Below, piece after piece: positions 1-64,000 of a DNA stretch of 64,000 nt. Under the pieces are notes generated by a model that saw nothing but the letters and a program-made list of their open reading frames with translations, searched no databases and had not been told where the DNA came from. The position numbers and the translations under genes were made by a program. The DNA comes from Candidatus Bathyarchaeota archaeon. Its GTDB lineage: Archaea; Thermoproteota; Bathyarchaeia; 40CM-2-53-6. The DNA lies in contig CAVTBR010000002.1 in the NCBI GenBank assembly GCA_963733055.1, positions 160,001 through 224,000 on the forward strand. Reading direction: 5' to 3'. Position 1 is the stretch's first letter. Each line of letters opens with the position of its first letter.

Positions 1-664
1 TCCTCGCATTCCGTACTAATTGGTCAGCGTTTTGAAAGAGACGCCCGTATTTTTCAGGCTCCTTTTCTTTCCGTTCCCTTACTCCCGCTACGACAACCTT
101 CGTGTCCGCGACTTTCCCGGTATTCCCCATTACGATCTCCACGGGCTTTCGGAGTCGCATGCGTTCCATCAATTGCGCTGCACCCTCTCGTCTGTACCAA
201 ATCAAACCGCCGTACGTTGCGGCCGTGTTATCAATCCCAGACGGAGTTCCGTGGTACCCCTTTTCTCCCTCGTAAGCTACTTCATTCACTCTTTCGTCTG
301 GGAAGTTGAGGTTGAGTTCTTCTGAAATTGCGCGGGCGATTGCAGCGCATGAGGCCGCGCTCGCTCCCACACCACTCGCAGCAAGCAAGTCGCCGCCCAG
401 CGTGACCGTATAGTGATGGAGCTGTGTGTCAATCTTCATGAATTTCAGCATGATACCTAATGATTCATTTTGCTGCTCAAATTTCTCAGCCTTGTATCCC
501 GGCGTCTCAGGCCTTTCATCCTTGAGCTCCACCCCGGTCCCGGCATTCCGCTCGACCGTGGCGGTTGTTTTGGCTCCGATGGCTGAGGCGATTGCGGGAA
601 TTCCGTATACGACGAAGTGCTCGTTGAAGAGAATCACTTTACCGAACCCAACACCTTGGCCCAA
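1..664 (-). CDS. mvk: mevalonate kinase (GHMP family), runs off left edge
   Basis: Not in ORF track. Manual translation from TTG at 664: LGQGVGFGKVILFNEHFVVYGIPAIA...ASGVGASAA...YHGTPSGID, which are GHMP/MVK motifs. Usual position after S2-MEMO1. Confidence 0.9.
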   Translation of the reverse strand, partial: MGQGVGFGKVILFNEHFVVYGIPAIASAIGAKTTATVERNAGTGVELKDERPETPGYKAEKFEQQNESLGIMLKFMKIDTQLHHYTVTLGGDLLAASGVGASAASCAAIARAISEELNLNFPDERVNEVAYEGEKGYHGTPSGIDNTAATYGGLIWYRREGAAQLMERMRLRKPVEIVMGNTGKVADTKVVVAGVRERKEKEPEKYGRLFQNADQLVRNAR

Positions 665-728
665 GGAAATTCTCCCATCAATAGGTTCCTGTGTCCGCTA
701 CAAAAATCAAACGGCCTGTCGTGCTACC

Positions 729-1581
729 TTAGTTACGAGTAAAAACCAGCGACGAGTACCCGACCACTGCCGACTTATCACCGGTGATGTCGCCGCTCGT
801 CTTGTACGCTAATAGATCGGCTCTCGTGTTCCCGACCATTTTTGCCGCCGCAATCAACGTCGTTATCGGGCCGTAGCCACACATCGTAACGCGGTTACTG
901 TCGCCTAGCTCGTTCAATTGCTTATCATCTAGCTTCAGGATCGCGCCGATCGCTTCCTTATCCTTCCTGTTCGCGATGGCTTGGGGTTCGTAGTGGGTGA
1001 AATCACTGGACGACGATTATCGCAACGCTCTTTCCTTTCGTGCTTTCAACGATGGCCCTCGCAACTTCTATGGATGTTGTGAGGTCTTGCATCATCATGC
1101 ATATGGGAACGAATTCTATGGCGTCCTTGAATAGGAACTGGAGGAACGGAAGTTGGACCTCGATTGAGTGTTCGCTTTCGTGTGCCGTTTCGTCGATGTC
1201 GATTATGCTACTTGACTGTTGGATTCTCTTGGCCAAGTCTGAGTTGATTCGGGTGATACCGACCGGCGTTTCCCACGCTCCTTCCGTCTCAATGGAGAGC
1301 CCGCTGCCGAGTCCGCTGTGGTTTGGTCCGAGAATTATGCAGACATCGGGTGGGCCGTCCGCAGCTAACTTAGCGTATCCATTAGCCGCCACTGGCCCCG
1401 AGTACATGTAGCCCGCGTGTGGGCAGACTAGTCCTAGGATCCGTCGTGGGCCTTGCTGGTTTGCTTTTGGGACCTGCCCGGGCCCGAAGGGGTGGTTGAA
1501 GCAGTCGGTTATTTGTTTGGTGAGTGAGGTTTTGGTTCCTGCGTAGAATGCGTTTGCGACATATGGCTTGCGTATTTTCAA
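729..1581 (-). CDS. MEMO1 family / AmmeMemoRadiSam protein B (apparent +1 frameshift at ~1013)
   Basis: PHAGYMYSG and EHSIEVQLPFLQ in ORF 1003-1581; MCGYGP and VVGY in ORF 729-917. Removing base 1013 restores IIASSDFTHYEP and gives 284 codons. Confidence 0.9.
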
Positions 1582-2243
1582 AGCTCACCGCCCGATCTTG
1601 GGGCGATAGCTGCCAGTTTTGTTTCGAAGTCGTCGACGGTGGCGGTTATGGTTCCGTCGGCGGGTAGTTCTCCTCGGTCACGTAGAACTTGTCTGGCTAA
1701 GAGCCAGTATAGCATCGCTAGTGCGCGGCGGCCTTTGTTGTTCACGGGTATGGCGAGGTCGACGCCGCTGAATACGTTGTCAGTGTCGCAGAGTGCAATG
1801 ACTGGAACGCCTGCGGTTGAGGCTTCCTTGATCGATTGCCAGTCCGCTCTAGGATCGGTTACCATGATGACTTGCGGGTCGGCGTGGTATGGTTGCAGCG
1901 GGTTTGAGATTAGGCCAGGCATGAAACGCCCAACCATCGGAACGGTCCTCGTTATCTCACAGAATTTCTCAACGGGAGTCTTCCCGTAGAGCCTCGAGGA
2001 AATTATGAGGGTTCGTTCCGGCTCGAACCTAGCTATGAACCGTGAGGTCGTTCGGATCTTCTCGTCTGTCTTTCCAATGTTCAGGATGAATAGGCCGTCG
2101 GGTCTGACGCGGTAGATGTAGGGTTCCATGTCACCAGTTTTGATTCTGGTTCCGATATGGAGGCCTGCTGCCAGAAGATCCTCTAGGGGGATCAGTAGGT
2201 CCTCTGACTTCGGCATCCCCTCTTTTTCTTCGACTTCTGACAT
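1578..2243 (-). CDS. rps2: 30S ribosomal protein S2 (uS2)
   Basis: LLAAGLHIGT, GRFMPG, VIALCDTDN, IPVNNKGRRAL motifs. Confidence 0.97.
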   Translation of the reverse strand: MSEVEEKEGMPKSEDLLIPLEDLLAAGLHIGTRIKTGDMEPYIYRVRPDGLFILNIGKTDEKIRTTSRFIARFEPERTLIISSRLYGKTPVEKFCEITRTVPMVGRFMPGLISNPLQPYHADPQVIMVTDPRADWQSIKEASTAGVPVIALCDTDNVFSGVDLAIPVNNKGRRALAMLYWLLARQVLRDRGELPADGTITATVDDFETKLAAIAPRSGGEL

Positions 2244-2255
2244 TCTGCTTGATTC

Positions 2256-2480
2256 CTATTCGAATTGTGCCCGGCGTTTCGCTGTAACCTGGGTGTAGCG
2301 TAGGAGGTCGTCGATGACGTCCGCCTGTGATATGAACATGCGCCGGCAGCAGTATCGGTTCATTCCCATGTCATCCAGAACCTTCTTCGGTCTCTCTCCC
2401 GCTTTAACGCACCTCGCGAACTCTTCCCAGTGGTCGGCGACGAGTTTTCCACATGTGAAGCAGCGGACGGGGATTATCAT
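2256..2480 (-). CDS. rpoN: RNA polymerase subunit N (Rpo10)
   Basis: [12 protein letters not shown]...RYCCRRM signature. Confidence 0.97.
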
Positions 2481-2486
2481 GTCATT

Positions 2487-2951
2487 CTACCTGTATGATT
2501 TCTGTTCTCGTCTTCGGGCTCCGGGTCCGCCGAATTTCTTGGGTTCTTTTCTTCGCGGGTCTCCAGCGAGCATGGTTCGGTCGTAGTTTGTCATCGCCTT
2601 CCTAAGTTCGGAGCTGCGTGTCCACTGTACCAAGCCTTTTGCAACGGCCATCCGTGACGCTTCAGCTTGACCCATGAAGCCCCCTCCTGCGACCTTCACA
2701 TTGATGTCAACGTTCTTCGACCTCTCTCCTGAGAGCACGAGGGCTTCGTTGATCTTCATCCTCGCAATTTCCGGGGTGAAGGTGGCTAGCGGGATGCCGT
2801 TTATGAAAACGTTACCCGACCCGTTTCTGATTATTGCTCTTGCGATCGCGGTCTTTCTTTTCCCTGTAATCAGTATCAACCGCTTTCTTTCGAGTTTCTC
2901 GGCCTTCTGAGCCTTCTCGGGCTTTTCCAATTTTTCGAGTGTTTCGCTCAA
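2487..2951 (-). CDS. rps9: 30S ribosomal protein S9 (uS9)
   Basis: [39 protein letters not shown]. Confidence 0.97.
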
Positions 2952-3391
2952 CTCGTATCAGGTCTCCATATCTCTTTCGCCAAGTCTTCGAGCGTCATGT
3001 ACGCTGTCCTAAGTTTAATTGCATCCGCTCCAGGGACTCTCGCTGCTTTCTTCTTGGAATATTCTTCGGGTACGCCCATGTATACGAAGACCCGATGAAA
3101 CGCGGCTTTGCCCTTCGCCTTCTTCCAAGGCAGCATACCGCGGACAACCCTTCTGAAGTATAAGTCGGGGCGGCGTTGGTGCATTGGTGCCGTGGTTTGG
3201 TTAGCGAGTGTTCTGGTCTTGAGTCGGCGCATAGCCTCTTCGACAATGTTGCTCTTCCTTCCCGAGATGACGGCCTTCTCTGCGTTGAGTACGATTACCA
3301 TGTTTCCGCTAAGCGCGCTCTTGGCGGCGTAACTGGCCAATCTGCCCATGACTTGGTCTGTAGCGTCCAATAGAATTGGTTCTGTAGACAT
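2948..3391 (-). CDS. rpl13: 50S ribosomal protein L13 (uL13)
   Basis: [32 protein letters not shown]. Confidence 0.96.
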
Positions 3392-3398
3392 TCTTCTA

Positions 3399-3779
3399 TC
3401 ACCTGAGAATTTGAACGTTCGACCCCTTAGGATGCTTTCCGACGAAGTCCTTGATTCCGATACATTTGCCGCCAGCCTGTTCGATCTTCAACTTGGCGTC
3501 GTGCGTGAATTGGAAGGCCCCGATGGTAACGGGATGTTTGATGCGACCCGAAGCTAGCACCTTGCCGGGTACGAGAAGGAGCGAATCGGGTTTGGAGGCC
3601 CGGGATATATGGTTCAAGTCAAGTTCTGCCCGGCCTCTCCTTGCCTTGGATAGTTGTTCGGCCGCGTCCGTCCATATTTCGGCTTCGTTCTCCCTTGCCT
3701 TCACTTTGAGAAAGCGAATTGTTTCGAGTAATTCGGGGTTTGTTATATGGCGCCGCAACTTTAGTCCTCTCTTATTCAA
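3399..3779 (-). CDS. rpl18e: 50S ribosomal protein L18e
   Basis: TNPEL, VPGKVLASG, AKLKIEQAGG; synteny. Confidence 0.95.
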   Translation of the reverse strand: MNKRGLKLRRHITNPELLETIRFLKVKARENEAEIWTDAAEQLSKARRGRAELDLNHISRASKPDSLLLVPGKVLASGRIKHPVTIGAFQFTHDAKLKIEQAGGKCIGIKDFVGKHPKGSNVQILR

Positions 3780-4599
3780 GTCCTTTCTTTACAAGGTCTG
3801 CGAGGTTGGTTGATTTCTTGTCTAGAACCTTCGACGCCTCGCTCACGATCCTCTTGGGAGGAAGAGCGCCGGTCGTTTCAACGTAGAATATGAATGCCGT
3901 ATCGTCCTCTTCAACTTTGACGGGGAAAGGTTTCTTGGAATCTATCGGAGTGGCTTTCTCAACGCAATCCATGCATAGCGTACACGCCAGCTCATCGCGT
4001 ATCGCAATTTTATTCTCAGGATCGCTCACGTATACGTCGGTGGGGCAGACTTGAATTACCTCGGCCGGATTCGCTAGATTGTCAGCGTTCAATGTTACTT
4101 TTGGGAGATATTTGTATGCGCAAGCCGTGGTAGGTTGCCATTTGGCATGCTCGAGACCTCGACCGAGCTTCGCGTACAATTCGAGTTTCAGCTTCTGTGA
4201 CGGACCAAGTTTCACGATAGGAATGCTACCGCTTACAGGGGTTACGTCGCTGTCCCCTTTCAAGTCGGATGAATAAACCATCACGGGTTCATCAACCGAT
4301 TCGACTTCGAGAGTGAATGAGGCCCTGCACTTGCTGCAGCCCAGTTCGCTCTTGCAGTCACATTCTTCAGGAAGAACGAATGTGTCCAGATCTGTTTTAA
4401 GCGGGATCAGTCCGAGCCTGTGTGCGATGACTTCGTCGTAGAGAACTGACGTGTTCTCAATAATGATGACGTCCTCAATGGCCATCGCCGGAACTTCCGC
4501 CATCATTGCACGCCGCAAGGCATTGGCGTGGGCGTGGCTGGTTCCTTTCAATAGGAACCGAAGCGAGTTATCTTTCTCTTCAAGAATCTTAATTTCCAA
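3772..4599 (-). CDS. rpoD: RNA polymerase subunit D (Rpo3) with Fe-S-type insert
   Basis: ANALRR, DEVIAHRLGLIPL, EHAKWQP; CPTDV...CTLCMDC insert. Confidence 0.97.
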   Translation of the reverse strand: MEIKILEEKDNSLRFLLKGTSHAHANALRRAMMAEVPAMAIEDVIIIENTSVLYDEVIAHRLGLIPLKTDLDTFVLPEECDCKSELGCSKCRASFTLEVESVDEPVMVYSSDLKGDSDVTPVSGSIPIVKLGPSQKLKLELYAKLGRGLEHAKWQPTTACAYKYLPKVTLNADNLANPAEVIQVCPTDVYVSDPENKIAIRDELACTLCMDCVEKATPIDSKKPFPVKVEEDDTAFIFYVETTGALPPKRIVSEASKVLDKKSTNLADLVKKGLE

Positions 4600-4746
4600 G
4601 GCCTACGGACCCCGCAGGTAGAACGGCAACTCTCGTGGGCCGTTTACGGCAAGTTTTCGGCCTGAATCCTGATTTTCGGGTCCGAAGTCCACGACAATTC
4701 ACTTCTACGTAAAGAGAATTTTCAGGTAGGCTCTGGTGCTTATAAA
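4600..4746 (-). promoter_or_regulatory. TATA box (TTTATAA, 4740-4746) and structured ~115-nt leader of the rpoD-L18e-L13-S9 operon
   Basis: Nested inverted repeats at 4618-4623/4703-4708, 4633-4638/4689-4694, 4656-4660/4682-4686 and 4639-4642/4647-4650; alternative pair 4606-4612/4678-4684. Confidence 0.45.
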
Positions 4747-4838
4747 CTATTACGACCCTCAACGGGATTTGAAGAGAAAAAATCTGGAAGAGTTAAAGTC
4801 CGCGACTCACCCGAGTTATTTTGAATAAGTGATACCCT

Positions 4839-5102
4839 TTGGACGCGCCCTCGGTCACTGAGGTCGGTTTCATTCTGATCATTTTCGGATTTGTTCTGGC
4901 CTTCGCAGCAATGATTCTTCTAGCGTTTCGTTCTCCTCGTGGCTCGGGCAAAACTCGGGCTGCCGGAGTCCTCCTCATTGGTCCTATTCCCATAATATTT
5001 GGTACAGACAAGGATTCGGTGAAGGGACTGATGATTCTGGCGATTGTGTTAGTGCTCGTTGTTCTCCTCTTTATGCTTCTGCCATACCTTTTCGGAAGGT
5101 GA
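4839..5102 (+). CDS. DUF131 / TIGR00304-like small membrane protein
   Basis: Two hydrophobic segments flanking AAGVLLIGPIPIIFGTD. Confidence 0.85.
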   Translation: MDAPSVTEVGFILIIFGFVLAFAAMILLAFRSPRGSGKTRAAGVLLIGPIPIIFGTDKDSVKGLMILAIVLVLVVLLFMLLPYLFGR

Positions 5103-5524
5103 ATGACCTGCCAGCCCCACTCTGTGCTGTTTGCGGGAAGGCATCCGCGACTTACGTTTGTCAAAACTGCGGTAGGCCAACATGCATCAACTGCTTCGAT
5201 GCGACCAGTTGGACCTGTAGAGACTGTGGCGAGAAAGTTTCAGTTGCTCGCGGTCAAGCGAACTATTCTCAGCAATTCCAATTTTCTTGGATAAGCATGT
5301 TGTTTCTGGTGGCTTTCGCGGCCATATTTGTTGGGACGTTGCTGATTGCTTTAGGTTCGATCTCGAATTTGGGCTCCGGCAGCGCGGGTGCGGTCATTCT
5401 GATTGGGCCGATTCCGATAATTCTTGGATCGGGACCGTATTCCTTCCCGCTCATTGCATTATCCGTGGGCGTAACGATAGTGGCGATAGTCTTCTTTCTT
5501 GTGCTGAGAAGACGGGTTTTCTGA
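5099..5524 (+). CDS. Zn-finger (four CxxC) fused to DUF131 membrane domain
   Basis: CAVC/CQNC/CINC/CRDC, then GAVILIGPIPIILGSG; overlaps the upstream stop. Confidence 0.8.
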   Translation: MNDLPAPLCAVCGKASATYVCQNCGRPTCINCFDATSWTCRDCGEKVSVARGQANYSQQFQFSWISMLFLVAFAAIFVGTLLIALGSISNLGSGSAGAVILIGPIPIILGSGPYSFPLIALSVGVTIVAIVFFLVLRRRVF

Positions 5525-6076
5525 CTAGGACTCAGCGACGGCCTGGCCAGCCGCGGTTGCCGTGATGACCTTCCTCGCCGAGTGGTCCGCCTTCGCTAGC
5601 GGGCTTTGCGAGAAGTACTTGAGCTTCCCTTCCTCTTCGCGTTTAACCATGTAGCCTGGGACGGAGATTATCTTGCCACCGACCGTTATGTGGCCATGCG
5701 AAACGAATTGTCTCGCCTGGAACAGCGTCTTCGCCAATCCTCTTCTGAATACCATTGTCTGCAATCGACGTTCGAGAAGGTCCCGTATGTCAAGGTCGAG
5801 AACGTTGTCGATCGTTGCGGATTCAGATAGCACTCCCATCCTACCCAGCTTAGAGAGGTATTCCTGCTCAAGGCGTGCGCGCTGCTCTTCCGTTGCACCG
5901 AGTAGTGACCGCGCGATACCTCTGACCTCAGAGAGCATTGTCTTGTAACGCCACAGCTCCCTCTTATTGCGCAGCCCGAAATCTCCCATCAGGTGAAGTT
6001 CCACTTCCAGTTGGTCTCTACGCCAAGGATGTCTTGGCGTCTCGTAGCTCTTTCTAGTTCTCTTTGGATCGCCCGT
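5525..6076 (-). CDS. rps4: 30S ribosomal protein S4 (uS4); apparent ACG start
   Basis: (M)GDPKRTRKSYETPRHPW...GLRNKRELW...LLERRLQT...ARQFVSHGHI. The N-terminus extends beyond the track ORF to ACG at 6074-6076. Confidence 0.95.
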   Translation of the reverse strand, partial: TGDPKRTRKSYETPRHPWRRDQLEVELHLMGDFGLRNKRELWRYKTMLSEVRGIARSLLGATEEQRARLEQEYLSKLGRMGVLSESATIDNVLDLDIRDLLERRLQTMVFRRGLAKTLFQARQFVSHGHITVGGKIISVPGYMVKREEEGKLKYFSQSPLAKADHSARKVITATAAGQAVAES

Positions 6077-6086
6077 AGCGCGTCAC

Positions 6087-6587
6087 CTACTTCTTCTCTT
6101 CCTTCTCGCCGGCTGCGGCCGCAGCTCGAGCTGCTTCCATTATTACTTTCTTGGCAACCCCAACCGCTCTACCTTTGCGGCCGGTCGTGCGTGTTCGTTG
6201 CCCGCGAACCTTCAAGCCCAGAGAGTGCCTTACCCCCTTCCAGCTCCGGATGTCGGTCATGAAATCGATATCGCTCTTCGTGCTCAGCGCGAGGTCGGCC
6301 CCTATCAAATGCATATCCCGACCTGAATCGAGGCCTTTGCGGTGGTTGAAAAGTCGTGGTGGCAGACCATACTTTGCCGGGTCCCGCATCGCGTCTTCGA
6401 GCTTCTGCACTTCAGCTTCAGATAAGTCGCCCATTCTACCCTCAGGCTTGATCTCCGTGGCTTTCACTATGGCCGCTGCGTAGCTTGGCCCTACACCCCT
6501 AATGTGGCCTATTCCATAGGCGATCTTCTTAGTGCCGTCGATGTTTGCGCCGGCAACGCGTAGGACAAGCCTGAATTCCTTGGACAT
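6087..6587 (-). CDS. rps13: 30S ribosomal protein S13 (uS13)
   Basis: ATG 6587 MSKEFRLVLRV; SWKGVRHSLGLKVRGQRTRTTGR. Confidence 0.97.
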   Translation of the reverse strand: MSKEFRLVLRVAGANIDGTKKIAYGIGHIRGVGPSYAAAIVKATEIKPEGRMGDLSEAEVQKLEDAMRDPAKYGLPPRLFNHRKGLDSGRDMHLIGADLALSTKSDIDFMTDIRSWKGVRHSLGLKVRGQRTRTTGRKGRAVGVAKKVIMEAARAAAAAGEKEEKK

Positions 6588-7137
6588 GGTTCGTTCACTG
6601 AATTTTACGTTAGCGAACAGGCAGAACGATATTAAACTTTGCCGGAGTCCGGACCTGGAATAAACCCAGAACCTTCTATTGCTCGCTCGAATGCCTATTG
6701 TATCCATAGCTGGCGCAGCTTTTCTCTACGGTGCCTGCAATCGTCACGGCTCTGCCCACGGCGGTGGGATGGTGTAGGCTGGCTTGGACAGCCCGCAATT
6801 GACTTACAATTTCCGCGTAATTGACATCCAACTGCGCCTAAGGTAGAGCAGATAGTTGTAGACCTCGATAGCGCTCGCCGGCTTGTTCAGCAGGATTGCT
6901 GCGGACCCACCCAATCTTTCCACCGTCATCGGCTCTCGGTACCATGAATTATGTGGAATCATGTTACTGCAATGAATTACATGGAAATCTGCTAAATTCA
7001 TGCAGTAGGCAATTTACAGTGACGAAAATGACACGGACAAAGAAAAAACACGCGAACTCAGTGCACGAATTTGCGCCTTCTGAGGGCGACGCGTGGTTCG
7101 CGGAGTAAGTAGGATACCACAATCGGGTGGTTGGCCG

Positions 7138-7296
7138 ATGGAGAAGGAAATCGGAGACGAGTGCCCGAACTGCGGACTCCTAAGTCTCACATCGTACTAT
7201 GACGATGGGGATTCACCGATAGGTGCGAAGTGCGACAATTGCGGGTTCAAGGGATTCTACATGAAGAAGAATCTCGTTCCGCTAGCCGCGGTTTGA
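7138..7296 (+). CDS. small zinc-ribbon protein
   Basis: CPNCG...CDNCGF, 52 aa, GGTGG upstream of ATG. Confidence 0.6.
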   Translation: MEKEIGDECPNCGLLSLTSYYDDGDSPIGAKCDNCGFKGFYMKKNLVPLAAV

Positions 7297-7313
7297 CAGC
7301 TTGGTGAAATGCT

Positions 7314-7502
7314 TTGGTTGAGCGAAGACAGAGCAGATATGGGATGATATACGTTTGCGAGCTGTGCGGCTTCGGGTATACAGATGTCGAAGTCGCCGAA
7401 TCCTGCGAGGAGTTTTGTGGGCTGCACGGAGGTTATGCGGTCAACATCACTGCTAGGGCTGTCTTCCGGCCCCGAATCCACGTCGTCTCGGTTTCCGAAT
7501 AG
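7314..7502 (+). CDS. small Cys-rich (CxxC...CxxxC) protein
   Basis: YVCELCGFGY...AESCEEFC; GGTGA SD-like sequence upstream. Confidence 0.65.
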   Translation: MVERRQSRYGMIYVCELCGFGYTDVEVAESCEEFCGLHGGYAVNITARAVFRPRIHVVSVSE

Positions 7503-7517
7503 CGCGCAGATCCTGCT

Positions 7518-8636
7518 CTATGGTTCGGCCTCGATACCATCCGATTGGTCCAACATTTTTTGAATAGTTGAGTTAAGGACTACTTCCGCAACATCAGTCG
7601 CGTACTCGCCGATTCTTCTCAGGCTCTCCGAGATTAAGCGGATCGCCGAGAGGTCACCCGCGGGAAGCTTCTCCTTGAGCAACCTCTCAACCAGTTTCGA
7701 TTCGAGGTCGGTAACTTTGTTCCCTTCAAATAGTACGGTCTCCGCGAGTTTGTAATCGTAGGCGAAGAGAGCTCGCAGGGAGGTTTCCATCATTTTGGAG
7801 GATTGCATGCTCAGCGCGTTCGCGTCCTTGAACAAAGATGCTGAGGGAGCCTGTTGCAGGAGTAGCACGTTCACTCCGATTCTTGCGGCGTGATCCGCAG
7901 ACCTCTCAACGCTCTTGCTAATGATACGATATCCCAGGCATTCGACGGGGGAGGTTAAACCTATTCTCGAAAGCAGCGTGGGATGTTTTACGGCCCACTT
8001 AAGTTGCCTAATCACATACAAGCTGAACCTGTCGATCTCATCGTCAATCTTCACAACCTGATTTGCCAATTCTTTGTCTAGTCTCGAAAATGCCTGCATG
8101 GAATCCTGCTGCATTGCGTTCAGAATTGATAGCATCCTTCTCAGAGCATCCGGTACAAGCAGCTGTGGGTAACTTAACAGAACTTGCAAAGTTGCGCTCT
8201 GGGCAGACTCCGTAACTAACTCCGTGCCCACCAGCTTACCCCTCGCGACATCACGAATGGTATCCCGAATGGGGGCGGCGAGGTTTCCGGACTTAGACCT
8301 AATTTCAATAGTCGAGTAACCCGCAACGTAGAGCGAGATGATCATTCTAGTTAGAGCGTCGGGGTCAATGTTGGGGTTAAGAGACATTGTGCATCGGGTG
8401 CGTTCGTCGTCGTACTTCGTGCTGCCGAATGGAGTGAGAGTGAGTCCCCAGTTTTCCTGCTTGCTAAACTCGACGCGGCCTCCCTTTCTGAGACCTGCTT
8501 CCTGAACCCAAGGCTTGGGGAGTGACACTATGTAGGATCCGCGGCCCGTCACCTGGACGCGTCGTACATATCGATCCTCAGCGGCTGATGGTTCTTCTCC
8601 TGTCTCCTTCTTTGGATCCGGGGGATTTGCTTTCAT
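7518..8636 (-). CDS. phoU: archaeal phosphate uptake regulator: AbrB-like N-terminal domain + PhoU domains
   Basis: RRVQVTGRGSYIVSLPKPW (AbrB-like); DDEIDR and ERSADHA (PhoU). Confidence 0.9.
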   Translation of the reverse strand: MKANPPDPKKETGEEPSAAEDRYVRRVQVTGRGSYIVSLPKPWVQEAGLRKGGRVEFSKQENWGLTLTPFGSTKYDDERTRCTMSLNPNIDPDALTRMIISLYVAGYSTIEIRSKSGNLAAPIRDTIRDVARGKLVGTELVTESAQSATLQVLLSYPQLLVPDALRRMLSILNAMQQDSMQAFSRLDKELANQVVKIDDEIDRFSLYVIRQLKWAVKHPTLLSRIGLTSPVECLGYRIISKSVERSADHAARIGVNVLLLQQAPSASLFKDANALSMQSSKMMETSLRALFAYDYKLAETVLFEGNKVTDLESKLVERLLKEKLPAGDLSAIRLISESLRRIGEYATDVAEVVLNSTIQKMLDQSDGIEAEP

Positions 8637-8640
8637 GATC

Positions 8641-9267
8641 TCAAGTCTTCGATCCGGTTACGATGTAAACTACTGAGTCTCCGATGTAACATGCGTGATC
8701 AGCAATTCTCTCCAGATACCTCAACACCAAGGTTGACGCGAGAGCGCATCTGACTGTGAGTGTCTTATCATTGGCCATCGCGGCGGCGTACTTGTAGTAT
8801 ACCTTGTCAACCTCATCGTCGTCTTTCCTTAGCGAGCGCGCAAGTTCCGTGTCGCGAGTCTTGAACGATTGAATACTTCTCTCAATCATGCTTGTAACTT
8901 TCTCACTTAACTCGTGAATTACAGACTTGTCGCAAGCTGACAAATCTCCGTAGGTCTTGAGAACCAGTGCGATGTCGTAGGCGTATCGTCCGAATCTGGA
9001 AAAACCATACGCGATTTCTAGACATGATTTGATGAAGCGTAAATCCGTTGCTACGGGTTGATAACGTGCTAAGAGGTCGACGCCGAGCTCCTCAACTTCC
9101 GCGGTTAGCTGCGCCAGCTGAGCTGCTCTCTTCCGCGCAGCATCGGTCGCCTTCTGCCCCTTTTCGTAGGCTTCGAGGGCCTTGACTACGGAATCTTGAG
9201 CTAGGTTGGACATGTCGACGATTGCGCTGGAGAGTCTTTCCTCACCCATGTCCATTAGCCGCGGCAT
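8641..9267 (-). CDS. phoU: phosphate signalling protein PhoU
   Basis: YQPVATDLR, DDDEVD, RYLERIADHACYI. Confidence 0.93.
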   Translation of the reverse strand: MPRLMDMGEERLSSAIVDMSNLAQDSVVKALEAYEKGQKATDAARKRAAQLAQLTAEVEELGVDLLARYQPVATDLRFIKSCLEIAYGFSRFGRYAYDIALVLKTYGDLSACDKSVIHELSEKVTSMIERSIQSFKTRDTELARSLRKDDDEVDKVYYKYAAAMANDKTLTVRCALASTLVLRYLERIADHACYIGDSVVYIVTGSKT

Positions 9268-9273
9268 CGAGAT

Positions 9274-10104
9274 TCACCCGAACTTTCCACTGATGTATCG
9301 TTCCGTGAGTTCGTTGTGTGGGTTCTGGAAGATTTCTGTCGTCGGCCCATACTCGATGAGCCTACCGAGGTAAAGGAATCCGGTAAGGTCGGAGATGCGC
9401 GCTGCCTGTTGCATATTGTGTGTTACAACGATTACTGTGTAGGTCGCCTTCAGTTTTGTTATGAGTTCCTCAATCTTTGCGGTCGCAATGGGGTCGAGTG
9501 CTGAGCAGGGTTCGTCCATGAGGATAACTTCAGGTTCCACGGCTAGGGTGCGTGCGATGCACAGTCTCTGCTGTTGTCCACCAGATATACTCGCCCCGGA
9601 TTCCTTTATTCTGTCACCGATCTCGTCCCAAAGGAATGATTTCTTGAGGTTCTCCTCAACTCTTTCTGCGATGACCTTCCGATCGTGAACTCCATTAAGC
9701 CGAAGGCCTGCCGCGACATTGTCGTATATTGACATTGTTGGGAATGGGTTTGGTTTTTGGAATACCATTCCTATCCTTCGACGCACGACGACAGGATCCA
9801 TTGACGAGGAAAGAATGTCTTCGCCGTCAAGTATTATGTGACCATTGGTCCACGCGTCAGGGGTGACCTCATGCATTCTATTTAGGCAGCGGATGAATGT
9901 GGATTTGCCGCACCCTGAGGGACCAATTATGGCGGTGACTGTATTTTCCTTGAATGAGATGGATATGTCATCTAGGACTTTTTTTCGGCCGAATCCAGCG
10001 TTTAGGCCTGTTACCTGCATTTTCTCCTTTAAATTGGACAAATCGAGGACTCTCTTGTCGGCTTCCGGAGTACTATCTAACTGTGTTACGAGTTCTGAAC
10101 TCAT
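9274..10104 (-). CDS. pstB: phosphate ABC transporter ATPase
   Basis: GPSGCGKST, GMVFQKPNPFP, SGGQQQRLCIAR, DEPCSALDP, YISGKFG. Confidence 0.97.
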   Translation of the reverse strand: MSSELVTQLDSTPEADKRVLDLSNLKEKMQVTGLNAGFGRKKVLDDISISFKENTVTAIIGPSGCGKSTFIRCLNRMHEVTPDAWTNGHIILDGEDILSSSMDPVVVRRRIGMVFQKPNPFPTMSIYDNVAAGLRLNGVHDRKVIAERVEENLKKSFLWDEIGDRIKESGASISGGQQQRLCIARTLAVEPEVILMDEPCSALDPIATAKIEELITKLKATYTVIVVTHNMQQAARISDLTGFLYLGRLIEYGPTTEIFQNPHNELTERYISGKFG

Positions 10105-10258
10105 GGTTAGCTACCGACCATGGCTTACTGTGAGGATTGGGTAATTGAATGCGAGTTATATGAATCATATAGATAACAGTGCTGACACATGTGCACGCAT
10201 GTTCACAATGCGTTTTCGCTAAATAAGAATCGGCGTCTACGTGCCTCCGATGATTCGT

Positions 10259-11530
10259 ATGTCTAGCAAGACCTCGAAACGTAATGTCGGAATAGTTGCT
10301 CTTGTTGTCGTCATCCTGGCGGCAGTTGCAGGAGGATACTACTTCACGACAATGAACAACAGTCAAAGCACGTCAGCAACATCCATGATGACCTCTGATA
10401 CCTCGATGATATCTTCAGAGTCATCGATAATGACTTCAGCAACCATGACTGAAACCTCCATGGCCTCGTCAACATCTTCTGTCGCAGGATACCAACCAAC
10501 CACGCCCGTCTCGCTTCTTGGAGCGGGGGCAACGTTTCCCGCCCCGTTACTTCAGAAATGGACGGTCACATACAACCAGCTATACCCCGCAGTCACCATA
10601 AGCTACAACCCGATCGGCAGTGGGGGCGGAATACAACAGATATCAGCAAAGACGGTGGACTTCGGAGCCTCGGACGCTCCGCTAAATAGCGCACAGTTCG
10701 CGGCGGCGCCAGGTCTATCTCTCTTCCCTGAGACACTTGGTGGCGTAGCTATAACCTACAATCTGGCGGCATGGGGCGTCGGCAATAACGTTACGTTGAA
10801 CTTCACGCCGGAAGTCATCGTTGGCATCTACTTGGGGAACATACTCAAATGGAATGACCCAGCTCTCGTAGCACTCAACCCTGGAGTGAATCTACCGAAC
10901 GGCTTCATCACCACAGTGCACAGGTCAGATGGCAGCGGAACCACATATGCATTCACGAACTACCTTTCCGTTGTCAGCCCAAACTGGGCATCGCAAGTAG
11001 GCTACAGCACGTCCGTTACTTGGCCTGCTGACACGAAACTTGGGGCCATCGGTGTTGGTTCAAAGGGTAATTCCGGAGTTGCAGGCACAGTCGCGAACAC
11101 CAATGGGGCAATAGGATATGTTGACCTCATCTACGCAGTCCAGAACAATCTTGGAGTAGGAGCCGTCAAGAATGCAGCAGGCAATTTCGTTGTACCGACT
11201 CTACAAACGATTCTCTACGCAGCCCAGAACGCAACCGGCACCCCCAACCCCGCAGACCTTCGAGTGCACATAGTTAACGCCGCAGGAGCACAATCCTATC
11301 CGATCGCAACCTACACCTACATACTCGTCTACAAAGACCTGTCAGCAAACCCTAGCACGACTCACGACAAAGCAGTAGCGCTAGTTCACTTCCTTTGGTG
11401 GGCGATCCACGATGGACAGCAGTATTCATCGCCCTTGGACTACGTGCCACTCCCTGCCAATGTCGTTGCAGCGGATGAACAATTCCTGATGACTCTGAAC
11501 TATCAAGGCACAGTCCTCCTAACCGGATAG
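10259..11530 (+). CDS. pstS: phosphate ABC transporter substrate-binding protein, N-terminal anchor + Ser/Thr/Met linker
   Basis: GAGATFPAP, IGSGGG, DFGASDAPL, HRSDGSGTT, YPIATYTY; start could be 10241-10259. Confidence 0.96.
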   Translation: MSSKTSKRNVGIVALVVVILAAVAGGYYFTTMNNSQSTSATSMMTSDTSMISSESSIMTSATMTETSMASSTSSVAGYQPTTPVSLLGAGATFPAPLLQKWTVTYNQLYPAVTISYNPIGSGGGIQQISAKTVDFGASDAPLNSAQFAAAPGLSLFPETLGGVAITYNLAAWGVGNNVTLNFTPEVIVGIYLGNILKWNDPALVALNPGVNLPNGFITTVHRSDGSGTTYAFTNYLSVVSPNWASQVGYSTSVTWPADTKLGAIGVGSKGNSGVAGTVANTNGAIGYVDLIYAVQNNLGVGAVKNAAGNFVVPTLQTILYAAQNATGTPNPADLRVHIVNAAGAQSYPIATYTYILVYKDLSANPSTTHDKAVALVHFLWWAIHDGQQYSSPLDYVPLPANVVAADEQFLMTLNYQGTVLLTG

Positions 11531-11544
11531 AAGTCAGCTACGCA

Positions 11545-12519
11545 ATGCAAGAGCAACTTGAGAAAAGCCGTGTTCCGAAAAGGACACGGCGCCACGATTT
11601 TTTGCACTTTGCCCTAATTATCGCCGCGGTAGCAATTCCAGTTGTCGCGGCTCTTACCGTGTACTCGCTTTACAATGGAAGTTTAGACTCTATTCAAGCC
11701 CTAGGCTTCAGCTTTTTGACCGGTACCCTATGGGTTCCAAATCCTCCCAACGGTGGGGCTCCAATCTTGGGAGCAGTCCCCGCAATGTATGGGTCAATAG
11801 TCACGACGTTAATTGCGCTGCTATTTGCGGTTCCAATTAGCTTGGGTGTCGCTCTATTTCAATCAGAGTTGGCTCCCAGCAAAATACGACTCCCTTCAAT
11901 CTTTCTAGTTGAATTACTTGCTGCCGTGCCGAGCGTAGTGTATGGACTCTGGGGACTCTTCTACCTCGTTCCATTCATGAGCAATTACATAGATCCAGGA
12001 CTCCTCGGCTCACTCGGGTTCATCCCACTATTCCAGGGCGAAACAAATGGGCTCGGAATGCTGACGGCCGGTCTCATTTTGGCGATCATGATCACCCCCT
12101 ACGCGTCCGCAGTTATGCGAGAGGTTGTCGCAGCAGTCCCACGTAGTCAACGAGAGGCTTGCATCGCGTTGGGCGGAACAAGGCTAGAGACAATCCGAAT
12201 GGCAGTCGTTCCTTATGCCAGCACGGGCATAATCGCGGCCATCGTCCTAGCAATGGGCAGGGCAATCGGAGAAACCATGGCGGTCATCATGGTCATCGGC
12301 AACGTCGCAAGAATCAGCCCTTCATTGTTCCTTCCTGCAGAAACCATTCCAAGCGTGATCGCCAATGAGTTCACAGAAGTAGCGGGAAACAACATTTATC
12401 TCGCCGCGCTATTCGAGCTCGGTTTGATTCTTTTCGTGATCGCTTTTCTAATGAATCTAGTGGGTAGGGTACTAATTTCGAGACTGAGTTTCCATCCCGG
12501 AAGGTCAACAGATGTTTAG
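11545..12519 (+). CDS. pstC: phosphate ABC transporter permease PstC
   Basis: VELLAAVPSVVYGLWG, RAIGETMAV, IANEF. Confidence 0.95.
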   Translation: MQEQLEKSRVPKRTRRHDFLHFALIIAAVAIPVVAALTVYSLYNGSLDSIQALGFSFLTGTLWVPNPPNGGAPILGAVPAMYGSIVTTLIALLFAVPISLGVALFQSELAPSKIRLPSIFLVELLAAVPSVVYGLWGLFYLVPFMSNYIDPGLLGSLGFIPLFQGETNGLGMLTAGLILAIMITPYASAVMREVVAAVPRSQREACIALGGTRLETIRMAVVPYASTGIIAAIVLAMGRAIGETMAVIMVIGNVARISPSLFLPAETIPSVIANEFTEVAGNNIYLAALFELGLILFVIAFLMNLVGRVLISRLSFHPGRSTDV

Positions 12520-13357
12520 ATCCCTGAGTAGACGAAGGTTCAACGATAGGTTGTTTACGGCTCTAGCTACAGTTGCTTTCCTAATTCCCATAATCCCACT
12601 CGCCTCAATCCTCTACGAAACCGCCTCCCTAGGCCATAGCGTGCTGAATCTCAACTTTTTCACACAGGTCACTCCTCCGATTGGTGGAAGTGGCGGTGGC
12701 ATATTGAATGCGGTAGAGGGTAGCTTGGTCGTGGTCGGAATAGCGTCTATAATCGGTATACCCATAGGACTCTTCGCCGGGGCCTATCTATCCGAATACC
12801 CGGGTAGGCTCGCAAACAATATCAGGCTTGTCGCGGAGGTTCTGACGGGGGTTCCGTCCATCGTGACGGGCATCGTTGTATACGTTTTGATCGTGGCCAC
12901 ATTACACAGATTTTCAGCCCTCGCCGGCGGGATTGCTTTAAGTTTCATGATGATACCCATTGTGGCGATATCGACACACGAGTCCCTCAGACTTGTGCCC
13001 TCTTATATCAAGGAGGGCGGCTTGGCTCTCGGAATATCGAGGTCAAAGACGCTCCTCTACATCCTCGTGTCGAGTGCCAAGAGTGGAATCATTACGGGCA
13101 TTGCTCTGGCGGTTGCTCGAATCATGGGGGAAACCGCTCCCCTGCTCTTCACCGCTCTCGGCAGCCAATTCTTGATGAACAGCGTTTTCGACCCGACAGC
13201 CACTATGACCGTGCTGATCTTTGACTTTGGAACTTCCCCGTACCCGAACGCGCATGCCTTTGCTTGGGGCGCAGCCTTCACACTACTGATGATAGTCTTG
13301 AGCCTGAATATAGTAGTCCGAGTCGCGTCAAGATTGAAACCCACGGTCCCCATTTGA
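12512..13357 (+). CDS. pstA: phosphate ABC transporter permease PstA
   Basis: GVPSIVTG, ARIMGETAPLLFTA. Confidence 0.95.
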   Translation: MFRSLSRRRFNDRLFTALATVAFLIPIIPLASILYETASLGHSVLNLNFFTQVTPPIGGSGGGILNAVEGSLVVVGIASIIGIPIGLFAGAYLSEYPGRLANNIRLVAEVLTGVPSIVTGIVVYVLIVATLHRFSALAGGIALSFMMIPIVAISTHESLRLVPSYIKEGGLALGISRSKTLLYILVSSAKSGIITGIALAVARIMGETAPLLFTALGSQFLMNSVFDPTATMTVLIFDFGTSPYPNAHAFAWGAAFTLLMIVLSLNIVVRVASRLKPTVPI

Positions 13358-13426
13358 CTTCCGAGTTCTTCAACCTACTTCAGGTAACAAAACGCCTGAA
13401 TTGTGTTTCTGCTTGAGAATTGGATC

Positions 13427-15205
13427 TCAGGCCATGTTGATCAGTTGCTTCGGCGTGAGCAGCCAGATCAGGGTTGCACACTTTCCCATCTGCAACTTCT
13501 CAACCTGTAGCTTGCAAACGCTTCCCTTCTTGAGTAGCGGTCTCGCGCTAGCGCTTCCGGTCGTCAGGGTTGAGATCAAAGCGCTCAGTTGGGGTTCGTG
13601 TCCCACCATGAGCAAACGCCTGCATGGTGAGTATTTTTCTTGCACTGCTCTGATGGCTTCTTCCGGAAGTACTTCGGGTCTTAGCGCCTGTGAGGTTTGA
13701 ATTATCTGCCCCACCCCATACTCGCGTGCAACGACGAACGCCGTCTCCAAAGCCCGCCTATACGGGCTCGTCAAGATCAAATCAAACTGAACATTTAGGC
13801 GACGTAATCCTTTGGCGATCCGACGGAGCCTTTTCATACCCTTCATCGTTAGGGGTCGATCCGAGTCCAGCGGGTAAGCCGCATCGCCCCGAGTAACTGC
13901 GATCCCATGCCTAAGGATGAACAGCGTCTTTGAAGGGGAGGATGCTACGCCGGTCTGCTCATGAATAACTGGCTTCCAGATGCTGCCGAATTTTGGAACA
14001 GACTTTAGAAAGCGTTCGGTCGCCTCAATCTTCCGCCTTTCGAGGTCCAACCATATCTCCGCAACGGCAGATGGTACATTCTCTTTCTTCCATCTGAACT
14101 CAACTAGATCTTTCATGAGGACCTCAAGGTCTTGAATTTGACCCATTAGTCGAGCGAGGAGCGTGGCGGTTCTAAGTTGCCTGCTTTCCAATCCCACTAC
14201 TGGCTGTAGCATCTCGATTGTGTACCGTAGTGGTTTGAAGGCGAGTCGTACTCTATGAATCGACGCGTAATCCGCGGGGGTCAGTGCTTCAATTTTCTTG
14301 CTCAAGTTATCAAAGGAGACATCTAATGAGGCATCGACAATCCTGTGAGAGTTCTCTGATGTTGTAGTGGCGCAACGCGCGTTGAGTCTAATCCTTGCTC
14401 GGTTGACGGCGTTCTCAATGAATTTTCTATCTGATTTCCAGGGAATCTTATTGGCCGACTTGAGGTACGCGGTTTCTCTGTCCCGGAGCTCGTCATAGAA
14501 TTCTTTCATCTCTGGAAGTTCTTTGAGAAAACCGCGTGTCCTTACCATTTCGATGTGTACGTCTCGAAGGACGCTTAGCTCTTTGAGTTGGTCTTTTAGT
14601 TTGACGCGGGCTTGTCTGAGGATGTTATCTGGATTGAACCTGTCAATCAAGTCGATGGTTGTGGTGAGGCGTCGAATACTGACGCGGAGGTCGTGCACGT
14701 TTTTGACCGACGCGAGTTGCTGGTAGCGCTTCAAGCTCTCTACATAATCGTTCCATCGCTTGTCCAAGGCGATGATTATGAAATTAAGGACGTCCGGCTT
14801 GGCTGATCTTCGTCGTATGGGAGCCTTCACGGCGACTCTGCGTTGTGAGACTCTCTTGGGGGCAACAGTCTTCACAGGTTTCAAAATCGGTTTTGGTTTC
14901 TGTATGGTTTTTGGTTTCGGCCGTGGTCGCGGCTTCTGTACCGCTTTCGGTTTCAGCCGTGATTGCGTACTTGGTTTCGGCGGTGGTTGCGGTTTTGATT
15001 TCTTGACCGGTTTTAACCTCTTGATGGGCTTTTGGGTAACATGCCGGGACTTGCTTCGCTGTACTTTACTTGCACGTACTCGTCTGACTTGAATTCTTTC
15101 CCTTGAACCGCTCGCTCTGCTTGGTCTCGCTCTGCTTGGTGCCCGCACCGCGACTCGGCGCTTCTTCGGGACCACTATCTTTCTTACCCTGCTCCTTCTT
15201 CTCAA
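13427..15205 (-). CDS. polybasic tail + CHAD domain + SixA-like phosphohistidine phosphatase fusion
   Basis: VHDLRVSIRRL, IHRVRLAFKPLRY, MGQIQDLEV (CHAD); LFILRHG, RPLT, LTSPYRRALETA, VGHEP (SixA); first ~135 aa are K/R/P-rich. Confidence 0.88.
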   Translation of the reverse strand: MRRRSRVRKIVVPKKRRVAVRAPSRARPSRASGSRERIQVRRVRASKVQRSKSRHVTQKPIKRLKPVKKSKPQPPPKPSTQSRLKPKAVQKPRPRPKPKTIQKPKPILKPVKTVAPKRVSQRRVAVKAPIRRRSAKPDVLNFIIIALDKRWNDYVESLKRYQQLASVKNVHDLRVSIRRLTTTIDLIDRFNPDNILRQARVKLKDQLKELSVLRDVHIEMVRTRGFLKELPEMKEFYDELRDRETAYLKSANKIPWKSDRKFIENAVNRARIRLNARCATTTSENSHRIVDASLDVSFDNLSKKIEALTPADYASIHRVRLAFKPLRYTIEMLQPVVGLESRQLRTATLLARLMGQIQDLEVLMKDLVEFRWKKENVPSAVAEIWLDLERRKIEATERFLKSVPKFGSIWKPVIHEQTGVASSPSKTLFILRHGIAVTRGDAAYPLDSDRPLTMKGMKRLRRIAKGLRRLNVQFDLILTSPYRRALETAFVVAREYGVGQIIQTSQALRPEVLPEEAIRAVQEKYSPCRRLLMVGHEPQLSALISTLTTGSASARPLLKKGSVCKLQVEKLQMGKCATLIWLLTPKQLINMA

Positions 15206-16784
15206 TTGGTGGTTGCAGGCTCCTGATCGTGATGAGTCTCAATGGGGGGTAATCTCGTTAGAACCTTTTCGACTTTGGATCTCAATTCCTTGTGGATGGC
15301 AAGCGGTGACCTGTTTCCGTTAATGGTATCGAACTTGTAGTCTAGCGTCAGGCGTTGGAATTCCGTGCGCATTCTTCGCTGATAATCGACGAAGCATTGG
15401 TACATATCTCCCGAGCGGCGAATGTCCATCCCAGATTCCCAAAAGTCGAGCATCCCGCTCTTCATCAGGTTTCGTTCGCGAGGATGCGGGGGTTGACGGC
15501 GAGGTAGAATACCGCGTCGGGGACTAAGGCGATACTGTAAACTTTCTGCACCCATTCCCTACTCATCCCCCTGACGACCTCCCGCGCCATGAGAGTGTAG
15601 ATGTAGCGGTCCGCGAGCACTACGAAACCCGCTTTCAGGGCTGGGATGATGTTGTTCTCGAGCTGGTCCGCGAAGTCAGTCGCGTAGAAGATGGTCATTG
15701 TGACCGGACTTAATGTATTGCCCAGCAGAGCTTCCTGCAACTCCGCGGATACGAGACGCGACCTCTTTAGACCAACATCTATTGTCGGATAACCTAGGAC
15801 TTCTAGATGCTTGTGCAGCAGATCAATTTGCGTAGACCTACCTGACCCATCCGACCCTTCGACGACCAGCAGCTTTCCCTTGAGTTGACCAAGGTTAACC
15901 TTTGGGAGCCCTCTTCCAAAGAAGTGCTTCTCAGAACCGTTATTCTGGAACGGAAATGTCACGTCTCCGGCATCCGCTAGGGTCAGTTCGTCATTAGAGG
16001 GGGTCATGGCTTGCAGCGGTTTCTCTTCAGACGCCTCCCTCAAGGCACTCCTAAATTTCTGCTCCGGGTACTGTACCCCGCGCAGACCCGGCGGAACGGG
16101 GAGCGGTCCCTTCGCTTTATGCTTCGATAGATCGATTCGCTGGTTGACAAAATCACGAATAGCCTGCTGCTGGTCATCCGGAGGCCGACTTGCGTCGATT
16201 ACAATGAAGTTATACTTTCGAGCGATGTTGTGGTATTCATTGTTCAGCATGCCCGCGAATATCCGGAAGCTCTCATATGGGTCTGGGGAGAGGTTGAGGT
16301 CCATTCCAGCTTCGTGGTACTTCAGTTGCGGACGGCTTTCGAGAATTCGTGCGAGTGCCGTCTCCAATGGAACGTCAAAGAAGAATGTAGCGTCTGGGTG
16401 TCGTGCGAAACTATAGAGGTTCCTCACCCATTCCGGATCGCATCCCCGAACCACGTCACGCACGAACGCAGTGTACACGTACCGGTCAGCGAGTACCAGA
16501 TAGCCAGCTCTTAGTAACGGGAGAATTTGCCTCTCATATCTATCCGCAAAGTCAGTGCAGTGAATCAGAGAGAACGTGGTCGGGGTCAGCAGGCGTTTCT
16601 TCTTTCCCCTCCGTGTTGCCTTCTTGACCAGAGAGGATGAATTCCATTCCGTGAAAATGACCTTGTACCGTTCTAGCTCAAGCCACCGGCGTAGAAGATA
16701 GATCTGAGTAGACTTCCCCGACCCGTCAATGCCTTCGACGGCGATCAGTTTTCCGGGCAAAGGGTCTTGTTCCGACGAAATCAT
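15202..16784 (-). CDS. tandem thymidylate-kinase-like protein, candidate single-chain family-3 polyphosphate kinase (apparent -1 frameshift at ~15477)
   Basis: Domain 1 EGIDGSGKST...DRYVYT; domain 2 EGSDGSGRST...DRYIYT. One added base near 15477 joins ...ILAERNLMKSGMLDFWESGMD (528 codons). ATG 16784 overlaps the ppx stop. Confidence 0.85.
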
Positions 16785-18292
16785 GACGTGATCACTATCT
16801 TCTTCTTGTATGTCTTCTCGAATAGCCGCGCTCCGTAGTTCAGCGCCCACTTTTCAAGAAGCAAGTCCCCCTTCCCTTTAAGCATCAAGATTACTTTCCT
16901 CTTTCTAACAGTGACTTTCACGCTTTCCACTCTGCCGGAGTGTTCTCGGTCGAGCCCTTCCGCGAGTCGAAGCAGACTGGCTAACTTAACGACCGTTCGT
17001 CGTTGTTTCGGAGACAGATCCATGTACTCCCTGTGGCTGGCTTTGGGGAAGGAACGGCTGTGGTAGCGGGTTACTGCAGCGATAACCGCCTTATCAGAGT
17101 CATCTACACCTATCAAAGGGGACGCGTTGATCAGATACAAGGAATTCTTATGATGATTCTTCGTTCCAATGTAATATCCAATGTCATGAAGGAGCGAAGC
17201 CACTTCAAGCAAAGTTCGTTCGGTTGCGCCTAATTTGTGGAGTTTTTTCGTCCCGTCAAAGAGCGCGATGGCAAATCTTGTAACAGTTTGCGCATGCTCT
17301 GCTTCATAATCATATTTTCTCCCCAAAAGCCTCGCGGAAGTGACGAGCTGGGTTCGATCTGGTGGGCCCGAGTCGCGCCCCAATCCGCGTGCCATATCAA
17401 TAAGTAAACCCTCTCTGACTCCGACACGCGGAATCTCGATTTCTTGTATCCTTGCTTCCTTGGCCACAATTTGGAGAACTATTATGGCGGGTATGATAAC
17501 GTCGGCTCTATCCGGCCGAAGTCCGAAATCTCTGATCCTCTCTTCGTAGGATCTTGATTGTAATTGTTTGAGAATTGAGTCGAGGTCATCGAGTGTTATG
17601 GAGGCGTCACTGTCTGCGTCGCATAATTGCACGCGGAGGCCGCCCAGCGATTCGACGTTACCTCCCGTAGCGATACAGAGGTCTACTGCGTGTTCGCCGA
17701 TTTCCTTTCTGAGCCGAGTTCCGGAAACGTTGATGTATTCTCGGGCGAGTTGACGGAAGACTCTATCTCCTCGTTTCCTTTGTTCGAGCATTTGCAGAAG
17801 CCTTACGGTACCAATACTGAAACTCTCCGTTGCGATAATCTCGTGTTCAGTTGCGAGGCTGACCTCTACGCTTCCGCCGCCAATATCGACGAGTAGGGCG
17901 ACTTTACCGTTGAGGCGAATGGCCTTTGATACGGCTACGTAGATCAGGCGCGCTTCTTCCTCGGCGCTGATTATGTCTATCATTATCTCTGTGGCTTTGG
18001 AGATTTGCCTAATGCAGTACTCTCGGTTCCTGGCTTCTCTTAGAGCGCTGGTTCCTACCGCCCTCACCGATTTGACTTTGTGTTGATTGATCAATTTCCG
18101 AAACTTGAGGAACGCATTCATCGCTTCAACAAGGCGCGCATCGGTTATCTCACCGCTCGCGAAAACGTCGGCACCTAGGCGGACAGGCTCACGGTCCGTA
18201 TGTATTATGTGGATTCGACCCTCATCGTCAGCTGACGCAATAGCTAGCCGCATCGCATTCGAGCCAACATCGATTGCGGCAAGCTTGGGCAT
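16781..18292 (-). CDS. ppx: exopolyphosphatase Ppx/GppA family with C-terminal HD domain
   Basis: AAIDVGSNAMRL, TSALREA, EEEARL, DIGGGSVE, GVREG, LLHDIG. Confidence 0.95.
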   Translation of the reverse strand: MPKLAAIDVGSNAMRLAIASADDEGRIHIIHTDREPVRLGADVFASGEITDARLVEAMNAFLKFRKLINQHKVKSVRAVGTSALREARNREYCIRQISKATEIMIDIISAEEEARLIYVAVSKAIRLNGKVALLVDIGGGSVEVSLATEHEIIATESFSIGTVRLLQMLEQRKRGDRVFRQLAREYINVSGTRLRKEIGEHAVDLCIATGGNVESLGGLRVQLCDADSDASITLDDLDSILKQLQSRSYEERIRDFGLRPDRADVIIPAIIVLQIVAKEARIQEIEIPRVGVREGLLIDMARGLGRDSGPPDRTQLVTSARLLGRKYDYEAEHAQTVTRFAIALFDGTKKLHKLGATERTLLEVASLLHDIGYYIGTKNHHKNSLYLINASPLIGVDDSDKAVIAAVTRYHSRSFPKASHREYMDLSPKQRRTVVKLASLLRLAEGLDREHSGRVESVKVTVRKRKVILMLKGKGDLLLEKWALNYGARLFEKTYKKKIVITS

Positions 18293-18821
18293 ACAACGAG
18301 CCTCTTTTCAATTTAGACGAGAACAATATGGCTGCCTCTCGCCTTATCAAAAGTTCGTACGCTAGGATCCGTTCGCATATCTCTATGCGAAATGTCAACA
18401 TTCCGTTATCTAAGCCAATTCAAATTAGACCCCGCACCGTTAGGTCTTCCCGGAATCATAGGCAGATGCAGCTAGATCACTGGAAATAGTGCTCGTTTTC
18501 CAACGAACAATTAGGCCGTAAGGATCAACGATTCCAGTCGTGGTCGTAGAGTGGCCGCGGGTCTGAATTAATGATTCTCCAGCGTTTATCCCGTATGTAC
18601 GGCTCTCCGGCGAAGCGTATAGGTAACAGTCGCCGGTCTCAGCGTTCTTCCCCAGTTCCATGATTATTGCTTTGGCGATTTCCGAGATCCTAGACCAATA
18701 GCCGTTGGGAGTTTGTTCGGGTTTGGATGTGCTACTTCGCACGTTTGTGGAGGATCTTGACGGATTAAATGGGACGCCTCGACGGACGGCCTTGGAACTT
18801 CCATGCGTCAATCCTCTGTCC

Positions 18822-18983
18822 CTACGCCGGAATCGAGCACATTTCTACGTGATACAAGTAGATCTCTTCATTGACGGCCCAGAATCCACAATTGTCGCAG
18901 ACAAGCGCCTCATCCGAAAAGTCAAGAAAATCTCTATCCATTGAAACCCCAACGGGGCGTCGTTCTATCTCTGCTGTCTTCAT
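18822..18983 (-). CDS. small C2HC-type zinc-finger protein (53 aa)
   Basis: Not in track. Manual translation MKTAEIERRPVGVSMDRDFLDFSDEALVCDNCGFWAVNEEIYLYHVEMCSIPA*. Confidence 0.5.
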   Translation of the reverse strand: MKTAEIERRPVGVSMDRDFLDFSDEALVCDNCGFWAVNEEIYLYHVEMCSIPA

Positions 18984-19218
18984 TTTGCTTCAAGCCCGAT
19001 ATACGCGAAAGTGACTCTTAGTCGAATCCCACATAGAGCTCGCGCCACTCTGCTACAACACACGACTCACGTGACGACATGAGCGCGCATTCTTACGTAG
19101 AGTACGAAGTCTCAGTTCCTGTCGGTTTGTTCAAGGCGTCCACTATCGGGTGAAGGACGGCGCATCGTCCCAAATCGGTTAAGTACACTCGGCTCCCATA
19201 AGCGCCTGAGATTCTGCT

Positions 19219-19638
19219 TTGTCGCCACAAAGAACGGTCGAGGTGGAAGGTGATCAGGGTTCTCGTGAATTCCTCTGCGTCGCAACCATACTGCCGATCC
19301 GAAGTTGGCAGGACATCATTCCCTTCTTCTGGATGACCGGTAAGGTCCAGAAGCAGCTGGAGCAGTCTAAAGGCCTAGTCAGATATGGTCTGAAGACCGA
19401 TTTGCCGCACAAACGTTTCTGGACGTTCTCTGTTTGGCGGGATAGAGAGTCTATGGAGAACTTCGCGGGAATGAACCCTCACACCGATGCAATATCGAAA
19501 TTCTCGGACTGGGCTGGAGAGGGCGCAGCCTTCGTTGAATGGAAAGCTACGAATGGAGCGGTGGATTGGGATCTGGCGTCGAAGCAACTTGAGAACCCAA
19601 CATTCCGCTACCAACGAGACGAGAACAAGTCCGCGTGA
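19219..19638 (+). CDS. DUF3291 / ABM-monooxygenase-like protein
   Basis: FWTFSVWRDRESMENF...PH motif of dimeric alpha/beta-barrel proteins. Confidence 0.7.
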   Translation: MSPQRTVEVEGDQGSREFLCVATILPIRSWQDIIPFFWMTGKVQKQLEQSKGLVRYGLKTDLPHKRFWTFSVWRDRESMENFAGMNPHTDAISKFSDWAGEGAAFVEWKATNGAVDWDLASKQLENPTFRYQRDENKSA

Positions 19639-19650
19639 CAGGCGTTTAGG

Positions 19651-21504
19651 TCAATTGAGAGTTAGGGAACGCAACTGTCGTAGCATTGATGTTTTCTTTC
19701 TTTGATGTGTTTCCATTCTTCGTAGTATGTCGTTGAGTGCCGTAACCGCCTTCACCATATATGGGCCTTTGTTCAGCATAACGCAATCCGCGCGGACACC
19801 CATTGCTGCATCTGTTATTTCAGCCCGAGAGGGCATGCCTTTCTTCGCTAGAGTTTCGAGAACTTCCGACGCCCATATTACCGGGGTGTGGGCCGCTTCG
19901 CAGATCCACAAAATCTCTTCCTGTACTTCAGCCAATCGTTCGTAACCGCACTCGACGGCGAGGTCCCCACGTGCTATCATCACACCGACAGCATCTGTCC
20001 ACCGCATTGCTGCGAACAACATGGATGGAAGGTTTTCGAAGCCTTCTCTAGTCTCGATCTTCAGAACGATCCCTTTTCGGCGGCTCTTCAACTTCTTAAG
20101 CTGCATTATCAGCGCTTCAACATCTTCCTTATTTTTCGCAAAGGAAAGGGCCACACTATCGGCGCATTTCGTTGCAACCGAAAGAGCTTCGAAGTCTTTC
20201 TGACCGAGGGCATCTGTGTCCAACCTAGTGTCAGGTAAGTTAATTCCCCTATCAGGTCTTAGTTTGGACCCCGCCGGTTTAGCGTGTGTAATGCGGACGC
20301 GGACTTGACCCTCGGTCTTGGCTTCTATTACGCCACCGATCTTACCGTCGTCGAACCAGATCGATTGACCAGGCTTCAAACCCGCAAGTGCTTCCCGAGT
20401 GAGACCGCCAACCTTGGGCAACTCCTCTCCGCCTTGACCCTCTGACCCTGCCGCAGGGTTGCCTGTTAGAAGCAGTTTGTCGCCAATCCGAAGGAGTATG
20501 CTAGTTTCAACCGGCTTCATGTCGCCGATTCTACTTTCAGCTGGCTGAGATTCGGTTTCCGGTTTCGTCTTCAGCAGTGTGTCTGGGCCAACGTAGGCCG
20601 TGCTCTGGGATTCAGCCCAGCGTGACTCGTCGACTTCTCCAGTAATTGTTAGAAGCCGTTTTTTCCCGCGCAGATCCGTGAATCTAATCATTGAGCCAAC
20701 CGCTAAGGAGGCTAACCAGTCGCCTTGAACCGGCAACCATGCATCTGCGTTTTCGTTCGGTATGGTTGGTCGCTCGTAGGGGGTTAACCAGATTCGTGCA
20801 GGGTGAATTACGTTTCCAACTTCATCTCGCTTCGGTCCCCACTTAATGACACGAGGTCCAGGTCCAATTTGTCCAGTGCGTAGTTTGCGTCCTGGCAAAT
20901 CGAATTCGACTTGGCAATCCTTTTCGAGTTCCTTCGAAGCCTGACGAAGGTTACGCACCATTCGGTGCCAGATAGACGCGTCATCTCTTGCACAATTTAT
21001 CCGCACACAATCAGTTCCGCAATCGATCAGATCGCGAACCAAAGTGTAATCGTCTGCGGCCTCAGTAGGGACGGTCACCATTATCCGTACGGCCCTATCG
21101 ATTGGTCTCCGTCCCAAGAGTTTCCGAGTATGTTCCTCGAGAAGCCTCGCGCCTTCTTGGAACCTTAGAGCGGGATGCTTAGCCGGGCGCAAGGCTTCCT
21201 CGCCCATTAAGCGTAGGAGGATGTTGAGGACGGATTCGATAGTAATCAGAACGTGACTTTCGCTTCGTCCAAGTGAGGATAAGCCAATCTCGGCTAATTC
21301 AGCTTGTAACTCGCGCATATCGAAGCGCCTGAGCGCGAGATAGTGGACTAGATTTCGAGCACTCTCTCTCCAAGAAGGGTCTGTGGACCGGATGAGTTGA
21401 GCAAAGTGTTCCTCCGCTTCCAACAAATTCACATGAATACGCCGTAACTCATTGATGAGTTTGGTAAGGGTCTTATCGTAACTTGACCTCTGTGGGTTTT
21501 TCAT
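19651..21504 (-). CDS. pyk: atypical long pyruvate kinase (N-terminal extension, enlarged B domain, no C domain)
   Basis: RIMVT, RINCA, DLPGRKLRTG, DDGKI, KIET, MIARGDLAVE, SRAEITDA, CVMLNKG. Confidence 0.88.
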   Translation of the reverse strand: MKNPQRSSYDKTLTKLINELRRIHVNLLEAEEHFAQLIRSTDPSWRESARNLVHYLALRRFDMRELQAELAEIGLSSLGRSESHVLITIESVLNILLRLMGEEALRPAKHPALRFQEGARLLEEHTRKLLGRRPIDRAVRIMVTVPTEAADDYTLVRDLIDCGTDCVRINCARDDASIWHRMVRNLRQASKELEKDCQVEFDLPGRKLRTGQIGPGPRVIKWGPKRDEVGNVIHPARIWLTPYERPTIPNENADAWLPVQGDWLASLAVGSMIRFTDLRGKKRLLTITGEVDESRWAESQSTAYVGPDTLLKTKPETESQPAESRIGDMKPVETSILLRIGDKLLLTGNPAAGSEGQGGEELPKVGGLTREALAGLKPGQSIWFDDGKIGGVIEAKTEGQVRVRITHAKPAGSKLRPDRGINLPDTRLDTDALGQKDFEALSVATKCADSVALSFAKNKEDVEALIMQLKKLKSRRKGIVLKIETREGFENLPSMLFAAMRWTDAVGVMIARGDLAVECGYERLAEVQEEILWICEAAHTPVIWASEVLETLAKKGMPSRAEITDAAMGVRADCVMLNKGPYMVKAVTALNDILRRMETHQRKKTSMLRQLRSLTLN

Positions 21505-21638
21505 TTACTCAGGCTTCTTTCAATTCGAGCGCTTGAACCGTCACTTCGAAGAATCCTATCTACAATGCCTATCATGGTAGGCTCTATTATAATGAAAAAA
21601 GAGAAAGAGGGTACGGGCGCCTTGCGGCGCTCGGACGC

Positions 21639-24600
21639 TTAAACGCGTCTTCGTTTGAGTATGTATACTGATGCTGCTAACGCTGCGAAAGCGACAACCG
21701 CTACTGCGCCGAATTCTGGGACAGGTATGTTGCTTTGTTCTAGGTACACGTTCTGACCCGATCCGCTCTGGCCTGGTGAGACCGAGACGGACCAAGTTTG
21801 AGGCGCATACCCTGCTTGACTGATGCTGAACTTGTAGTTGCCTGCGGGTAGGAAGGCTTGGTAAACGCCGTCGTAGGTGTAGAAGTTCCACGACGCCCCG
21901 CTAGCGCCAGTCACAGTGACTGTGCCCCAGCTGAGAGTGCGGAACTCATTACTCCACGTGAAAGCGAGTACGTTACCTGAGACGAACCCGTTCAGGTCAA
22001 CCTCAAAGACTGCGCTTGCTTCACCACTGTTGTGTGTTCCAGCTATCTGCCAGACACCTTCTTGCGAGTACGGGCCTAGGTGGTTCGCGGCCATGGTGTG
22101 GCCGACGAAAGCGCTGCCTGGTGGCGATACGTACTCATTCAGTGCAGTGTCTTCGGTCAGGCTGATGCCTGAGAGTGCGGTCGTGCCTGGGATGATGTGA
22201 TACGATTCACCCATCAACAGACCGTTGACCGGCGGATAGTACTGCGCAAAGATGTTTGTGTATGGGCTGGTTGGTGCTTGTCCGCCGCCGCTTGCGGCTT
22301 CCATTGTGCTTGTGTTGTTGGCGTACCATGGGACGAAGTCAGCCTCTGCTGTCCATCCACCCGTGTAGTCTGGAGCACCCGCGATTCCCGTGGAGGGGTA
22401 CGGATACTGACCATACGGGGCAGGGAAGCACCATAGGTTGAAGTCGCAGACACCAAAGGCACCGCCACCGGTCGATAGGGGGTCGCTGAAGTATGCCGGG
22501 TTGCCGAGGAGGAATCCTGCTGGCGGTTGTTGTGGTAAGCCAGCTGTGAGGACATGCAATAGCGTTGTTCCGCCTGGTAGGAAGTTATATGCTTTCAGCC
22601 CGGAAGCGGGTTTCTGTAGGCCCGCTTGGTCGCTGAATGGGTATTGTGGGGAAGTTGGGTTCACGAACCCGCTCGCTACGGTTGCGCCGTTGGCTGCTAT
22701 GGCGTGGCCAGTGCGGTCAACGTATGTGCCCTCACTGGACATCCATTCTGCTACCAACTGGCTTTGGTCGTTGAAGAAGCGGACTCGTGCGGACATGTTC
22801 ATGTTTGTTGGTGTGATGATGCTCTCTTTCTTGAAGAGAATATCAACCGTTAGGTTCACGCCAATGATCAGGTTGATTTTCATGTCCGCAACCTGCCCGC
22901 ATTGTGCGTAGGCTGTGAAGTCCTTGTCCTGTACGTAACCATACGTGTAGGCTGCGAGGTTGTAGGGGCCTGGGTTGAATGATAGCGGCCAGACGACTCT
23001 GGCTTGGTTGAACATAACATCCGTCAAGAGTTTCGCCTGGGTGGTGAATCCGTTCTTGCCAGCAGTATACCCGCCTACGAACGCATAACGTGCTGATGCT
23101 CCGTAGTAGACATCGTGCGAGTTAGAGAATCCTTGCAGTACGTTGCGTCCACCGCCATCCATTTCAGAGCAATTCAGTGAGTAGGTTTGTGCTCCCAATG
23201 GTTCCTTGAACCCGTCGGTCTGTGATGGGTTGAAGCAGTCTACTGCTTCCGGACCTTGGTAGAGGTGTGTGGTGTAGATGCTTGGTGGGAGGTAGAAGAC
23301 GCTGGAGACATCGCCGGCCGTGTCCCAGACCTTGCCGGCAGTGCCGTTCACTACAGGGTAGAAACCGACGTCGATCTCAGACCCTAGACAGCCATTATCT
23401 TTGCCGGCGTTGCCGTTGCCGATGTTGCCTTTCCCAGTTGCGAGGCCGAACGCCATTCCGTCTTGGCATCCGGACCAGACCCAGTTTCTGCTAACTCTTG
23501 GTCGTTCCCAGTCGATGCTGAATACTGATACGTTGAAGCCTGGTGTGAGGAATAGGTGATCGCTGATGAGGGTCGGATTACCGCTCAGGGTGACTGAGAC
23601 CTGTTGCGTATAGCCTGGCCCGCATGGAGCAACTTCAGTGTAGCCGTCTGTGGCTACATTCGGAGTGTATGTTCCGGATGGGATGCCGTAGTTTTCGCCA
23701 CCCCACGTGTCGTTGAGGCCCCAGAATTGTATAACAGCTCTGCCGCTTGCGATGGCGTCTTTGTTGAGGTGAGCTCTGTCGAGTTGGTCAGTTGTTCCTG
23801 GGCATGATACGGTTGGTGCGCCTGTTTCGCCGGAGCCGAGGAAGCTACCATAGCTTGAGAATGTCCCTAGGTTACTTGATTGTCTGCCGTTAGAGTTAAC
23901 ATCGTAGGCACAGTTTGAGTAGTATTTGTCGTTGTATCCTAGGTTGGTTACGTTGTGGGCGTAAATGTGTCCGTCGGCACCTACTAAGTTACCCCAAAGG
24001 TAACCTGCGCCGCTGTGGATTGGGCTTGTTACGATTGTGTTTGGTGTGTCGTGGAAGTAGACGGTCTTGTTAACCCAGCTTGAGAGGCGTATGTCGATTG
24101 GTAATGTCACATCTCCTGCCCACTCGTTGGGTGTTACGTCAAAGTAATACTCCTGGAAGGTAGAACCGTCCAGAGCAGTTTGCACGTAACGGAAGGTCCA
24201 GGCTCGCACGTAATAGCGGCCGGCTGTGAGGCCGTTGATCCAAGTCGCGTAGACCTGCGGAACTTCTCCCGACAAGTCTCTTGGAGCACCGTACTCACCC
24301 TTCAAACCAAACTCAAAGTGGAACGGAGTCGTGGTGTTACCAGCAACGTACCATTGTTGCGGTGGGCCGACTCCTTCGGGGTCGGATGTTAGGAAGGTGC
24401 ATGCGAAGTTGCCTGGCGCACATTTGTTGCTCCAGGAAACGTCGCGGCTGTAGCCGTTCGTCGCACCCGTAAAGGGGTTCGGCACGTCGCCATAGGCTGC
24501 GCCGTTGACTGTGCTGTACTCATGCCACGGAAACGCAATCGCGCTTCCGAGTCGTGGGTCACCACAGAGCCCGGCTGCACGGCGACCGTAGTACTTCTCT

Positions 24601-26027
24601 TGTCCTCCCGCGGTGCAGGGTAACGGGGACCAAGAGACTGGTGGACCAGCGCTCGGGTCAACTTGGTTGCTAAGAGTTGCTGCTGAGTAGAGTTCAATTT
24701 TCATGTATTGGCCTACAGTAGTTGTGACGCCGAGTCCAGAATCAATCGATGCTGGCCATGGTTGGTCACCGAACTGATGTTTCGTGTACACGTTACCGTG
24801 AACCACGGGCCCTGGTTGTAGGAAGCAATCGAAGTGAAGGGATTGACCCTTCAGAACCGTTACTCCACTATTGCACAACACCTGAGGATAACCAGCGGCT
24901 TCAGCATAAATGTCGTAAACGCCTGGCGCGAGGCCTTCTAATTCATAGTGGCCGTTTGCAGTTGCATTGATGAACGCCTGCGAGTTAATGGTTGCTAGGT
25001 CGGGCCGGTTTTGGCCGGTGTATGGATCGATGCGCATGGTCATGTTCGCCCAAACCATTCCAGCCTCCGCGATCGGTAGTTGATAGAGAGTTGAGTTGTA
25101 GCCCGCATACCGGAGAGTTCCGGTTATGATGGCCGGATCAGTCTCACCCTTCACCAACATCACTGGCCAGTTCTGTGGCGGAACCCAAACGTCTGGATTC
25201 TCTACGGTCGCGCTTGCGGCCGAGGATTGGGTTGGTCCGACGCCGTACTGGTTAGCGCCGGGCGCATTGTTTGAGTAGAGCATCATTTTGAAGAAGTATC
25301 GTCCCGCGGTGGATGGTGCGGTTACGCCGTTGATGCGGACGTAGTACCATTCACCGGCGGTTGTGAAGTTGAGGAATTGATGGTTGTAGCCCGGGTTTAT
25401 GATAGCGTCTGCCTGTATCAGGACTAAGGTCCAGCCTGGCGCATATCTATCGTCAGGCCCGAGCCTACCCACATATACGTTGGCGTAGTTGTTCGTCAGG
25501 GTGGATACGATTTGAGACGCGTCCTTGACTGTGAATTCGGGGGGGATCATGATGCTTATCGTGTCCCAACCCAAATTGTTCTTCAAGGTAGATTGAATCT
25601 CAGTCTTGCTTGTAGCGGCGCATCCAGTGCTCCAATTTGCTGGCAAGCAAGTCGCGTTAATCGCGAAGATCAAGTCACCCGTTGAACTTGTTAGTACTGC
25701 TCCGAATGGGGCATACGTGTCCGATTGAAGCTGATACCAACTGTTGCTCGGTGCACCCGGCGGATTACCGTTCGGGTAAGGTGACTGATAACCTGGCGAG
25801 CAGCTGTTGCTCACCGAGTTCGGATTACCCTGATACGCACATTGACCGCTGCCAGGCCAAACATAACCAATAGGCCCAGCAACATGCGGGTCAAAATTGT
25901 TATTGTCGTACGGATTGGTTCCGGATAGGTTGCCCAAGGTAAAGTGCGCTTGGGTGGGAACCATCACCGCCAACGTGCTGATTACGAATATTGCGATTGC
26001 TAGCGTTGCAGCTAATTTCTTACGCAA
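21639..26027 (-). CDS. large secreted cell-surface (possibly S-layer) glycoprotein with PEF-CTERM sorting signal
   Basis: Signal peptide MRKKLAATLAIAIFV...TQA; many N-x-S/T sequons; carboxypeptidase-regulatory-like segments (LAPGVYDIYAEAAGY, LPAGNYKFSISQAGY); C-terminus VPEF-TM-KRRRV. Confidence 0.85.
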   Translation of the reverse strand: MRKKLAATLAIAIFVISTLAVMVPTQAHFTLGNLSGTNPYDNNNFDPHVAGPIGYVWPGSGQCAYQGNPNSVSNSCSPGYQSPYPNGNPPGAPSNSWYQLQSDTYAPFGAVLTSSTGDLIFAINATCLPANWSTGCAATSKTEIQSTLKNNLGWDTISIMIPPEFTVKDASQIVSTLTNNYANVYVGRLGPDDRYAPGWTLVLIQADAIINPGYNHQFLNFTTAGEWYYVRINGVTAPSTAGRYFFKMMLYSNNAPGANQYGVGPTQSSAASATVENPDVWVPPQNWPVMLVKGETDPAIITGTLRYAGYNSTLYQLPIAEAGMVWANMTMRIDPYTGQNRPDLATINSQAFINATANGHYELEGLAPGVYDIYAEAAGYPQVLCNSGVTVLKGQSLHFDCFLQPGPVVHGNVYTKHQFGDQPWPASIDSGLGVTTTVGQYMKIELYSAATLSNQVDPSAGPPVSWSPLPCTAGGQEKYYGRRAAGLCGDPRLGSAIAFPWHEYSTVNGAAYGDVPNPFTGATNGYSRDVSWSNKCAPGNFACTFLTSDPEGVGPPQQWYVAGNTTTPFHFEFGLKGEYGAPRDLSGEVPQVYATWINGLTAGRYYVRAWTFRYVQTALDGSTFQEYYFDVTPNEWAGDVTLPIDIRLSSWVNKTVYFHDTPNTIVTSPIHSGAGYLWGNLVGADGHIYAHNVTNLGYNDKYYSNCAYDVNSNGRQSSNLGTFSSYGSFLGSGETGAPTVSCPGTTDQLDRAHLNKDAIASGRAVIQFWGLNDTWGGENYGIPSGTYTPNVATDGYTEVAPCGPGYTQQVSVTLSGNPTLISDHLFLTPGFNVSVFSIDWERPRVSRNWVWSGCQDGMAFGLATGKGNIGNGNAGKDNGCLGSEIDVGFYPVVNGTAGKVWDTAGDVSSVFYLPPSIYTTHLYQGPEAVDCFNPSQTDGFKEPLGAQTYSLNCSEMDGGGRNVLQGFSNSHDVYYGASARYAFVGGYTAGKNGFTTQAKLLTDVMFNQARVVWPLSFNPGPYNLAAYTYGYVQDKDFTAYAQCGQVADMKINLIIGVNLTVDILFKKESIITPTNMNMSARVRFFNDQSQLVAEWMSSEGTYVDRTGHAIAANGATVASGFVNPTSPQYPFSDQAGLQKPASGLKAYNFLPGGTTLLHVLTAGLPQQPPAGFLLGNPAYFSDPLSTGGGAFGVCDFNLWCFPAPYGQYPYPSTGIAGAPDYTGGWTAEADFVPWYANNTSTMEAASGGGQAPTSPYTNIFAQYYPPVNGLLMGESYHIIPGTTALSGISLTEDTALNEYVSPPGSAFVGHTMAANHLGPYSQEGVWQIAGTHNSGEASAVFEVDLNGFVSGNVLAFTWSNEFRTLSWGTVTVTGASGASWNFYTYDGVYQAFLPAGNYKFSISQAGYAPQTWSVSVSPGQSGSGQNVYLEQSNIPVPEFGAVAVVAFAALAASVYILKRRRV

Positions 26028-26324
26028 ATTTTCATTTCTCCTTTATTCTTTATTATGCGTAATTGTTACGCAAAAATCGCTACGGCGAGCTAGTGCTTTA
26101 TTAAATGACCAGTCGAAACCCAGAAAACTCAGCTCTGAGTTACATGAAATCACGCGCCGGAATACGATGTACCGTAATTACCGGAAATTGGGGAGTCTTT
26201 GCGTTAATTGATTCGATAATCATGACGAAATCCCGCCTCCCAATTTCCAAAGGGCAGTACAGAAAATCGCGTAAAACTAATCAAAAAACAGGGTATTTAG
26301 AATGTTCCAAGTCCTGGCTTGTCA

Positions 26325-26468
26325 TTACTTGGTAGTCAGCTTGTGGGTGTAGGCGTCGGCGAATTTCCCAAGCTTCCACGCAAGGAACACCACCGTCGCA
26401 ACAATGGCCACGCCTAGGATCGCCCTGATCACCAAGCCCACAAAAAGTAGGCCAATTGGAAGAGGCAT
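26325..26468 (-). CDS. small single-pass membrane protein
   Basis: MPLPIGLLFVGLVIRAILGVAIVATVVFLAWK; AGGTGA SD upstream. Confidence 0.55.
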   Translation of the reverse strand: MPLPIGLLFVGLVIRAILGVAIVATVVFLAWKLGKFADAYTHKLTTK

Positions 26469-26729
26469 TTTTTCTTCACCTTCAACGCGAACCGAGTCAT
26501 TTCTTGATAAAAGGAATTGCGTACGAATCATTCAGACCTATCAGTCATTTTTCGAAAATAGATCCACCAAACGTATCGTCAGGAAATTGACGAATGATCC
26601 GCCAACTTCCTGTAAGTGCCAATTCTTGTCGAATCTCGGCATTAGAAGTATGCAACATACTTTCGCTCGCACTTTCCGCGTGGTCAGAGGTGTTCACGAA
26701 CGAGGCAGTAGATCGTTAGGAGCAAGATG

Positions 26730-27248
26730 CTAAACGTCTTCGCCTGCTTTTGATCGGAGTTCGCTATACCAATCTGCCAGATTGTAGCTTTCGGCCCTGT
26801 AGTCTCCTCGGTATGGTTTGATGTCTAGGATGGGGGTTCCATCGAAGAAGTCCAACCCGCGGACCACCAACTTCCCTCCATCAATCTTCATCAGCTTCAC
26901 CAAGGTCAGACCAATTGGGTTAGGCCGGGTCGGGGAATCAATAGCGAATACGCCAACGAGGGGTAGCTCTTCAAGTTTGAACCCTTTCGCTAACATCCTT
27001 CGAGGTTTAACCTTCAACACCCCCTTCTGATCGGGTCTTAGTTTGTTCAAGTAGCTGAGAACGAAAATATGGGAGAACCCTTGCAAACCGTCTATCGCGT
27101 CCTGAAACTCGGGGTATATTTCAATCGTTGACTCAGCTTCCTTGCTTCGAAACCTCACGTCGTCGTCAGAACCTGTAGTGTGAACGACGCCAACGGGGCG
27201 AAAGACTACGCCGTTACTTGATACCATGCGGTCTACTTCGCTATTCAT
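26730..27248 (-). CDS. tsaA: tRNA m6t6A37 methyltransferase TrmO/TsaA family
   Basis: GLQGFSHI, GVFAIDSPTRPNPIGL, GLDFFDGTPILDIKPY. Confidence 0.9.
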   Translation of the reverse strand: MNSEVDRMVSSNGVVFRPVGVVHTTGSDDDVRFRSKEAESTIEIYPEFQDAIDGLQGFSHIFVLSYLNKLRPDQKGVLKVKPRRMLAKGFKLEELPLVGVFAIDSPTRPNPIGLTLVKLMKIDGGKLVVRGLDFFDGTPILDIKPYRGDYRAESYNLADWYSELRSKAGEDV

Positions 27249-27273
27249 CCATTTAGAGATGATTCAATCTCAT

Positions 27274-28794
27274 TCACGAATAGACGTTCTCAAACTCGGG
27301 TCGGAGTCTATCGTATACGTTCTTGTATGCCGAGAAAGCGTCACTATATACTGCAGCCGTGCGGGTTTGCGGCCGTTTGGTTTCTCTTACCCGCACGAGT
27401 CCTTTGACCGTGCTCGCAAGGTTAGAGAAGACGCCGGAACCATAGCCTGCCAATAGCGCAGTGCCGAAGACGGTTGCTTCCACGTGTGAAGTGAGTTCCA
27501 CCGATTTCCCTGTCACGTCGGCTTTGATGCCTCTCCACAGTTCGCTTCTCGCTTGGCCGCCGGACAGTCTGATCTTATGCACTTTGATTCCTTGTCGTTC
27601 TATCATCTCGATGTTATGTCTTGTCGCGTATGCTGAGGCTTCAAGAACTGCTCGCACAAGATCCTGCCTTCGATGGGATAGGGTTAGTCCAAAAATTACG
27701 CCATGAGCATACGGATCCCATATCGGCGAGCGTTCTCCTCCAGGAGCAAAATACGGTAGCACGATCAGGCCATTTGCGCCCGGCGGTGATCTCGCCGCAT
27801 CCGCGTCCATTAGCGCATAAGCGTTGCCACCTGCTTCGGAAGGGTATCCTCCCAGCAAATCTTTCAGCCACCGCAGCAATCCCCCAGTAGTGCTCGAAGC
27901 CGCAACAGCCAACCAACGGTCTGGGATGACGTGACATCTGTTAAGAGTTCCAGTTGGAAAACGCGGCTTGCTCAAACATACCGCGAGTTTTGTTGCTGTT
28001 CCGCCATCCTCCATCGCGTCTCCGTCCTCGAGCGCTCCGACCCCGAGGGCAGCACAAGCAGTATCGGCACCTCCCGCGATGACTGGGGTTCCCTTTCTTA
28101 GGCCTGTTTCGCGGGCGGCGGTTGAAGTTACTTCTCCCACGACATCCCATGGCGCCTTGAGATTGGGCAGCTTATCGACAGGGACGCCAAGTTCCTCGCA
28201 AAGTTTAGACGACCATCGCTTTCGACCCTTTGTTTCGAAGAGGAGAGTAAATGATGCGTTCGACCAATCCATAGTGAACTCATTCGTCAAATAACTCTCT
28301 AGAAAGCCGTTGCCGTGCACGAACTTGAAGGTCTTCGCATAAACTCCCGGGTGGGTTCTCTTTATCCAAAGAATTATTGGAGCCGAGTAGGCTGAGTGGG
28401 AAATCCTGTTTCCCGTTATCATAAAGAATTTCTCACTACCGATTTCTCTTTCCATCCAGTTTGCTTGCGCGATACTTCTACGATCCATGAAGAAGATTGA
28501 GTTCATGAGCGGCTTGCCGCTTCGATTGACTGGGATCAGTGACGGGCAGAGGCAGTCGACTGACGCGGCCACGATTTGTTTCGCAGAAATGCGTCCTTTT
28601 CGAATTACTCTGCGAATTACACTCCTGCATGAGGCTAACCAATTCGAGGCGCTATGTTCCCCGGCTAGGGGTTCGTTATGCAAGATGGGGTATTCATCGT
28701 ACGTTAAAGCAACTTGCCGCCCTTGTGTATCGAATAGGGCTGCTTTCATTCGGGTTGAACCGATATCGACTCCCAGCAGGAGATCTTTGGGCAT
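27274..28794 (-). CDS. FGGY-family carbohydrate kinase (xylulokinase-like)
   Basis: LGVDIGST, PVIAGGAD, LPYFAPGGERSPIWD, SGGQARS. Confidence 0.9.
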   Translation of the reverse strand: MPKDLLLGVDIGSTRMKAALFDTQGRQVALTYDEYPILHNEPLAGEHSASNWLASCRSVIRRVIRKGRISAKQIVAASVDCLCPSLIPVNRSGKPLMNSIFFMDRRSIAQANWMEREIGSEKFFMITGNRISHSAYSAPIILWIKRTHPGVYAKTFKFVHGNGFLESYLTNEFTMDWSNASFTLLFETKGRKRWSSKLCEELGVPVDKLPNLKAPWDVVGEVTSTAARETGLRKGTPVIAGGADTACAALGVGALEDGDAMEDGGTATKLAVCLSKPRFPTGTLNRCHVIPDRWLAVAASSTTGGLLRWLKDLLGGYPSEAGGNAYALMDADAARSPPGANGLIVLPYFAPGGERSPIWDPYAHGVIFGLTLSHRRQDLVRAVLEASAYATRHNIEMIERQGIKVHKIRLSGGQARSELWRGIKADVTGKSVELTSHVEATVFGTALLAGYGSGVFSNLASTVKGLVRVRETKRPQTRTAAVYSDAFSAYKNVYDRLRPEFENVYS

Positions 28795-28796
28795 AG

Positions 28797-29417
28797 CTAG
28801 CTCTTCGGCAAGTTGGCGATGAGACCAGTGAACAGTGCGGCCCTCGCCACGTCTTCCGCCCAATCCATAAAATTGAATGCATCGAAAATCGTTTTGCCCG
28901 CGGCTACCAGCCCATGGCCTTTCATGATGACCACTCGCACCGATTCGTCCTGAAAAGCCTCGGTGACCATTTTCGCCAATTCAGCCGAACCCGACGGCGC
29001 CCTTTCAACCATGGGAATCCTCTTCAACCAAGCCTTGGAGGGCGCGGTTACAAGTGGAAAGACGGTGCCCGCTATCGCCCAAGATGTTGCGTATGGAGGA
29101 TGGGCGTGCACAATGCCTCCCACATCACCGCGTTTTGAGTAGATGCCCAAGTGGAAGCCTACTTCTTTCGAAGGTCGACCCTCACCTGTAAGAATCTTGC
29201 CGACCTGGTCAATCTTGAGAAGTGCGTCTGATTTGGTCCACGTCATAGCCTCCCCAGTGGCTTTTATCAAAAAACTATTGGTGTCGGGTATTCTTACGCT
29301 TGTATTGCCACTGCTGCCGGGGGCCCAGCCTCGTTCGGCGACTTTTTTCGTAACCGCTAGAAGATCTTCTCTCAGCTTGACTTCGTCCATGCTAACCGTT
29401 CGTGGCGAATAGTTCAT
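28797..29417 (-). CDS. class II aldolase/adducin family (AraD/FucA-like)
   Basis: SGNTSVR, PSKE, IVHAHPPYAT, MKGHG. Confidence 0.9.
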   Translation of the reverse strand: MNYSPRTVSMDEVKLREDLLAVTKKVAERGWAPGSSGNTSVRIPDTNSFLIKATGEAMTWTKSDALLKIDQVGKILTGEGRPSKEVGFHLGIYSKRGDVGGIVHAHPPYATSWAIAGTVFPLVTAPSKAWLKRIPMVERAPSGSAELAKMVTEAFQDESVRVVIMKGHGLVAAGKTIFDAFNFMDWAEDVARAALFTGLIANLPKS

Positions 29418-29554
29418 CGCATATTAAGCGATTTCTCGTGCGATCAATTTCAAAAGCGAAACGATTCTTGATTCTTATCGAGCACACCTCTATTGTGATT
29501 TAGTAAGCAGGAATAAATCCGTCCAGGTCAAACAAGTGCTGACGCGTCTGAAAA

Positions 29555-30949
29555 ATGACTCAATCTAAGAAAGAAAACTTCGACTCCTCAACGTACGAAC
29601 ACCTCTTCCTCGATTTCATGCAAATGAAGGAATTCTCGAAGCACCCTATCGTCATGAAGAGCGCCAAAGGAGTATGGTACGAAGACGTTGACGGAAACAA
29701 GTACCTCGACGGTATATCGGGCATCTTCGTCGTGAACGTCGGCCACGGTAATTCGCGAATAATCCACGCGATGAAAGAACAGCTCGATCAAATCACATTC
29801 AATCCTCCGCTCCAATCAACAAATCTGAGAGCCCTAGAATTGGCGGAATTGATTACCTCGCTAACCCCGGGAGATCTGCGCACGGTCAAATTGTTCAGTG
29901 GTGGTTCGGAGGCAACTGAGGCAGCGATGAAGCTTGCAAGGCAGTATCACAGACAGACTGGGAACCCTGGTAAGTACAAAGTGATCTCCTTGTATGACGG
30001 TTACCACGGAGCGACCATGGGCGCCCTCGGTGCCTCAGGCGTAGCCAAGAGGAAGACATCATTCGAGCCCTTAGGCCCCGGGTACATTCACGTCTTTCCT
30101 CCCACCTGCTACCGATGCCCTTACGGGCTTGACTACCCTAACTGTGACGTTTTATGCGCCACGATTGTCGAGCAAATTGTGAGGAAAGAAGACCCGTCCA
30201 CAGTCTCGGCTTTCATCGTGGAACCGATCAGCAATACGGGAGGGATAGTTACGCCCCCTAATTCGTATTTCAGAATTTTGCGTGAAATATGTGATAAGTT
30301 TGGTATCCTCCTAATCTTCGATGAGGTAATCACCGGTTTCGGCAGGACGGGAGAAATGTTCGCGGCGCAAACCTTCGGAACAACTCCTGACATTATCTGC
30401 ATGGGCAAGGGAATGGCAAGCGGTTACGCCCCAATCGGTGGAATAGCTTTCAGCGACAAAATAGCTGACTCCTTCCTTGGAAGCGAAGAGGAACAGGTCC
30501 AATTCAATCACGGTCACACATTCGGAGGAAACCCACTATCCTGCGCGGCCGCAATCGCCAACATCGGCGAACTAAAGGAAAGAGACCTCCTCAAGAAGGC
30601 CCGCGAGAGCGGAACGAGAATCATCAAGAGATTGCAGGAACTGGATCATCTAGGCGTGATCGGTGACATTCGTGGAAAGGGGCTGCTTATTGGCGCTGAG
30701 TTCGTGCGAAACCGGAAAACCAAGGAGCAATTTGAGGAACGACTCCGTTTCGGCGTCGGTGTTGGGAAGACGGCCATGCAGAAAGGGCTCATTCTCAGGT
30801 ACGACCCCAACTGGCTCGCTTTCGCTCCACCTCTAATCATCGAGAACAATGAAATCGACACCATGATGGACAGATTCGGCGGGAGTCTTGAGGAAATGTT
30901 GGCGGTTGCGAATCCGGGTAAATCAAATACGCCACCTTCCCGTATGTAG
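29555..30949 (+). CDS. class III PLP-dependent aminotransferase
   Basis: SGGSEATE, YHGAT, IFDEVITGFGRTG, MGKGMASGY, HGHTFGGNP. Confidence 0.92.
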   Translation: MTQSKKENFDSSTYEHLFLDFMQMKEFSKHPIVMKSAKGVWYEDVDGNKYLDGISGIFVVNVGHGNSRIIHAMKEQLDQITFNPPLQSTNLRALELAELITSLTPGDLRTVKLFSGGSEATEAAMKLARQYHRQTGNPGKYKVISLYDGYHGATMGALGASGVAKRKTSFEPLGPGYIHVFPPTCYRCPYGLDYPNCDVLCATIVEQIVRKEDPSTVSAFIVEPISNTGGIVTPPNSYFRILREICDKFGILLIFDEVITGFGRTGEMFAAQTFGTTPDIICMGKGMASGYAPIGGIAFSDKIADSFLGSEEEQVQFNHGHTFGGNPLSCAAAIANIGELKERDLLKKARESGTRIIKRLQELDHLGVIGDIRGKGLLIGAEFVRNRKTKEQFEERLRFGVGVGKTAMQKGLILRYDPNWLAFAPPLIIENNEIDTMMDRFGGSLEEMLAVANPGKSNTPPSRM

Positions 30950-30970
30950 CATGACTTGCTCTAGCCTGGG

Positions 30971-31948
30971 TTAGATCGGCTTCGAATGGGGTGACAGTTC
31001 GACGTCTATGTCACACGTGAGGCTTTGGCCCGGGGTTAGGTGTGAGGTACGCCCTTCGGTTATCGCCTTCCCTAAGTCGTAGGGGTAGCTTGTGCTGGGT
31101 TCGATGACAGCAGTGTACAATGATCTATACCCTCCGTAGGCTAGGAATAGCCAAATGTTGTTTAGGATTTGCTTAGGGAAGCTCAGCTTTACGTCCACGT
31201 TGCCCTGTGGATTCACCAACTTCACGGCACCATCTTCAAGGTCGGTTACGTAATGCAAGGTGCAAGTGTGAGCAGTCGGTGGCGGCACTCTGCTCACATC
31301 AACTCGCTCGCCACCCTTGCACTGAGCAATCGGCCAGCGATATCTGTCGCTCGATTCTGAGTAAAGATGAGTGTACCGTGGGTCAACAATTCCTGTCTTA
31401 GCGGAAATCTCAATGCTGCAGGTTTCATTGATTTGGAACGCGGGGTGAATCTTCCATAAGAATTTCAGGTCATCGCGACCCAAGTTCTCGAGCAAATATC
31501 GCAGGTGAATTTTAGGTTCGCCAACACGTATTGCTAGAGACCTAGTGATTCTGCAAGGTGTAATCGGAGTGAGAACAGATGTTACCAAAGTTGCTGTTTC
31601 ATGGAGGTCATCCGGTTTGACTATTGAATAACTCCACTCGGTTGACCAAGCCTCACCCATGTCAGGGTACCGCTCTTTGTTGATAGAGCACGGAGCGTCA
31701 TTCGGAAAGATCTCGTCCCAACCTCCACACCAGACGTCATCGAACGCTGCACCCAGGGCAACCTTGGTTGGCCTGATTTGCGGATTATGCCAAAGCACGT
31801 TCTTTTGACTGGGCTTATAGATCAAGTCGTATATCTTAGCGCCCAATTCGGGAAAGACAAGAACTCGAACAAATTCGTTTTCCAGCACGACCGAACGAAT
31901 GCCCCTATAGCTCCAGTCATCGTTTACCGTTACGTCCTCACGGCTCAT
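30971..31948 (-). CDS. galactose-mutarotase-like / DUF5107 protein
   Basis: VLENEFVRVLVFPELGAKI, GGWDEIFP, WKIHPAF, IEP. Confidence 0.75.
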   Translation of the reverse strand: MSREDVTVNDDWSYRGIRSVVLENEFVRVLVFPELGAKIYDLIYKPSQKNVLWHNPQIRPTKVALGAAFDDVWCGGWDEIFPNDAPCSINKERYPDMGEAWSTEWSYSIVKPDDLHETATLVTSVLTPITPCRITRSLAIRVGEPKIHLRYLLENLGRDDLKFLWKIHPAFQINETCSIEISAKTGIVDPRYTHLYSESSDRYRWPIAQCKGGERVDVSRVPPPTAHTCTLHYVTDLEDGAVKLVNPQGNVDVKLSFPKQILNNIWLFLAYGGYRSLYTAVIEPSTSYPYDLGKAITEGRTSHLTPGQSLTCDIDVELSPHSKPI

Positions 31949-31980
31949 GGCCAATCTCTCCCTCAGACATTTTACCGCCA

Positions 31981-33000
31981 TTATCCTTGCAGCGGATAAT
32001 GGCACGCAGCGTAATGCCCATGTCTTAGTTCCAAGAGCTTCGGCTCTTCGACACTGCACTTTTCTTTTGCGTAAGGGCAGCGAGGGTGAAACCGGCAGCC
32101 GGATGGCGGGTCAGCCAAATTCGATGCATAATCAACGTCAAGCTTAGCGGGTGCCATCTGGGAATTTTCAGATTGAGGCACCGATGCCAATAGAAGGTTT
32201 GTGTAGTGGTGCAGCGGATGGTTGATCAAGTCGTCGGTTTCGGCGACTTCGACAATCTTGCCGAAGTACATTACTGCGATCCTAGCACTTATGTACCTTG
32301 CAACTCCAAGGTCGTGCGTGATGAACAGGTAGGTCAGCCTCAGCTCTTCCTTAAGTGTCTGCAATAGATGCAGAACACCAAGCCTTATCGAAACATCGAG
32401 CATTGAAACGGGTTCATCTGCAATCAGCAGGTCCGGTTCCAGAGATAGAGCTCTGGCGATTGCGACCCTCTGCCTCTCTCCTCCGCTAAGTTGGTGAGGG
32501 TAGCGGTCCATTTTTGTTGCCGGGTCTAGCCCGACTAGCTTGAGCATTCTTTCCACGATGGCTGTACGGTCTTTCTTGGTTCGTGTGACGAGGCCGTGGA
32601 TCACACTTGGTTCAACGATGCTGTCGAATACAGTTGAGTGTGGATTGAGGGATTCGTACGGGTCTTGAAATATCATTTGAACTCGTCGTCGTAATTGTTT
32701 AGTTTCTTTTCTTGTCTGTTTGAAGATGTCTTGCCCGTGGTAGAGGATTTGTCCGCTTGTCGGTTGGGTCAGTTTGACGATTGTTCGGGCTAAGGTGGAT
32801 TTGCCGCTTCCGCTTTCACCTACAAGTGAAAGAATTTCGCCTGGGGCGATGGATATGGTAACGTCGTCGACGGCGTGGATTATGATCTTTCGCCCAATGA
32901 TTCCTTGTCTCTTTTGGAAGTACACCTTGAGGGCGCGAACCTCTAGAATCGGCGACGCTCCGGATCCGCCTGCCATTTCTTCGCGCTGTTGATTGGACAA
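31981..33000 (-). CDS. peptide/oligosaccharide ABC ATPase (OppF-like)
   Basis: GESGSGKST, LSGGERQR, DEPVSMLD, GCRFHPRCP. Confidence 0.93.
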   Translation of the reverse strand: MSNQQREEMAGGSGASPILEVRALKVYFQKRQGIIGRKIIIHAVDDVTISIAPGEILSLVGESGSGKSTLARTIVKLTQPTSGQILYHGQDIFKQTRKETKQLRRRVQMIFQDPYESLNPHSTVFDSIVEPSVIHGLVTRTKKDRTAIVERMLKLVGLDPATKMDRYPHQLSGGERQRVAIARALSLEPDLLIADEPVSMLDVSIRLGVLHLLQTLKEELRLTYLFITHDLGVARYISARIAVMYFGKIVEVAETDDLINHPLHHYTNLLLASVPQSENSQMAPAKLDVDYASNLADPPSGCRFHPRCPYAKEKCSVEEPKLLELRHGHYAACHYPLQG

Positions 33001-33051
33001 ATGACTCGGGCTCAGAGATAGTTAGCGTTCCCTAGCGTGTGCTGAGAAGCA

Positions 33052-34053
33052 TTAAGCGTTTTCCGAGATGAGATGACAAGCCGCTTGTGATCCCGTCTTT
33101 GATCTCAGTAATTGAGGTTCTTTTTCCTTACACAAGTCGAAAGCATACTTACACCGAGGATGGAATCTGCAGCCGGTAGGCCATACTCCACTGGGCGGGT
33201 TCCCGGGGATGGAGGTGAGAGTCTGGCGGTCTCCGAATACTCTCGGGACTGAGTTTACAAGAGCTTCTGTGTAGGGATGCGACGGATGCTTCAGGACATC
33301 GTCTTTCTTGCCAATCTCAACAATTCTACCGGCATACATTATCGCGATTCTATCTGCAATCTCGGCGATCACCGATAGGTCGTGAGTTACGAATAGGAAA
33401 GAGACGCCGAGTTTCGCCTGTAGCCCTTTCAGAAGGATGAGGAGTTGCTTCTGAACTACGACATCTAATGCCGTGGTGGGTTCGTCTGCGATAACGAGAA
33501 GCGGGTTAAGCGCGAGAGCCATAGCAATTACGGTTCGCTGTTTCATACCTCCACTGAATTCGTGCGGGTAATTTCTTGCCCGAGAGGGGTGAATGGCTAC
33601 TGACGATAACAGTTGGGTTGTCATTTCCCAAGCTTGCCTTCTCGGAACTCGACCGTGTGCGGAAATCGCCTCGATTATTTGGTTTCCAATTTGCATCACG
33701 GGATCGAGCGAATTCATTGAGCCTTGGGGGATCAAGGACACCTGCTTCCATCGTAGGTTCCGAAGCTGTTCTTGGCTCATCGTTAGGATGTCTTCGCCGT
33801 TTATCAGAACCTGGCCTTCAGTTTGGGCGTTGGAGCTGAGTAGTCGAATGAGCGAGAGCGCTGTCGTGGTTTTTCCGCATGCTGACTCTCCGGCAAGCCC
33901 TAGCACCTCGCCTTTGTTTATCGTGAAGGAGATATCGTCGACGGCTTTCGTGAGACCGGCACGGGTCTTGTATGTTACGGAGAGATTCTTCACCTCAATT
34001 AATGCGGATTGGGTCAGTGGACTCTCGTTGCCTGGGGCCGTTTGAGGTGTCAA
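33052..34053 (-). CDS. peptide/oligosaccharide ABC ATPase (OppD-like)
   Basis: GESACGKTT, FSGGMKQR, DEPTTALD; TTG start overlaps the upstream TGA. Confidence 0.93.
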   Translation of the reverse strand: MTPQTAPGNESPLTQSALIEVKNLSVTYKTRAGLTKAVDDISFTINKGEVLGLAGESACGKTTTALSLIRLLSSNAQTEGQVLINGEDILTMSQEQLRNLRWKQVSLIPQGSMNSLDPVMQIGNQIIEAISAHGRVPRRQAWEMTTQLLSSVAIHPSRARNYPHEFSGGMKQRTVIAMALALNPLLVIADEPTTALDVVVQKQLLILLKGLQAKLGVSFLFVTHDLSVIAEIADRIAIMYAGRIVEIGKKDDVLKHPSHPYTEALVNSVPRVFGDRQTLTSIPGNPPSGVWPTGCRFHPRCKYAFDLCKEKEPQLLRSKTGSQAACHLISENA

Positions 34054-34937
34054 AGGCTTCTCAACCTCGGGTTGAAGACGTCTTCGATTGATACGCTGAT
34101 AAGGACGAACGCGAGCCCGACTAAGATTATGCATAGACCTGGAGCGATAACCCACCACCAAGCGCCGTTGAAGAGAGCGTAAGCCTGCGCCCAGTACAGC
34201 ATCGTTCCCCAGCTCACAACGGTAATGTCCCCTAAACCTATGAAATCAAGCGCGGCCTCACCTACTATGGCTGTAGTTATCATGAGAACTGCATTCGCTG
34301 CTATGATGCTTGCCAAGTTTGGGAGCATCAGCTTGGTAATTATTCTGAAGTCACTGGCACCGACGACTCTCGCAGAGTCCGTGAATGGCCGCTCGCGAAG
34401 GGATAATGTCTGGGAGCGGACTACCCGTGCCACGGCAGGCCAGGAAGTAACGGTCAAAACTAGGATTACAGTTCGAAGGCTGGGACCGAGATAAGCTGCA
34501 AGTATGATCATGAGTGGTAGCGAGGGCAAAATAAGGACGATATCGGTTCCTCTCATTAGGATCTCGTCGATTGTACGCTTGTAATAGCCCGCCAAAACAC
34601 CCACAATGGTTCCGACTACTGAGGAAAGAGCGGCGACGATTAGACCAACCGCGATAGATACTCTCCCTCCGTAAATAATTTCGCTCAATATGTCCTCGCC
34701 TACGTAATCGGTGCCGAGTGGGAACCGCTGACTGGGGGGCGCGTAGGCTGGCCCTGGAGCGGGGAAGGCGTATGGAGAATATGGGGCTATGAGTGGAGCA
34801 GCTACAGCTAGGATCGCGAAGAATGCAATTATTCCGAACCCAACTTGGGCTCGCCGATGACGTAATACTTCAGAAAACATTGAGGGCCAATGGGACGCTA
34901 AACCTCGCAACCTTTTCTGCATCGTGGCTTGCTGCAA
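34050..34937 (-). CDS. ABC permease (OppC-like)
   Basis: PLGTD, ARVVRSQTLSLR, WWWVIAPG, NPRLR. Confidence 0.93.
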   Translation of the reverse strand: MQQATMQKRLRGLASHWPSMFSEVLRHRRAQVGFGIIAFFAILAVAAPLIAPYSPYAFPAPGPAYAPPSQRFPLGTDYVGEDILSEIIYGGRVSIAVGLIVAALSSVVGTIVGVLAGYYKRTIDEILMRGTDIVLILPSLPLMIILAAYLGPSLRTVILVLTVTSWPAVARVVRSQTLSLRERPFTDSARVVGASDFRIITKLMLPNLASIIAANAVLMITTAIVGEAALDFIGLGDITVVSWGTMLYWAQAYALFNGAWWWVIAPGLCIILVGLAFVLISVSIEDVFNPRLRSL

Positions 34938-34951
34938 GGTTTCAGATCACG

Positions 34952-35944
34952 TTAGTACTTTATCCGCGGATCGAGGAATGCGTAGAAAAGGTCGGCGAGA
35001 TAGTTCGCGGCGACTACCGTGAAAGATAAAATGAAGAAAAGGCCTTGCAGCAACGGATAGTCGTGAGCCAATACTGCTCTGTAGGTCAAGTACCCCACCC
35101 CAGGATAGGAGAAGACTATTTCGACCAGCAGTGCACCGCTGACGACGTAACCAAGGTTCAGTCCAATCAGGGTTATCATGGGAAGCATGGCGTTTCTGGC
35201 CGCGTGCCCAAAAAGGACGGCCCTTTCTCGCAGACCCTTTGCTCGAGCCATGAGAATGTAGTCCTGTGACAGTTCACCGACCATTGTGTTTCGCATAATC
35301 AGCGAGTAACCCGCGTACGATGCAATGACCAATGTCATCATAGGCAAGGACGCATGCCACAGAATATCACTCGCATCAGTGAGAACCAACGGGTTGCTGG
35401 CGGTTATGCCACCTGAGGCGGCTCCGGAAACCGGAAACCAATGAAGTGTGATTGCGAAGATCCATAAGAGAATGATTCCGAGCCAGAAGAAAGGCATCGT
35501 CCAGAATAGCATGGAAATTGACATGGTGGCGGTGTCAAACTTGCTTCCGGGACGAGAGCCACTCCAGACCCCCAACAAGATGCCTAGAATGGCGGTAATA
35601 ACCGTAGAGACTCCGACCAGGAAAAGCGTCCAAGGCAAGTATTGCATTATTGTCGTGAACACTGGCGATGGATAGAAAAGATATGAGACTCCAAAGTTTG
35701 GCGGCCATGAGAGAGTATTTGTTAGATATAGCGTGAATTGAATCCACACTGGTTTGTCCAGTCCGAATCTTCGCGTGAGGGCCGCCATGGCTTGAGGCGA
35801 TGAAATTATGTGTGGATTAGCGAAGTAAATTAACGGACTTCCAGGCATCATGCGAGGTATTAGAAAGTTGATGCAGACGACCGCGAAAAGTGTGAGCGCG
35901 GCGTAGATCGTACGCCGTAGCACATACTGGCCGCTGACTCGCAA
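34952..35944 (-). CDS. ABC permease (OppB-like)
   Basis: FGLDKP, YILMARAKGL, DYPLLQG, LDPRI. Confidence 0.93.
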   Translation of the reverse strand: MRVSGQYVLRRTIYAALTLFAVVCINFLIPRMMPGSPLIYFANPHIISSPQAMAALTRRFGLDKPVWIQFTLYLTNTLSWPPNFGVSYLFYPSPVFTTIMQYLPWTLFLVGVSTVITAILGILLGVWSGSRPGSKFDTATMSISMLFWTMPFFWLGIILLWIFAITLHWFPVSGAASGGITASNPLVLTDASDILWHASLPMMTLVIASYAGYSLIMRNTMVGELSQDYILMARAKGLRERAVLFGHAARNAMLPMITLIGLNLGYVVSGALLVEIVFSYPGVGYLTYRAVLAHDYPLLQGLFFILSFTVVAANYLADLFYAFLDPRIKY

Positions 35945-35954
35945 CTAGTTTCGC

Positions 35955-37790
35955 TTAGGCGCTTTTTCTCTTTCGCGCATATAGCCCTACGGCGATCAGT
36001 GCGATCACAACGACCAATCCGCCGACGATATAGGGCGTCATGTCAGCGCCGCCTGAGGGAGTGATACTTGAAGTGGAACTCATGCTGGTTGGCTGGGCGC
36101 TTAGGCTGTATATGCTTGCAAGCGCAGTCATGTTGAACATTCCCCCAGGCCAATCCATCGTGCTCGGGGGTGATGGCCATCCGCCGAAGCTCGCGGTGTT
36201 GTACACCCAGACTGAGTCAACGTAGAAGAGTGTCAATGATGGCAGGGTCTCGGCGACGATGCTCTGCAGCTTTTGCATGAGTTGTGCTCGTCCGGTAGCG
36301 GTTCCTTCGGAGACCAATTGCTTCAATGTAGCGTTGTATTCAGTTCCTACACTGGTGGGCCAGAAGACCGGTTGCGTTAAAGGCGGTCCTGTCCCGAACC
36401 CGTCGAACGAGTAGTCGAAGAGTAACTCCGAATTCGGGTAGCCGTAATTCTGTTCGTGGAAGTACATGTTCGTCCCCTTAGCCCAAATCGTCGACATGGA
36501 GGTAGTCGCTATCGATTGAACCTGGGCGTCGATCCCTACCGCTCTGAAGTACTGAACAAGCCTGTTGCCGGCTGTGACGATTGGCTGGGCTTCCGCGGGA
36601 GCGTAGACCGTCGGTGTGAACGTTGTTCCGTCTGGCAACTTCCAGAATCCGTCACTACCCTTGGTCCACCCGGGTAGAGAACCTAGAAGTTGTTGCGCCA
36701 TCTGGGGGTTATAGTCGTACTGAGGAACGCTTGAGTTGAATTCAGGTGAGTTCTCCCAGGGGATGTAACCCGAGTTCCCGGGTGAGCCGTAACCTGCCAA
36801 GGCGGTCTGGACGAGGTCCGTCTTGTTAATAGAATATGCCATTGCCTTCCGGAAGTCACTCATGTTATACGGATAATTCCACACAGGGTATTCGAGGTTC
36901 CACGTGTCTGGCGTTGGGCCGTATGTGGCTTTGAAGTTGGGATTGGACGTTAGGCCCGCAACGTCAGAGGGTGATACGGGTGCCGCATCAATTTGACCGC
37001 CCTTCAACATGAGCGACAGGTCCGCGGTGGTGGGGACGAGTAGAACTACCACTTTGTCCAAATATGGGACGCCTTTCTCGTCGCCTCCGAACGGTGATCC
37101 GTATGTGTTTGGAAGAAGAACGACTTGGGAATCACCTTGTGTGTAATTCGAGACGTAATATGCACCCGCGCTGACGAGGGTTCCGAAGTTAGGGCCCGGC
37201 GCAGTACCGTTCATGATATAGGTGTTCCAAACATGGTAGGGCACAAGGTTTGGAGTGTTCTCAGCTCCAACGATGTCGCCAAGCGTACCGAACGGCTGGT
37301 TGAGGTCCACCTCTACGACGGTCGCGTTTACGGGTTTGATTGAACTATCAATGCTGCCCGCCAGATAGCTTGAGTAAAGCGATAAGCTACCGGCACCCCA
37401 AGTGAAGGTCGAAAACATGAGTTTGAGCGAGTAGGCTAAGTCTGTGGAGTTTACCGGGACACCGTCAGACCATGTCATACCCGAACGTAGCATGAAGAAC
37501 CATGTAGTAGCCTGTGCGTTGGACCAATAATTCGACACAGCAACGTGCATGAGTCCCGTACTCACGGGGACGCCGAGGTCCGGGTAAACCATCTGGTTGA
37601 AGTACCAAGCCTGGTAGGACGACGTCAGAAACTGGGAGAAATTATCAATCGTGTTCGGCAGCGCGAGGTGAAGGGTCCCGCCGTGTTGAATCATCTGCGC
37701 ATAGGCAGGCATGAAGGTGGCTGACAGCAATATCGAATTTACAAGAACAGCTACAATCAATAACCGAACTCTGGAGCCCAACAGTCTCAA
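35955..37790 (-). CDS. family 5 solute-binding protein with signal peptide and C-terminal TM anchor
   Basis: WSDGVPV, FRKAMAYSINK; Ser/Thr linker + TM + RKRK. Confidence 0.9.
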   Translation of the reverse strand: MRLLGSRVRLLIVAVLVNSILLSATFMPAYAQMIQHGGTLHLALPNTIDNFSQFLTSSYQAWYFNQMVYPDLGVPVSTGLMHVAVSNYWSNAQATTWFFMLRSGMTWSDGVPVNSTDLAYSLKLMFSTFTWGAGSLSLYSSYLAGSIDSSIKPVNATVVEVDLNQPFGTLGDIVGAENTPNLVPYHVWNTYIMNGTAPGPNFGTLVSAGAYYVSNYTQGDSQVVLLPNTYGSPFGGDEKGVPYLDKVVVLLVPTTADLSLMLKGGQIDAAPVSPSDVAGLTSNPNFKATYGPTPDTWNLEYPVWNYPYNMSDFRKAMAYSINKTDLVQTALAGYGSPGNSGYIPWENSPEFNSSVPQYDYNPQMAQQLLGSLPGWTKGSDGFWKLPDGTTFTPTVYAPAEAQPIVTAGNRLVQYFRAVGIDAQVQSIATTSMSTIWAKGTNMYFHEQNYGYPNSELLFDYSFDGFGTGPPLTQPVFWPTSVGTEYNATLKQLVSEGTATGRAQLMQKLQSIVAETLPSLTLFYVDSVWVYNTASFGGWPSPPSTMDWPGGMFNMTALASIYSLSAQPTSMSSTSSITPSGGADMTPYIVGGLVVVIALIAVGLYARKRKSA

Positions 37791-37985
37791 CCTGTACGAA
37801 AGGTCAGGTGGCTTTCTGGATGTATTTAAGACTAAGCGTTGTGAGCCCGGAGGGCATTTACCAGTTCAAACCTACCAAGGAGACTAGTTCGTCAATCAGA
37901 AATTGTATCAGCCAATTCCAAATGGTGAAATTCCTAACGAACCCTTATTTCCGAAAGGCGTTAGGGAATCAGGAAGTTGGTTTGA

Positions 37986-38810
37986 ATGGATTCGGATTCT
38001 CTAATTAGACTAGGGCTTGAGAGTAAGGTTGTAATTGTCACAGGCGCGGCACGTGGGATCGGAGAAGCGATCGCCAGGGCTTTTGGACATTCACAATGTA
38101 ACGTGGTCATTGCCGATAGAATGAGACGCACTGACGGACGCAAGAGATGCGAAGCACTCGCCGATGACATCACAAAAGCAGGCGGCTACGCGTTCGTCTT
38201 CCAGCTCGACATAAGCGATCGAGCCCAAATAGAGAAGATGCTTGAGATCACACTCCAGAAATTCGGAAGGGTCGACGTGCTAGTGTGTAACGCCTCGATA
38301 ATGAAGGGAGGATCCCTGATTGATATGGATGAAAAGAATCTTCAAGAACATTTTGAAGTTAACGTAAAGGGCTGTTTCAACTGCAGCCAACTCATTGCAA
38401 AACAGATGATCAAGCAAGGTGGTGGTGGGAGGATCATCATAATCTCATCTATCGACGGAATGGGGGCGGAAGAAGGCGTCCTCGCATACTCTTCCAGCAA
38501 AGCCTCATTGATCATGATGACCAAATGCATGGCCGTGGAACTCGCGAGTCACAAAATAACCGTCAACACGATCGCGCCAGGATGGGTCGAAACTGATATG
38601 ACCGTCCCTTATCTCAACGAAGCGTTGATCAAGGAACTCAGGAACCGAATACCTTTGGGATACATGGCTAAACCCGGACAAATCGCCGGAGGCGCACTCT
38701 TCTTGGCCTCACCGTTAGCAGACTACGTTACTGGGCAGGTCTTGGTTATTGACGGCGGCCTGACGTCTAACTTGACGATCAAGGCGGGGCAAGGGACGGT
38801 TCAATACTAA
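37986..38810 (+). CDS. short-chain dehydrogenase/reductase
   Basis: TGAARGIG, YSSSK, IAPGWVET, VTGQVLVIDGG. Confidence 0.93.
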   Translation: MDSDSLIRLGLESKVVIVTGAARGIGEAIARAFGHSQCNVVIADRMRRTDGRKRCEALADDITKAGGYAFVFQLDISDRAQIEKMLEITLQKFGRVDVLVCNASIMKGGSLIDMDEKNLQEHFEVNVKGCFNCSQLIAKQMIKQGGGGRIIIISSIDGMGAEEGVLAYSSSKASLIMMTKCMAVELASHKITVNTIAPGWVETDMTVPYLNEALIKELRNRIPLGYMAKPGQIAGGALFLASPLADYVTGQVLVIDGGLTSNLTIKAGQGTVQY

Positions 38811-38924
38811 GGCGACCCCCTCTCCCCTCGTAACACTCGGCGGTTTCAATCGCTTAGCCGCTCACCTACAGGGCGGGATTATGGACATGATCCCGCGGGA
38901 ACAGGTACATATCCTGGGATAAGG

Positions 38925-39049
38925 TTAGTTGGGTAGTACAGGATCCCTCAAATTCAGAACGAGCAGGGTAATCGCGAAGGCGAACACACCATCACTGAAT
39001 GCTTCGAGCCGCACACAGTCTCCTTCTCTCTTAGGTTTTCAATACTCAT
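38925..39049 (-). pseudogene. 5' remnant of TMEM175-family K+ channel
   Basis: MSIENLREKETV, frameshift, then RLEAFSDGVFAFAITLLVLNLRDP followed by a stop: TMEM175 signature helix only. Confidence 0.75.
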
Positions 39050-39146
39050 GGACGATCACTGATTAATTGAATTCCGAATTATCGCCTTCGAGATATTCGT
39101 TTTGCAAGCTATGCAGATACCGTGAATCATCGAAAAGCGGAGTGGG

Positions 39147-40355
39147 TTAAATGAGAAACTTAACGACACCGATGACAGTGCCGATCAAAATTACCCACAT
39201 GGAGTTCACATGGAAACGAATTAGCAGAATCGAACTCACAATGAGTATGCCAATCGTTAACACGTCGACCAGAGCAGACACAGCAAGTTCGTAAGTTACA
39301 AAAACCATCAACGCCAAAGATGCAACAATCACGCCATCAAGGAATGCTCCTGCGACCGGAGAACTCCGAATGCGTGGAATGAGCGGACCGCTAATCGCTA
39401 CGGCAACAAACGCCGGAAGAAAAATACCTACCGTAGCGACTAGTCCACCTACTGGGCCTGCTAGGATAAAGCCGATGAACGTTGCCGTTGTGAAGACGGG
39501 CCCAGGAGTCACTTGACCAACAATAATCGCATCCAGAAGCTGAGAGACGGTTATCCAATGCAAGTGTGTAACCAGTTCTGCTTGTAGAAATGCTAACAGT
39601 ACGTAGCCGCTTCCGAATACTACCGATCCCATTTTCAAGAAAACCAGGAACAACGACCATAAGCCGAACTTGGTAGAGGACGGTTCAATAATTGCCGCCC
39701 CGCTCGCTAACGCATAAGCTAGAACTGGAATCGAAAACAGAAGGCAAAGCGAGAGAATACTCGCCCTCTTCTTCCTTGCATTCGCAAACCATCGGCCAAG
39801 GCCGGTGACGCTTCCTAATCCGAAAATAGTTAGGATTGGGTTTACGCCTAGAGCGCTCAGAGCTAAACCTCCAGCGCCAATTATTAGCAGGTATTTCGTT
39901 TTGACCGCTGAACGCCCTAGGTTCCACAGCGCCTGCAGAATGATTGCGATGACAACCGGTTTGACGCCGTAAAGGATACTGACGACCTGCGGTAGTGAAC
40001 CGTACTGAACGTAGATCCATGCGAGGGCGGTTACGATGAGTGAAGCGGGAAGAATGAAACAGACTCCCGCGAGGACAAGGCCAACCCATCCCGCCTGAAC
40101 ATAGCCAATATAGATTGCCAACTCTGTAGAGCTTGGACCGGGAATTAGGTTAGCTGCACCTAACAGATCTAGGAACTTCTCCCTCGACAGCCAGTGTCGG
40201 CGACGAACCGTCTCCTCCTCCATCATGGCTATGTGTGCGGCCGGTCCGCCGAAGGCTATGAATCCAAGCTTAAGAAAATAGACGGCAATGTCCCTTAGAG
40301 ATGCTGACCCCTCCGCCACTTTACGCAACCCGCCTCCTTTGAAGTCCATATTCAT
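39147..40355 (-). CDS. chrA: chromate ion transporter (long-chain CHR)
   Basis: KLGFIAFGGP, NLIPGPSS, FGSGYV, QVTPGP. Confidence 0.93.
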   Translation of the reverse strand: MNMDFKGGGLRKVAEGSASLRDIAVYFLKLGFIAFGGPAAHIAMMEEETVRRRHWLSREKFLDLLGAANLIPGPSSTELAIYIGYVQAGWVGLVLAGVCFILPASLIVTALAWIYVQYGSLPQVVSILYGVKPVVIAIILQALWNLGRSAVKTKYLLIIGAGGLALSALGVNPILTIFGLGSVTGLGRWFANARKKRASILSLCLLFSIPVLAYALASGAAIIEPSSTKFGLWSLFLVFLKMGSVVFGSGYVLLAFLQAELVTHLHWITVSQLLDAIIVGQVTPGPVFTTATFIGFILAGPVGGLVATVGIFLPAFVAVAISGPLIPRIRSSPVAGAFLDGVIVASLALMVFVTYELAVSALVDVLTIGILIVSSILLIRFHVNSMWVILIGTVIGVVKFLI

Positions 40356-40583
40356 CCTAAATTATTGACTGGTGTGAGAAGGCAGAATCCCATACTCGGA
40401 GGAGAGTGACGAACTCTGGAACTGCGGTTGACAAAGGTGAGTTTTCTGAACGAGAGAATACTGTGCTTCAGTGGCTTACCCTTGCACGGTCCACGCCGCT
40501 CGCTGGGCTGTGCTTATAGAGAGGTGGAAATTGTCGAAATATCTCTAACAGATAGTTTGGCAAAGTGCATACTGTGATTGAAT

Positions 40584-40781
40584 ATGAGCACAGCCACCGT
40601 TCTTGAATCGGAAGAAGCGCAAAATCAGCGCAACAAAATGACCGAAGATCAGTTGAGACTTATGTCCGCCGGTCATGCTGACTCCGGTGAATGCAGCTGT
40701 AGTAGATGTAATTGCCCCCATGCCGCTGAACAGAATCACTGGGTCATAGGTGAGCAAGTATTCTGTTCCGCAGTGCGATGA
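40584..40781 (+). CDS. small Cys/His-rich protein
   Basis: ECSCSRCNCPH...FC; no family recognised. Confidence 0.4.
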   Translation: MSTATVLESEEAQNQRNKMTEDQLRLMSAGHADSGECSCSRCNCPHAAEQNHWVIGEQVFCSAVR

Positions 40782-40879
40782 CTTGTGCCTAGCACACCCA
40801 CTAGACTGAAGTATCTTCGTAGCCCTCGACTAAGACTCGTCCAAACGTGCTTCGCAGCGCAAAAGAGCTAATCCGGATA

Positions 40880-41884
40880 GAATGGCGCCGGGAGAGGGAT
40901 TTGAACTAAAGGTTCAAGCTCCCTACACTCTCGGACTGTTCAACATCCATACAAAGAGACCTGCACGACGCGCTCGACCAGTCTAAATCCGGTTTTCCGC
41001 ATCATTAGACCCACACACACGAAAACCCTAAACCATGAAACCACATCTAATAGCCCGTGTCTTGCTGTGCCAAGGATTCCGCTCATTGACGATCTCACCG
41101 ACAGTCAAATCCCGCTTGGCTCTAACATTCTAGTTGAGTTCGATCCTACGTCGCAATGGTACAATACAGCCCTCACCATAGCAGCCGGCTGGATGAAAGA
41201 GGGTGGCACCGTGTACTATCACGATTACAGCCAACCGCCAGACAAGATTCGCCTGAAGCTTCAACGATCAGGACTTCAGGTAGAAGCCCTCGAAAAGCAG
41301 GAGAAACTTCGAATATACGATTGGTACACCGGCCAACTAGGACAGAAATCCAAAGAGAAGTTCGCTGTCCCTTCAATGAAGATAGCCGACTTGAGCATAT
41401 GGATCTTGAAAGACTGGATGCCTAGCACTCCAAAATCTGAAGTTCTGGAAGTCTCTGATAATACTTCGGCTGTGGCAAGGTTCAACGATGAGAAGGTTTG
41501 GGTTGAATACGTGCTCACCCGTATTCTTCCAACATCCTCCCTGACAAAGACCATTGACCTTCGCGGCATGATGAAGGGGGTTCACAGCGATTGGGCATAC
41601 AAACAGCTTGAAGGCGCGCACGATGGTGTAATCGATTTCAAAGTTGAAGAAGTGTCTGGGCAATGGAGGAACTTTATCTCTGTTAGGATTTTGCGCGATG
41701 TAGGTTTCGATGGACAACGGCGTCAGCTAAGAACTCTGGAAAACCTCGAAGTCACCTTTGAGAAATAATAACGGGGCCTGCGTTCTTCGTTTAGTGTGGG
41801 CGCACCAGCCGACCCGCACACACACGAAAAATCTGTGGATACTGAAAAAATGATTGCGAATGGCGCCGGGAGAGGGATTTGAAC
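40880..41884. mobile_element. tRNA-Ser-integrated remnant cassette flanked by 27-bp att-like direct repeats, no integrase
   Basis: GAATGGCGCCGGGAGAGGGATTTGAAC at 40880-40906 and at 41858-41884 (tRNA 3' end). Confidence 0.75.
41067..41768 (+). CDS. KaiC/RAD55-like protein with degenerate Walker A
   Basis: IPLIDDL...IPLGSNILVEFDP (no GKT), LRIYDWYT, HDGVIDFK. Confidence 0.75.
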   Translation: MPRIPLIDDLTDSQIPLGSNILVEFDPTSQWYNTALTIAAGWMKEGGTVYYHDYSQPPDKIRLKLQRSGLQVEALEKQEKLRIYDWYTGQLGQKSKEKFAVPSMKIADLSIWILKDWMPSTPKSEVLEVSDNTSAVARFNDEKVWVEYVLTRILPTSSLTKTIDLRGMMKGVHSDWAYKQLEGAHDGVIDFKVEEVSGQWRNFISVRILRDVGFDGQRRQLRTLENLEVTFEK

Positions 41885-41977
41885 CCTCGAGGCCCCAAAG
41901 GACCACAGGCTTACGGTTCCATGATTCCAGGCTTAGGTTTCGAGAATCTGCCCCTTACCAGGCTAGGGAACCCCGGC
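41861..41977 (-). tRNA. tRNA-Ser(GGA), CCA encoded, probable introns at 29/30 (41933-41947) and 37/38 (41912-41924)
   Basis: Acceptor GCCGGGG/TCCCGGC-G-CCA; long variable arm; T arm GAGGG-TTCAAAT-CCCTC. Removing both inserts gives CAGGC-CTGGAAA-GCCTG. Confidence 0.85.
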
Positions 41978-42068
41978 TCTTGAGATTTAAAAACCCCAAG
42001 CCGAATTTAAGCCTGCTCGCGCAGCTACGGAAAACTGCGCACTCCATTCCGCGACGAAGATATGGGAT

Positions 42069-43086
42069 CTAACGTTTCCACATGGCAGGGTATGTGCCCC
42101 GGTCCATGATAACACGTTCAATCTTTACCGCCTCTCCCTTCTCTTGATCAAGCATTTCCCTGGAAGTGAGCAGCGCCCGTCCCAGGCCTACTGCCTCTCC
42201 CTTCAGAGTGAAGATGGCAACGAGTCTGTTTCGCTCGATCGCCGAATCCAATTGCAAGAGTCCTGGCAGTGCTAAGTCAGCACCATGGCAGACAGAGTCG
42301 ACTGCCGAGTCGCGGATGACAACCTTAGGAAGTGAGGTTAGCGCGACTTCCATTGGTTGGATAATCTTCATCGATGCACGGTCGTCACCGGACTCAAAGT
42401 CGCTCTGGGCCGCGCTGAGCTGGTGTAAGGTGACGAGCGTCGTGTCTTCCGTAAAGGGTCCCGCACGTGTTCTCCTAAGCTCTCGCATGTGCGCTCCGCA
42501 CCCCAGGACCTCGCCTACGTCCGAGCACAGTTTGCGCATGTATGTCCCCGCTTGGCATGAACATTTGAAGAGGACCTTCCGCCCATCGATCTCACACACA
42601 TCGAGTTGATAGATGAAACGTCTCCTAGTATCTCTCTTCACCGACACGCACACCGGGGGTTTCTGATACATCTCGCCAACGAACTCGCTCAGGAGATCGC
42701 GAATAGTGTTTTCTGGAGTGTCGGCGTGAACCTGCATTAGGCATACGTACTCCTTGCCTGAGAAGAGGAAACCTTGAACGACTTTGGTGGCTTCCTCCAG
42801 AGCAACTGGTAGGATGCCGGTTACCTTTGGATTGCCCCGACTATGAGGTCTCTAGGGTTCCGCCGTGACCGGCGTGTGAAAGTTTCATCATGCGCTTTAT
42901 CCAAGCCACCACTTCATGGCTGGATGGGCCTGGAGGTTTGTCCAGGTTAATGAGCCCGTACTTTATTCTCAGCTGTATCGGCCTGTCTTCGGGCCGACAA
43001 CCGTAGGTTGGGTTCGTCGTCTCCTCAACCTTCGTAATCAACTCCCTGTTCACTGCCCAAGGCGTGACAACCTGCAAACAATTCAC
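42069..43086 (-). CDS. cbf5: H/ACA RNA-guided pseudouridine synthase Cbf5 (spliced; intron 42833-42851)
   Basis: DKPPGPSSH, GHGGTL-D-PKVTG after intron removal, QAGTYMRKLC, PUA domain. 1018-19 = 999 nt, in frame. Confidence 0.95.
42833..42851 (-). other. 19-nt bulge-helix-bulge mRNA intron in the catalytic Asp codon of cbf5
   Basis: Pre-mRNA CCCU-AGA-GAC-CUCAUA-GUC-GGGG-CAA-UCC: 4-bp helix, two 3-nt bulges, intron stem-loop. Confidence 0.92.
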
Positions 43087-43170
43087 CTCGCAGTAGGAGG
43101 TACTGGTTTGACGCTATTAAGGAAAGGATACGGTTTGACAATCCTATGCTTGCAAGCTGATTTCGTTTCT

Positions 43171-43467
43171 CTAGCTTGCGGCCTGGGGCCTCGTAGGCAT
43201 GGCGTCTTCTTTCATGTACTTCGTCTTCTTGCCCTTCGTAATCGCCTTCTCCACGTCGTCGTCTGCGGCGCCTTTCTTGAGTTCGACTAGTTCAGCTGTG
43301 GGTTCGAGATGGTCGACGTTCGTTCTCCTGCGTCTTACGCCCGTGACTGACTTTGGTCCAGTAACGAGCACGAAGTTCTTGTCGACAACGTCTACGACTA
43401 CGCATTTCTTGCCTGTTTCACGGCCTGAGAGTTTGACGCAGACTCTTCCTACTTCCATGCTGGGCAT
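43171..43467 (-). CDS. rpl14e: 50S ribosomal protein L14e
   Basis: EVGRVCVKLSGRETGKKCVVVD...HLEPT. Confidence 0.96.
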   Translation of the reverse strand: MPSMEVGRVCVKLSGRETGKKCVVVDVVDKNFVLVTGPKSVTGVRRRRTNVDHLEPTAELVELKKGAADDDVEKAITKGKKTKYMKEDAMPTRPQAAS

Positions 43468-43525
43468 AGATGATCACTTGGAACGATTTGTCGAAGTACT
43501 CGATGTTGGAATAAATAAGTGTACC

Positions 43526-44092
43526 CTAACTCGCCGACTCTTTCAGTTTCCCTCTTTCCAAGAGGAAATTGCGTACCGCGTCAATGATGTCCGTTTTCAT
43601 CTTTTCGATGGAGTATTGGCTCGTGTCGATCTTAAGGTCGTAAATGGACAGATCGGTTACGTCAATTCCGTAATATTTCTTGTACCGGCTTTGTTGGATG
43701 GATTCTCGGTTCTCAGTCTCTCTCTTCGCATCTGCCACGCTGCTGCCGTCGCGTTCTGCGATCCGCTTGAATCTCACATCATCAGGTGCAGTTAGCAGTA
43801 CCTTCGCGTCCGCAAGATCCCGCACCATCCACGCCCCGAGCTGCGCATCAACAACAACTCCTCCCTTCTTCGCCTCAGCTTTCGTTCGTTCATCTAGCAT
43901 CCGATCTATGGTCGGGTCCTCGGCCGCACGGTGGCTGAAGGCTTCTAGAGACATCTTATGCTGTTTCGCAAGTTCCCTGAACAATTCTCCAGCAGATACA
44001 TACCGGAGGTTTAGGGCTCTAGCCAGAGCTTTTGCGTAAGTCGACTTTCCCGTTCCATGGGGGCCACTCACGGTGACGACCGGCCCCGGCAA
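43526..44092 (-). CDS. cmk: cytidylate kinase (archaeal type)
   Basis: TTG 44092; SGPHGTGKST, SAGELFR, YKKYYGID. Confidence 0.93.
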   Translation of the reverse strand: MPGPVVTVSGPHGTGKSTYAKALARALNLRYVSAGELFRELAKQHKMSLEAFSHRAAEDPTIDRMLDERTKAEAKKGGVVVDAQLGAWMVRDLADAKVLLTAPDDVRFKRIAERDGSSVADAKRETENRESIQQSRYKKYYGIDVTDLSIYDLKIDTSQYSIEKMKTDIIDAVRNFLLERGKLKESAS

Positions 44093-44097
44093 GCTAC

Positions 44098-44358
44098 TTA
44101 CCCGACTCTTGCTCCTTGTCGAACCATCTCGCGGACACAGGCGTGACAAAGTGTCCCGCCGAAAGGTCTTGATGGCCGCTTGGAGGATTTAGCTCCCCCT
44201 CTAAGGGACTTGGGTTCAACGCCGCGTAGGGGCAAGCCGCACGAAGCGCATACGCCGCGGCCGCCGCCCACTCTATGATAATGAATTGCGGTCCCTCCAC
44301 CCGGGAGTCTTACATTCTTTCGTTTTATGTTTCGGTTACGAAGGGCTCGTCTTGGCAA
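44098..44358 (-). CDS. rpl34e: 50S ribosomal protein L34e
   Basis: RLPGG, CASCG, KRPSRPFGGTLCHAC. Confidence 0.95.
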   Translation of the reverse strand: MPRRALRNRNIKRKNVRLPGGGTAIHYHRVGGGRGVCASCGLPLRGVEPKSLRGGAKSSKRPSRPFGGTLCHACVREMVRQGARVG

Positions 44359-45066
44359 CTAACTATCACTCATCCCGATTCCGAAAACTCTCATCAGTGG
44401 AAGGTTTACCGAGAAGGAACAGAGGAGGTACCAGTAAAAGAACCTGAGAGAAGTGCCCATCATTGGAAGCGGAAACGGCGCAAATGCCACCGTGTTGGAT
44501 CCTAGGACAGCGTTCAACAGGTACCATATGAGAAGAAATGGAACGAACGTCACGGCGGTAACTTTCATTTGTTCCATGCTCGCTCGAGATTGTTGCTTCA
44601 TCATGCCTTGGCTTTTCTTCATGAGCTTCGCAGTTGTCTGCTCGTCCTTCGCCTTCTTTGCAGCATTCAACTCCTTCTGCCACGCTTGCACTTCTTTCAT
44701 GGTTGACCTAACCATATCGTAGTCCACCAACACTTTGGCTGCTGTGGACGAAATCAGCGCCATCATCGCGGCGATTCCGATCGTAAACAGGGTGGAGAGC
44801 GGGATCTGGGGTGGGTTACCGATATAGGGGGACAGGGCTTGTTTGACCCAAGCGACAATTGGAGTAGTAATGGCTCCTAAACCGAAGGGGGCGCTTGAGT
44901 TCGTGTTTGTTGTAGTAGTACTATTTGTCGTCGCGCTCTGATAAACGTGAATTGCGCCGGGAGTTTGGACTGAGGTTTGCTGAGCCGCGGAAGGTTGCAC
45001 TAGAAAGAACGTAGTTACTACCGCGATGAGACAAACGAGGATGATAATTGCTGGTCTTGGTTTCAT
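44359..45066 (-). CDS. DUF106 / EMC3-TMCO1 (Oxa1 superfamily) membrane protein with N-terminal extension
   Basis: TM-coiled coil-TM-TM, WYLLCSF; conserved position between adk and L34e. Confidence 0.85.
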   Translation of the reverse strand: MKPRPAIIILVCLIAVVTTFFLVQPSAAQQTSVQTPGAIHVYQSATTNSTTTTNTNSSAPFGLGAITTPIVAWVKQALSPYIGNPPQIPLSTLFTIGIAAMMALISSTAAKVLVDYDMVRSTMKEVQAWQKELNAAKKAKDEQTTAKLMKKSQGMMKQQSRASMEQMKVTAVTFVPFLLIWYLLNAVLGSNTVAFAPFPLPMMGTSLRFFYWYLLCSFSVNLPLMRVFGIGMSDS

Positions 45067-45068
45067 GT

Positions 45069-45659
45069 TTATGCCCCGGCTAACTTGCGGACGGCTTCGA
45101 ACAACTCCTGCGCTGCTTGCTTCTGCTTACCTGCATCATTTCTTATAACCTTAACAGGAGCACCGGTGGCAACCGCGGAGGCTGCCGCAGTAGCCCTCGA
45201 CCACTGCAGGTCGAACGAAATATCCTCAACTAAAGCCTGTTCCCGCTTCCGATCCGAGTCAACCTTTCTCCGCCCCGCAATCTGCTCAGGATCCGCTTCG
45301 ATGAGCACGAACAGTCGTGGGTTAAGTCTCTGAAGCACGTTTTGGGGGAGGCCTGCCCACATGCCCACGTTAGTCCTAACGAACATGTGCGTGTCGACGA
45401 CAATTGTCCCTTGTCCCGCTCGGTTAGAGATTTCGTTGGCGGCGAGCTCCTGAACTTTCCGCTGAGTTTCGATGCCCTGCTCTCTCATCTCGTCCCTGTT
45501 CATCTCTTTCCCTAACTCGCGCATTATCTCATTCATGATCGTTCCGAAGTTCAAGACCGCTAAGTTAACCCGGTTTTGCTTCGCTAAGTCCTGCAGTTCA
45601 TTGAGAACGGTGGTTTTCCCTACGCCGGGAATTCCGGTCACTACGACCGTCCTTGACAG
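45069..45659 (-). CDS. adkA: adenylate kinase (archaeal type); probable CTG start
   Basis: VVVTGIPGVGKTT, NFGTIM, VDTH, GLP. Confidence 0.93.
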   Translation of the reverse strand: MSRTVVVTGIPGVGKTTVLNELQDLAKQNRVNLAVLNFGTIMNEIMRELGKEMNRDEMREQGIETQRKVQELAANEISNRAGQGTIVVDTHMFVRTNVGMWAGLPQNVLQRLNPRLFVLIEADPEQIAGRRKVDSDRKREQALVEDISFDLQWSRATAAASAVATGAPVKVIRNDAGKQKQAAQELFEAVRKLAGA

Positions 45660-45662
45660 CGC

Positions 45663-47078
45663 CTATTCACCCAAGAACCCTCTGGCGGCTGGGTAGAGTT
45701 CTGTAATCCGCTCTTGCACGAAGATCTGATAGTATTGCTCGATAATGCCCACTGTCAGGAGGATACCCGTCCCAGATCCAAATGCTCCAAGGAAATTCGC
45801 AACTCCAGCTATGAGGCCGATCAAGATAGCTCCTAGAATTGTAACAACCGGTATGTACCTGTCGAGAACCTGCCTTATTGGGACTTCAGATCGCCTGAAT
45901 CCCTCGATCTGCATACCAGAATCCAATAACTGCCTTGCAACCGTGCGAGAATCCATGCCTCCGACCTCAACCCATGTTACTGCGAAAAACACACAGCCCA
46001 TGATTAGCAGGCCCGCGTACACTACGGCTCTCAACGGGTCTGCAATCGTCAGGGTTAGGCTCTGGGGTGGGACCACGTAATAGACGAGCCCTCCGGAGGG
46101 TTGGTATTGAGTTCCTTGAACGGTGAATGTGCCGAGGAGGTTTAGCCAGAAGTTGGCGTTGAGGTTGTTGTACCTCTGCCAGATCAGCTGCGAGATGAAG
46201 TAAATGTTACCGAAGAGCGCTGCGGCAAAGATTACCGGAATGTTTGACACATAGAATAGCTTCAAGGGGAATTTCCCACGAAAACCACGGTACCTCGCAT
46301 ACGACACGGGGATTTCCACACGCATGCCGTTGAAGTAGATGATGATCGCGAAAACCCCTAGCGTAGTGAGAAAAGCCACCATATCGGGGAGCCCGCCGGC
46401 ACGCGCGAGGACACTTCGTACAGTGCCAGTACCGACTCCCTGAGCGAAGGCGATTACTGCGCCTAAGTATTTGCCGTCTGACATTGGTCCCATTGGCGCT
46501 ACTGAATCCCACCAGATTGTGGAAGCAACACCAGCGGCGATGAAGAGGCTGATTCCGCTTCCCAGTCCCCAGCCTTTCTGTAGAAGCTCGTCCAGTAAGA
46601 GTACGATGAGTCCTGCCGCGACTAGTTGAAGCATGATTACGATTTCTGTAGTCACCGGAATGGAGCCGTAGGTCCCACCGAGTATGTAGGCTGAGGCTTC
46701 GAAGACTGTCATGACGACTGAGAGGATTTTGCTCGCGCTTGTGAATAGTGACCGGTCCTCGGGATTGCTCATGTCAATGTTTACCATCTTTGACCCAGCC
46801 AACACTTGGAGAATCAGGCCTGCGGTGACTATGGGGCCGATGCCAAGTTCCATCAGCGTACCGCGGTTTGAAGCGAAGATTACTCTGAGCGAGCCTAGAG
46901 GATCGTTCAGCCCAGCGTTGCCGATTCCGTAGAGTGGGGTTTGTGACATTACGAAATAGATTATGAGTGCGATAGCGGTCCAGAAGATCTTCTCGTTGAA
47001 CGCAACTTTCCTGTCGGGCGATTTAATGTCGGGGAAGAACCTAGCAATTGGTTTGAAAAGTTCGATGAAACGGACCAT
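45663..47078 (-). CDS. secY: preprotein translocase SecY
   Basis: TLMELGIGPIVTAG, LFYVSNIPVI, GSGTGILL. Confidence 0.98.
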   Translation of the reverse strand: MVRFIELFKPIARFFPDIKSPDRKVAFNEKIFWTAIALIIYFVMSQTPLYGIGNAGLNDPLGSLRVIFASNRGTLMELGIGPIVTAGLILQVLAGSKMVNIDMSNPEDRSLFTSASKILSVVMTVFEASAYILGGTYGSIPVTTEIVIMLQLVAAGLIVLLLDELLQKGWGLGSGISLFIAAGVASTIWWDSVAPMGPMSDGKYLGAVIAFAQGVGTGTVRSVLARAGGLPDMVAFLTTLGVFAIIIYFNGMRVEIPVSYARYRGFRGKFPLKLFYVSNIPVIFAAALFGNIYFISQLIWQRYNNLNANFWLNLLGTFTVQGTQYQPSGGLVYYVVPPQSLTLTIADPLRAVVYAGLLIMGCVFFAVTWVEVGGMDSRTVARQLLDSGMQIEGFRRSEVPIRQVLDRYIPVVTILGAILIGLIAGVANFLGAFGSGTGILLTVGIIEQYYQIFVQERITELYPAARGFLGE

Positions 47079-47084
47079 TCAATT

Positions 47085-47546
47085 TCACTTGTCGGCGGTA
47101 GCGGTAACTAATTCCCCGCCCGCATCCTTCAGCTTCTTCGCGGCGCCTTCGGAACACTCGTCTACCTTTACCTGAACGGGTCGCGATACAGAACCTGATC
47201 CTAGTAGTTTCCTGAAGCCAAGCTCCGTCAAATTCACTACCACTCTCTCTCCCGCTAACTGGGCTTTCTTCTCGGCTACAAGTCTGTCAACTAATCCCGA
47301 TAATTGCCACAGGTTCATTGTCCGTCCGGGATCTTTGCTCGCGGAAACTGGCGTGAAGCCTTTCTTTCCCTTGTAGTGCATATGCGCAAATTCCCCGGTT
47401 CTGATCAGTCTCGACCGCTTGTGTCTGTATCTTCCAGATATACCGGCCCCTCCCTGCATTCCGGTGCCCCTGTGTTGGCCAGAGGTACCCCAACCGTGAG
47501 TACGCGAAGCCCTGAGACGACGACCTTTTCTCAATCTTGTGGCCAA
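47085..47546 (-). CDS. rpl15: 50S ribosomal protein L15 (uL15)
   Basis: SRTHGWG...HRGTGMQGG, KLLGSG, AGG; start 47546-47561. Confidence 0.93.
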   Translation of the reverse strand: MATRLRKGRRLRASRTHGWGTSGQHRGTGMQGGAGISGRYRHKRSRLIRTGEFAHMHYKGKKGFTPVSASKDPGRTMNLWQLSGLVDRLVAEKKAQLAGERVVVNLTELGFRKLLGSGSVSRPVQVKVDECSEGAAKKLKDAGGELVTATADK

Positions 47547-47619
47547 TTGGGTAACCTTCACTTAATCGTCGATCGAATGACGCGAGCTTCAGAAGTGCCT
47601 AAGATAAATGTTTCCGGCA

Positions 47620-48648
47620 TCAGGGAGTGAGCACGATCTTGCCACAATCCCCTGAGCCAACTAGTTTCATTGCATCGTCAAGTTGGTTGAGCGACATACG
47701 ATGAGTTATCAAAGGTCGCAGGTCAACTTTTCCCGATTTGAGGAGGGCCTCGAGTTTGTACCAGGTCTTGAAGATTTCGCGGCCCACAATTCCCTGAACA
47801 TGTGCCTCCTTGAAGATCAGATCGTCGCCAACGTTCAGCTTCACTTCCTTCGATGGGAGTCCAAACAAAATTACGGTCCCGCCATTACGCACCGACCGAA
47901 ATGCATTGCCAATGGCCGTCTCGTTTCCCGACATCTCGAGAACGACTCCTGCGCCGCGCCCTTCTGTATCCGCATGTATCTCAGCCACTGGATCTCGCTC
48001 TCTGGAGTTGATCGTCTTCGTGGCGCCCATTCGGGAAGCAAGTTTCAACCTGTAATCGTTAATGTCAACGGCGGTTACCGAAAGAGCACCAGAAACATTT
48101 GTTAAAGCTACTGCTGAGAGGCCTACTGGGCCGCAGCCGAAAATTGTGACGTCGTTTCCCGCGATGTCAGCCGCAAAGGCCGCGTGGACTGCGTTTCCCA
48201 AGGGTTCGAGGATCGAGGCGGTTTCGGTTGGTATTTCCGTTGGAATTGGCCATGCATTTTGCTCGGGGATCTTGACGTATTCGGCAAACGACCCATCCAC
48301 ATCGACCCCTATGATTCGCAGCCTTTCGCATATGTGCGAGTTACCGGTTCGACACTGGTAACAGGTGCCGCAAGCGATGTGGCTTTCCGCAGCGACCATG
48401 TCTCCTACTTTTCTCGTGGTCACGTCGGGTCCGGCTTCCACGACTTCGCCGGCGAATTCATGCCCGATAATGCGTGGAGGCTTAATGTGGGCTTGCGCCC
48501 ATTCATCCCACTTGTAGATATGATAGTCTGTCCCACAAACTGAGGTCACTTTCACTTTGACGAGAACTTCACGGTAACCCGGCTGGGGCCGGTCGGCTTC
48601 GATTTGCTTTAGCCCAGGTTCGGGGTGAATCTTCGCGAATGCCTTCAC
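47620..48648 (-). CDS. tdh: L-threonine 3-dehydrogenase
   Basis: CGTDYHIYKWDEWA, GHEFAG, EPLGNAVH, LEMSG; divergent from kbl. Confidence 0.93.
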   Translation of the reverse strand: MKAFAKIHPEPGLKQIEADRPQPGYREVLVKVKVTSVCGTDYHIYKWDEWAQAHIKPPRIIGHEFAGEVVEAGPDVTTRKVGDMVAAESHIACGTCYQCRTGNSHICERLRIIGVDVDGSFAEYVKIPEQNAWPIPTEIPTETASILEPLGNAVHAAFAADIAGNDVTIFGCGPVGLSAVALTNVSGALSVTAVDINDYRLKLASRMGATKTINSRERDPVAEIHADTEGRGAGVVLEMSGNETAIGNAFRSVRNGGTVILFGLPSKEVKLNVGDDLIFKEAHVQGIVGREIFKTWYKLEALLKSGKVDLRPLITHRMSLNQLDDAMKLVGSGDCGKIVLTP

Positions 48649-48759
48649 AATCGGTTCGTCGTCTTAACGACCCGCTCGACCTTTATGTTTTGCCTGCAGA
48701 TTCCAAGTGCAAACGTATTTTGGCAACTTCTTTGGATTCAAGCAACAGATGAGATTCGT

Positions 48760-49962
48760 ATGGTGCAATCAAGTTTCAAGAGAGACGCCCGTTCTTTCCT
48801 GCGCCGGGAATATGATAGGCTGGTTTCGGAGGACCTTGATTGGAGAATCAGAATCTTAGCAAGCAGTAGCGGACCTTGGACCACGGTATCGGACAGAAAG
48901 GTCCTGATGCTCTGCTCGAATAATTATCTCAACCTAACTAACCATCCCAAAGTCAAGAAAGCAGCTCTGGAGGCAATAGAGAAGTTTGGAGCCGGTTCCG
49001 GCTCTGTTCGACCGATTGCTGGCACCATGCAAGCGCATGTTGAACTTGAGAAAGCTCTAGCCAAGTACAAACATACTGAATCATCCCTTGCGTATTCGAC
49101 CGGTTTTGCCGCGAATGCGGGATTAATTCCACAACTCGCGGGTGAAGGGGATTTGATCATTAGTGACGAACTCAATCATGGGAGCATAATCGACGGCGTG
49201 CGTCTCAGTCGTGCTGAGAGAACCGTCTTCAAGCACCGAGACGCTGAGGATCTAAAGCGCGTGTTAGACGAGGCTGAACTGAAGAGTTACAAGCAAATCT
49301 TAATCGTTACCGACGGCGTCTTCAGTATGGATGGAGATATCGCACCTGCCGGCGAGATTGCTAAACTAGCAGCACAGCACGGTGCTATGACCTACATTGA
49401 CGACGCCCATGGGGATGGTGTCCTTGGGGACGCGGGACGAGGAATAACTTCCCACTTCCATATCGAAGGCAAAATCGACGTGGAGATGGGAACTTTCTCG
49501 AAAGCATTCGGCGTCGTGGGCGGCTACATTGCTGGCTCGGCGGACTTGGTAAATTATGCGTTGAACAAGTCGAGAACTTGGCTTCTGAGCGGCTCTCACC
49601 CCGCGAGCGTTGTTGCGTCATGCAAAGCGGCCATCGATGTAGTTGAGCACGAGCCTGAGCATTTGAAGGCTCTCTGGGAAAATACGCGCTACTTCAAAGC
49701 TGGGCTTGCCAAACTGGGCTTTGATACGGGTGCCAGCGAGACGCCCATTACGCCAGTGATCGTTGGCCAGAGTTCTACGGCAAGGAAGATGAGTGAAATG
49801 CTATTCGAAGAAAACGTATTCGCCCTTCCAATCGTGTTCCCTATGGTCGCCTGCGATAAAGCGAGGATACGGACGATTATGAACGCTGGGCATTCGAAAG
49901 TGGACTTAGACTTCGCACTTCAGGCGTTTGCGAAGATAGGTAACGCGCTTGGGGTAATCTAG
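48760..49962 (+). CDS. kbl: 2-amino-3-ketobutyrate CoA ligase (glycine C-acetyltransferase)
   Basis: CSNNYL, SDELNHGSIIDG, DGVFSMDGD, DDAHG, GTFSKA; paired with tdh. Confidence 0.88.
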   Translation: MVQSSFKRDARSFLRREYDRLVSEDLDWRIRILASSSGPWTTVSDRKVLMLCSNNYLNLTNHPKVKKAALEAIEKFGAGSGSVRPIAGTMQAHVELEKALAKYKHTESSLAYSTGFAANAGLIPQLAGEGDLIISDELNHGSIIDGVRLSRAERTVFKHRDAEDLKRVLDEAELKSYKQILIVTDGVFSMDGDIAPAGEIAKLAAQHGAMTYIDDAHGDGVLGDAGRGITSHFHIEGKIDVEMGTFSKAFGVVGGYIAGSADLVNYALNKSRTWLLSGSHPASVVASCKAAIDVVEHEPEHLKALWENTRYFKAGLAKLGFDTGASETPITPVIVGQSSTARKMSEMLFEENVFALPIVFPMVACDKARIRTIMNAGHSKVDLDFALQAFAKIGNALGVI

Positions 49963-49967
49963 TTCAG

Positions 49968-50606
49968 CTATGCGACCCAGTCTTTCGGAGTGACCATTCC
50001 GTAGGTACTTCGGAGTGCCTCGTACACCGCGAAAGACATTGAGCCCAGCGTGCTCGTCGATCCGAAACTTCTAGTCCAACAGTCCTTAACACCGGCTAGT
50101 GTGAGAATGATTTTTGGTGTTTCCCCTCCGACGAGGCCTAGTCCCCTAGGTCCGGGTAGAATTTCGAGTGCCACGCTACCAGTCTTGCCTCTGACTTTGA
50201 ATGGGATTGAATGTGCTTGGCCGCAGCGGCACTCCCAGCTGCCGCATCCGCGTCGAATTGGGACGACGCCTAGCTTTGCCGCTAGCGTTGCTTTGTCAAT
50301 TGCACTCCGTACCTGTCTAGCCTTACCTTGGCCGACGCCGAGAAAGCCGGTACCGTTTCCAACTGCGACCACCGCTTTGAATCTTGATTTCTCGCCTGCG
50401 TCGGTTTGCTTCTGCACAAAGCCTATTCCAAGAACTTCCTGTCTCAAGCCTGGCAGAAGTACGTCGACTATCTCAGGTTCTTTTATCCTCAGTCCTTGGG
50501 TGAAGATGTCCTCGAGTGAGACGATTTCTCCGCTCTGGACCATTCTGCCGACTTTTGTCTTGGGGATCCAGCCTGCTTCGGCTCTTTGGGTTTGCGCGGT
50601 CTGCAT
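49968..50606 (-). CDS. rps5: 30S ribosomal protein S5 (uS5)
   Basis: WIPKTKVG, QKQTDAG, RRGCGSWEC, PRGLG. Confidence 0.97.
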   Translation of the reverse strand: MQTAQTQRAEAGWIPKTKVGRMVQSGEIVSLEDIFTQGLRIKEPEIVDVLLPGLRQEVLGIGFVQKQTDAGEKSRFKAVVAVGNGTGFLGVGQGKARQVRSAIDKATLAAKLGVVPIRRGCGSWECRCGQAHSIPFKVRGKTGSVALEILPGPRGLGLVGGETPKIILTLAGVKDCWTRSFGSTSTLGSMSFAVYEALRSTYGMVTPKDWVA

Positions 50607-50607
50607 C

Positions 50608-51051
50608 TTAGCGTCTCCTGGATAACTTGTGCGTGTCTATGTATTCATCCAAATGTGCTCCGCTCCGAAACGTTCCGCCTTTAGCCATGAGCGTTAGCTT
50701 CCTGTAAACCTGTGTGGTTATGAATCGTTTGTCACGCAATGTTCGAAGCCTTACCCGAATGGATCTTATTCGAACCACCCATCTTCTCTTCCGGTGGGTG
50801 GTGCTTCCCTTAATGCTCCCTGGGCCTTTGTGGCGCCCAGCCAACAATTCTTTTCGGCGGGCTCGTTTTCTTCCTCGACTGATTCCGATTTGGGGGGTTT
50901 TCTTGATGCTGCCTTCGTGAATGAGTTTGCGGATTTCTTCTCGGGTAATCGCCGATGACACCCTATCAGTGTCCTCAGGGTCAACCCAGACTCTGCTGAG
51001 GCCAACCCCTAGGATTTCGGCGGCCAACCGTCTCTGGCTTACAACGCTCAT
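50608..51051 (-). CDS. rpl19e: 50S ribosomal protein L19e
   Basis: QRRLAAEIL, AITREEIR, GPGSIKG, AKGGTF. Confidence 0.96.
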   Translation of the reverse strand: MSVVSQRRLAAEILGVGLSRVWVDPEDTDRVSSAITREEIRKLIHEGSIKKTPQIGISRGRKRARRKELLAGRHKGPGSIKGSTTHRKRRWVVRIRSIRVRLRTLRDKRFITTQVYRKLTLMAKGGTFRSGAHLDEYIDTHKLSRRR

Positions 51052-51596
51052 TTCTTACTCCTCTTTTTGCCACCCTTTCCGGAGCGGCGTTTCTTAGATC
51101 CTTTCTTTGCGGGTTTTTCTGTTTCCTTCGTCTCTGATCCAGTCGTGGGTTCTTCTGTAGTTTCGGTTACTGTTTCGGTGGCTGGTTCGGTCGGCGTCTC
51201 AATGGTGCCTTCGGTAGGTTCCGCGGGTATTTCGGGGACGGTTTCGGCTGGTTTCTTGAGTCCGGGGTTTAGGATTCTGATGTTGGCTTTCTTTGCTTCA
51301 TCCACAATCTGTACTCGTTTGTTCTCTCCAACCGTATGAGCTATTCTTGCGGCTTGAGTCTTGGAGTCGATTCCCTCTAGGTCTTTTGGTCGCCATATCA
51401 TGACTTCCTTGAGGCCTGAGGGGTGACTGCCGCGTGTTGCCTTTGGTCTAGAGTAGCCTATCTTTACTACGGGCGGCCATCCTTCTTTGCTTCTTCTGAC
51501 TCGACTTGTCTTTCCATGGGGAGCGCGCCATGCTTCCTTTACTCTCTTGTAACGCCAGCTTTCCTCGCGGACGAAGCGGGGTCTCTTGTATGACAT
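51048..51596 (-). CDS. rpl32e: 50S ribosomal protein L32e with acidic-then-basic C-terminal extension
   Basis: PRFVREESWRYKR, WRAPHG, HPSGLKE, ILNP + tail. Confidence 0.95.
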   Translation of the reverse strand: MSYKRPRFVREESWRYKRVKEAWRAPHGKTSRVRRSKEGWPPVVKIGYSRPKATRGSHPSGLKEVMIWRPKDLEGIDSKTQAARIAHTVGENKRVQIVDEAKKANIRILNPGLKKPAETVPEIPAEPTEGTIETPTEPATETVTETTEEPTTGSETKETEKPAKKGSKKRRSGKGGKKRSKK

Positions 51597-52157
51597 TTAC
51601 ATGCCCTCCTTCTTTTCGAAGATGTATATCCCGTCCAAGAACACTCGCTGATCTTTGTCAGGTATCCTTGTTCCGTCTTGAATGTTCGCGGCGGTTTGAC
51701 TCACATCGCCGAGGCTGTTTCCTTGGACGTGAAGTTCGTCGCCTACGACTTTCACTTTGGCGTTTCCAACGATTCTGATGACTCGTGAGGTTTTCTCGCC
51801 CGTGAAGTTGTCTATTGTGAGTCTCTTCTCCTTCTCGTTTACCTTTACCGTCACGGGGAAGTGTGCGTAAACAATCTTGAGTTTGTAAGTATAGCCCGAT
51901 GTTACGCCGCGGATCATGTTTCGAACATGCGCCAGTGCGGTACCGACGAGTGCGACTTCACGTTTTCTAGCCCATGGCGCAAAGACTGTTAGCGTCTGAT
52001 CTTTCAGGGCAAATTGGACTGGTAGGTGTGCGAAGTCTTCTTCCAGAGCTCCCTTCGGGCCTGTGGCTTTGATTCTTCTTCCCTCGATACTTAGTTGAAC
52101 CCCTTCGGGGATCGGAAGTGTCCTTTCTGCTAATTCTGTGAGAACCAAGGTTACCAT
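51597..52157 (-). CDS. rpl6: 50S ribosomal protein L6 (uL6)
   Basis: GPKG, YAHFP, NFTGEK, DQRVFLDGIY. Confidence 0.96.
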   Translation of the reverse strand: MVTLVLTELAERTLPIPEGVQLSIEGRRIKATGPKGALEEDFAHLPVQFALKDQTLTVFAPWARKREVALVGTALAHVRNMIRGVTSGYTYKLKIVYAHFPVTVKVNEKEKRLTIDNFTGEKTSRVIRIVGNAKVKVVGDELHVQGNSLGDVSQTAANIQDGTRIPDKDQRVFLDGIYIFEKKEGM

Positions 52158-52158
52158 C

Positions 52159-52323
52159 CTACATGTATTTCTTGAATCCTAGGCTTGGCGCGAGCTCTCG
52201 GAAACACTGTCGGCAGAGGAGGAGGTCGTACTTGCGTATGACGGGGCCGTATTGGCCGCATCGCCTGCATGGCCTGCTGCCTTTTCCGTACTTGTGGACT
52301 TTCTTTGGTTTTATCTTCGCCAT
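52159..52323 (-). CDS. rps14: 30S ribosomal protein S14 (uS14, Zn-binding)
   Basis: Not in track. [54 protein letters not shown]. Confidence 0.96.
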
Positions 52324-52328
52324 TCCGC

Positions 52329-52868
52329 TTATGCCTCCTTAATTTGGACCCCGAAGGTCTCTGTGACGAATTTGATTGCGTCCTCGCGGGTTACTCTCTG
52401 AGATTTGCCAATCCGGGACGGCCTGATTCTCCTTCTTTTGACTCGGAAACCGGGGCGCTCTAGAGATGCCACGACGTCCATTCCGAAGATGCCTAGTTCG
52501 GGCTGGTATTTCGTGCCCGGAATCTCGATGTGCTCCTTGATTCCAAATGCGAAGTTTCCGTTCTCGTCGAAGCTAGATCGCTTGATTGAATTGCTGACGG
52601 CTTCAAGGCCGCGCTTCAAGAACGCGCTGGCCTTCTCACCCCGTAGGGTCGTTAGGCAGGAGACCGGTTCTCCTTCTCGTATACTGAACTCCTTGATCGT
52701 CATCTTGGCCTGTTTAGTGCAGGGTTTTTGGCCGGTGATGTCGGTGATTATTTTCTTTGCTTTTTCGAGCATCTCCCCCGATGACCCTACTCCAATATGG
52801 ACTGTAACCTTCGCGAGTTTGATGGTCCGCATCGGGTTCTCTGGAACGGTTTCTGTGACGGTCTGCAC
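52329..52868 (-). CDS. rpl5: 50S ribosomal protein L5 (uL5)
   Basis: [26 protein letters not shown]. Confidence 0.97.
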
Positions 52869-52871
52869 GGC

Positions 52872-53615
52872 TTAGGCGGCCTCCAGCTTAATGGCGGGTT
52901 TGTCGGTACCAACGACGAAGGTGTAGTCCAGCACCGTATCGAACTTGTTTCCTGTGTCGTCTTCTATCCTCACCATAGCAGGGCGAGTGGCAGTGCCAGG
53001 TTGCGTTTCTACAATCTTGCCGCTCTTCCCGAGGTTTCGGCCAGCTGTGACCAAGGCATAGTTGCCCTTCTCGAATTTTATGTGGTTCAGTATTCGTTGG
53101 GTTGGAATGCTAATTCGTAGTGTGTCATTGGTTGAGTACCCAGTCGCTTGCGCGTCCGTTGGCTGAAAACTTAGGCTTCGCCCGTCGTGTGTTCCGTACT
53201 GTATGAGCCCTTTGGGGGCTGTTCTCTTTCGTAGTATCTTACAGAGTTTGAATTTGGCCTCCTCTTTTGAGATCTTAATGAGGCCAAGACCCTTGCCCTT
53301 GACTGGTAACATGCGGAATGTTAGGTTCGCCTCCGCGAATTCGACTACGTCCATCAGGCCGGTGGGGTGATTTTTTTCAAGCCTAGACCTTCCGTCAACC
53401 TTTACCTTTCCGTTCGCAAGCACCTTCGATACTTCTCGTCGATTCTTTGCGAGTTTTAATTCGTCTCTGACGATAAGTTCGAGCGGTAGGCAGAGTGCAG
53501 ATTGGTGCGCTCCGGGGTTTGGTTTGGGCGCCCAAGGTGATTCCTTTCTATGAATGGGCCAGTAGGCCGGAGAGGCTAGTCTCTTTAGGTGCCTGAGTCC
53601 GCCTTTTCGTGCCAT
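52872..53615 (-). CDS. rps4e: 30S ribosomal protein S4e
   Basis: HLKRLASP, PGAH, GLMDVV, THDGR, GRNLG. Confidence 0.96.
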   Translation of the reverse strand: MARKGGLRHLKRLASPAYWPIHRKESPWAPKPNPGAHQSALCLPLELIVRDELKLAKNRREVSKVLANGKVKVDGRSRLEKNHPTGLMDVVEFAEANLTFRMLPVKGKGLGLIKISKEEAKFKLCKILRKRTAPKGLIQYGTHDGRSLSFQPTDAQATGYSTNDTLRISIPTQRILNHIKFEKGNYALVTAGRNLGKSGKIVETQPGTATRPAMVRIEDDTGNKFDTVLDYTFVVGTDKPAIKLEAA

Positions 53616-53998
53616 TACTCAGCACCTTCCTTACCCGGTTTTTCCTGGGTTAGTTTGATGGATTCCGACCGCCATTTGTCGTCAAGGTTTAGCTTGGTAA
53701 TCATGACTTTCGAACTGTGAACCGATACGTTGGTTGACGTCCCCGAGGTCATCTCACGTGTGACCCCTTCGACGAACAAGCGTTGGCCGCGGGCGTCGAT
53801 GTCATTTACCTTTCCTTCAACCCCCGCGTAGTCCCCTCGTACAATCTTCACGGTGTCCCCTTTCCGAACGGGATAGGATCTCCTCCCTTGGGCGGTCTGC
53901 AATTCTTCGGAGAGAGGGGCCGCGAGCAGTTTTCTGAGGCCTTGGCCCTTGGCCTTGTAGATCTTCAGTCGCTGCTTTGAGGGTCGGCGTACGCTCAT
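53615..53998 (-). CDS. rpl24: 50S ribosomal protein L24 (uL24)
   Basis: PSKQR, VRKGDTVKIVRG, DKWR. Confidence 0.95.
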   Translation of the reverse strand: MSVRRPSKQRLKIYKAKGQGLRKLLAAPLSEELQTAQGRRSYPVRKGDTVKIVRGDYAGVEGKVNDIDARGQRLFVEGVTREMTSGTSTNVSVHSSKVMITKLNLDDKWRSESIKLTQEKPGKEGAE

Positions 53999-54008
53999 CC
54001 ATGTTCCC

Positions 54009-54446
54009 TCAAATGATTATGCTTGCAAGGTTCGCGACTCTCGGCCAACGTTCCGCGGCTTCCTTGGCTACCGGTCCACGAATTTCAGTTCCCTTCAACT
54101 CGCCTTCTGGCGTCATGATAACGCCGGCATTGTCGTGGAAGGAAAGCCTTGTTCCGTCAGGGCGCTTGAAAATTCGAACTTGGCGAACGACGACCGCCGG
54201 AAACATTTGCCTCCTCAGGTCTGGCGTTCCCTTTGATACCGAGACCATGATCATGTCCCCAACGCAGGCGGATGGGACGCGTCTAAGACGAGTGTGAGTT
54301 CCGAGGACTTGGATAACTTTGAGTTCCTTGGCGCCGGTATTATCGGCGCAGTTGATCCTGCTTCCGTTAGGCAACCCCCGTGCAATGCGCGGCCGATACT
54401 CTACCATTCCCTTAGCGCTTACAGCACGAGTCTTGGGGGCTGGCAA
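54009..54446 (-). CDS. rpl14: 50S ribosomal protein L14 (uL14)
   Basis: [25 protein letters not shown]. Confidence 0.97.
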
Positions 54447-54521
54447 TTTTCTTTCACGTAAGGCGCTGCTGAACGTACCTGCAACAAATTAAGCTTATGT
54501 TGGGGAGATTGTGCCGTTGAC

Positions 54522-54851
54522 TCAAGAAATTGCCGCTATTTTCTCTACAACTACAAAGGCGACTTCTTTGCTGATTGGTCTACACTCAGCGACCTTAACC
54601 CTGTCTCCCTCATGGACTTCCAAGCAGGGCGGGCTGTGGGCCAAAATTCGACTTCGGCGTTTTTCATACCGCATATATTTCGGATCGTATTGCTGGTAGT
54701 CTCTCTCCACCGTTACCGTTTTCATCATCTTTGCACTTACTACTTTGCCGTCCAAGAATTTTCTTCGTACCGAGAGGCCTCCGTGGAACGGGCAGTTGCG
54801 GTCCTCGCAAGCTTTCTTTGGTGCATTTGCACCTATTCCGAGGTCTGACAT
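54522..54851 (-). CDS. rps17: 30S ribosomal protein S17 (uS17)
   Basis: CEDRNCPFHG, KYMRYEKR, ECRPISK. Confidence 0.96.
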   Translation of the reverse strand: MSDLGIGANAPKKACEDRNCPFHGGLSVRRKFLDGKVVSAKMMKTVTVERDYQQYDPKYMRYEKRRSRILAHSPPCLEVHEGDRVKVAECRPISKEVAFVVVEKIAAIS

Positions 54852-55141
54852 TACCATCGCTTCACTCTGGTCTTGAGTCTGGTCTCTGGTCGAGCCACTA
54901 ACCGTTCTCCGTCAACATCAACTCGAATGCCGCTTGGGAGGTTAAATCTGAAAGTTGCGATCTCCTTCGGGATCATAAGGGTCTTCTCCGACGATAATAT
55001 CTTGAGCATATTCTTTGTCTCGTCCACAACCGTTCCTCGAATTCCAACGACGGAAGGGTCGGTTGCTTGGGTTACACGGACTGTCAACCCAATTAACTCG
55101 TGCCTAAGAATGTTCTGTGGGGTAATGGGGAACATGGTCAA
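54851..55141 (-). CDS. rnp1: RNase P protein component 1 (Rpp29)
   Basis: ILRHELIGL, GTVVDETKN, IPK, RPE. Confidence 0.94.
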   Translation of the reverse strand: MTMFPITPQNILRHELIGLTVRVTQATDPSVVGIRGTVVDETKNMLKILSSEKTLMIPKEIATFRFNLPSGIRVDVDGERLVARPETRLKTRVKRW

Positions 55142-55350
55142 GTTGCCTTCTGTAGCGGTTTTTCGTGTTCGATTGTTAGTAAGCGTGCGACGGTCCGTTT
55201 GAGTTGGCGAATCCTTCCAACATTTTCAATGTTGCCGCCGGACTTCACGGTCGTACGTAATTTCACTAGCTCCGTCCTGAACTCCGCCAGCCTCTTCTCG
55301 CGCTCCTCAGGAAGAAGCTGCCTGATCTCACGTTTTCGTAGTATCGGCAT
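55138..55350 (-). CDS. rpl29: 50S ribosomal protein L29 (uL29)
   Basis: ILRKREIR, ENVGRIRQLKRTVARLLT. Confidence 0.95.
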   Translation of the reverse strand: MPILRKREIRQLLPEEREKRLAEFRTELVKLRTTVKSGGNIENVGRIRQLKRTVARLLTIEHEKPLQKAT

Positions 55351-56026
55351 CTGCCGCAACCTCTTCTACTACTGCACCTTCCGCAACGACCTGGGCGACC
55401 ACTGCCTTAGCTGGCTGAGCGGCCGCTGGTGCGACGTCTCGAACGACCGGTCTGTCGGGCAAACTAATGTTCGGTGGCATAAGGCGAACCCTAATCCCGA
55501 AAAGCCCCTGCTTCAATTGAGTATCAACTACCGCAGAGCGAACAATTCTGTCAATTGCTTCTCCGACAGAGGGCAGGTAACCTGCTTTGTACTTTTCGTA
55601 ACGGGCTCTGTCCGTTGTTAGCTTCCCGCGAATGGAGATCTCGACGCCTAAAGCTCCGGCTTCTATCGTTCTCTGCAGAGCCCAATAGCACGCACGCCTA
55701 AAATGAATTCCACGTTGAAGCGCCATTGCAATTTGCGAAGCAACAACCTTTGGGTCAAGTTCTGGTGCTTCCAGTGTCGCCACCGAAATCTGTGGGTTCT
55801 GGACGCCGAACTTTTGCTCAAGTACCGCGGTTAAGTCCCGAATACTCTGACCTCGCCTACCTATCACTAGACCCGGTTTCGCCACGTACACTACAACCCG
55901 TGTTCCCAGCGGGGTCTTGTTCATCTCCACCTTGCTGTAACCTGCCCGTTTCAATTCCTGAGACAGAAATTCGTCGATCTCAGCCCTACGGGCGTTTTCC
56001 TTTACGAAATAACTGTGAAGTGGCAA
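55328..56026 (-). CDS. rps3: 30S ribosomal protein S3 (uS3)
   Basis: KTPLGT, PGLVIGRRG, GALGVEI, GKL. Confidence 0.96.
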   Translation of the reverse strand: MPLHSYFVKENARRAEIDEFLSQELKRAGYSKVEMNKTPLGTRVVVYVAKPGLVIGRRGQSIRDLTAVLEQKFGVQNPQISVATLEAPELDPKVVASQIAMALQRGIHFRRACYWALQRTIEAGALGVEISIRGKLTTDRARYEKYKAGYLPSVGEAIDRIVRSAVVDTQLKQGLFGIRVRLMPPNISLPDRPVVRDVAPAAAQPAKAVVAQVVAEGAVVEEVAADADTTKT

Positions 56027-56027
56027 G

Positions 56028-56495
56028 TCACTCAGCTACCTCATAGCCCATTAACTCAATGTGAACGAGTGTGTTTCGGTACGGCGAAGCTCTGCCATAC
56101 GCTCTAGAAATGACCCTTTGAGTCTTCATTCCCCTCTGAGAGGCCGCGTGCACGATTCTTAACCGGTCAACATCCAGACCTTTGTACTCTGCGTTGGCTT
56201 CGAGTTCCTCTAGTAGGAAGAGGAACGCCTTCGCAGCCTTTACTGGGTAACGGCCAGCATACCAACCTTCATCTAAACTTCTATGTGGTACTTCCTTATG
56301 GTAGCGTCTGAATGCTATAGCGCGTTTCTTGACTACTACTCCTTCCAGAAGATCTTTCGCGGAGTCTAACCTCATTCCTCGAAGCTTTCGACAAATTTCG
56401 GTTGAGTGCTTGGGGGATATCTTCAACTCTCGCCCTGAGCATTTGACAGCTCGGTCTGGGTCGAATTCCTTGACCGAGTATCCCCACTTTGGCAT
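56028..56495 (-). CDS. rpl22: 50S ribosomal protein L22 (uL22)
   Basis: ISPKHSTEIC, GRYPVKAA, NAEYKGL, RAYGRA. Confidence 0.96.
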   Translation of the reverse strand: MPKWGYSVKEFDPDRAVKCSGRELKISPKHSTEICRKLRGMRLDSAKDLLEGVVVKKRAIAFRRYHKEVPHRSLDEGWYAGRYPVKAAKAFLFLLEELEANAEYKGLDVDRLRIVHAASQRGMKTQRVISRAYGRASPYRNTLVHIELMGYEVAE

Positions 56496-56735
56496 TCTAA
56501 TCGCACCGTGCGCAGCCGCATGTGCGCAGTACCCCTAAAAAACGTTGAGTTCACAAGACTGTGTAAACAAATAGCGAAAATCGTCTCTCAGCCCCCGCCC
56601 CCGCAGTTATTGCGATGTTGGGATCTCATTGTTGAGTTTGTTTACAAAATACTCCCTCAGGAAGCGGGAGTGCCTGTGTGAGGGTAGTTGATGAGTATGT
56701 AGATGTTCCTTATTTTCGGAACGTTCCGGTGCTCG

Positions 56736-56858
56736 TTACGAATGTTCTGATGAATAACTGCTTCTTACTGGACCAAGCAAAACTAGAGCGGCAACTAATG
56801 TCAAAGCCGTTGTGAGAATTGGACCTTATGTTGATGGGAATTCAGGCACTGTCACCAT
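56736..56858 (-). pseudogene. orphan PEF-CTERM sorting-signal remnant
   Basis: MVTVPEFPST*GPILTTALTLVAALVLLG; in-frame TAA at 56826-56828. Confidence 0.55.
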
Positions 56859-56926
56859 ATTGACATTATTCTGGGTAACGCGTCGTTTGGTCTGAGAGGC
56901 TGTCTACTTTCGGTTGGTAACTAGGC

Positions 56927-57466
56927 TTAGTTTCGGGTTCTACGTCTGATTGTAGCGTACATGATTATGGCGAGTATGGCGAGTATTGGTAAGCCGTATG
57001 GATACTCTACTACCGCACTAGTAAATACGGTAACAGTGGTGGCTGCTGTAACAGTATTCGTAATTGTATTTGTGACGGTATTCGTGACCGTTGTTGTAGG
57101 GAGGGGGAGGATGGTGAAGGGCACGCAACCAATGGGATTGCCAATGTTCAAGTCACCATCGACTTGCATGGAGTAGGAGCCAGCAGGATAACCGCCAAAC
57201 AGAATAACATACACCTGGAAACCATGGAAAACCGATGGGGTAGAAGTAATCAAGTTTCCCGCAACACAACCGGAACCACTATACAAATGCCCGTACGGGA
57301 TAGAGACGGAGGATATCCCAAATACATCGAAGAACGTATTTGCGTAGATTAGGGAACCACTCCCAAATGCAACTGCCGACACCGACCCCACACTACTCAG
57401 AAGCGCTACTATGATTATTGTTAGGGTTAACGCTGAGGTGACCCACGCCTTCCGCATAACTTCCAC
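56927..57466 (-). CDS. secreted protein with Thr-rich linker and PEF-CTERM-like tail
   Basis: Signal peptide; TTTVTNTVTNTITNTVT; VVEYP-TM-RRR. Confidence 0.7.
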   Translation of the reverse strand: MEVMRKAWVTSALTLTIIIVALLSSVGSVSAVAFGSGSLIYANTFFDVFGISSVSIPYGHLYSGSGCVAGNLITSTPSVFHGFQVYVILFGGYPAGSYSMQVDGDLNIGNPIGCVPFTILPLPTTTVTNTVTNTITNTVTAATTVTVFTSAVVEYPYGLPILAILAIIMYATIRRRTRN

Positions 57467-57573
57467 TCTAACATTCCAGATAAATTTCGTTGAATATTAT
57501 TCTTATTCGGGTAACCAACCTTCACGTTTGGAAGCGTTCTGAATCAGCGTCAACCGCTTGTTCTCACGCTATC

Positions 57574-57768
57574 CTAGTTTAGTTCCGGATGTTTCTTCGT
57601 GTATCGGCAACCGCAGACTGCACAGCGCTGAAATCTTGAGTGAAATTGCAGCAAGTGATGACAAACATCACAGCACGATTCTCGATGAGCCGTCCAATGA
57701 TGCTCATGCAGCTGACCGTTTGATGAAAATATCTTAGCGGGTTCACACAGCTTACAATAGTGACTCAT
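57574..57768 (-). CDS. small zinc-finger protein
   Basis: CKLC...HHWTAH; CDVC...CAVCGC. Confidence 0.5.
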   Translation of the reverse strand: MSHYCKLCEPAKIFSSNGQLHEHHWTAHRESCCDVCHHLLQFHSRFQRCAVCGCRYTKKHPELN

Positions 57769-58145
57769 AGAGCGAAACCAAACCTCAATCCTAACTCAAC
57801 CCGCCGCTTGCCCGAAACCATAGTAGACTTAGATTTCTTAGCTTCGGGTTTTGCATCCGATTTCGCCGTACTGGATTACTGCAAGAATTGCGAGTATCTT
57901 GCGGTTCCCTTTATTGTCTAACACCCGTTAGTTTTGGCTCTCAAGCCAGTCAAAAGCCGCATTTCTACTCCTTTTCAGTTCATTAGTTTGACCGTTTAGA
58001 CGAAATAAAACCGTTGTTTACCCATCCGGCCACCACAAAAGTCGATTTACCATCGACTTGACGTGGCTTCGGATCAAGTAGCGCTCTACTCGCACCTCAA
58101 GCAAGTCCTATCTAGGTTCAAACATGATTCCTTTACGACCTAACA

Positions 58146-58592
58146 TTGGAATCTACCAAGTCCCCATCATCCAAAGAGAGCGAGATTCATGGTACAACGC
58201 TTCGGGTTTACTGGTACCTGTTCAAGAGTTCCGGAGCCGTAGGCGTTCGCGAAACGCAGAGAGCGCTTTCTATGTCGAGTCCCAGCATCGCACTTTACCA
58301 CCTTGAGAAGCTTCGCGAGCTAGGAATAGTCGACAAAGATTCGGGCGGCAATTACGTTCTAAAGCAGCAAGTTCAGATCGGATCCTTGAAGTCCTTTCTT
58401 AAAGTTGGCCATCTTATACTACCCCGATACCTGTTCTACACGATCTTCCTGACAACAGCCGTGCTGGTGTATTCTGTAGAAGCGGTTCTTCAAACTGGTA
58501 CTGTCGAACCGGCCGGCATTGTGCTTGGAGCTGCTGGTGCGGGTATCTCTTGGTACGAATGCCTGCGTATGTGGAAGGACCGCGTCCTATAG
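58146..58592 (+). CDS. membrane-anchored winged-helix transcription regulator
   Basis: VGVRETQRALSMSSPSIALYHLEKL + two C-terminal TMs. Confidence 0.8.
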   Translation: MESTKSPSSKESEIHGTTLRVYWYLFKSSGAVGVRETQRALSMSSPSIALYHLEKLRELGIVDKDSGGNYVLKQQVQIGSLKSFLKVGHLILPRYLFYTIFLTTAVLVYSVEAVLQTGTVEPAGIVLGAAGAGISWYECLRMWKDRVL

Positions 58593-58648
58593 AGGGAATT
58601 TGGTTGTTCGAAAACGTAGAGTTAACCAAATTGAAGGCTGAAGTCTAA

Positions 58649-58906
58649 TTGGAGCAAATGAAGAAGGGAATCTGGCTAGCCGTTCTGCTAGGCATTCTTA
58701 TCGGCGTAACACTAGGGTACACCCCATATGTTTCACCAACTGCAGCCCCGCGAACAATGTTTTTGATGCAACAGGCGGGCCAGCCGAACGTTGCGCAGGG
58801 TACCCCTCAGGCCTCCAGTGATCCTCTGTCAATTCTCATCGCCCTGGCGGCGGGCCTAGTAATCGCTATCCCCGCTTTCGCATACGCGAAAAGGCGAAGC
58901 AAGTGA
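58649..58906 (+). CDS. small two-TM membrane protein
   Basis: Hydrophobic N- and C-termini with basic tail; follows the wHTH gene. Confidence 0.6.
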   Translation: MEQMKKGIWLAVLLGILIGVTLGYTPYVSPTAAPRTMFLMQQAGQPNVAQGTPQASSDPLSILIALAAGLVIAIPAFAYAKRRSK

Positions 58907-58946
58907 AGCCTACAAGGCTCACTTAACTCGAAGGGAGTAGGCCGGG

Positions 58947-59348
58947 CTACTTGAGCGGGACATACATACTTGATCGGGATGCGCCAATACCCGGTGTCCC
59001 ATGCTGGACTTTCTTGTTCGTGATTACGAATTCTCCGACATAGTGGCCTAACATTTCGGGTTTAATGTCGAGTGAGGTGAACTCCTTCCCACTGTGAATC
59101 AGCAGGTTCAAACCTACCATTTCTGGGATGACCACCATGTCTCTGCAGTGCGTTTTGATGGGTTTGGCATCCTTCGTCTTGGCTCTGCGGTAATTTCGGA
59201 TGAGCTCCATCAGTGTTCTTTGGTCAGTGGTTAATCCTCTTGTAAGCGAACGTCTTTGCCTCGAAGGTAGAATTCTTATGAATTCGTCCATGGACATCTG
59301 TTGCAACGCTTCGAAAGTATGTCCCCTGTACAGGAATTCACGAGGCAA
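58947..59348 (-). CDS. rps19: 30S ribosomal protein S19 (uS19)
   Basis: FLYRG, IKTHCRD, MLGHYVGEF, RSSMYVPLK. Confidence 0.97.
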   Translation of the reverse strand: MPREFLYRGHTFEALQQMSMDEFIRILPSRQRRSLTRGLTTDQRTLMELIRNYRRAKTKDAKPIKTHCRDMVVIPEMVGLNLLIHSGKEFTSLDIKPEMLGHYVGEFVITNKKVQHGTPGIGASRSSMYVPLK

Positions 59349-59420
59349 TGCTTAGCACATCAGCGTTGGTTTGGTTCTGTTCTAATTAATGTTGCCGTAA
59401 GTCTTGTTTGATGATCGTCC

Positions 59421-59690
59421 CTATAGTATGCCCAACCTGACGGCTAGGTCAGATGCTTTGAAATCCTGCGTAAGTTTGACAAATGCTTTCTTGTCCCCCT
59501 CTGGGGTGATCAGAGTCTTTACGTCTCGAACCCTAACCTCATAGAGTTCTTGGATGGCCCGTTTGATGTCATGCTTGTCGGAGAGTACGTCAACGATGAA
59601 AGTTATTTTATTCTCAGCCTCGAGTAGAGTGACGGCATCTTCTGAAAGTAGCGGGTACCTAACCACATCCCTAGTCGCGATCTTCGTCAA
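59421..59690 (-). CDS. rpl23: 50S ribosomal protein L23 (uL23)
   Basis: ENKITFIV, GDKKAFVKL, LGIL. Confidence 0.95.
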   Translation of the reverse strand: MTKIATRDVVRYPLLSEDAVTLLEAENKITFIVDVLSDKHDIKRAIQELYEVRVRDVKTLITPEGDKKAFVKLTQDFKASDLAVRLGIL

Positions 59691-60482
59691 CTTGATGCTC
59701 CTCCGACGCGGGTCTCAAGCCCTTTGATAGCTGACTCGGTCCAAATGGTCAACCGGCCCGGCTGAGTCCCTGGAGCCAAATCACTGACGTTCAAGCTAGA
59801 TACCTCAACTACTCGGACACCGCTAAAATTGCCGAAAGCCATTTCCGCACCCTGGCGTTTCGAAACTACAATCAACGCACTGACTCGGTTCTTGTGAGGA
59901 CGGCCGCGCACACTGCCCTTGCCGCTTCTAATCTTTCGATCGGAAGCCCGTTCAACATCCTCCCACAAACCCATGTTCTTGAGGACTTTCTCTGCTTCAG
60001 AGCTCTTCGTTAGTTTCTCGGCATCATCCGAAACGACGAGTGGTAATTCTAAGTCGGCTGCGATCCTGTGTCCGCGGGCTTGAACCATTGGTCTAGATGA
60101 GGTAGCAGCGACAGCTGAGATCATTGCAAGCCTGAGCTCCTTTTTGTTAATCTTCTTACCGGACTGCTTCGCTGACGTTGGTGGAAAAGTCAACCGCCCC
60201 TTAACTGTGGAGGGCGCAAACCCGGCCAACCCACCCCTAGCGTACCTTTCTCCTTTCACGCGTGGGATTCTAGACATTCCGCAGTCCAACTCCCAAAGAT
60301 TGGGCGGTTGTTCTCTTGCCCGCCATCGGATTCCGCCCTTGAGGTTGGAAGGAGTGACTTTGAATGGCTACTACGGCGCGTCGTATGAGGTCGCCCCGGA
60401 CTGGGGCGTCAAAGAATCGAGGAAGAGGAACCTGGCCAGCAGATTTTCCCTCCGCGTCATAAAGTGGAACAGATTTTGGCAA
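59687..60482 (-). CDS. rpl4: 50S ribosomal protein L4 (uL4) (apparent +1 frameshift at ~60283)
   Basis: RGDLIRRAV, AGKRTTA; removing base 60283 gives GVGRGMSRIPR; KINKKE, LAPGTQPGRLTIWT (265 codons). Confidence 0.95.
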
Positions 60483-60488
60483 TACTGA

Positions 60489-61355
60489 TCACTTTAGTTT
60501 CATTTCGTTTAGCATGCTCAACGTGATGAATAAAGCCTCTTCTGTTCGAACGGTCGCTACTTGCTGAGCAGGGACGGTGTTTACGAAGTAATGAAAGAGA
60601 TCCATTGGTTTCTTGTCTTCTTCTCTGAGAATTTCCGGTAAACCCCGTCGAGGGGAGCCAAAAACGATCAGAACCGATTCAACATTATTCAGCAACTTGC
60701 TGATCTCTAACCAAACCTCCTGTGCAGGAGTCCCAAATCGGGATGTACCGATTCTTAGGTTGAATTGCTCCCGTTGAAGCATACTTGCAAGCTTGAGCTT
60801 TGATCGAGTCACTCGGTAACCCCAATACATGCCCGTCGTGGAGGCTTCGACGATTTCCCCACGCAAGCCCTTCCTTAGTTCAGTGAGTCGAAGAGTGATT
60901 CTGTCGCCGATCGGATAGCTGCCTTGACATTCGACGGTTTCTTTCAGCCCAGAATCCACCCGCACAGATGTACCGTCACGCGCCACAACGACGCCTTCCC
61001 TAAAATCCCCCGCTTTGACTTCCGACAAAGAACTCGGAACATTGTGAGGAGGAGTTTGCAGCGGGGGCAATATGCCCGTGAACTCGAACGTTGGGCTCAG
61101 CTTGAACAGTCGTCTGCGCAAATATTGCGGCGTCTCAATAAAGGTCAGAATGTCGAAGCAGAACTGAAGGTCGACCCTCTGATCGCGGTTAGGGTCGTCG
61201 GGGTAGAGGATGATCTCTGTGACGCCGAAAATTGAGCATGCACGCGCAATTGCTCCAAGTTTTGCAGTTTTCTCACGCAAATGCGGCGTGTCCGAAGCAA
61301 CCGAGCCAGGAATAGCGACAGAGAACCTTTTCCACACACGCGCCTCACCTGCCAA
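60489..61355 (-). CDS. SPOUT RNA methyltransferase (DUF171 / C9orf114-like)
   Basis: VAIPGS, IARACSIFGV, ETPQYLR, FGSP, TVRTEEA; normally precedes L3. Confidence 0.9.
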   Translation of the reverse strand: MAGEARVWKRFSVAIPGSVASDTPHLREKTAKLGAIARACSIFGVTEIILYPDDPNRDQRVDLQFCFDILTFIETPQYLRRRLFKLSPTFEFTGILPPLQTPPHNVPSSLSEVKAGDFREGVVVARDGTSVRVDSGLKETVECQGSYPIGDRITLRLTELRKGLRGEIVEASTTGMYWGYRVTRSKLKLASMLQREQFNLRIGTSRFGTPAQEVWLEISKLLNNVESVLIVFGSPRRGLPEILREEDKKPMDLFHYFVNTVPAQQVATVRTEEALFITLSMLNEMKLK

Positions 61356-61596
61356 CGAGCAACACTCCCGCCAAATGTCGGTTCCCAGAAGATGAATCTA
61401 ACTCATCAGAGGTCCATAGTTGAGGGACAGAAAAGCCTAGTTTTGCGCCGAAGGCGACATAGGCATGTGATCTACTAGTCGACGAACACTCTGAGAACCC
61501 TCCCATATTGAACTCTTGATGTTACCGAAGTGTCGTTTTGGTGGTGACAGTATACGTATGACCACGGATTCCATGTTTCCATGCAGGCGTGATTCC

Positions 61597-61758
61597 ATGG
61601 AAGTCGTTGGTAAGTCAACGATTACGGGAAAATATCAATTGACGCTCCCGAAAAGTGTGAGAGAATTCCTCAGAGCCGACAACGGCGACCTAATTGTGTT
61701 CATCAGAGACCACGATAAGATTCTGGTAAAGCGAGGCACAGTGAAGATCGAGGAATGA
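61597..61758 (+). CDS. AbrB/MazE/SpoVT-family DNA-binding protein
   Basis: STITGKYQLTLPKSVREFL...GDLIVF. Confidence 0.85.
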   Translation: MEVVGKSTITGKYQLTLPKSVREFLRADNGDLIVFIRDHDKILVKRGTVKIEE

Positions 61759-61798
61759 ATTTCTCGGAGCCTATGAACGCCTCCAAGACTGAATTGAA

Positions 61799-62134
61799 TT
61801 GCGGCAACCACATCTCGAGTTCAACGATGCCCTGCTAGAATCCGTAGACGAAACCATTACGAGTCTACTTAGTCGAGGCGTGGCTGACGCGCTCTATGCT
61901 CATATCAAAACCTTTCACTCTATTTCGAGGGATGAGCTACCTTACCGACTTGACACTCTACTGACTGCGTTAGAGAAGATATTTGGCGTTCGCGGTTCAC
62001 AGACCATAACAAAAGTCATCGCCAGGACGTTTTATCTCAAATTGGGGCTCGAGTTTGCAGGCAATCCGAACCGGACTTTAGCCGAGTATGTTGATGAAGC
62101 GAAAATGAAGCTGAATGTTTCACATCAGAGGTAG
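61799..62134 (+). CDS. small helical signalling-associated protein (DUF3227/NitrOD5-like)
   Basis: LLESVDE...ALEKIFG...VIARTFY pattern, next to a sensor gene; family call from memory. Confidence 0.55.
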   Translation: MRQPHLEFNDALLESVDETITSLLSRGVADALYAHIKTFHSISRDELPYRLDTLLTALEKIFGVRGSQTITKVIARTFYLKLGLEFAGNPNRTLAEYVDEAKMKLNVSHQR

Positions 62135-62144
62135 TTGAGTAAGT

Positions 62145-64000
62145 GTGTTGATAATGAAAAAGATGGAAAGAACGAGGAAACGAAACGTAACTGAGGGCAG
62201 GTCGATGAAGGTGAAACGACTGCAGCAGAACACTAAGCGGAAGTTCAAGACTGGACCCACTAAGTACGAAACGATGCTGCACGCATTACACATGCACGCG
62301 TCGCAACTCAGCGTAGCGAAGAATATCGAAACGATAATCGATCGGACTCTTGACGCGATGGAGGCTTCACTTGGATTCAAACACAACGAATTCCTGCTGG
62401 CGGAAAAGGGCGCTCTGCAAATAAAGGGAAACAGAGGCCAACCCACAGCATTCTCAGCCTACCCGCTCGACGGACGTGGGCTAGTAGTCAAAGCTGCGAA
62501 TACGAGAACGACACTCATGATTCACGATACGCGAAAAGAACCCGACTATGTGGATAATAAAGGATACGACTGGACCGGACCTCACACTTACCTTTCGGAA
62601 CTGATTGTACCAGTACTTGTGGGCGCTGAGACGGTTGCAGTCCTATCCGTGGACAGCGCTCAACTACACAAGTTCACTGACGATGATCAGAGACTCCTCG
62701 AAACACTAGCCGTACACGTAGGATCAGCACTCGACCGCTCGAAACAAGAAGAGCAACGTGCCAAGTATGCGACTGGGCTGTTGGCGTTACACAGGCACGC
62801 ATCTCAACTTAGCATGGCGAAGAGCATAGACACTCTCGTCAAGCAAACTTTAGAGGCAATAGAGCTTACACTCGGATTCCAGTACGCCGACTTCATGTTA
62901 GTAGAAAACCGTTCTCTAGTAACCAAAAGGAGCATAGGTCAAATCCCAACCCTCCTAGTGCTACCATTGGATGGCCGTGGGTTGGCGGTTAGGGTTGCGA
63001 AGACCAAGCTGACGCTCAGAATATCAGACACCCGGAAAGAACCCGACTATGTCGACCTAAAGGGGTACGATTGGAACGGCGCGCCCAGCATGCTCTCAGA
63101 GCTGATTGTGCCCGTCCTTGTCGACGCTGAAGTACTCGCAGTCTTAGCCGTGAGCAGCATACGCCTTGACGCCTTTACCGATGACGACCAGAAACTCTTG
63201 GAGACTTTGGCCATTCATGTAGGCACGATGCTTGCGCGCCTGAGAAACGAAGAGGAACTTCAGAAAAGCGAGCAACGTTACCACTCTCTATTTCAAAATA
63301 TGTTGGAGGGGTACTGCGTACTGTGAGATGATTTTCGATGCCAATAGGCGTCCGCTAGATTTTGTCTATCTTGACGTTAACAGCGCCTTTGGCAGGCTGA
63401 CTGGTTTGGAAGACGTGGTCGGAAGGAGAGTAACTGAAGTGATTCCGGGGATAAGGGAAGAATATCCTGAGCTCTTTGAGAGATATGGACGAGTTGCCTT
63501 GACGGGCAAGCCCGAGAAGTTCGAAATCGATCTAAAATCGTTGGGGATTAGTCTGGCCATTTCAGTTTCTAGTTCAACGAAAGGAAAGTTCATTGCCGTT
63601 TTCGAGAACGTTACTGAAAGCAAACGTATGGACAGAGCGCTACGGGAGAGTGAGGATAAGTATCGGGCAATTGTTGAGCATTCGCCCAATATCATCGGCA
63701 TCTTCCAGGACGGAGTGCTGAAGTACGTCAACACCGTCGTACTCCCTAGATTAGGTTGGACTTACCAAGAGCTTGTATCACCTTCTTTTGACGTAATAGA
63801 AAACGTTGTGGCGCCGAAATCTAGGGGTTTGCTCAAGGAAAACCTTGGCAAGAGGCTGCGTGGCGAAGAGATCGTTCCCTACGAGATCAACCTGACGAAG
63901 AAGGATGGTTCGGAGATTCCCGTCTTGGTTAGAGCAACGAGAATCATTTACAATCAGAAACCGGCAATTGAGTTCGTCTTCGACGATATTACCGAACGCA
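62145..64000 (+). CDS. GAF-GAF-PAS-PAS sensor protein (probable kinase), apparent +1 frameshift at ~63315, runs off right edge
   Basis: Two GAF repeats (SELIVPVLV...FTDDDQ). Removing T63315 gives EGYAYCEMIFD...DFVYLDVNSAF and a second PAS (YRAIVEHSP...). Confidence 0.85.

Follow-up and report, generated by a model that had tools for sequence, protein, structure and literature searches.

Does the thymidylate-kinase-like gene that lies between an exopolyphosphatase gene and a CHAD-SixA gene in a soil archaeon of the Bathyarchaeia encode a true thymidylate kinase (Tmk), or a family-3 polyphosphate kinase (PPK3) whose catalytic (c) and regulatory (r) subunits are joined in one chain? An earlier note on this DNA had proposed a fused PPK3, and sequence, phylogeny, and operon context supported that identity. 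We put at roughly 0.8 the probability that the gene is a single-chain PPK3, with a catalytic domain 1 and a regulatory pseudokinase domain 2; what we infer from these comparisons is the enzyme's activity and the direction in which it works, its oligomeric state, and that domain 2 is inactive. The features below lie in the window, by which we mean the whole 64,000-nucleotide stretch of DNA that was analyzed.

16781..18292, minus strand: ppx exopolyphosphatase (Ppx-GppA plus domain III/HD; Pfam), 503 aa
15202..16784, minus strand: candidate fused ppk3 gene (cPPK3 domain, linker, rPPK3-type domain), 527 aa with the missing base restored
16101..16784, minus strand: domain 1, catalytic cPPK3-type, residues 1-228 (PDB matches, motifs, trees)
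15936..16100, minus strand: linker, residues 229-283, predicted to be disordered (AF2 model of the G019 orthologue) and stop-free
15205..15935, minus strand: domain 2, putative rPPK3-type pseudokinase, residues 284-527 (motifs, match of the G019 orthologue, r clade)
15476..15477, minus strand: 1-nt gap that breaks the frame, the minus strand being short of one G (alignment with G019 and G022; run X1 contig)
13427..15205, minus strand: CHAD plus SixA-type histidine phosphatase fusion (Pfam CHAD 166-364, His_Phos_1 428-503)
10241..13357, plus strand: pstS, pstC, and pstA (phosphate ABC uptake), convergent with the operon (Pfam PBP_like_2, BPD_transp_1 twice)
9274-10104, minus strand: pstB (Pfam ABC_tran)
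8641-9267, minus strand: phoU (Pfam PhoU)
7518-8636, minus strand: phoU with an AbrB/MazE-type domain (Pfam PhoU plus MazE_antitoxin)

The product of 15202..16784 matched PF02223 in two stretches (Pfam, E 6e-40), confirming two domains of the thymidylate kinase fold in the minus-strand reading from 16784 to 15202. Its start at ATG 16784 is backed by the congener G022, where the open frame begins only two codons upstream of the ATG. Both P-loops were as first described. Domain 1 has an intact Walker A lysine (GSGKST, 16707-16733), a DRX motif with the catalytic arginine (LADRYVYT), a lid with R/K, and, after TEWNSS, a basic K/R-rich stretch that aligns with the stretch of Sulfolobaceae c subunits. 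Domain 2 has arginine in place of the Walker A lysine (GSGRST, 15831-15857) and retains the DRX arginine (LADRYIYT); motif comparison found in it neither the basic cleft stretch nor a basic lid. The linker, put at about 60 aa in the earlier note, measures about 55 to 60 aa and has no stop, so that a single open reading frame (ORF) spans domain 1, the linker, and the entry into domain 2. In an AF2 model of the orthologue from the congener G019 (91% identical), both domains had pLDDT values of >90 (pTM, 0.78), and residues 229 to 283 had values of <50. Foldseek returned 5h70, 4nzy, and 2plr as the best matches of this model (TM 0.92 to 0.96 on the target; 0.96 for 5h70).

Sequence comparisons placed the gene with PPK3. 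Domain 1 aligned with STK_15430 of Sulfurisphaera tokodaii, a cPPK3 homologue deposited as a dTMP kinase (2plr, 4nzy, 4rzx, and 5h70), at E 1.2e-63 over 209 residues with ~50% identity, whereas its matches to true Tmk structures were 1e-13 or weaker. Unlike the fused gene, STK_15430 is single-domain, with its r subunit encoded separately downstream. Domain 1 was 52% identical to the Sulfolobaceae-type c subunit (E 1e-74), and domain 2 of the G019 orthologue was 29% identical to the Sulfolobaceae-type r subunit (E 3e-29). In the Sulfolobaceae-type reference locus, the c subunit itself aligns with 2plr from end to end (467 bits), and a second such locus has the order SixA-ppx-c-r-CHAD. Phylogenies of the single domains, in which domain 2 was represented by the G019 and G022 orthologues (91% and 80% identity) because the frame break led us to omit the window's own, gave the same placement. 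In a FastTree phylogeny of 116 domains, canonical Tmk (15 rows) stood apart from c plus r with support of 100, and r formed one clade (98). With IQ-TREE under LG+C20 (49 rows), support was 100 for r and 98 for Tmk, and the window's domain 1 fell within c. Sequence, phylogeny, and operon context therefore support domain 1 as an orthologue of cPPK3 and domain 2 as an orthologue of rPPK3.

It is barely credible that the gene is instead a tandem duplicate of a true Tmk that phosphorylates dTMP. The protein scores above the cut-offs of both PF02223 and TIGR00041 (NCBIfam; 156 bits against 83), but TIGR00041 does not discriminate here, since the Sulfolobaceae-type cPPK3 passes it too (105.8 bits). 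Both domains lie outside the canonical Tmk clade, from which the gene is separate despite the shared fold; the operon is a polyphosphate (polyP) operon; and the genome encodes another, canonical Tmk on contig C1 (G000:C1:1202624-1203151; 114.6 bits, 205-aa frame) that groups with canonical Tmk, so the gene is not the genome's only tmk. The predicted mis-annotation is borne out by the label of the database clusters, "jgi:dTMP kinase." Such mislabeling can be expected to persist in annotation pipelines, as these proteins pass TIGR00041 and have no PPK3 model to match in NCBIfam release 20. The fused protein had no match to the PPK2 family PF03976 in Pfam.

The definition of PPK3 as an enzyme of two subunits dates from 2026 and is based on one thermoacidophile; SaPPK3 of Sulfolobus acidocaldarius consists of Saci_2019 (cPPK3) and Saci_2020 (rPPK3) and favors ATP formation from polyP (PMC12995831). 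In the available portions of that report, PPK3 assays are confined to the S. acidocaldarius enzyme, fusion is mentioned only as one doubtful exception, and the supplements contain neither "fusion" nor "fused" (PMC12995831). The family itself has been described before; its fused variant has attracted little notice and is still listed in databases as dTMP kinase. Among the rows listed in Data S1 of the same work, PPK1, PPK2, and PPK3 are all zero in 23 of 23 Bathyarchaeota (PMC12995831), and going by those rows this gene is the first PPK3 to be pointed to in the Bathyarchaeia.

The locus resembles that of SaPPK3 in its c-then-r pair of dTMPK-like units, which is grouped in a single unit with genes for PPX, CHAD, and a SixA-type phosphatase, and in that c keeps the Walker A lysine, the DRX arginine, and the basic stretch that r is without. 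It differs in that a linker of ~55 aa joins c and r into a single polypeptide, CHAD and SixA being fused as well; in an r domain that keeps the DRX arginine and has the Walker A Lys-to-Arg change; in a PPX that is of the long type seen in bacteria and includes domain III; in a mesophilic host; and in a lineage that derives from bacterial pairs rather than from the Sulfolobaceae clade or the thaumarchaeal one. Two-domain class II PPK2 enzymes such as PA3455 of Pseudomonas aeruginosa offer an analogy, combining in one chain two P-loop kinase domains of the same family, one active and the other inactive; they belong to PF03976, however, and are described as having the inactive domain at the N terminus, the reverse of the order here (PMC12995831).

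The earlier note had taken the gene to be in one frame, which does not hold for the sequence as assembled. The span of 1583 nt is no multiple of 3; the frame from ATG 16784 meets a TGA at 15465-15467, within domain 2, and the last ~88 codons sit in the other frame (ORF 15202-15555). Relative to G019 and G022, one G is absent (CTCGC-GAACG in the window, CTCGCGGAACG in the congeners). At the read level, the base appears in one Logan contig from soil-metagenome run X1 (270 nt at depth 2.9; the assembly may derive from that sample as well), which has an extra C behind 15476 on the plus strand, restoring the frame, and is otherwise identical to the window over 15256-15524. Two further runs, X2 and X3, yielded only short pieces that were <95% alike and came from other organisms. 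With the base restored, the protein has 527 aa, compared with 527 aa in G019 and 526 aa in G022. Because two congeners and a metagenome contig carry the missing base, a 1-nt consensus or assembly error is most likely.

We consider it unlikely that the break is a true 1-nt deletion in this strain, one that would cut domain 2 short and leave a crippled PPK3. The break is present in the assembled sequence, and the locus does decay within the genus: between its ppx and CHAD/SixA genes, G017 has a 24-aa PPK3 stub (residues 9-32, 75% identity), and the PPK3 copies of G013 show frame breaks. However, the base is found in the otherwise identical X1 contig, and the sequence past the break is about as conserved as that before it (roughly 90% identical to G019, as judged by eye). 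A conserved Memo-like gene at 729-1584 is likewise divided between two frames in the window, which fits an indel-prone assembly, and the 3 contigs for 2.88 Mb of the G000 assembly suggest that it was made from long reads. Programmed frameshifting was rejected as an explanation; relatives read straight across the site, and no slippery run was seen there.

The fusion itself is real in the window's lineage. The orthologues of G019 (527 aa, 91% identity) and G022 (526 aa, 80%) are intact single ORFs, and further diverged clusters likewise hold both subunits in one chain, in agreement with the original proposal. There is next to no chance that c and r are two separate genes whose intervening stop was lost through sequencing error. 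Split c-then-r pairs do make up 75 of the best 80 genome_contigs loci, often with an ATGA overlap or a single in-frame stop; yet the window's ORF continues through the linker into domain 2, and G019, G022, and 17 further metagenome clusters (67-96% identity; JGI, ENA, and Logan) read through as well. In the suggested check for a lost stop across the linker, contigs of run X1 matched the window over 15644-16079 without a change.

Furthermore, the fused form is not confined to the G000 genome but recurs in other clades. Both domains occurred in one chain in 49 of the 120 protein clusters listed. In a tree built from 129 concatenated pairs, the window clade comprised 19 sequences, all fused and monophyletic (support 100), and the fused or split state required 9 changes, a count that leans high because some fused Verrucomicrobiota clusters (P0021-P0025) may be indel artifacts; these are nearly identical to split loci in which c and r are read in different frames that overlap. 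It is safer to count only clades that contain several diverged fusions: the window clade (19), an Alicyclobacillus-type clade (6), P0029/P0030, L027/P0036/P0043, and P0028/P0031/P0033/P0035. Of the two loci in genome_contigs that are fused, L024 is garbled over a stretch of domain 1. Of the best 150 entries in a library of representatives at 50% identity, 5 span both domains, with 6 more junction-spanning fragments, and such a library undercounts fusions, as fused clusters can hide behind single-domain representatives.

The fused PPK3 lineage descends separately, from bacterial split pairs, as its position shows. The window clade nests among them in a group of 7 rows, 4 bathyarchaeal and 3 bacterial (support 97). 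Constraining the window clade to group with thaumarchaeal pairs lowers the lnL by 97 units (p-AU 5.8e-6, in an AU test whose group was named after the first tree had been seen), and a common origin with thaumarchaeal PPK3 is rejected. The window's PPX is likewise closest to bacterial PPX genes beside those split pairs; it is 42-48% identical, over its full length, to the PPX genes that precede the nearest ones.

Arginine in place of the P-loop lysine emerged as the general r mark in the analyzed set. Among 121 non-Sulfolobaceae pairs, the c subunit has the Walker A lysine in 120, whereas the r subunit has arginine in 113 and keeps lysine in none; in the Alicyclobacillus-type clade, the position has decayed further, to His/Tyr. 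The median net charge of a 26-aa segment was +4 in 127 c subunits versus 0 in 128 r subunits, and the published account similarly finds the basic residues of the cleft conserved in c and not in r (PMC12995831, section 7). It also states that the DRX arginine "is replaced in rPPK3s" (PMC12995831). Domain 2 departs from this mark: at least 113 of the 121 non-Sulfolobaceae r subunits keep the arginine, and 9 of 9 Sulfolobaceae-type r subunits have glycine. Judged by these alignments, loss of the DRX arginine would serve as an r mark only for the Sulfolobaceae in the analyzed set.

The retained arginine is also what lends some weight to a PPK3-fold enzyme that is no simple SaPPK3 equivalent, either because it performs a different reaction, with AMP, GDP, or another NDP as the acceptor, or because domain 2 is active. 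The DRY motif is invariant in 37 fused proteins, the arginine lost throughout the Sulfolobaceae-type r subunits persists in domain 2 and most of its relatives, and two-domain class II PPK2 enzymes are discussed as using AMP (PMC12995831). We nevertheless regard this as improbable, given the Walker A pattern in r and the missing basic lid and basic stretch of domain 2. Replacement of the Walker A lysine by arginine cripples P-loop kinases. From its motifs, then, domain 2 is probably catalytically inactive.

We hypothesize that domain 1 of the single-chain PPK3 shuttles the terminal phosphate between polyP and ADP/ATP, as predicted from Sulfolobus cPPK3. Domain 2, the counterpart of rPPK3, would be a pseudokinase by virtue of its Walker A arginine and its lack of basic lid and cleft, and may activate or stabilize domain 1 by packing onto it, probably also through oligomerization. 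The flexible linker of ~55 residues would fix the ratio of the two domains at 1:1. The PPK3 holoenzyme is marked by an alpha2beta2 assembly with an r-r core; for two copies of G019 domain 2 (residues 284-527), complex prediction gave a score of 0.30 against a mark of 0.42, a value that counts neither for nor against such a core. Somewhat more speculatively, the fused enzyme could be a self-sufficient polyP synthase that displaced PPK1 in the window's lineage; its domain 2 would then do more than serve as a scaffold, the invariant DRY arginine and the P-loop arginine forming a second phosphate or polyP site that holds the growing chain or gates direction. This we offer as a tentative and rather doubtful idea. 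With its two domains kept at 1:1 by a single gene, the natural single-chain PPK3 of this mesophilic soil archaeon would be simpler to use for biochemistry and for ATP regeneration.

The genes around ppk3 are translationally coupled, as had been claimed. The ppx stop overlaps the ppk3 start (ATGA, 16781-16784), and the ppk3 stop overlaps the TTG start of CHAD-SixA (TTGA, 15202-15205), whose N-terminal extension of ~140 aa is very basic (54 K+R among the first 150 residues). The single-chain PPK3 would thus be translated in one unit with PPX and CHAD-SixA, beside Pst/PhoU genes. Of the further proposal that this is an operon for polyP synthesis, storage, and degradation next to Pst uptake, the polyP genes and the adjacent pst and phoU genes stand; synthesis is not assured, given that SaPPK3 favors ATP formation. 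A six-frame search agreed that the window has no ppk1 or ppk2. Extended to the whole assembly, it found no match to PPK1 and a single match to PPK2, an intact 269-aa gene on contig C3. PPK3 is therefore not the sole polyphosphate kinase of the genome and need not make the polymer.

Within the host's genus, PPK1 and PPK3 have a complementary distribution. Among 23 genomes compared, fused PPK3 occurs in 4 (G000, G013, G019, and G022) and PPK1 in 10, with none holding both; the PPK1 absences come from metagenome-assembled genomes that are 87-96% complete, and one or two evolutionary events may be enough to account for the pattern. Fused PPK3 would on this evidence be limited, in the genus, to genomes in which PPK1 was not found. 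The ppk3 gene sits between ppx and CHAD-SixA, two genes that lie side by side in those PPK1 genomes that were examined. In G016, PPX is followed directly by CHAD/SixA with no trace of ppk3. The PPK3-less G015 has the order PPK2-CYTH-PPK1-CHAD/phosphoesterase-PPX-CHAD/SixA, in which PPK1 (PF13089/PF02503/PF17941/PF13090), a kinase of unrelated fold and mechanism, belongs to the ppx plus CHAD/SixA cluster but lies upstream of ppx and not between ppx and CHAD/SixA. Together with the deletion relic in G017, this swap between PPK1 and PPK3 gives comparative support to the idea of in situ replacement raised in the PPK3 report (PMC12995831). By PPX and RpoD identities, the four PPK3 genomes form no single tidy clade. 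A split pair in another member of the genus, G009, was set aside as probable bin contamination; it lies on a 2.97-kb contig with a GC content of 0.61, compared with ~0.50 for loci of the genus.

The earlier note read two thymidylate-kinase-fold domains in one frame at the gene that we call ppk3. Both domains were there: Pfam found PF02223 twice in the product (E 6e-40), and the P-loops were as claimed. The single frame did not hold in the 1583 nt as assembled. The gene and its downstream neighbor are arranged as follows.

15202-16784 (-): ppk3; domain 1 (P-loop GSGKST), linker, domain 2 (P-loop GSGRST)
13427-15205 (-): 592-aa protein joining CHAD and a SixA-type phosphatase (CHAD-SixA), putative TTG start

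The open reading frame (ORF) begins at ATG 16784 (-), which forms an ATGA overlap with the TGA stop of upstream ppx, and covers the first domain, the linker, and about three-quarters of the second before ending at TGA 15465-15467. The remainder of domain 2 lies in a different frame (ORF 15202-15555), whose stop forms a TTGA overlap with the putative TTG start of CHAD-SixA. The two overlaps bear out the proposed translational coupling of ppk3 between ppx and CHAD-SixA.

Alignment with two congeners, G019 and G022, placed the break at a single G absent from the window (CTCGC-GAACG versus CTCGCGGAACG). The orthologues are each one unbroken ORF (527 aa, 91% identical in G019; 526 aa, 80% identical in G022). 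We also compared three soil-metagenome runs against the window. A 270-nt contig from one run (X1, possibly from the same sample as the assembly), with a depth of only 2.9, equaled the window over 15256-15524 except for a "C put in behind 15476" (+ strand), exactly the absent base. Further X1 contigs agreed unchanged with the window over 15644-16079 and 16131-16288, so most of the linker conceals no stop, a point on which the earlier note had wanted reads. A Memo-like (AmmeMemoRadiSam-type) gene at 729-1584 (-) likewise changes frame near 1003-1016: one ORF carries Pfam Memo positions 2-174 and the following ORF positions 175-269, a second break that is consistent with an indel-prone assembly. 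Because the X1 contig holds the base and the Memo-like gene is also split, the ppk3 break is very probably an assembly indel rather than the sign of a pseudogene. The G013 bin has the ppx-fused ppk3 locus in triplicate (contigs C19, C25, and C37), with every copy frame-broken, which suggests that the bin mixes strains or that its assembly is rich in indels.

PPK3 is an already published family. PMC12995831 describes a catalytic cPPK3 (Saci_2019) and a regulatory rPPK3 (Saci_2020), both of the dTMPK fold and encoded next to ppx, as the earlier note stated for Sulfolobus acidocaldarius; they form an alpha2beta2 enzyme that prefers making ATP from polyphosphate (polyP). Our literature search found no further PPK3 publications. 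The solved cPPK3 homologue of Sulfurisphaera tokodaii (2plr/5h70) matched window domain 1 at E 1.2e-63, versus E 1e-13 or weaker for true thymidylate kinase (Tmk) structures. In a scan of 401 genomes of the phylum for the r subunit (16 loci retrieved), c was followed by r in one family in 14 of the 15 genomes with a match. The c subunit of one Sulfolobaceae-type locus matched 2plr across all 213 residues (467 bits), so that this locus presumably comes from S. tokodaii or a near relative. A second Sulfolobaceae-type locus consecutively encodes a SixA-type phosphatase, ppx, c, r, and a weak CHAD protein; window domain 1 shares 52% identity with its c subunit (E 1e-74), and G019 domain 2 shares 29% with its r subunit (E 3e-29).

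For phylogenies, we used hidden Markov models of both domains to excise the c/domain-1 and r/domain-2 segments of every locus and protein, omitting the window's own frame-broken domain 2. FastTree (116 rows) set 15 canonical archaeal Tmks, including that of the source genome, apart at 100 and united all 50 r rows in a single clade at 98, the 51 c rows being the rest. A quick IQ-TREE analysis (LG+C20+F+G4; 49 rows) was concordant (r at 100, Tmk at 98); all four branches were marked as supported. Window domain 1 fell among c and domain 2 of G019 and G022 among r. The trees and the structural and Sulfolobaceae-type matches thus agree with the earlier assignment of the domains to the two PPK3 subunit types, apart from canonical Tmk, which the source genome encodes separately on contig C1.

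Every c sequence has GSGK[ST], DRY, a stretch rich in K/R following TEWNSS, and a lid containing R and K. Window domain 2 keeps DRY and has GSGRST but neither basic stretch nor basic lid, like bacterial and thaumarchaeal r subunits. Counting motifs by regular expression over 130 pairs, we found that Arg replaces the Walker-A lysine in 113 of 121 non-Sulfolobaceae r subunits (His 4, Trp 1, unmatched 3, Lys 0), and the DRX arginine was kept in at least 113 of 121. All nine Sulfolobaceae-type r subunits, in contrast, had Gly at the DRX arginine position (P-loop Arg in 6, Lys in 3). The DRX arginine "is replaced in rPPK3s" according to PMC12995831, a mark that is therefore limited to Sulfolobaceae in our set; window domain 2 retains this arginine, and DRY is invariant across 37 aligned fused proteins.

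An AlphaFold2 model of the G019 protein, built from the alignment of 37 fused sequences, had a mean pLDDT of 81.5, with both domains mostly >90 and residues 229-283 <50. The pTM of 0.78 suggests that the two domains may pack in a defined manner. The best Foldseek matches in the PDB were entries of the S. tokodaii cPPK3 homologue (TM 0.92-0.96 on target).

Domain 1 is predicted to carry out reversible phosphotransfer between polyP and ADP/ATP, with domain 2 a putative pseudokinase that activates or stabilizes it and the linker holding the two at 1:1. The protein would be co-translated with PPX and CHAD-SixA, next to the Pst and PhoU genes. This neighborhood matches the polyP operon proposed beside Pst. 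In vivo the reaction may run in either direction, since an intact PPK2 (269 aa, contig C3) is encoded elsewhere in the source genome, where PPK1 was not found, and the S. acidocaldarius enzyme favors polyP consumption. About 140 N-terminal residues of CHAD-SixA are extremely basic and proline-rich (54 K+R, 21 P, and 3 D+E in the first 150 residues) and, judging by composition, may be a polyP-binding tail; the fused architecture recurs in G015, G016, and G022. On the same strand, 1.4 kb upstream of ppx, a 617-aa protein (19651-21504, -) has a pyruvate-kinase barrel domain confined to residues 321-578, its N-terminal half being unassigned.

The most telling context for ppk3 came from comparison across the genus. 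Since its genomes are related and incomplete, the PPK1/PPK3 pattern is descriptive and not a statistic.

PolyP genes among the 23 genomes of the genus
Window-type PPX: 16/23
PPK2: 12/23
PPK1 (PF13090): 10/23
Fused PPK3: 4/23 (source genome G000, G013, G019, G022)
PPK1 and PPK3 together: 0/23

Ten of the 16 PPX genomes have PPK1, four have PPK3, and two have neither (G009, 80% complete; G017, 73% complete); all four PPK3 genomes have PPK2. This complementarity suggests that fused PPK3 provides the polyP kinase function of the gene cluster. The G015 cluster (L121, G015:C1:14500-28500) runs P-type ATPase, PPK2, CYTH, PPK1 (730 aa, with the full set of four PPK1 domains), an 800-aa protein, PPX, and CHAD-SixA; the 800-aa protein, a fusion of CHAD, metallophosphoesterase, and PPX-domain-III, looks uncharacterized. 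CHAD-SixA also directly follows PPX in G016, and no ppk3 remnant was found at this locus in G014, G015, or G016. As ppx and CHAD-SixA adjoin in the PPK1 genomes examined, ppk3 is an insert between them. At the DNA level, G017 is homologous to the window from ppx through the first 91 nt of ppk3 and again from a point inside the CHAD-SixA gene. The relic, a 24-aa stub (PPK3 residues 9-32, 75% identity; L124, G017:C4:1337500-1345500, about 5166-5237) flanked by a frameshifted ppx and by CHAD-SixA, is a deletion scar in a congener with neither PPK1 nor PPK3, so at least one deletion of ppk3 has occurred. RpoD identities to the source genome (G019, 96%; G013, 93%; the PPK1 genomes G014-16, 83%; G022, with PPK3, 81%; G017, with the relic, 77%) do not yield a single tidy PPK3 clade, so gain, loss, or transfer probably happened more than once.

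Genes for archaeal ribosomal proteins and RNA polymerase are located 9-15 kb from the operon on the same contig, and GC is equal in operon (0.515) and window (0.514). Of the 120 best matches to the RpoD protein, four bore an organism name, which in three was "Candidatus Bathyarchaeia archaeon." In Data S1 of PMC12995831, as available, PPK1, PPK2, and PPK3 are all 0 in 23/23 Bathyarchaeota rows. The fused clade nested among bacterial split pairs (Bdellovibrionota, FCPU426, Ignavibacteriota, Terriglobia, and Chloroflexota); constraining it with thaumarchaeal pairs, a group chosen after a first tree, cost 97 log-likelihood units (p-AU 5.8e-6). Window PPX shares 42-48% identity, at full length, with the PPX genes preceding those bacterial pairs, versus only 25% over 300 residues with Sulfolobaceae-type PPX. 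These results support ppk3 as a single-chain, bathyarchaeal, bacterial-derived variant of PPK3.

Searching for proteins of near-equal length with the G019 protein as query returned 489 matches; 49 of the 120 clusters among the matches listed hold both domains in one chain. Wherever the source named fused clusters, including one from Alicyclobacillus tolerans, the label was "dTMP kinase," the misannotation that had been predicted. Scanning one genome per species returned at least 596 confirmed stretches. The best 80 of these were 74 bacterial (43 Verrucomicrobiota) and 6 thaumarchaeal, with 75 split c-then-r pairs, 2 single ORFs (L024, which contains a garbled stretch, and L027, from Vicinamibacteria), and 3 that stop short of r; bacterial c-r pairs are far commoner than "a few." Split pairs are tightly coupled, by an ATGA overlap or a single in-frame stop then an immediate start, so one point change or indel is enough for fusion. 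In thaumarchaeal loci L033, L035, L036, L038, L039, and L104-L106, c and r share a frame with one stop between them and r starts 3-6 nt past it; a single substitution would join them.

When c and r were concatenated for 129 pairs (38 fused and 91 split, with frame-broken L007 omitted), the FastTree phylogeny required 9 changes of the fused state, and supported branches force 8 of these. Errors may account for some of the Verrucomicrobiota "fusions," which are nearly identical to split loci. All 19 members of the window's clade, which come from several assemblers and share 67-97% identity, are fused, and the clade is monophyletic at 100 (supported). Given also the intact ORFs of G019 and G022, the fusion claimed earlier is safe in this clade.

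Other combinations turned up as well. P0241, P0255, and P0258 (650-696 aa) combine PPK3 with part of PPX, the c and r domains being followed at the C terminus by a Ppx-GppA domain III/HD domain. In P0335, P0340, P0355, P0359, P0328, P0310, P0309, and P0316 (1030-1276 aa), cPPK3-like domains (scoring 235-260 bits against the fused profile) are joined in one chain to an MFS transporter and a kinase-like APH/DUF2252 domain, and in one case to an SPX domain. P0306 (2575 aa) and P0345 (1610 aa) are giant polyvalent-type proteins with an inorganic-pyrophosphatase (InPase) domain and a cPPK3-like domain, one of them additionally carrying an ART-PolyVal domain.
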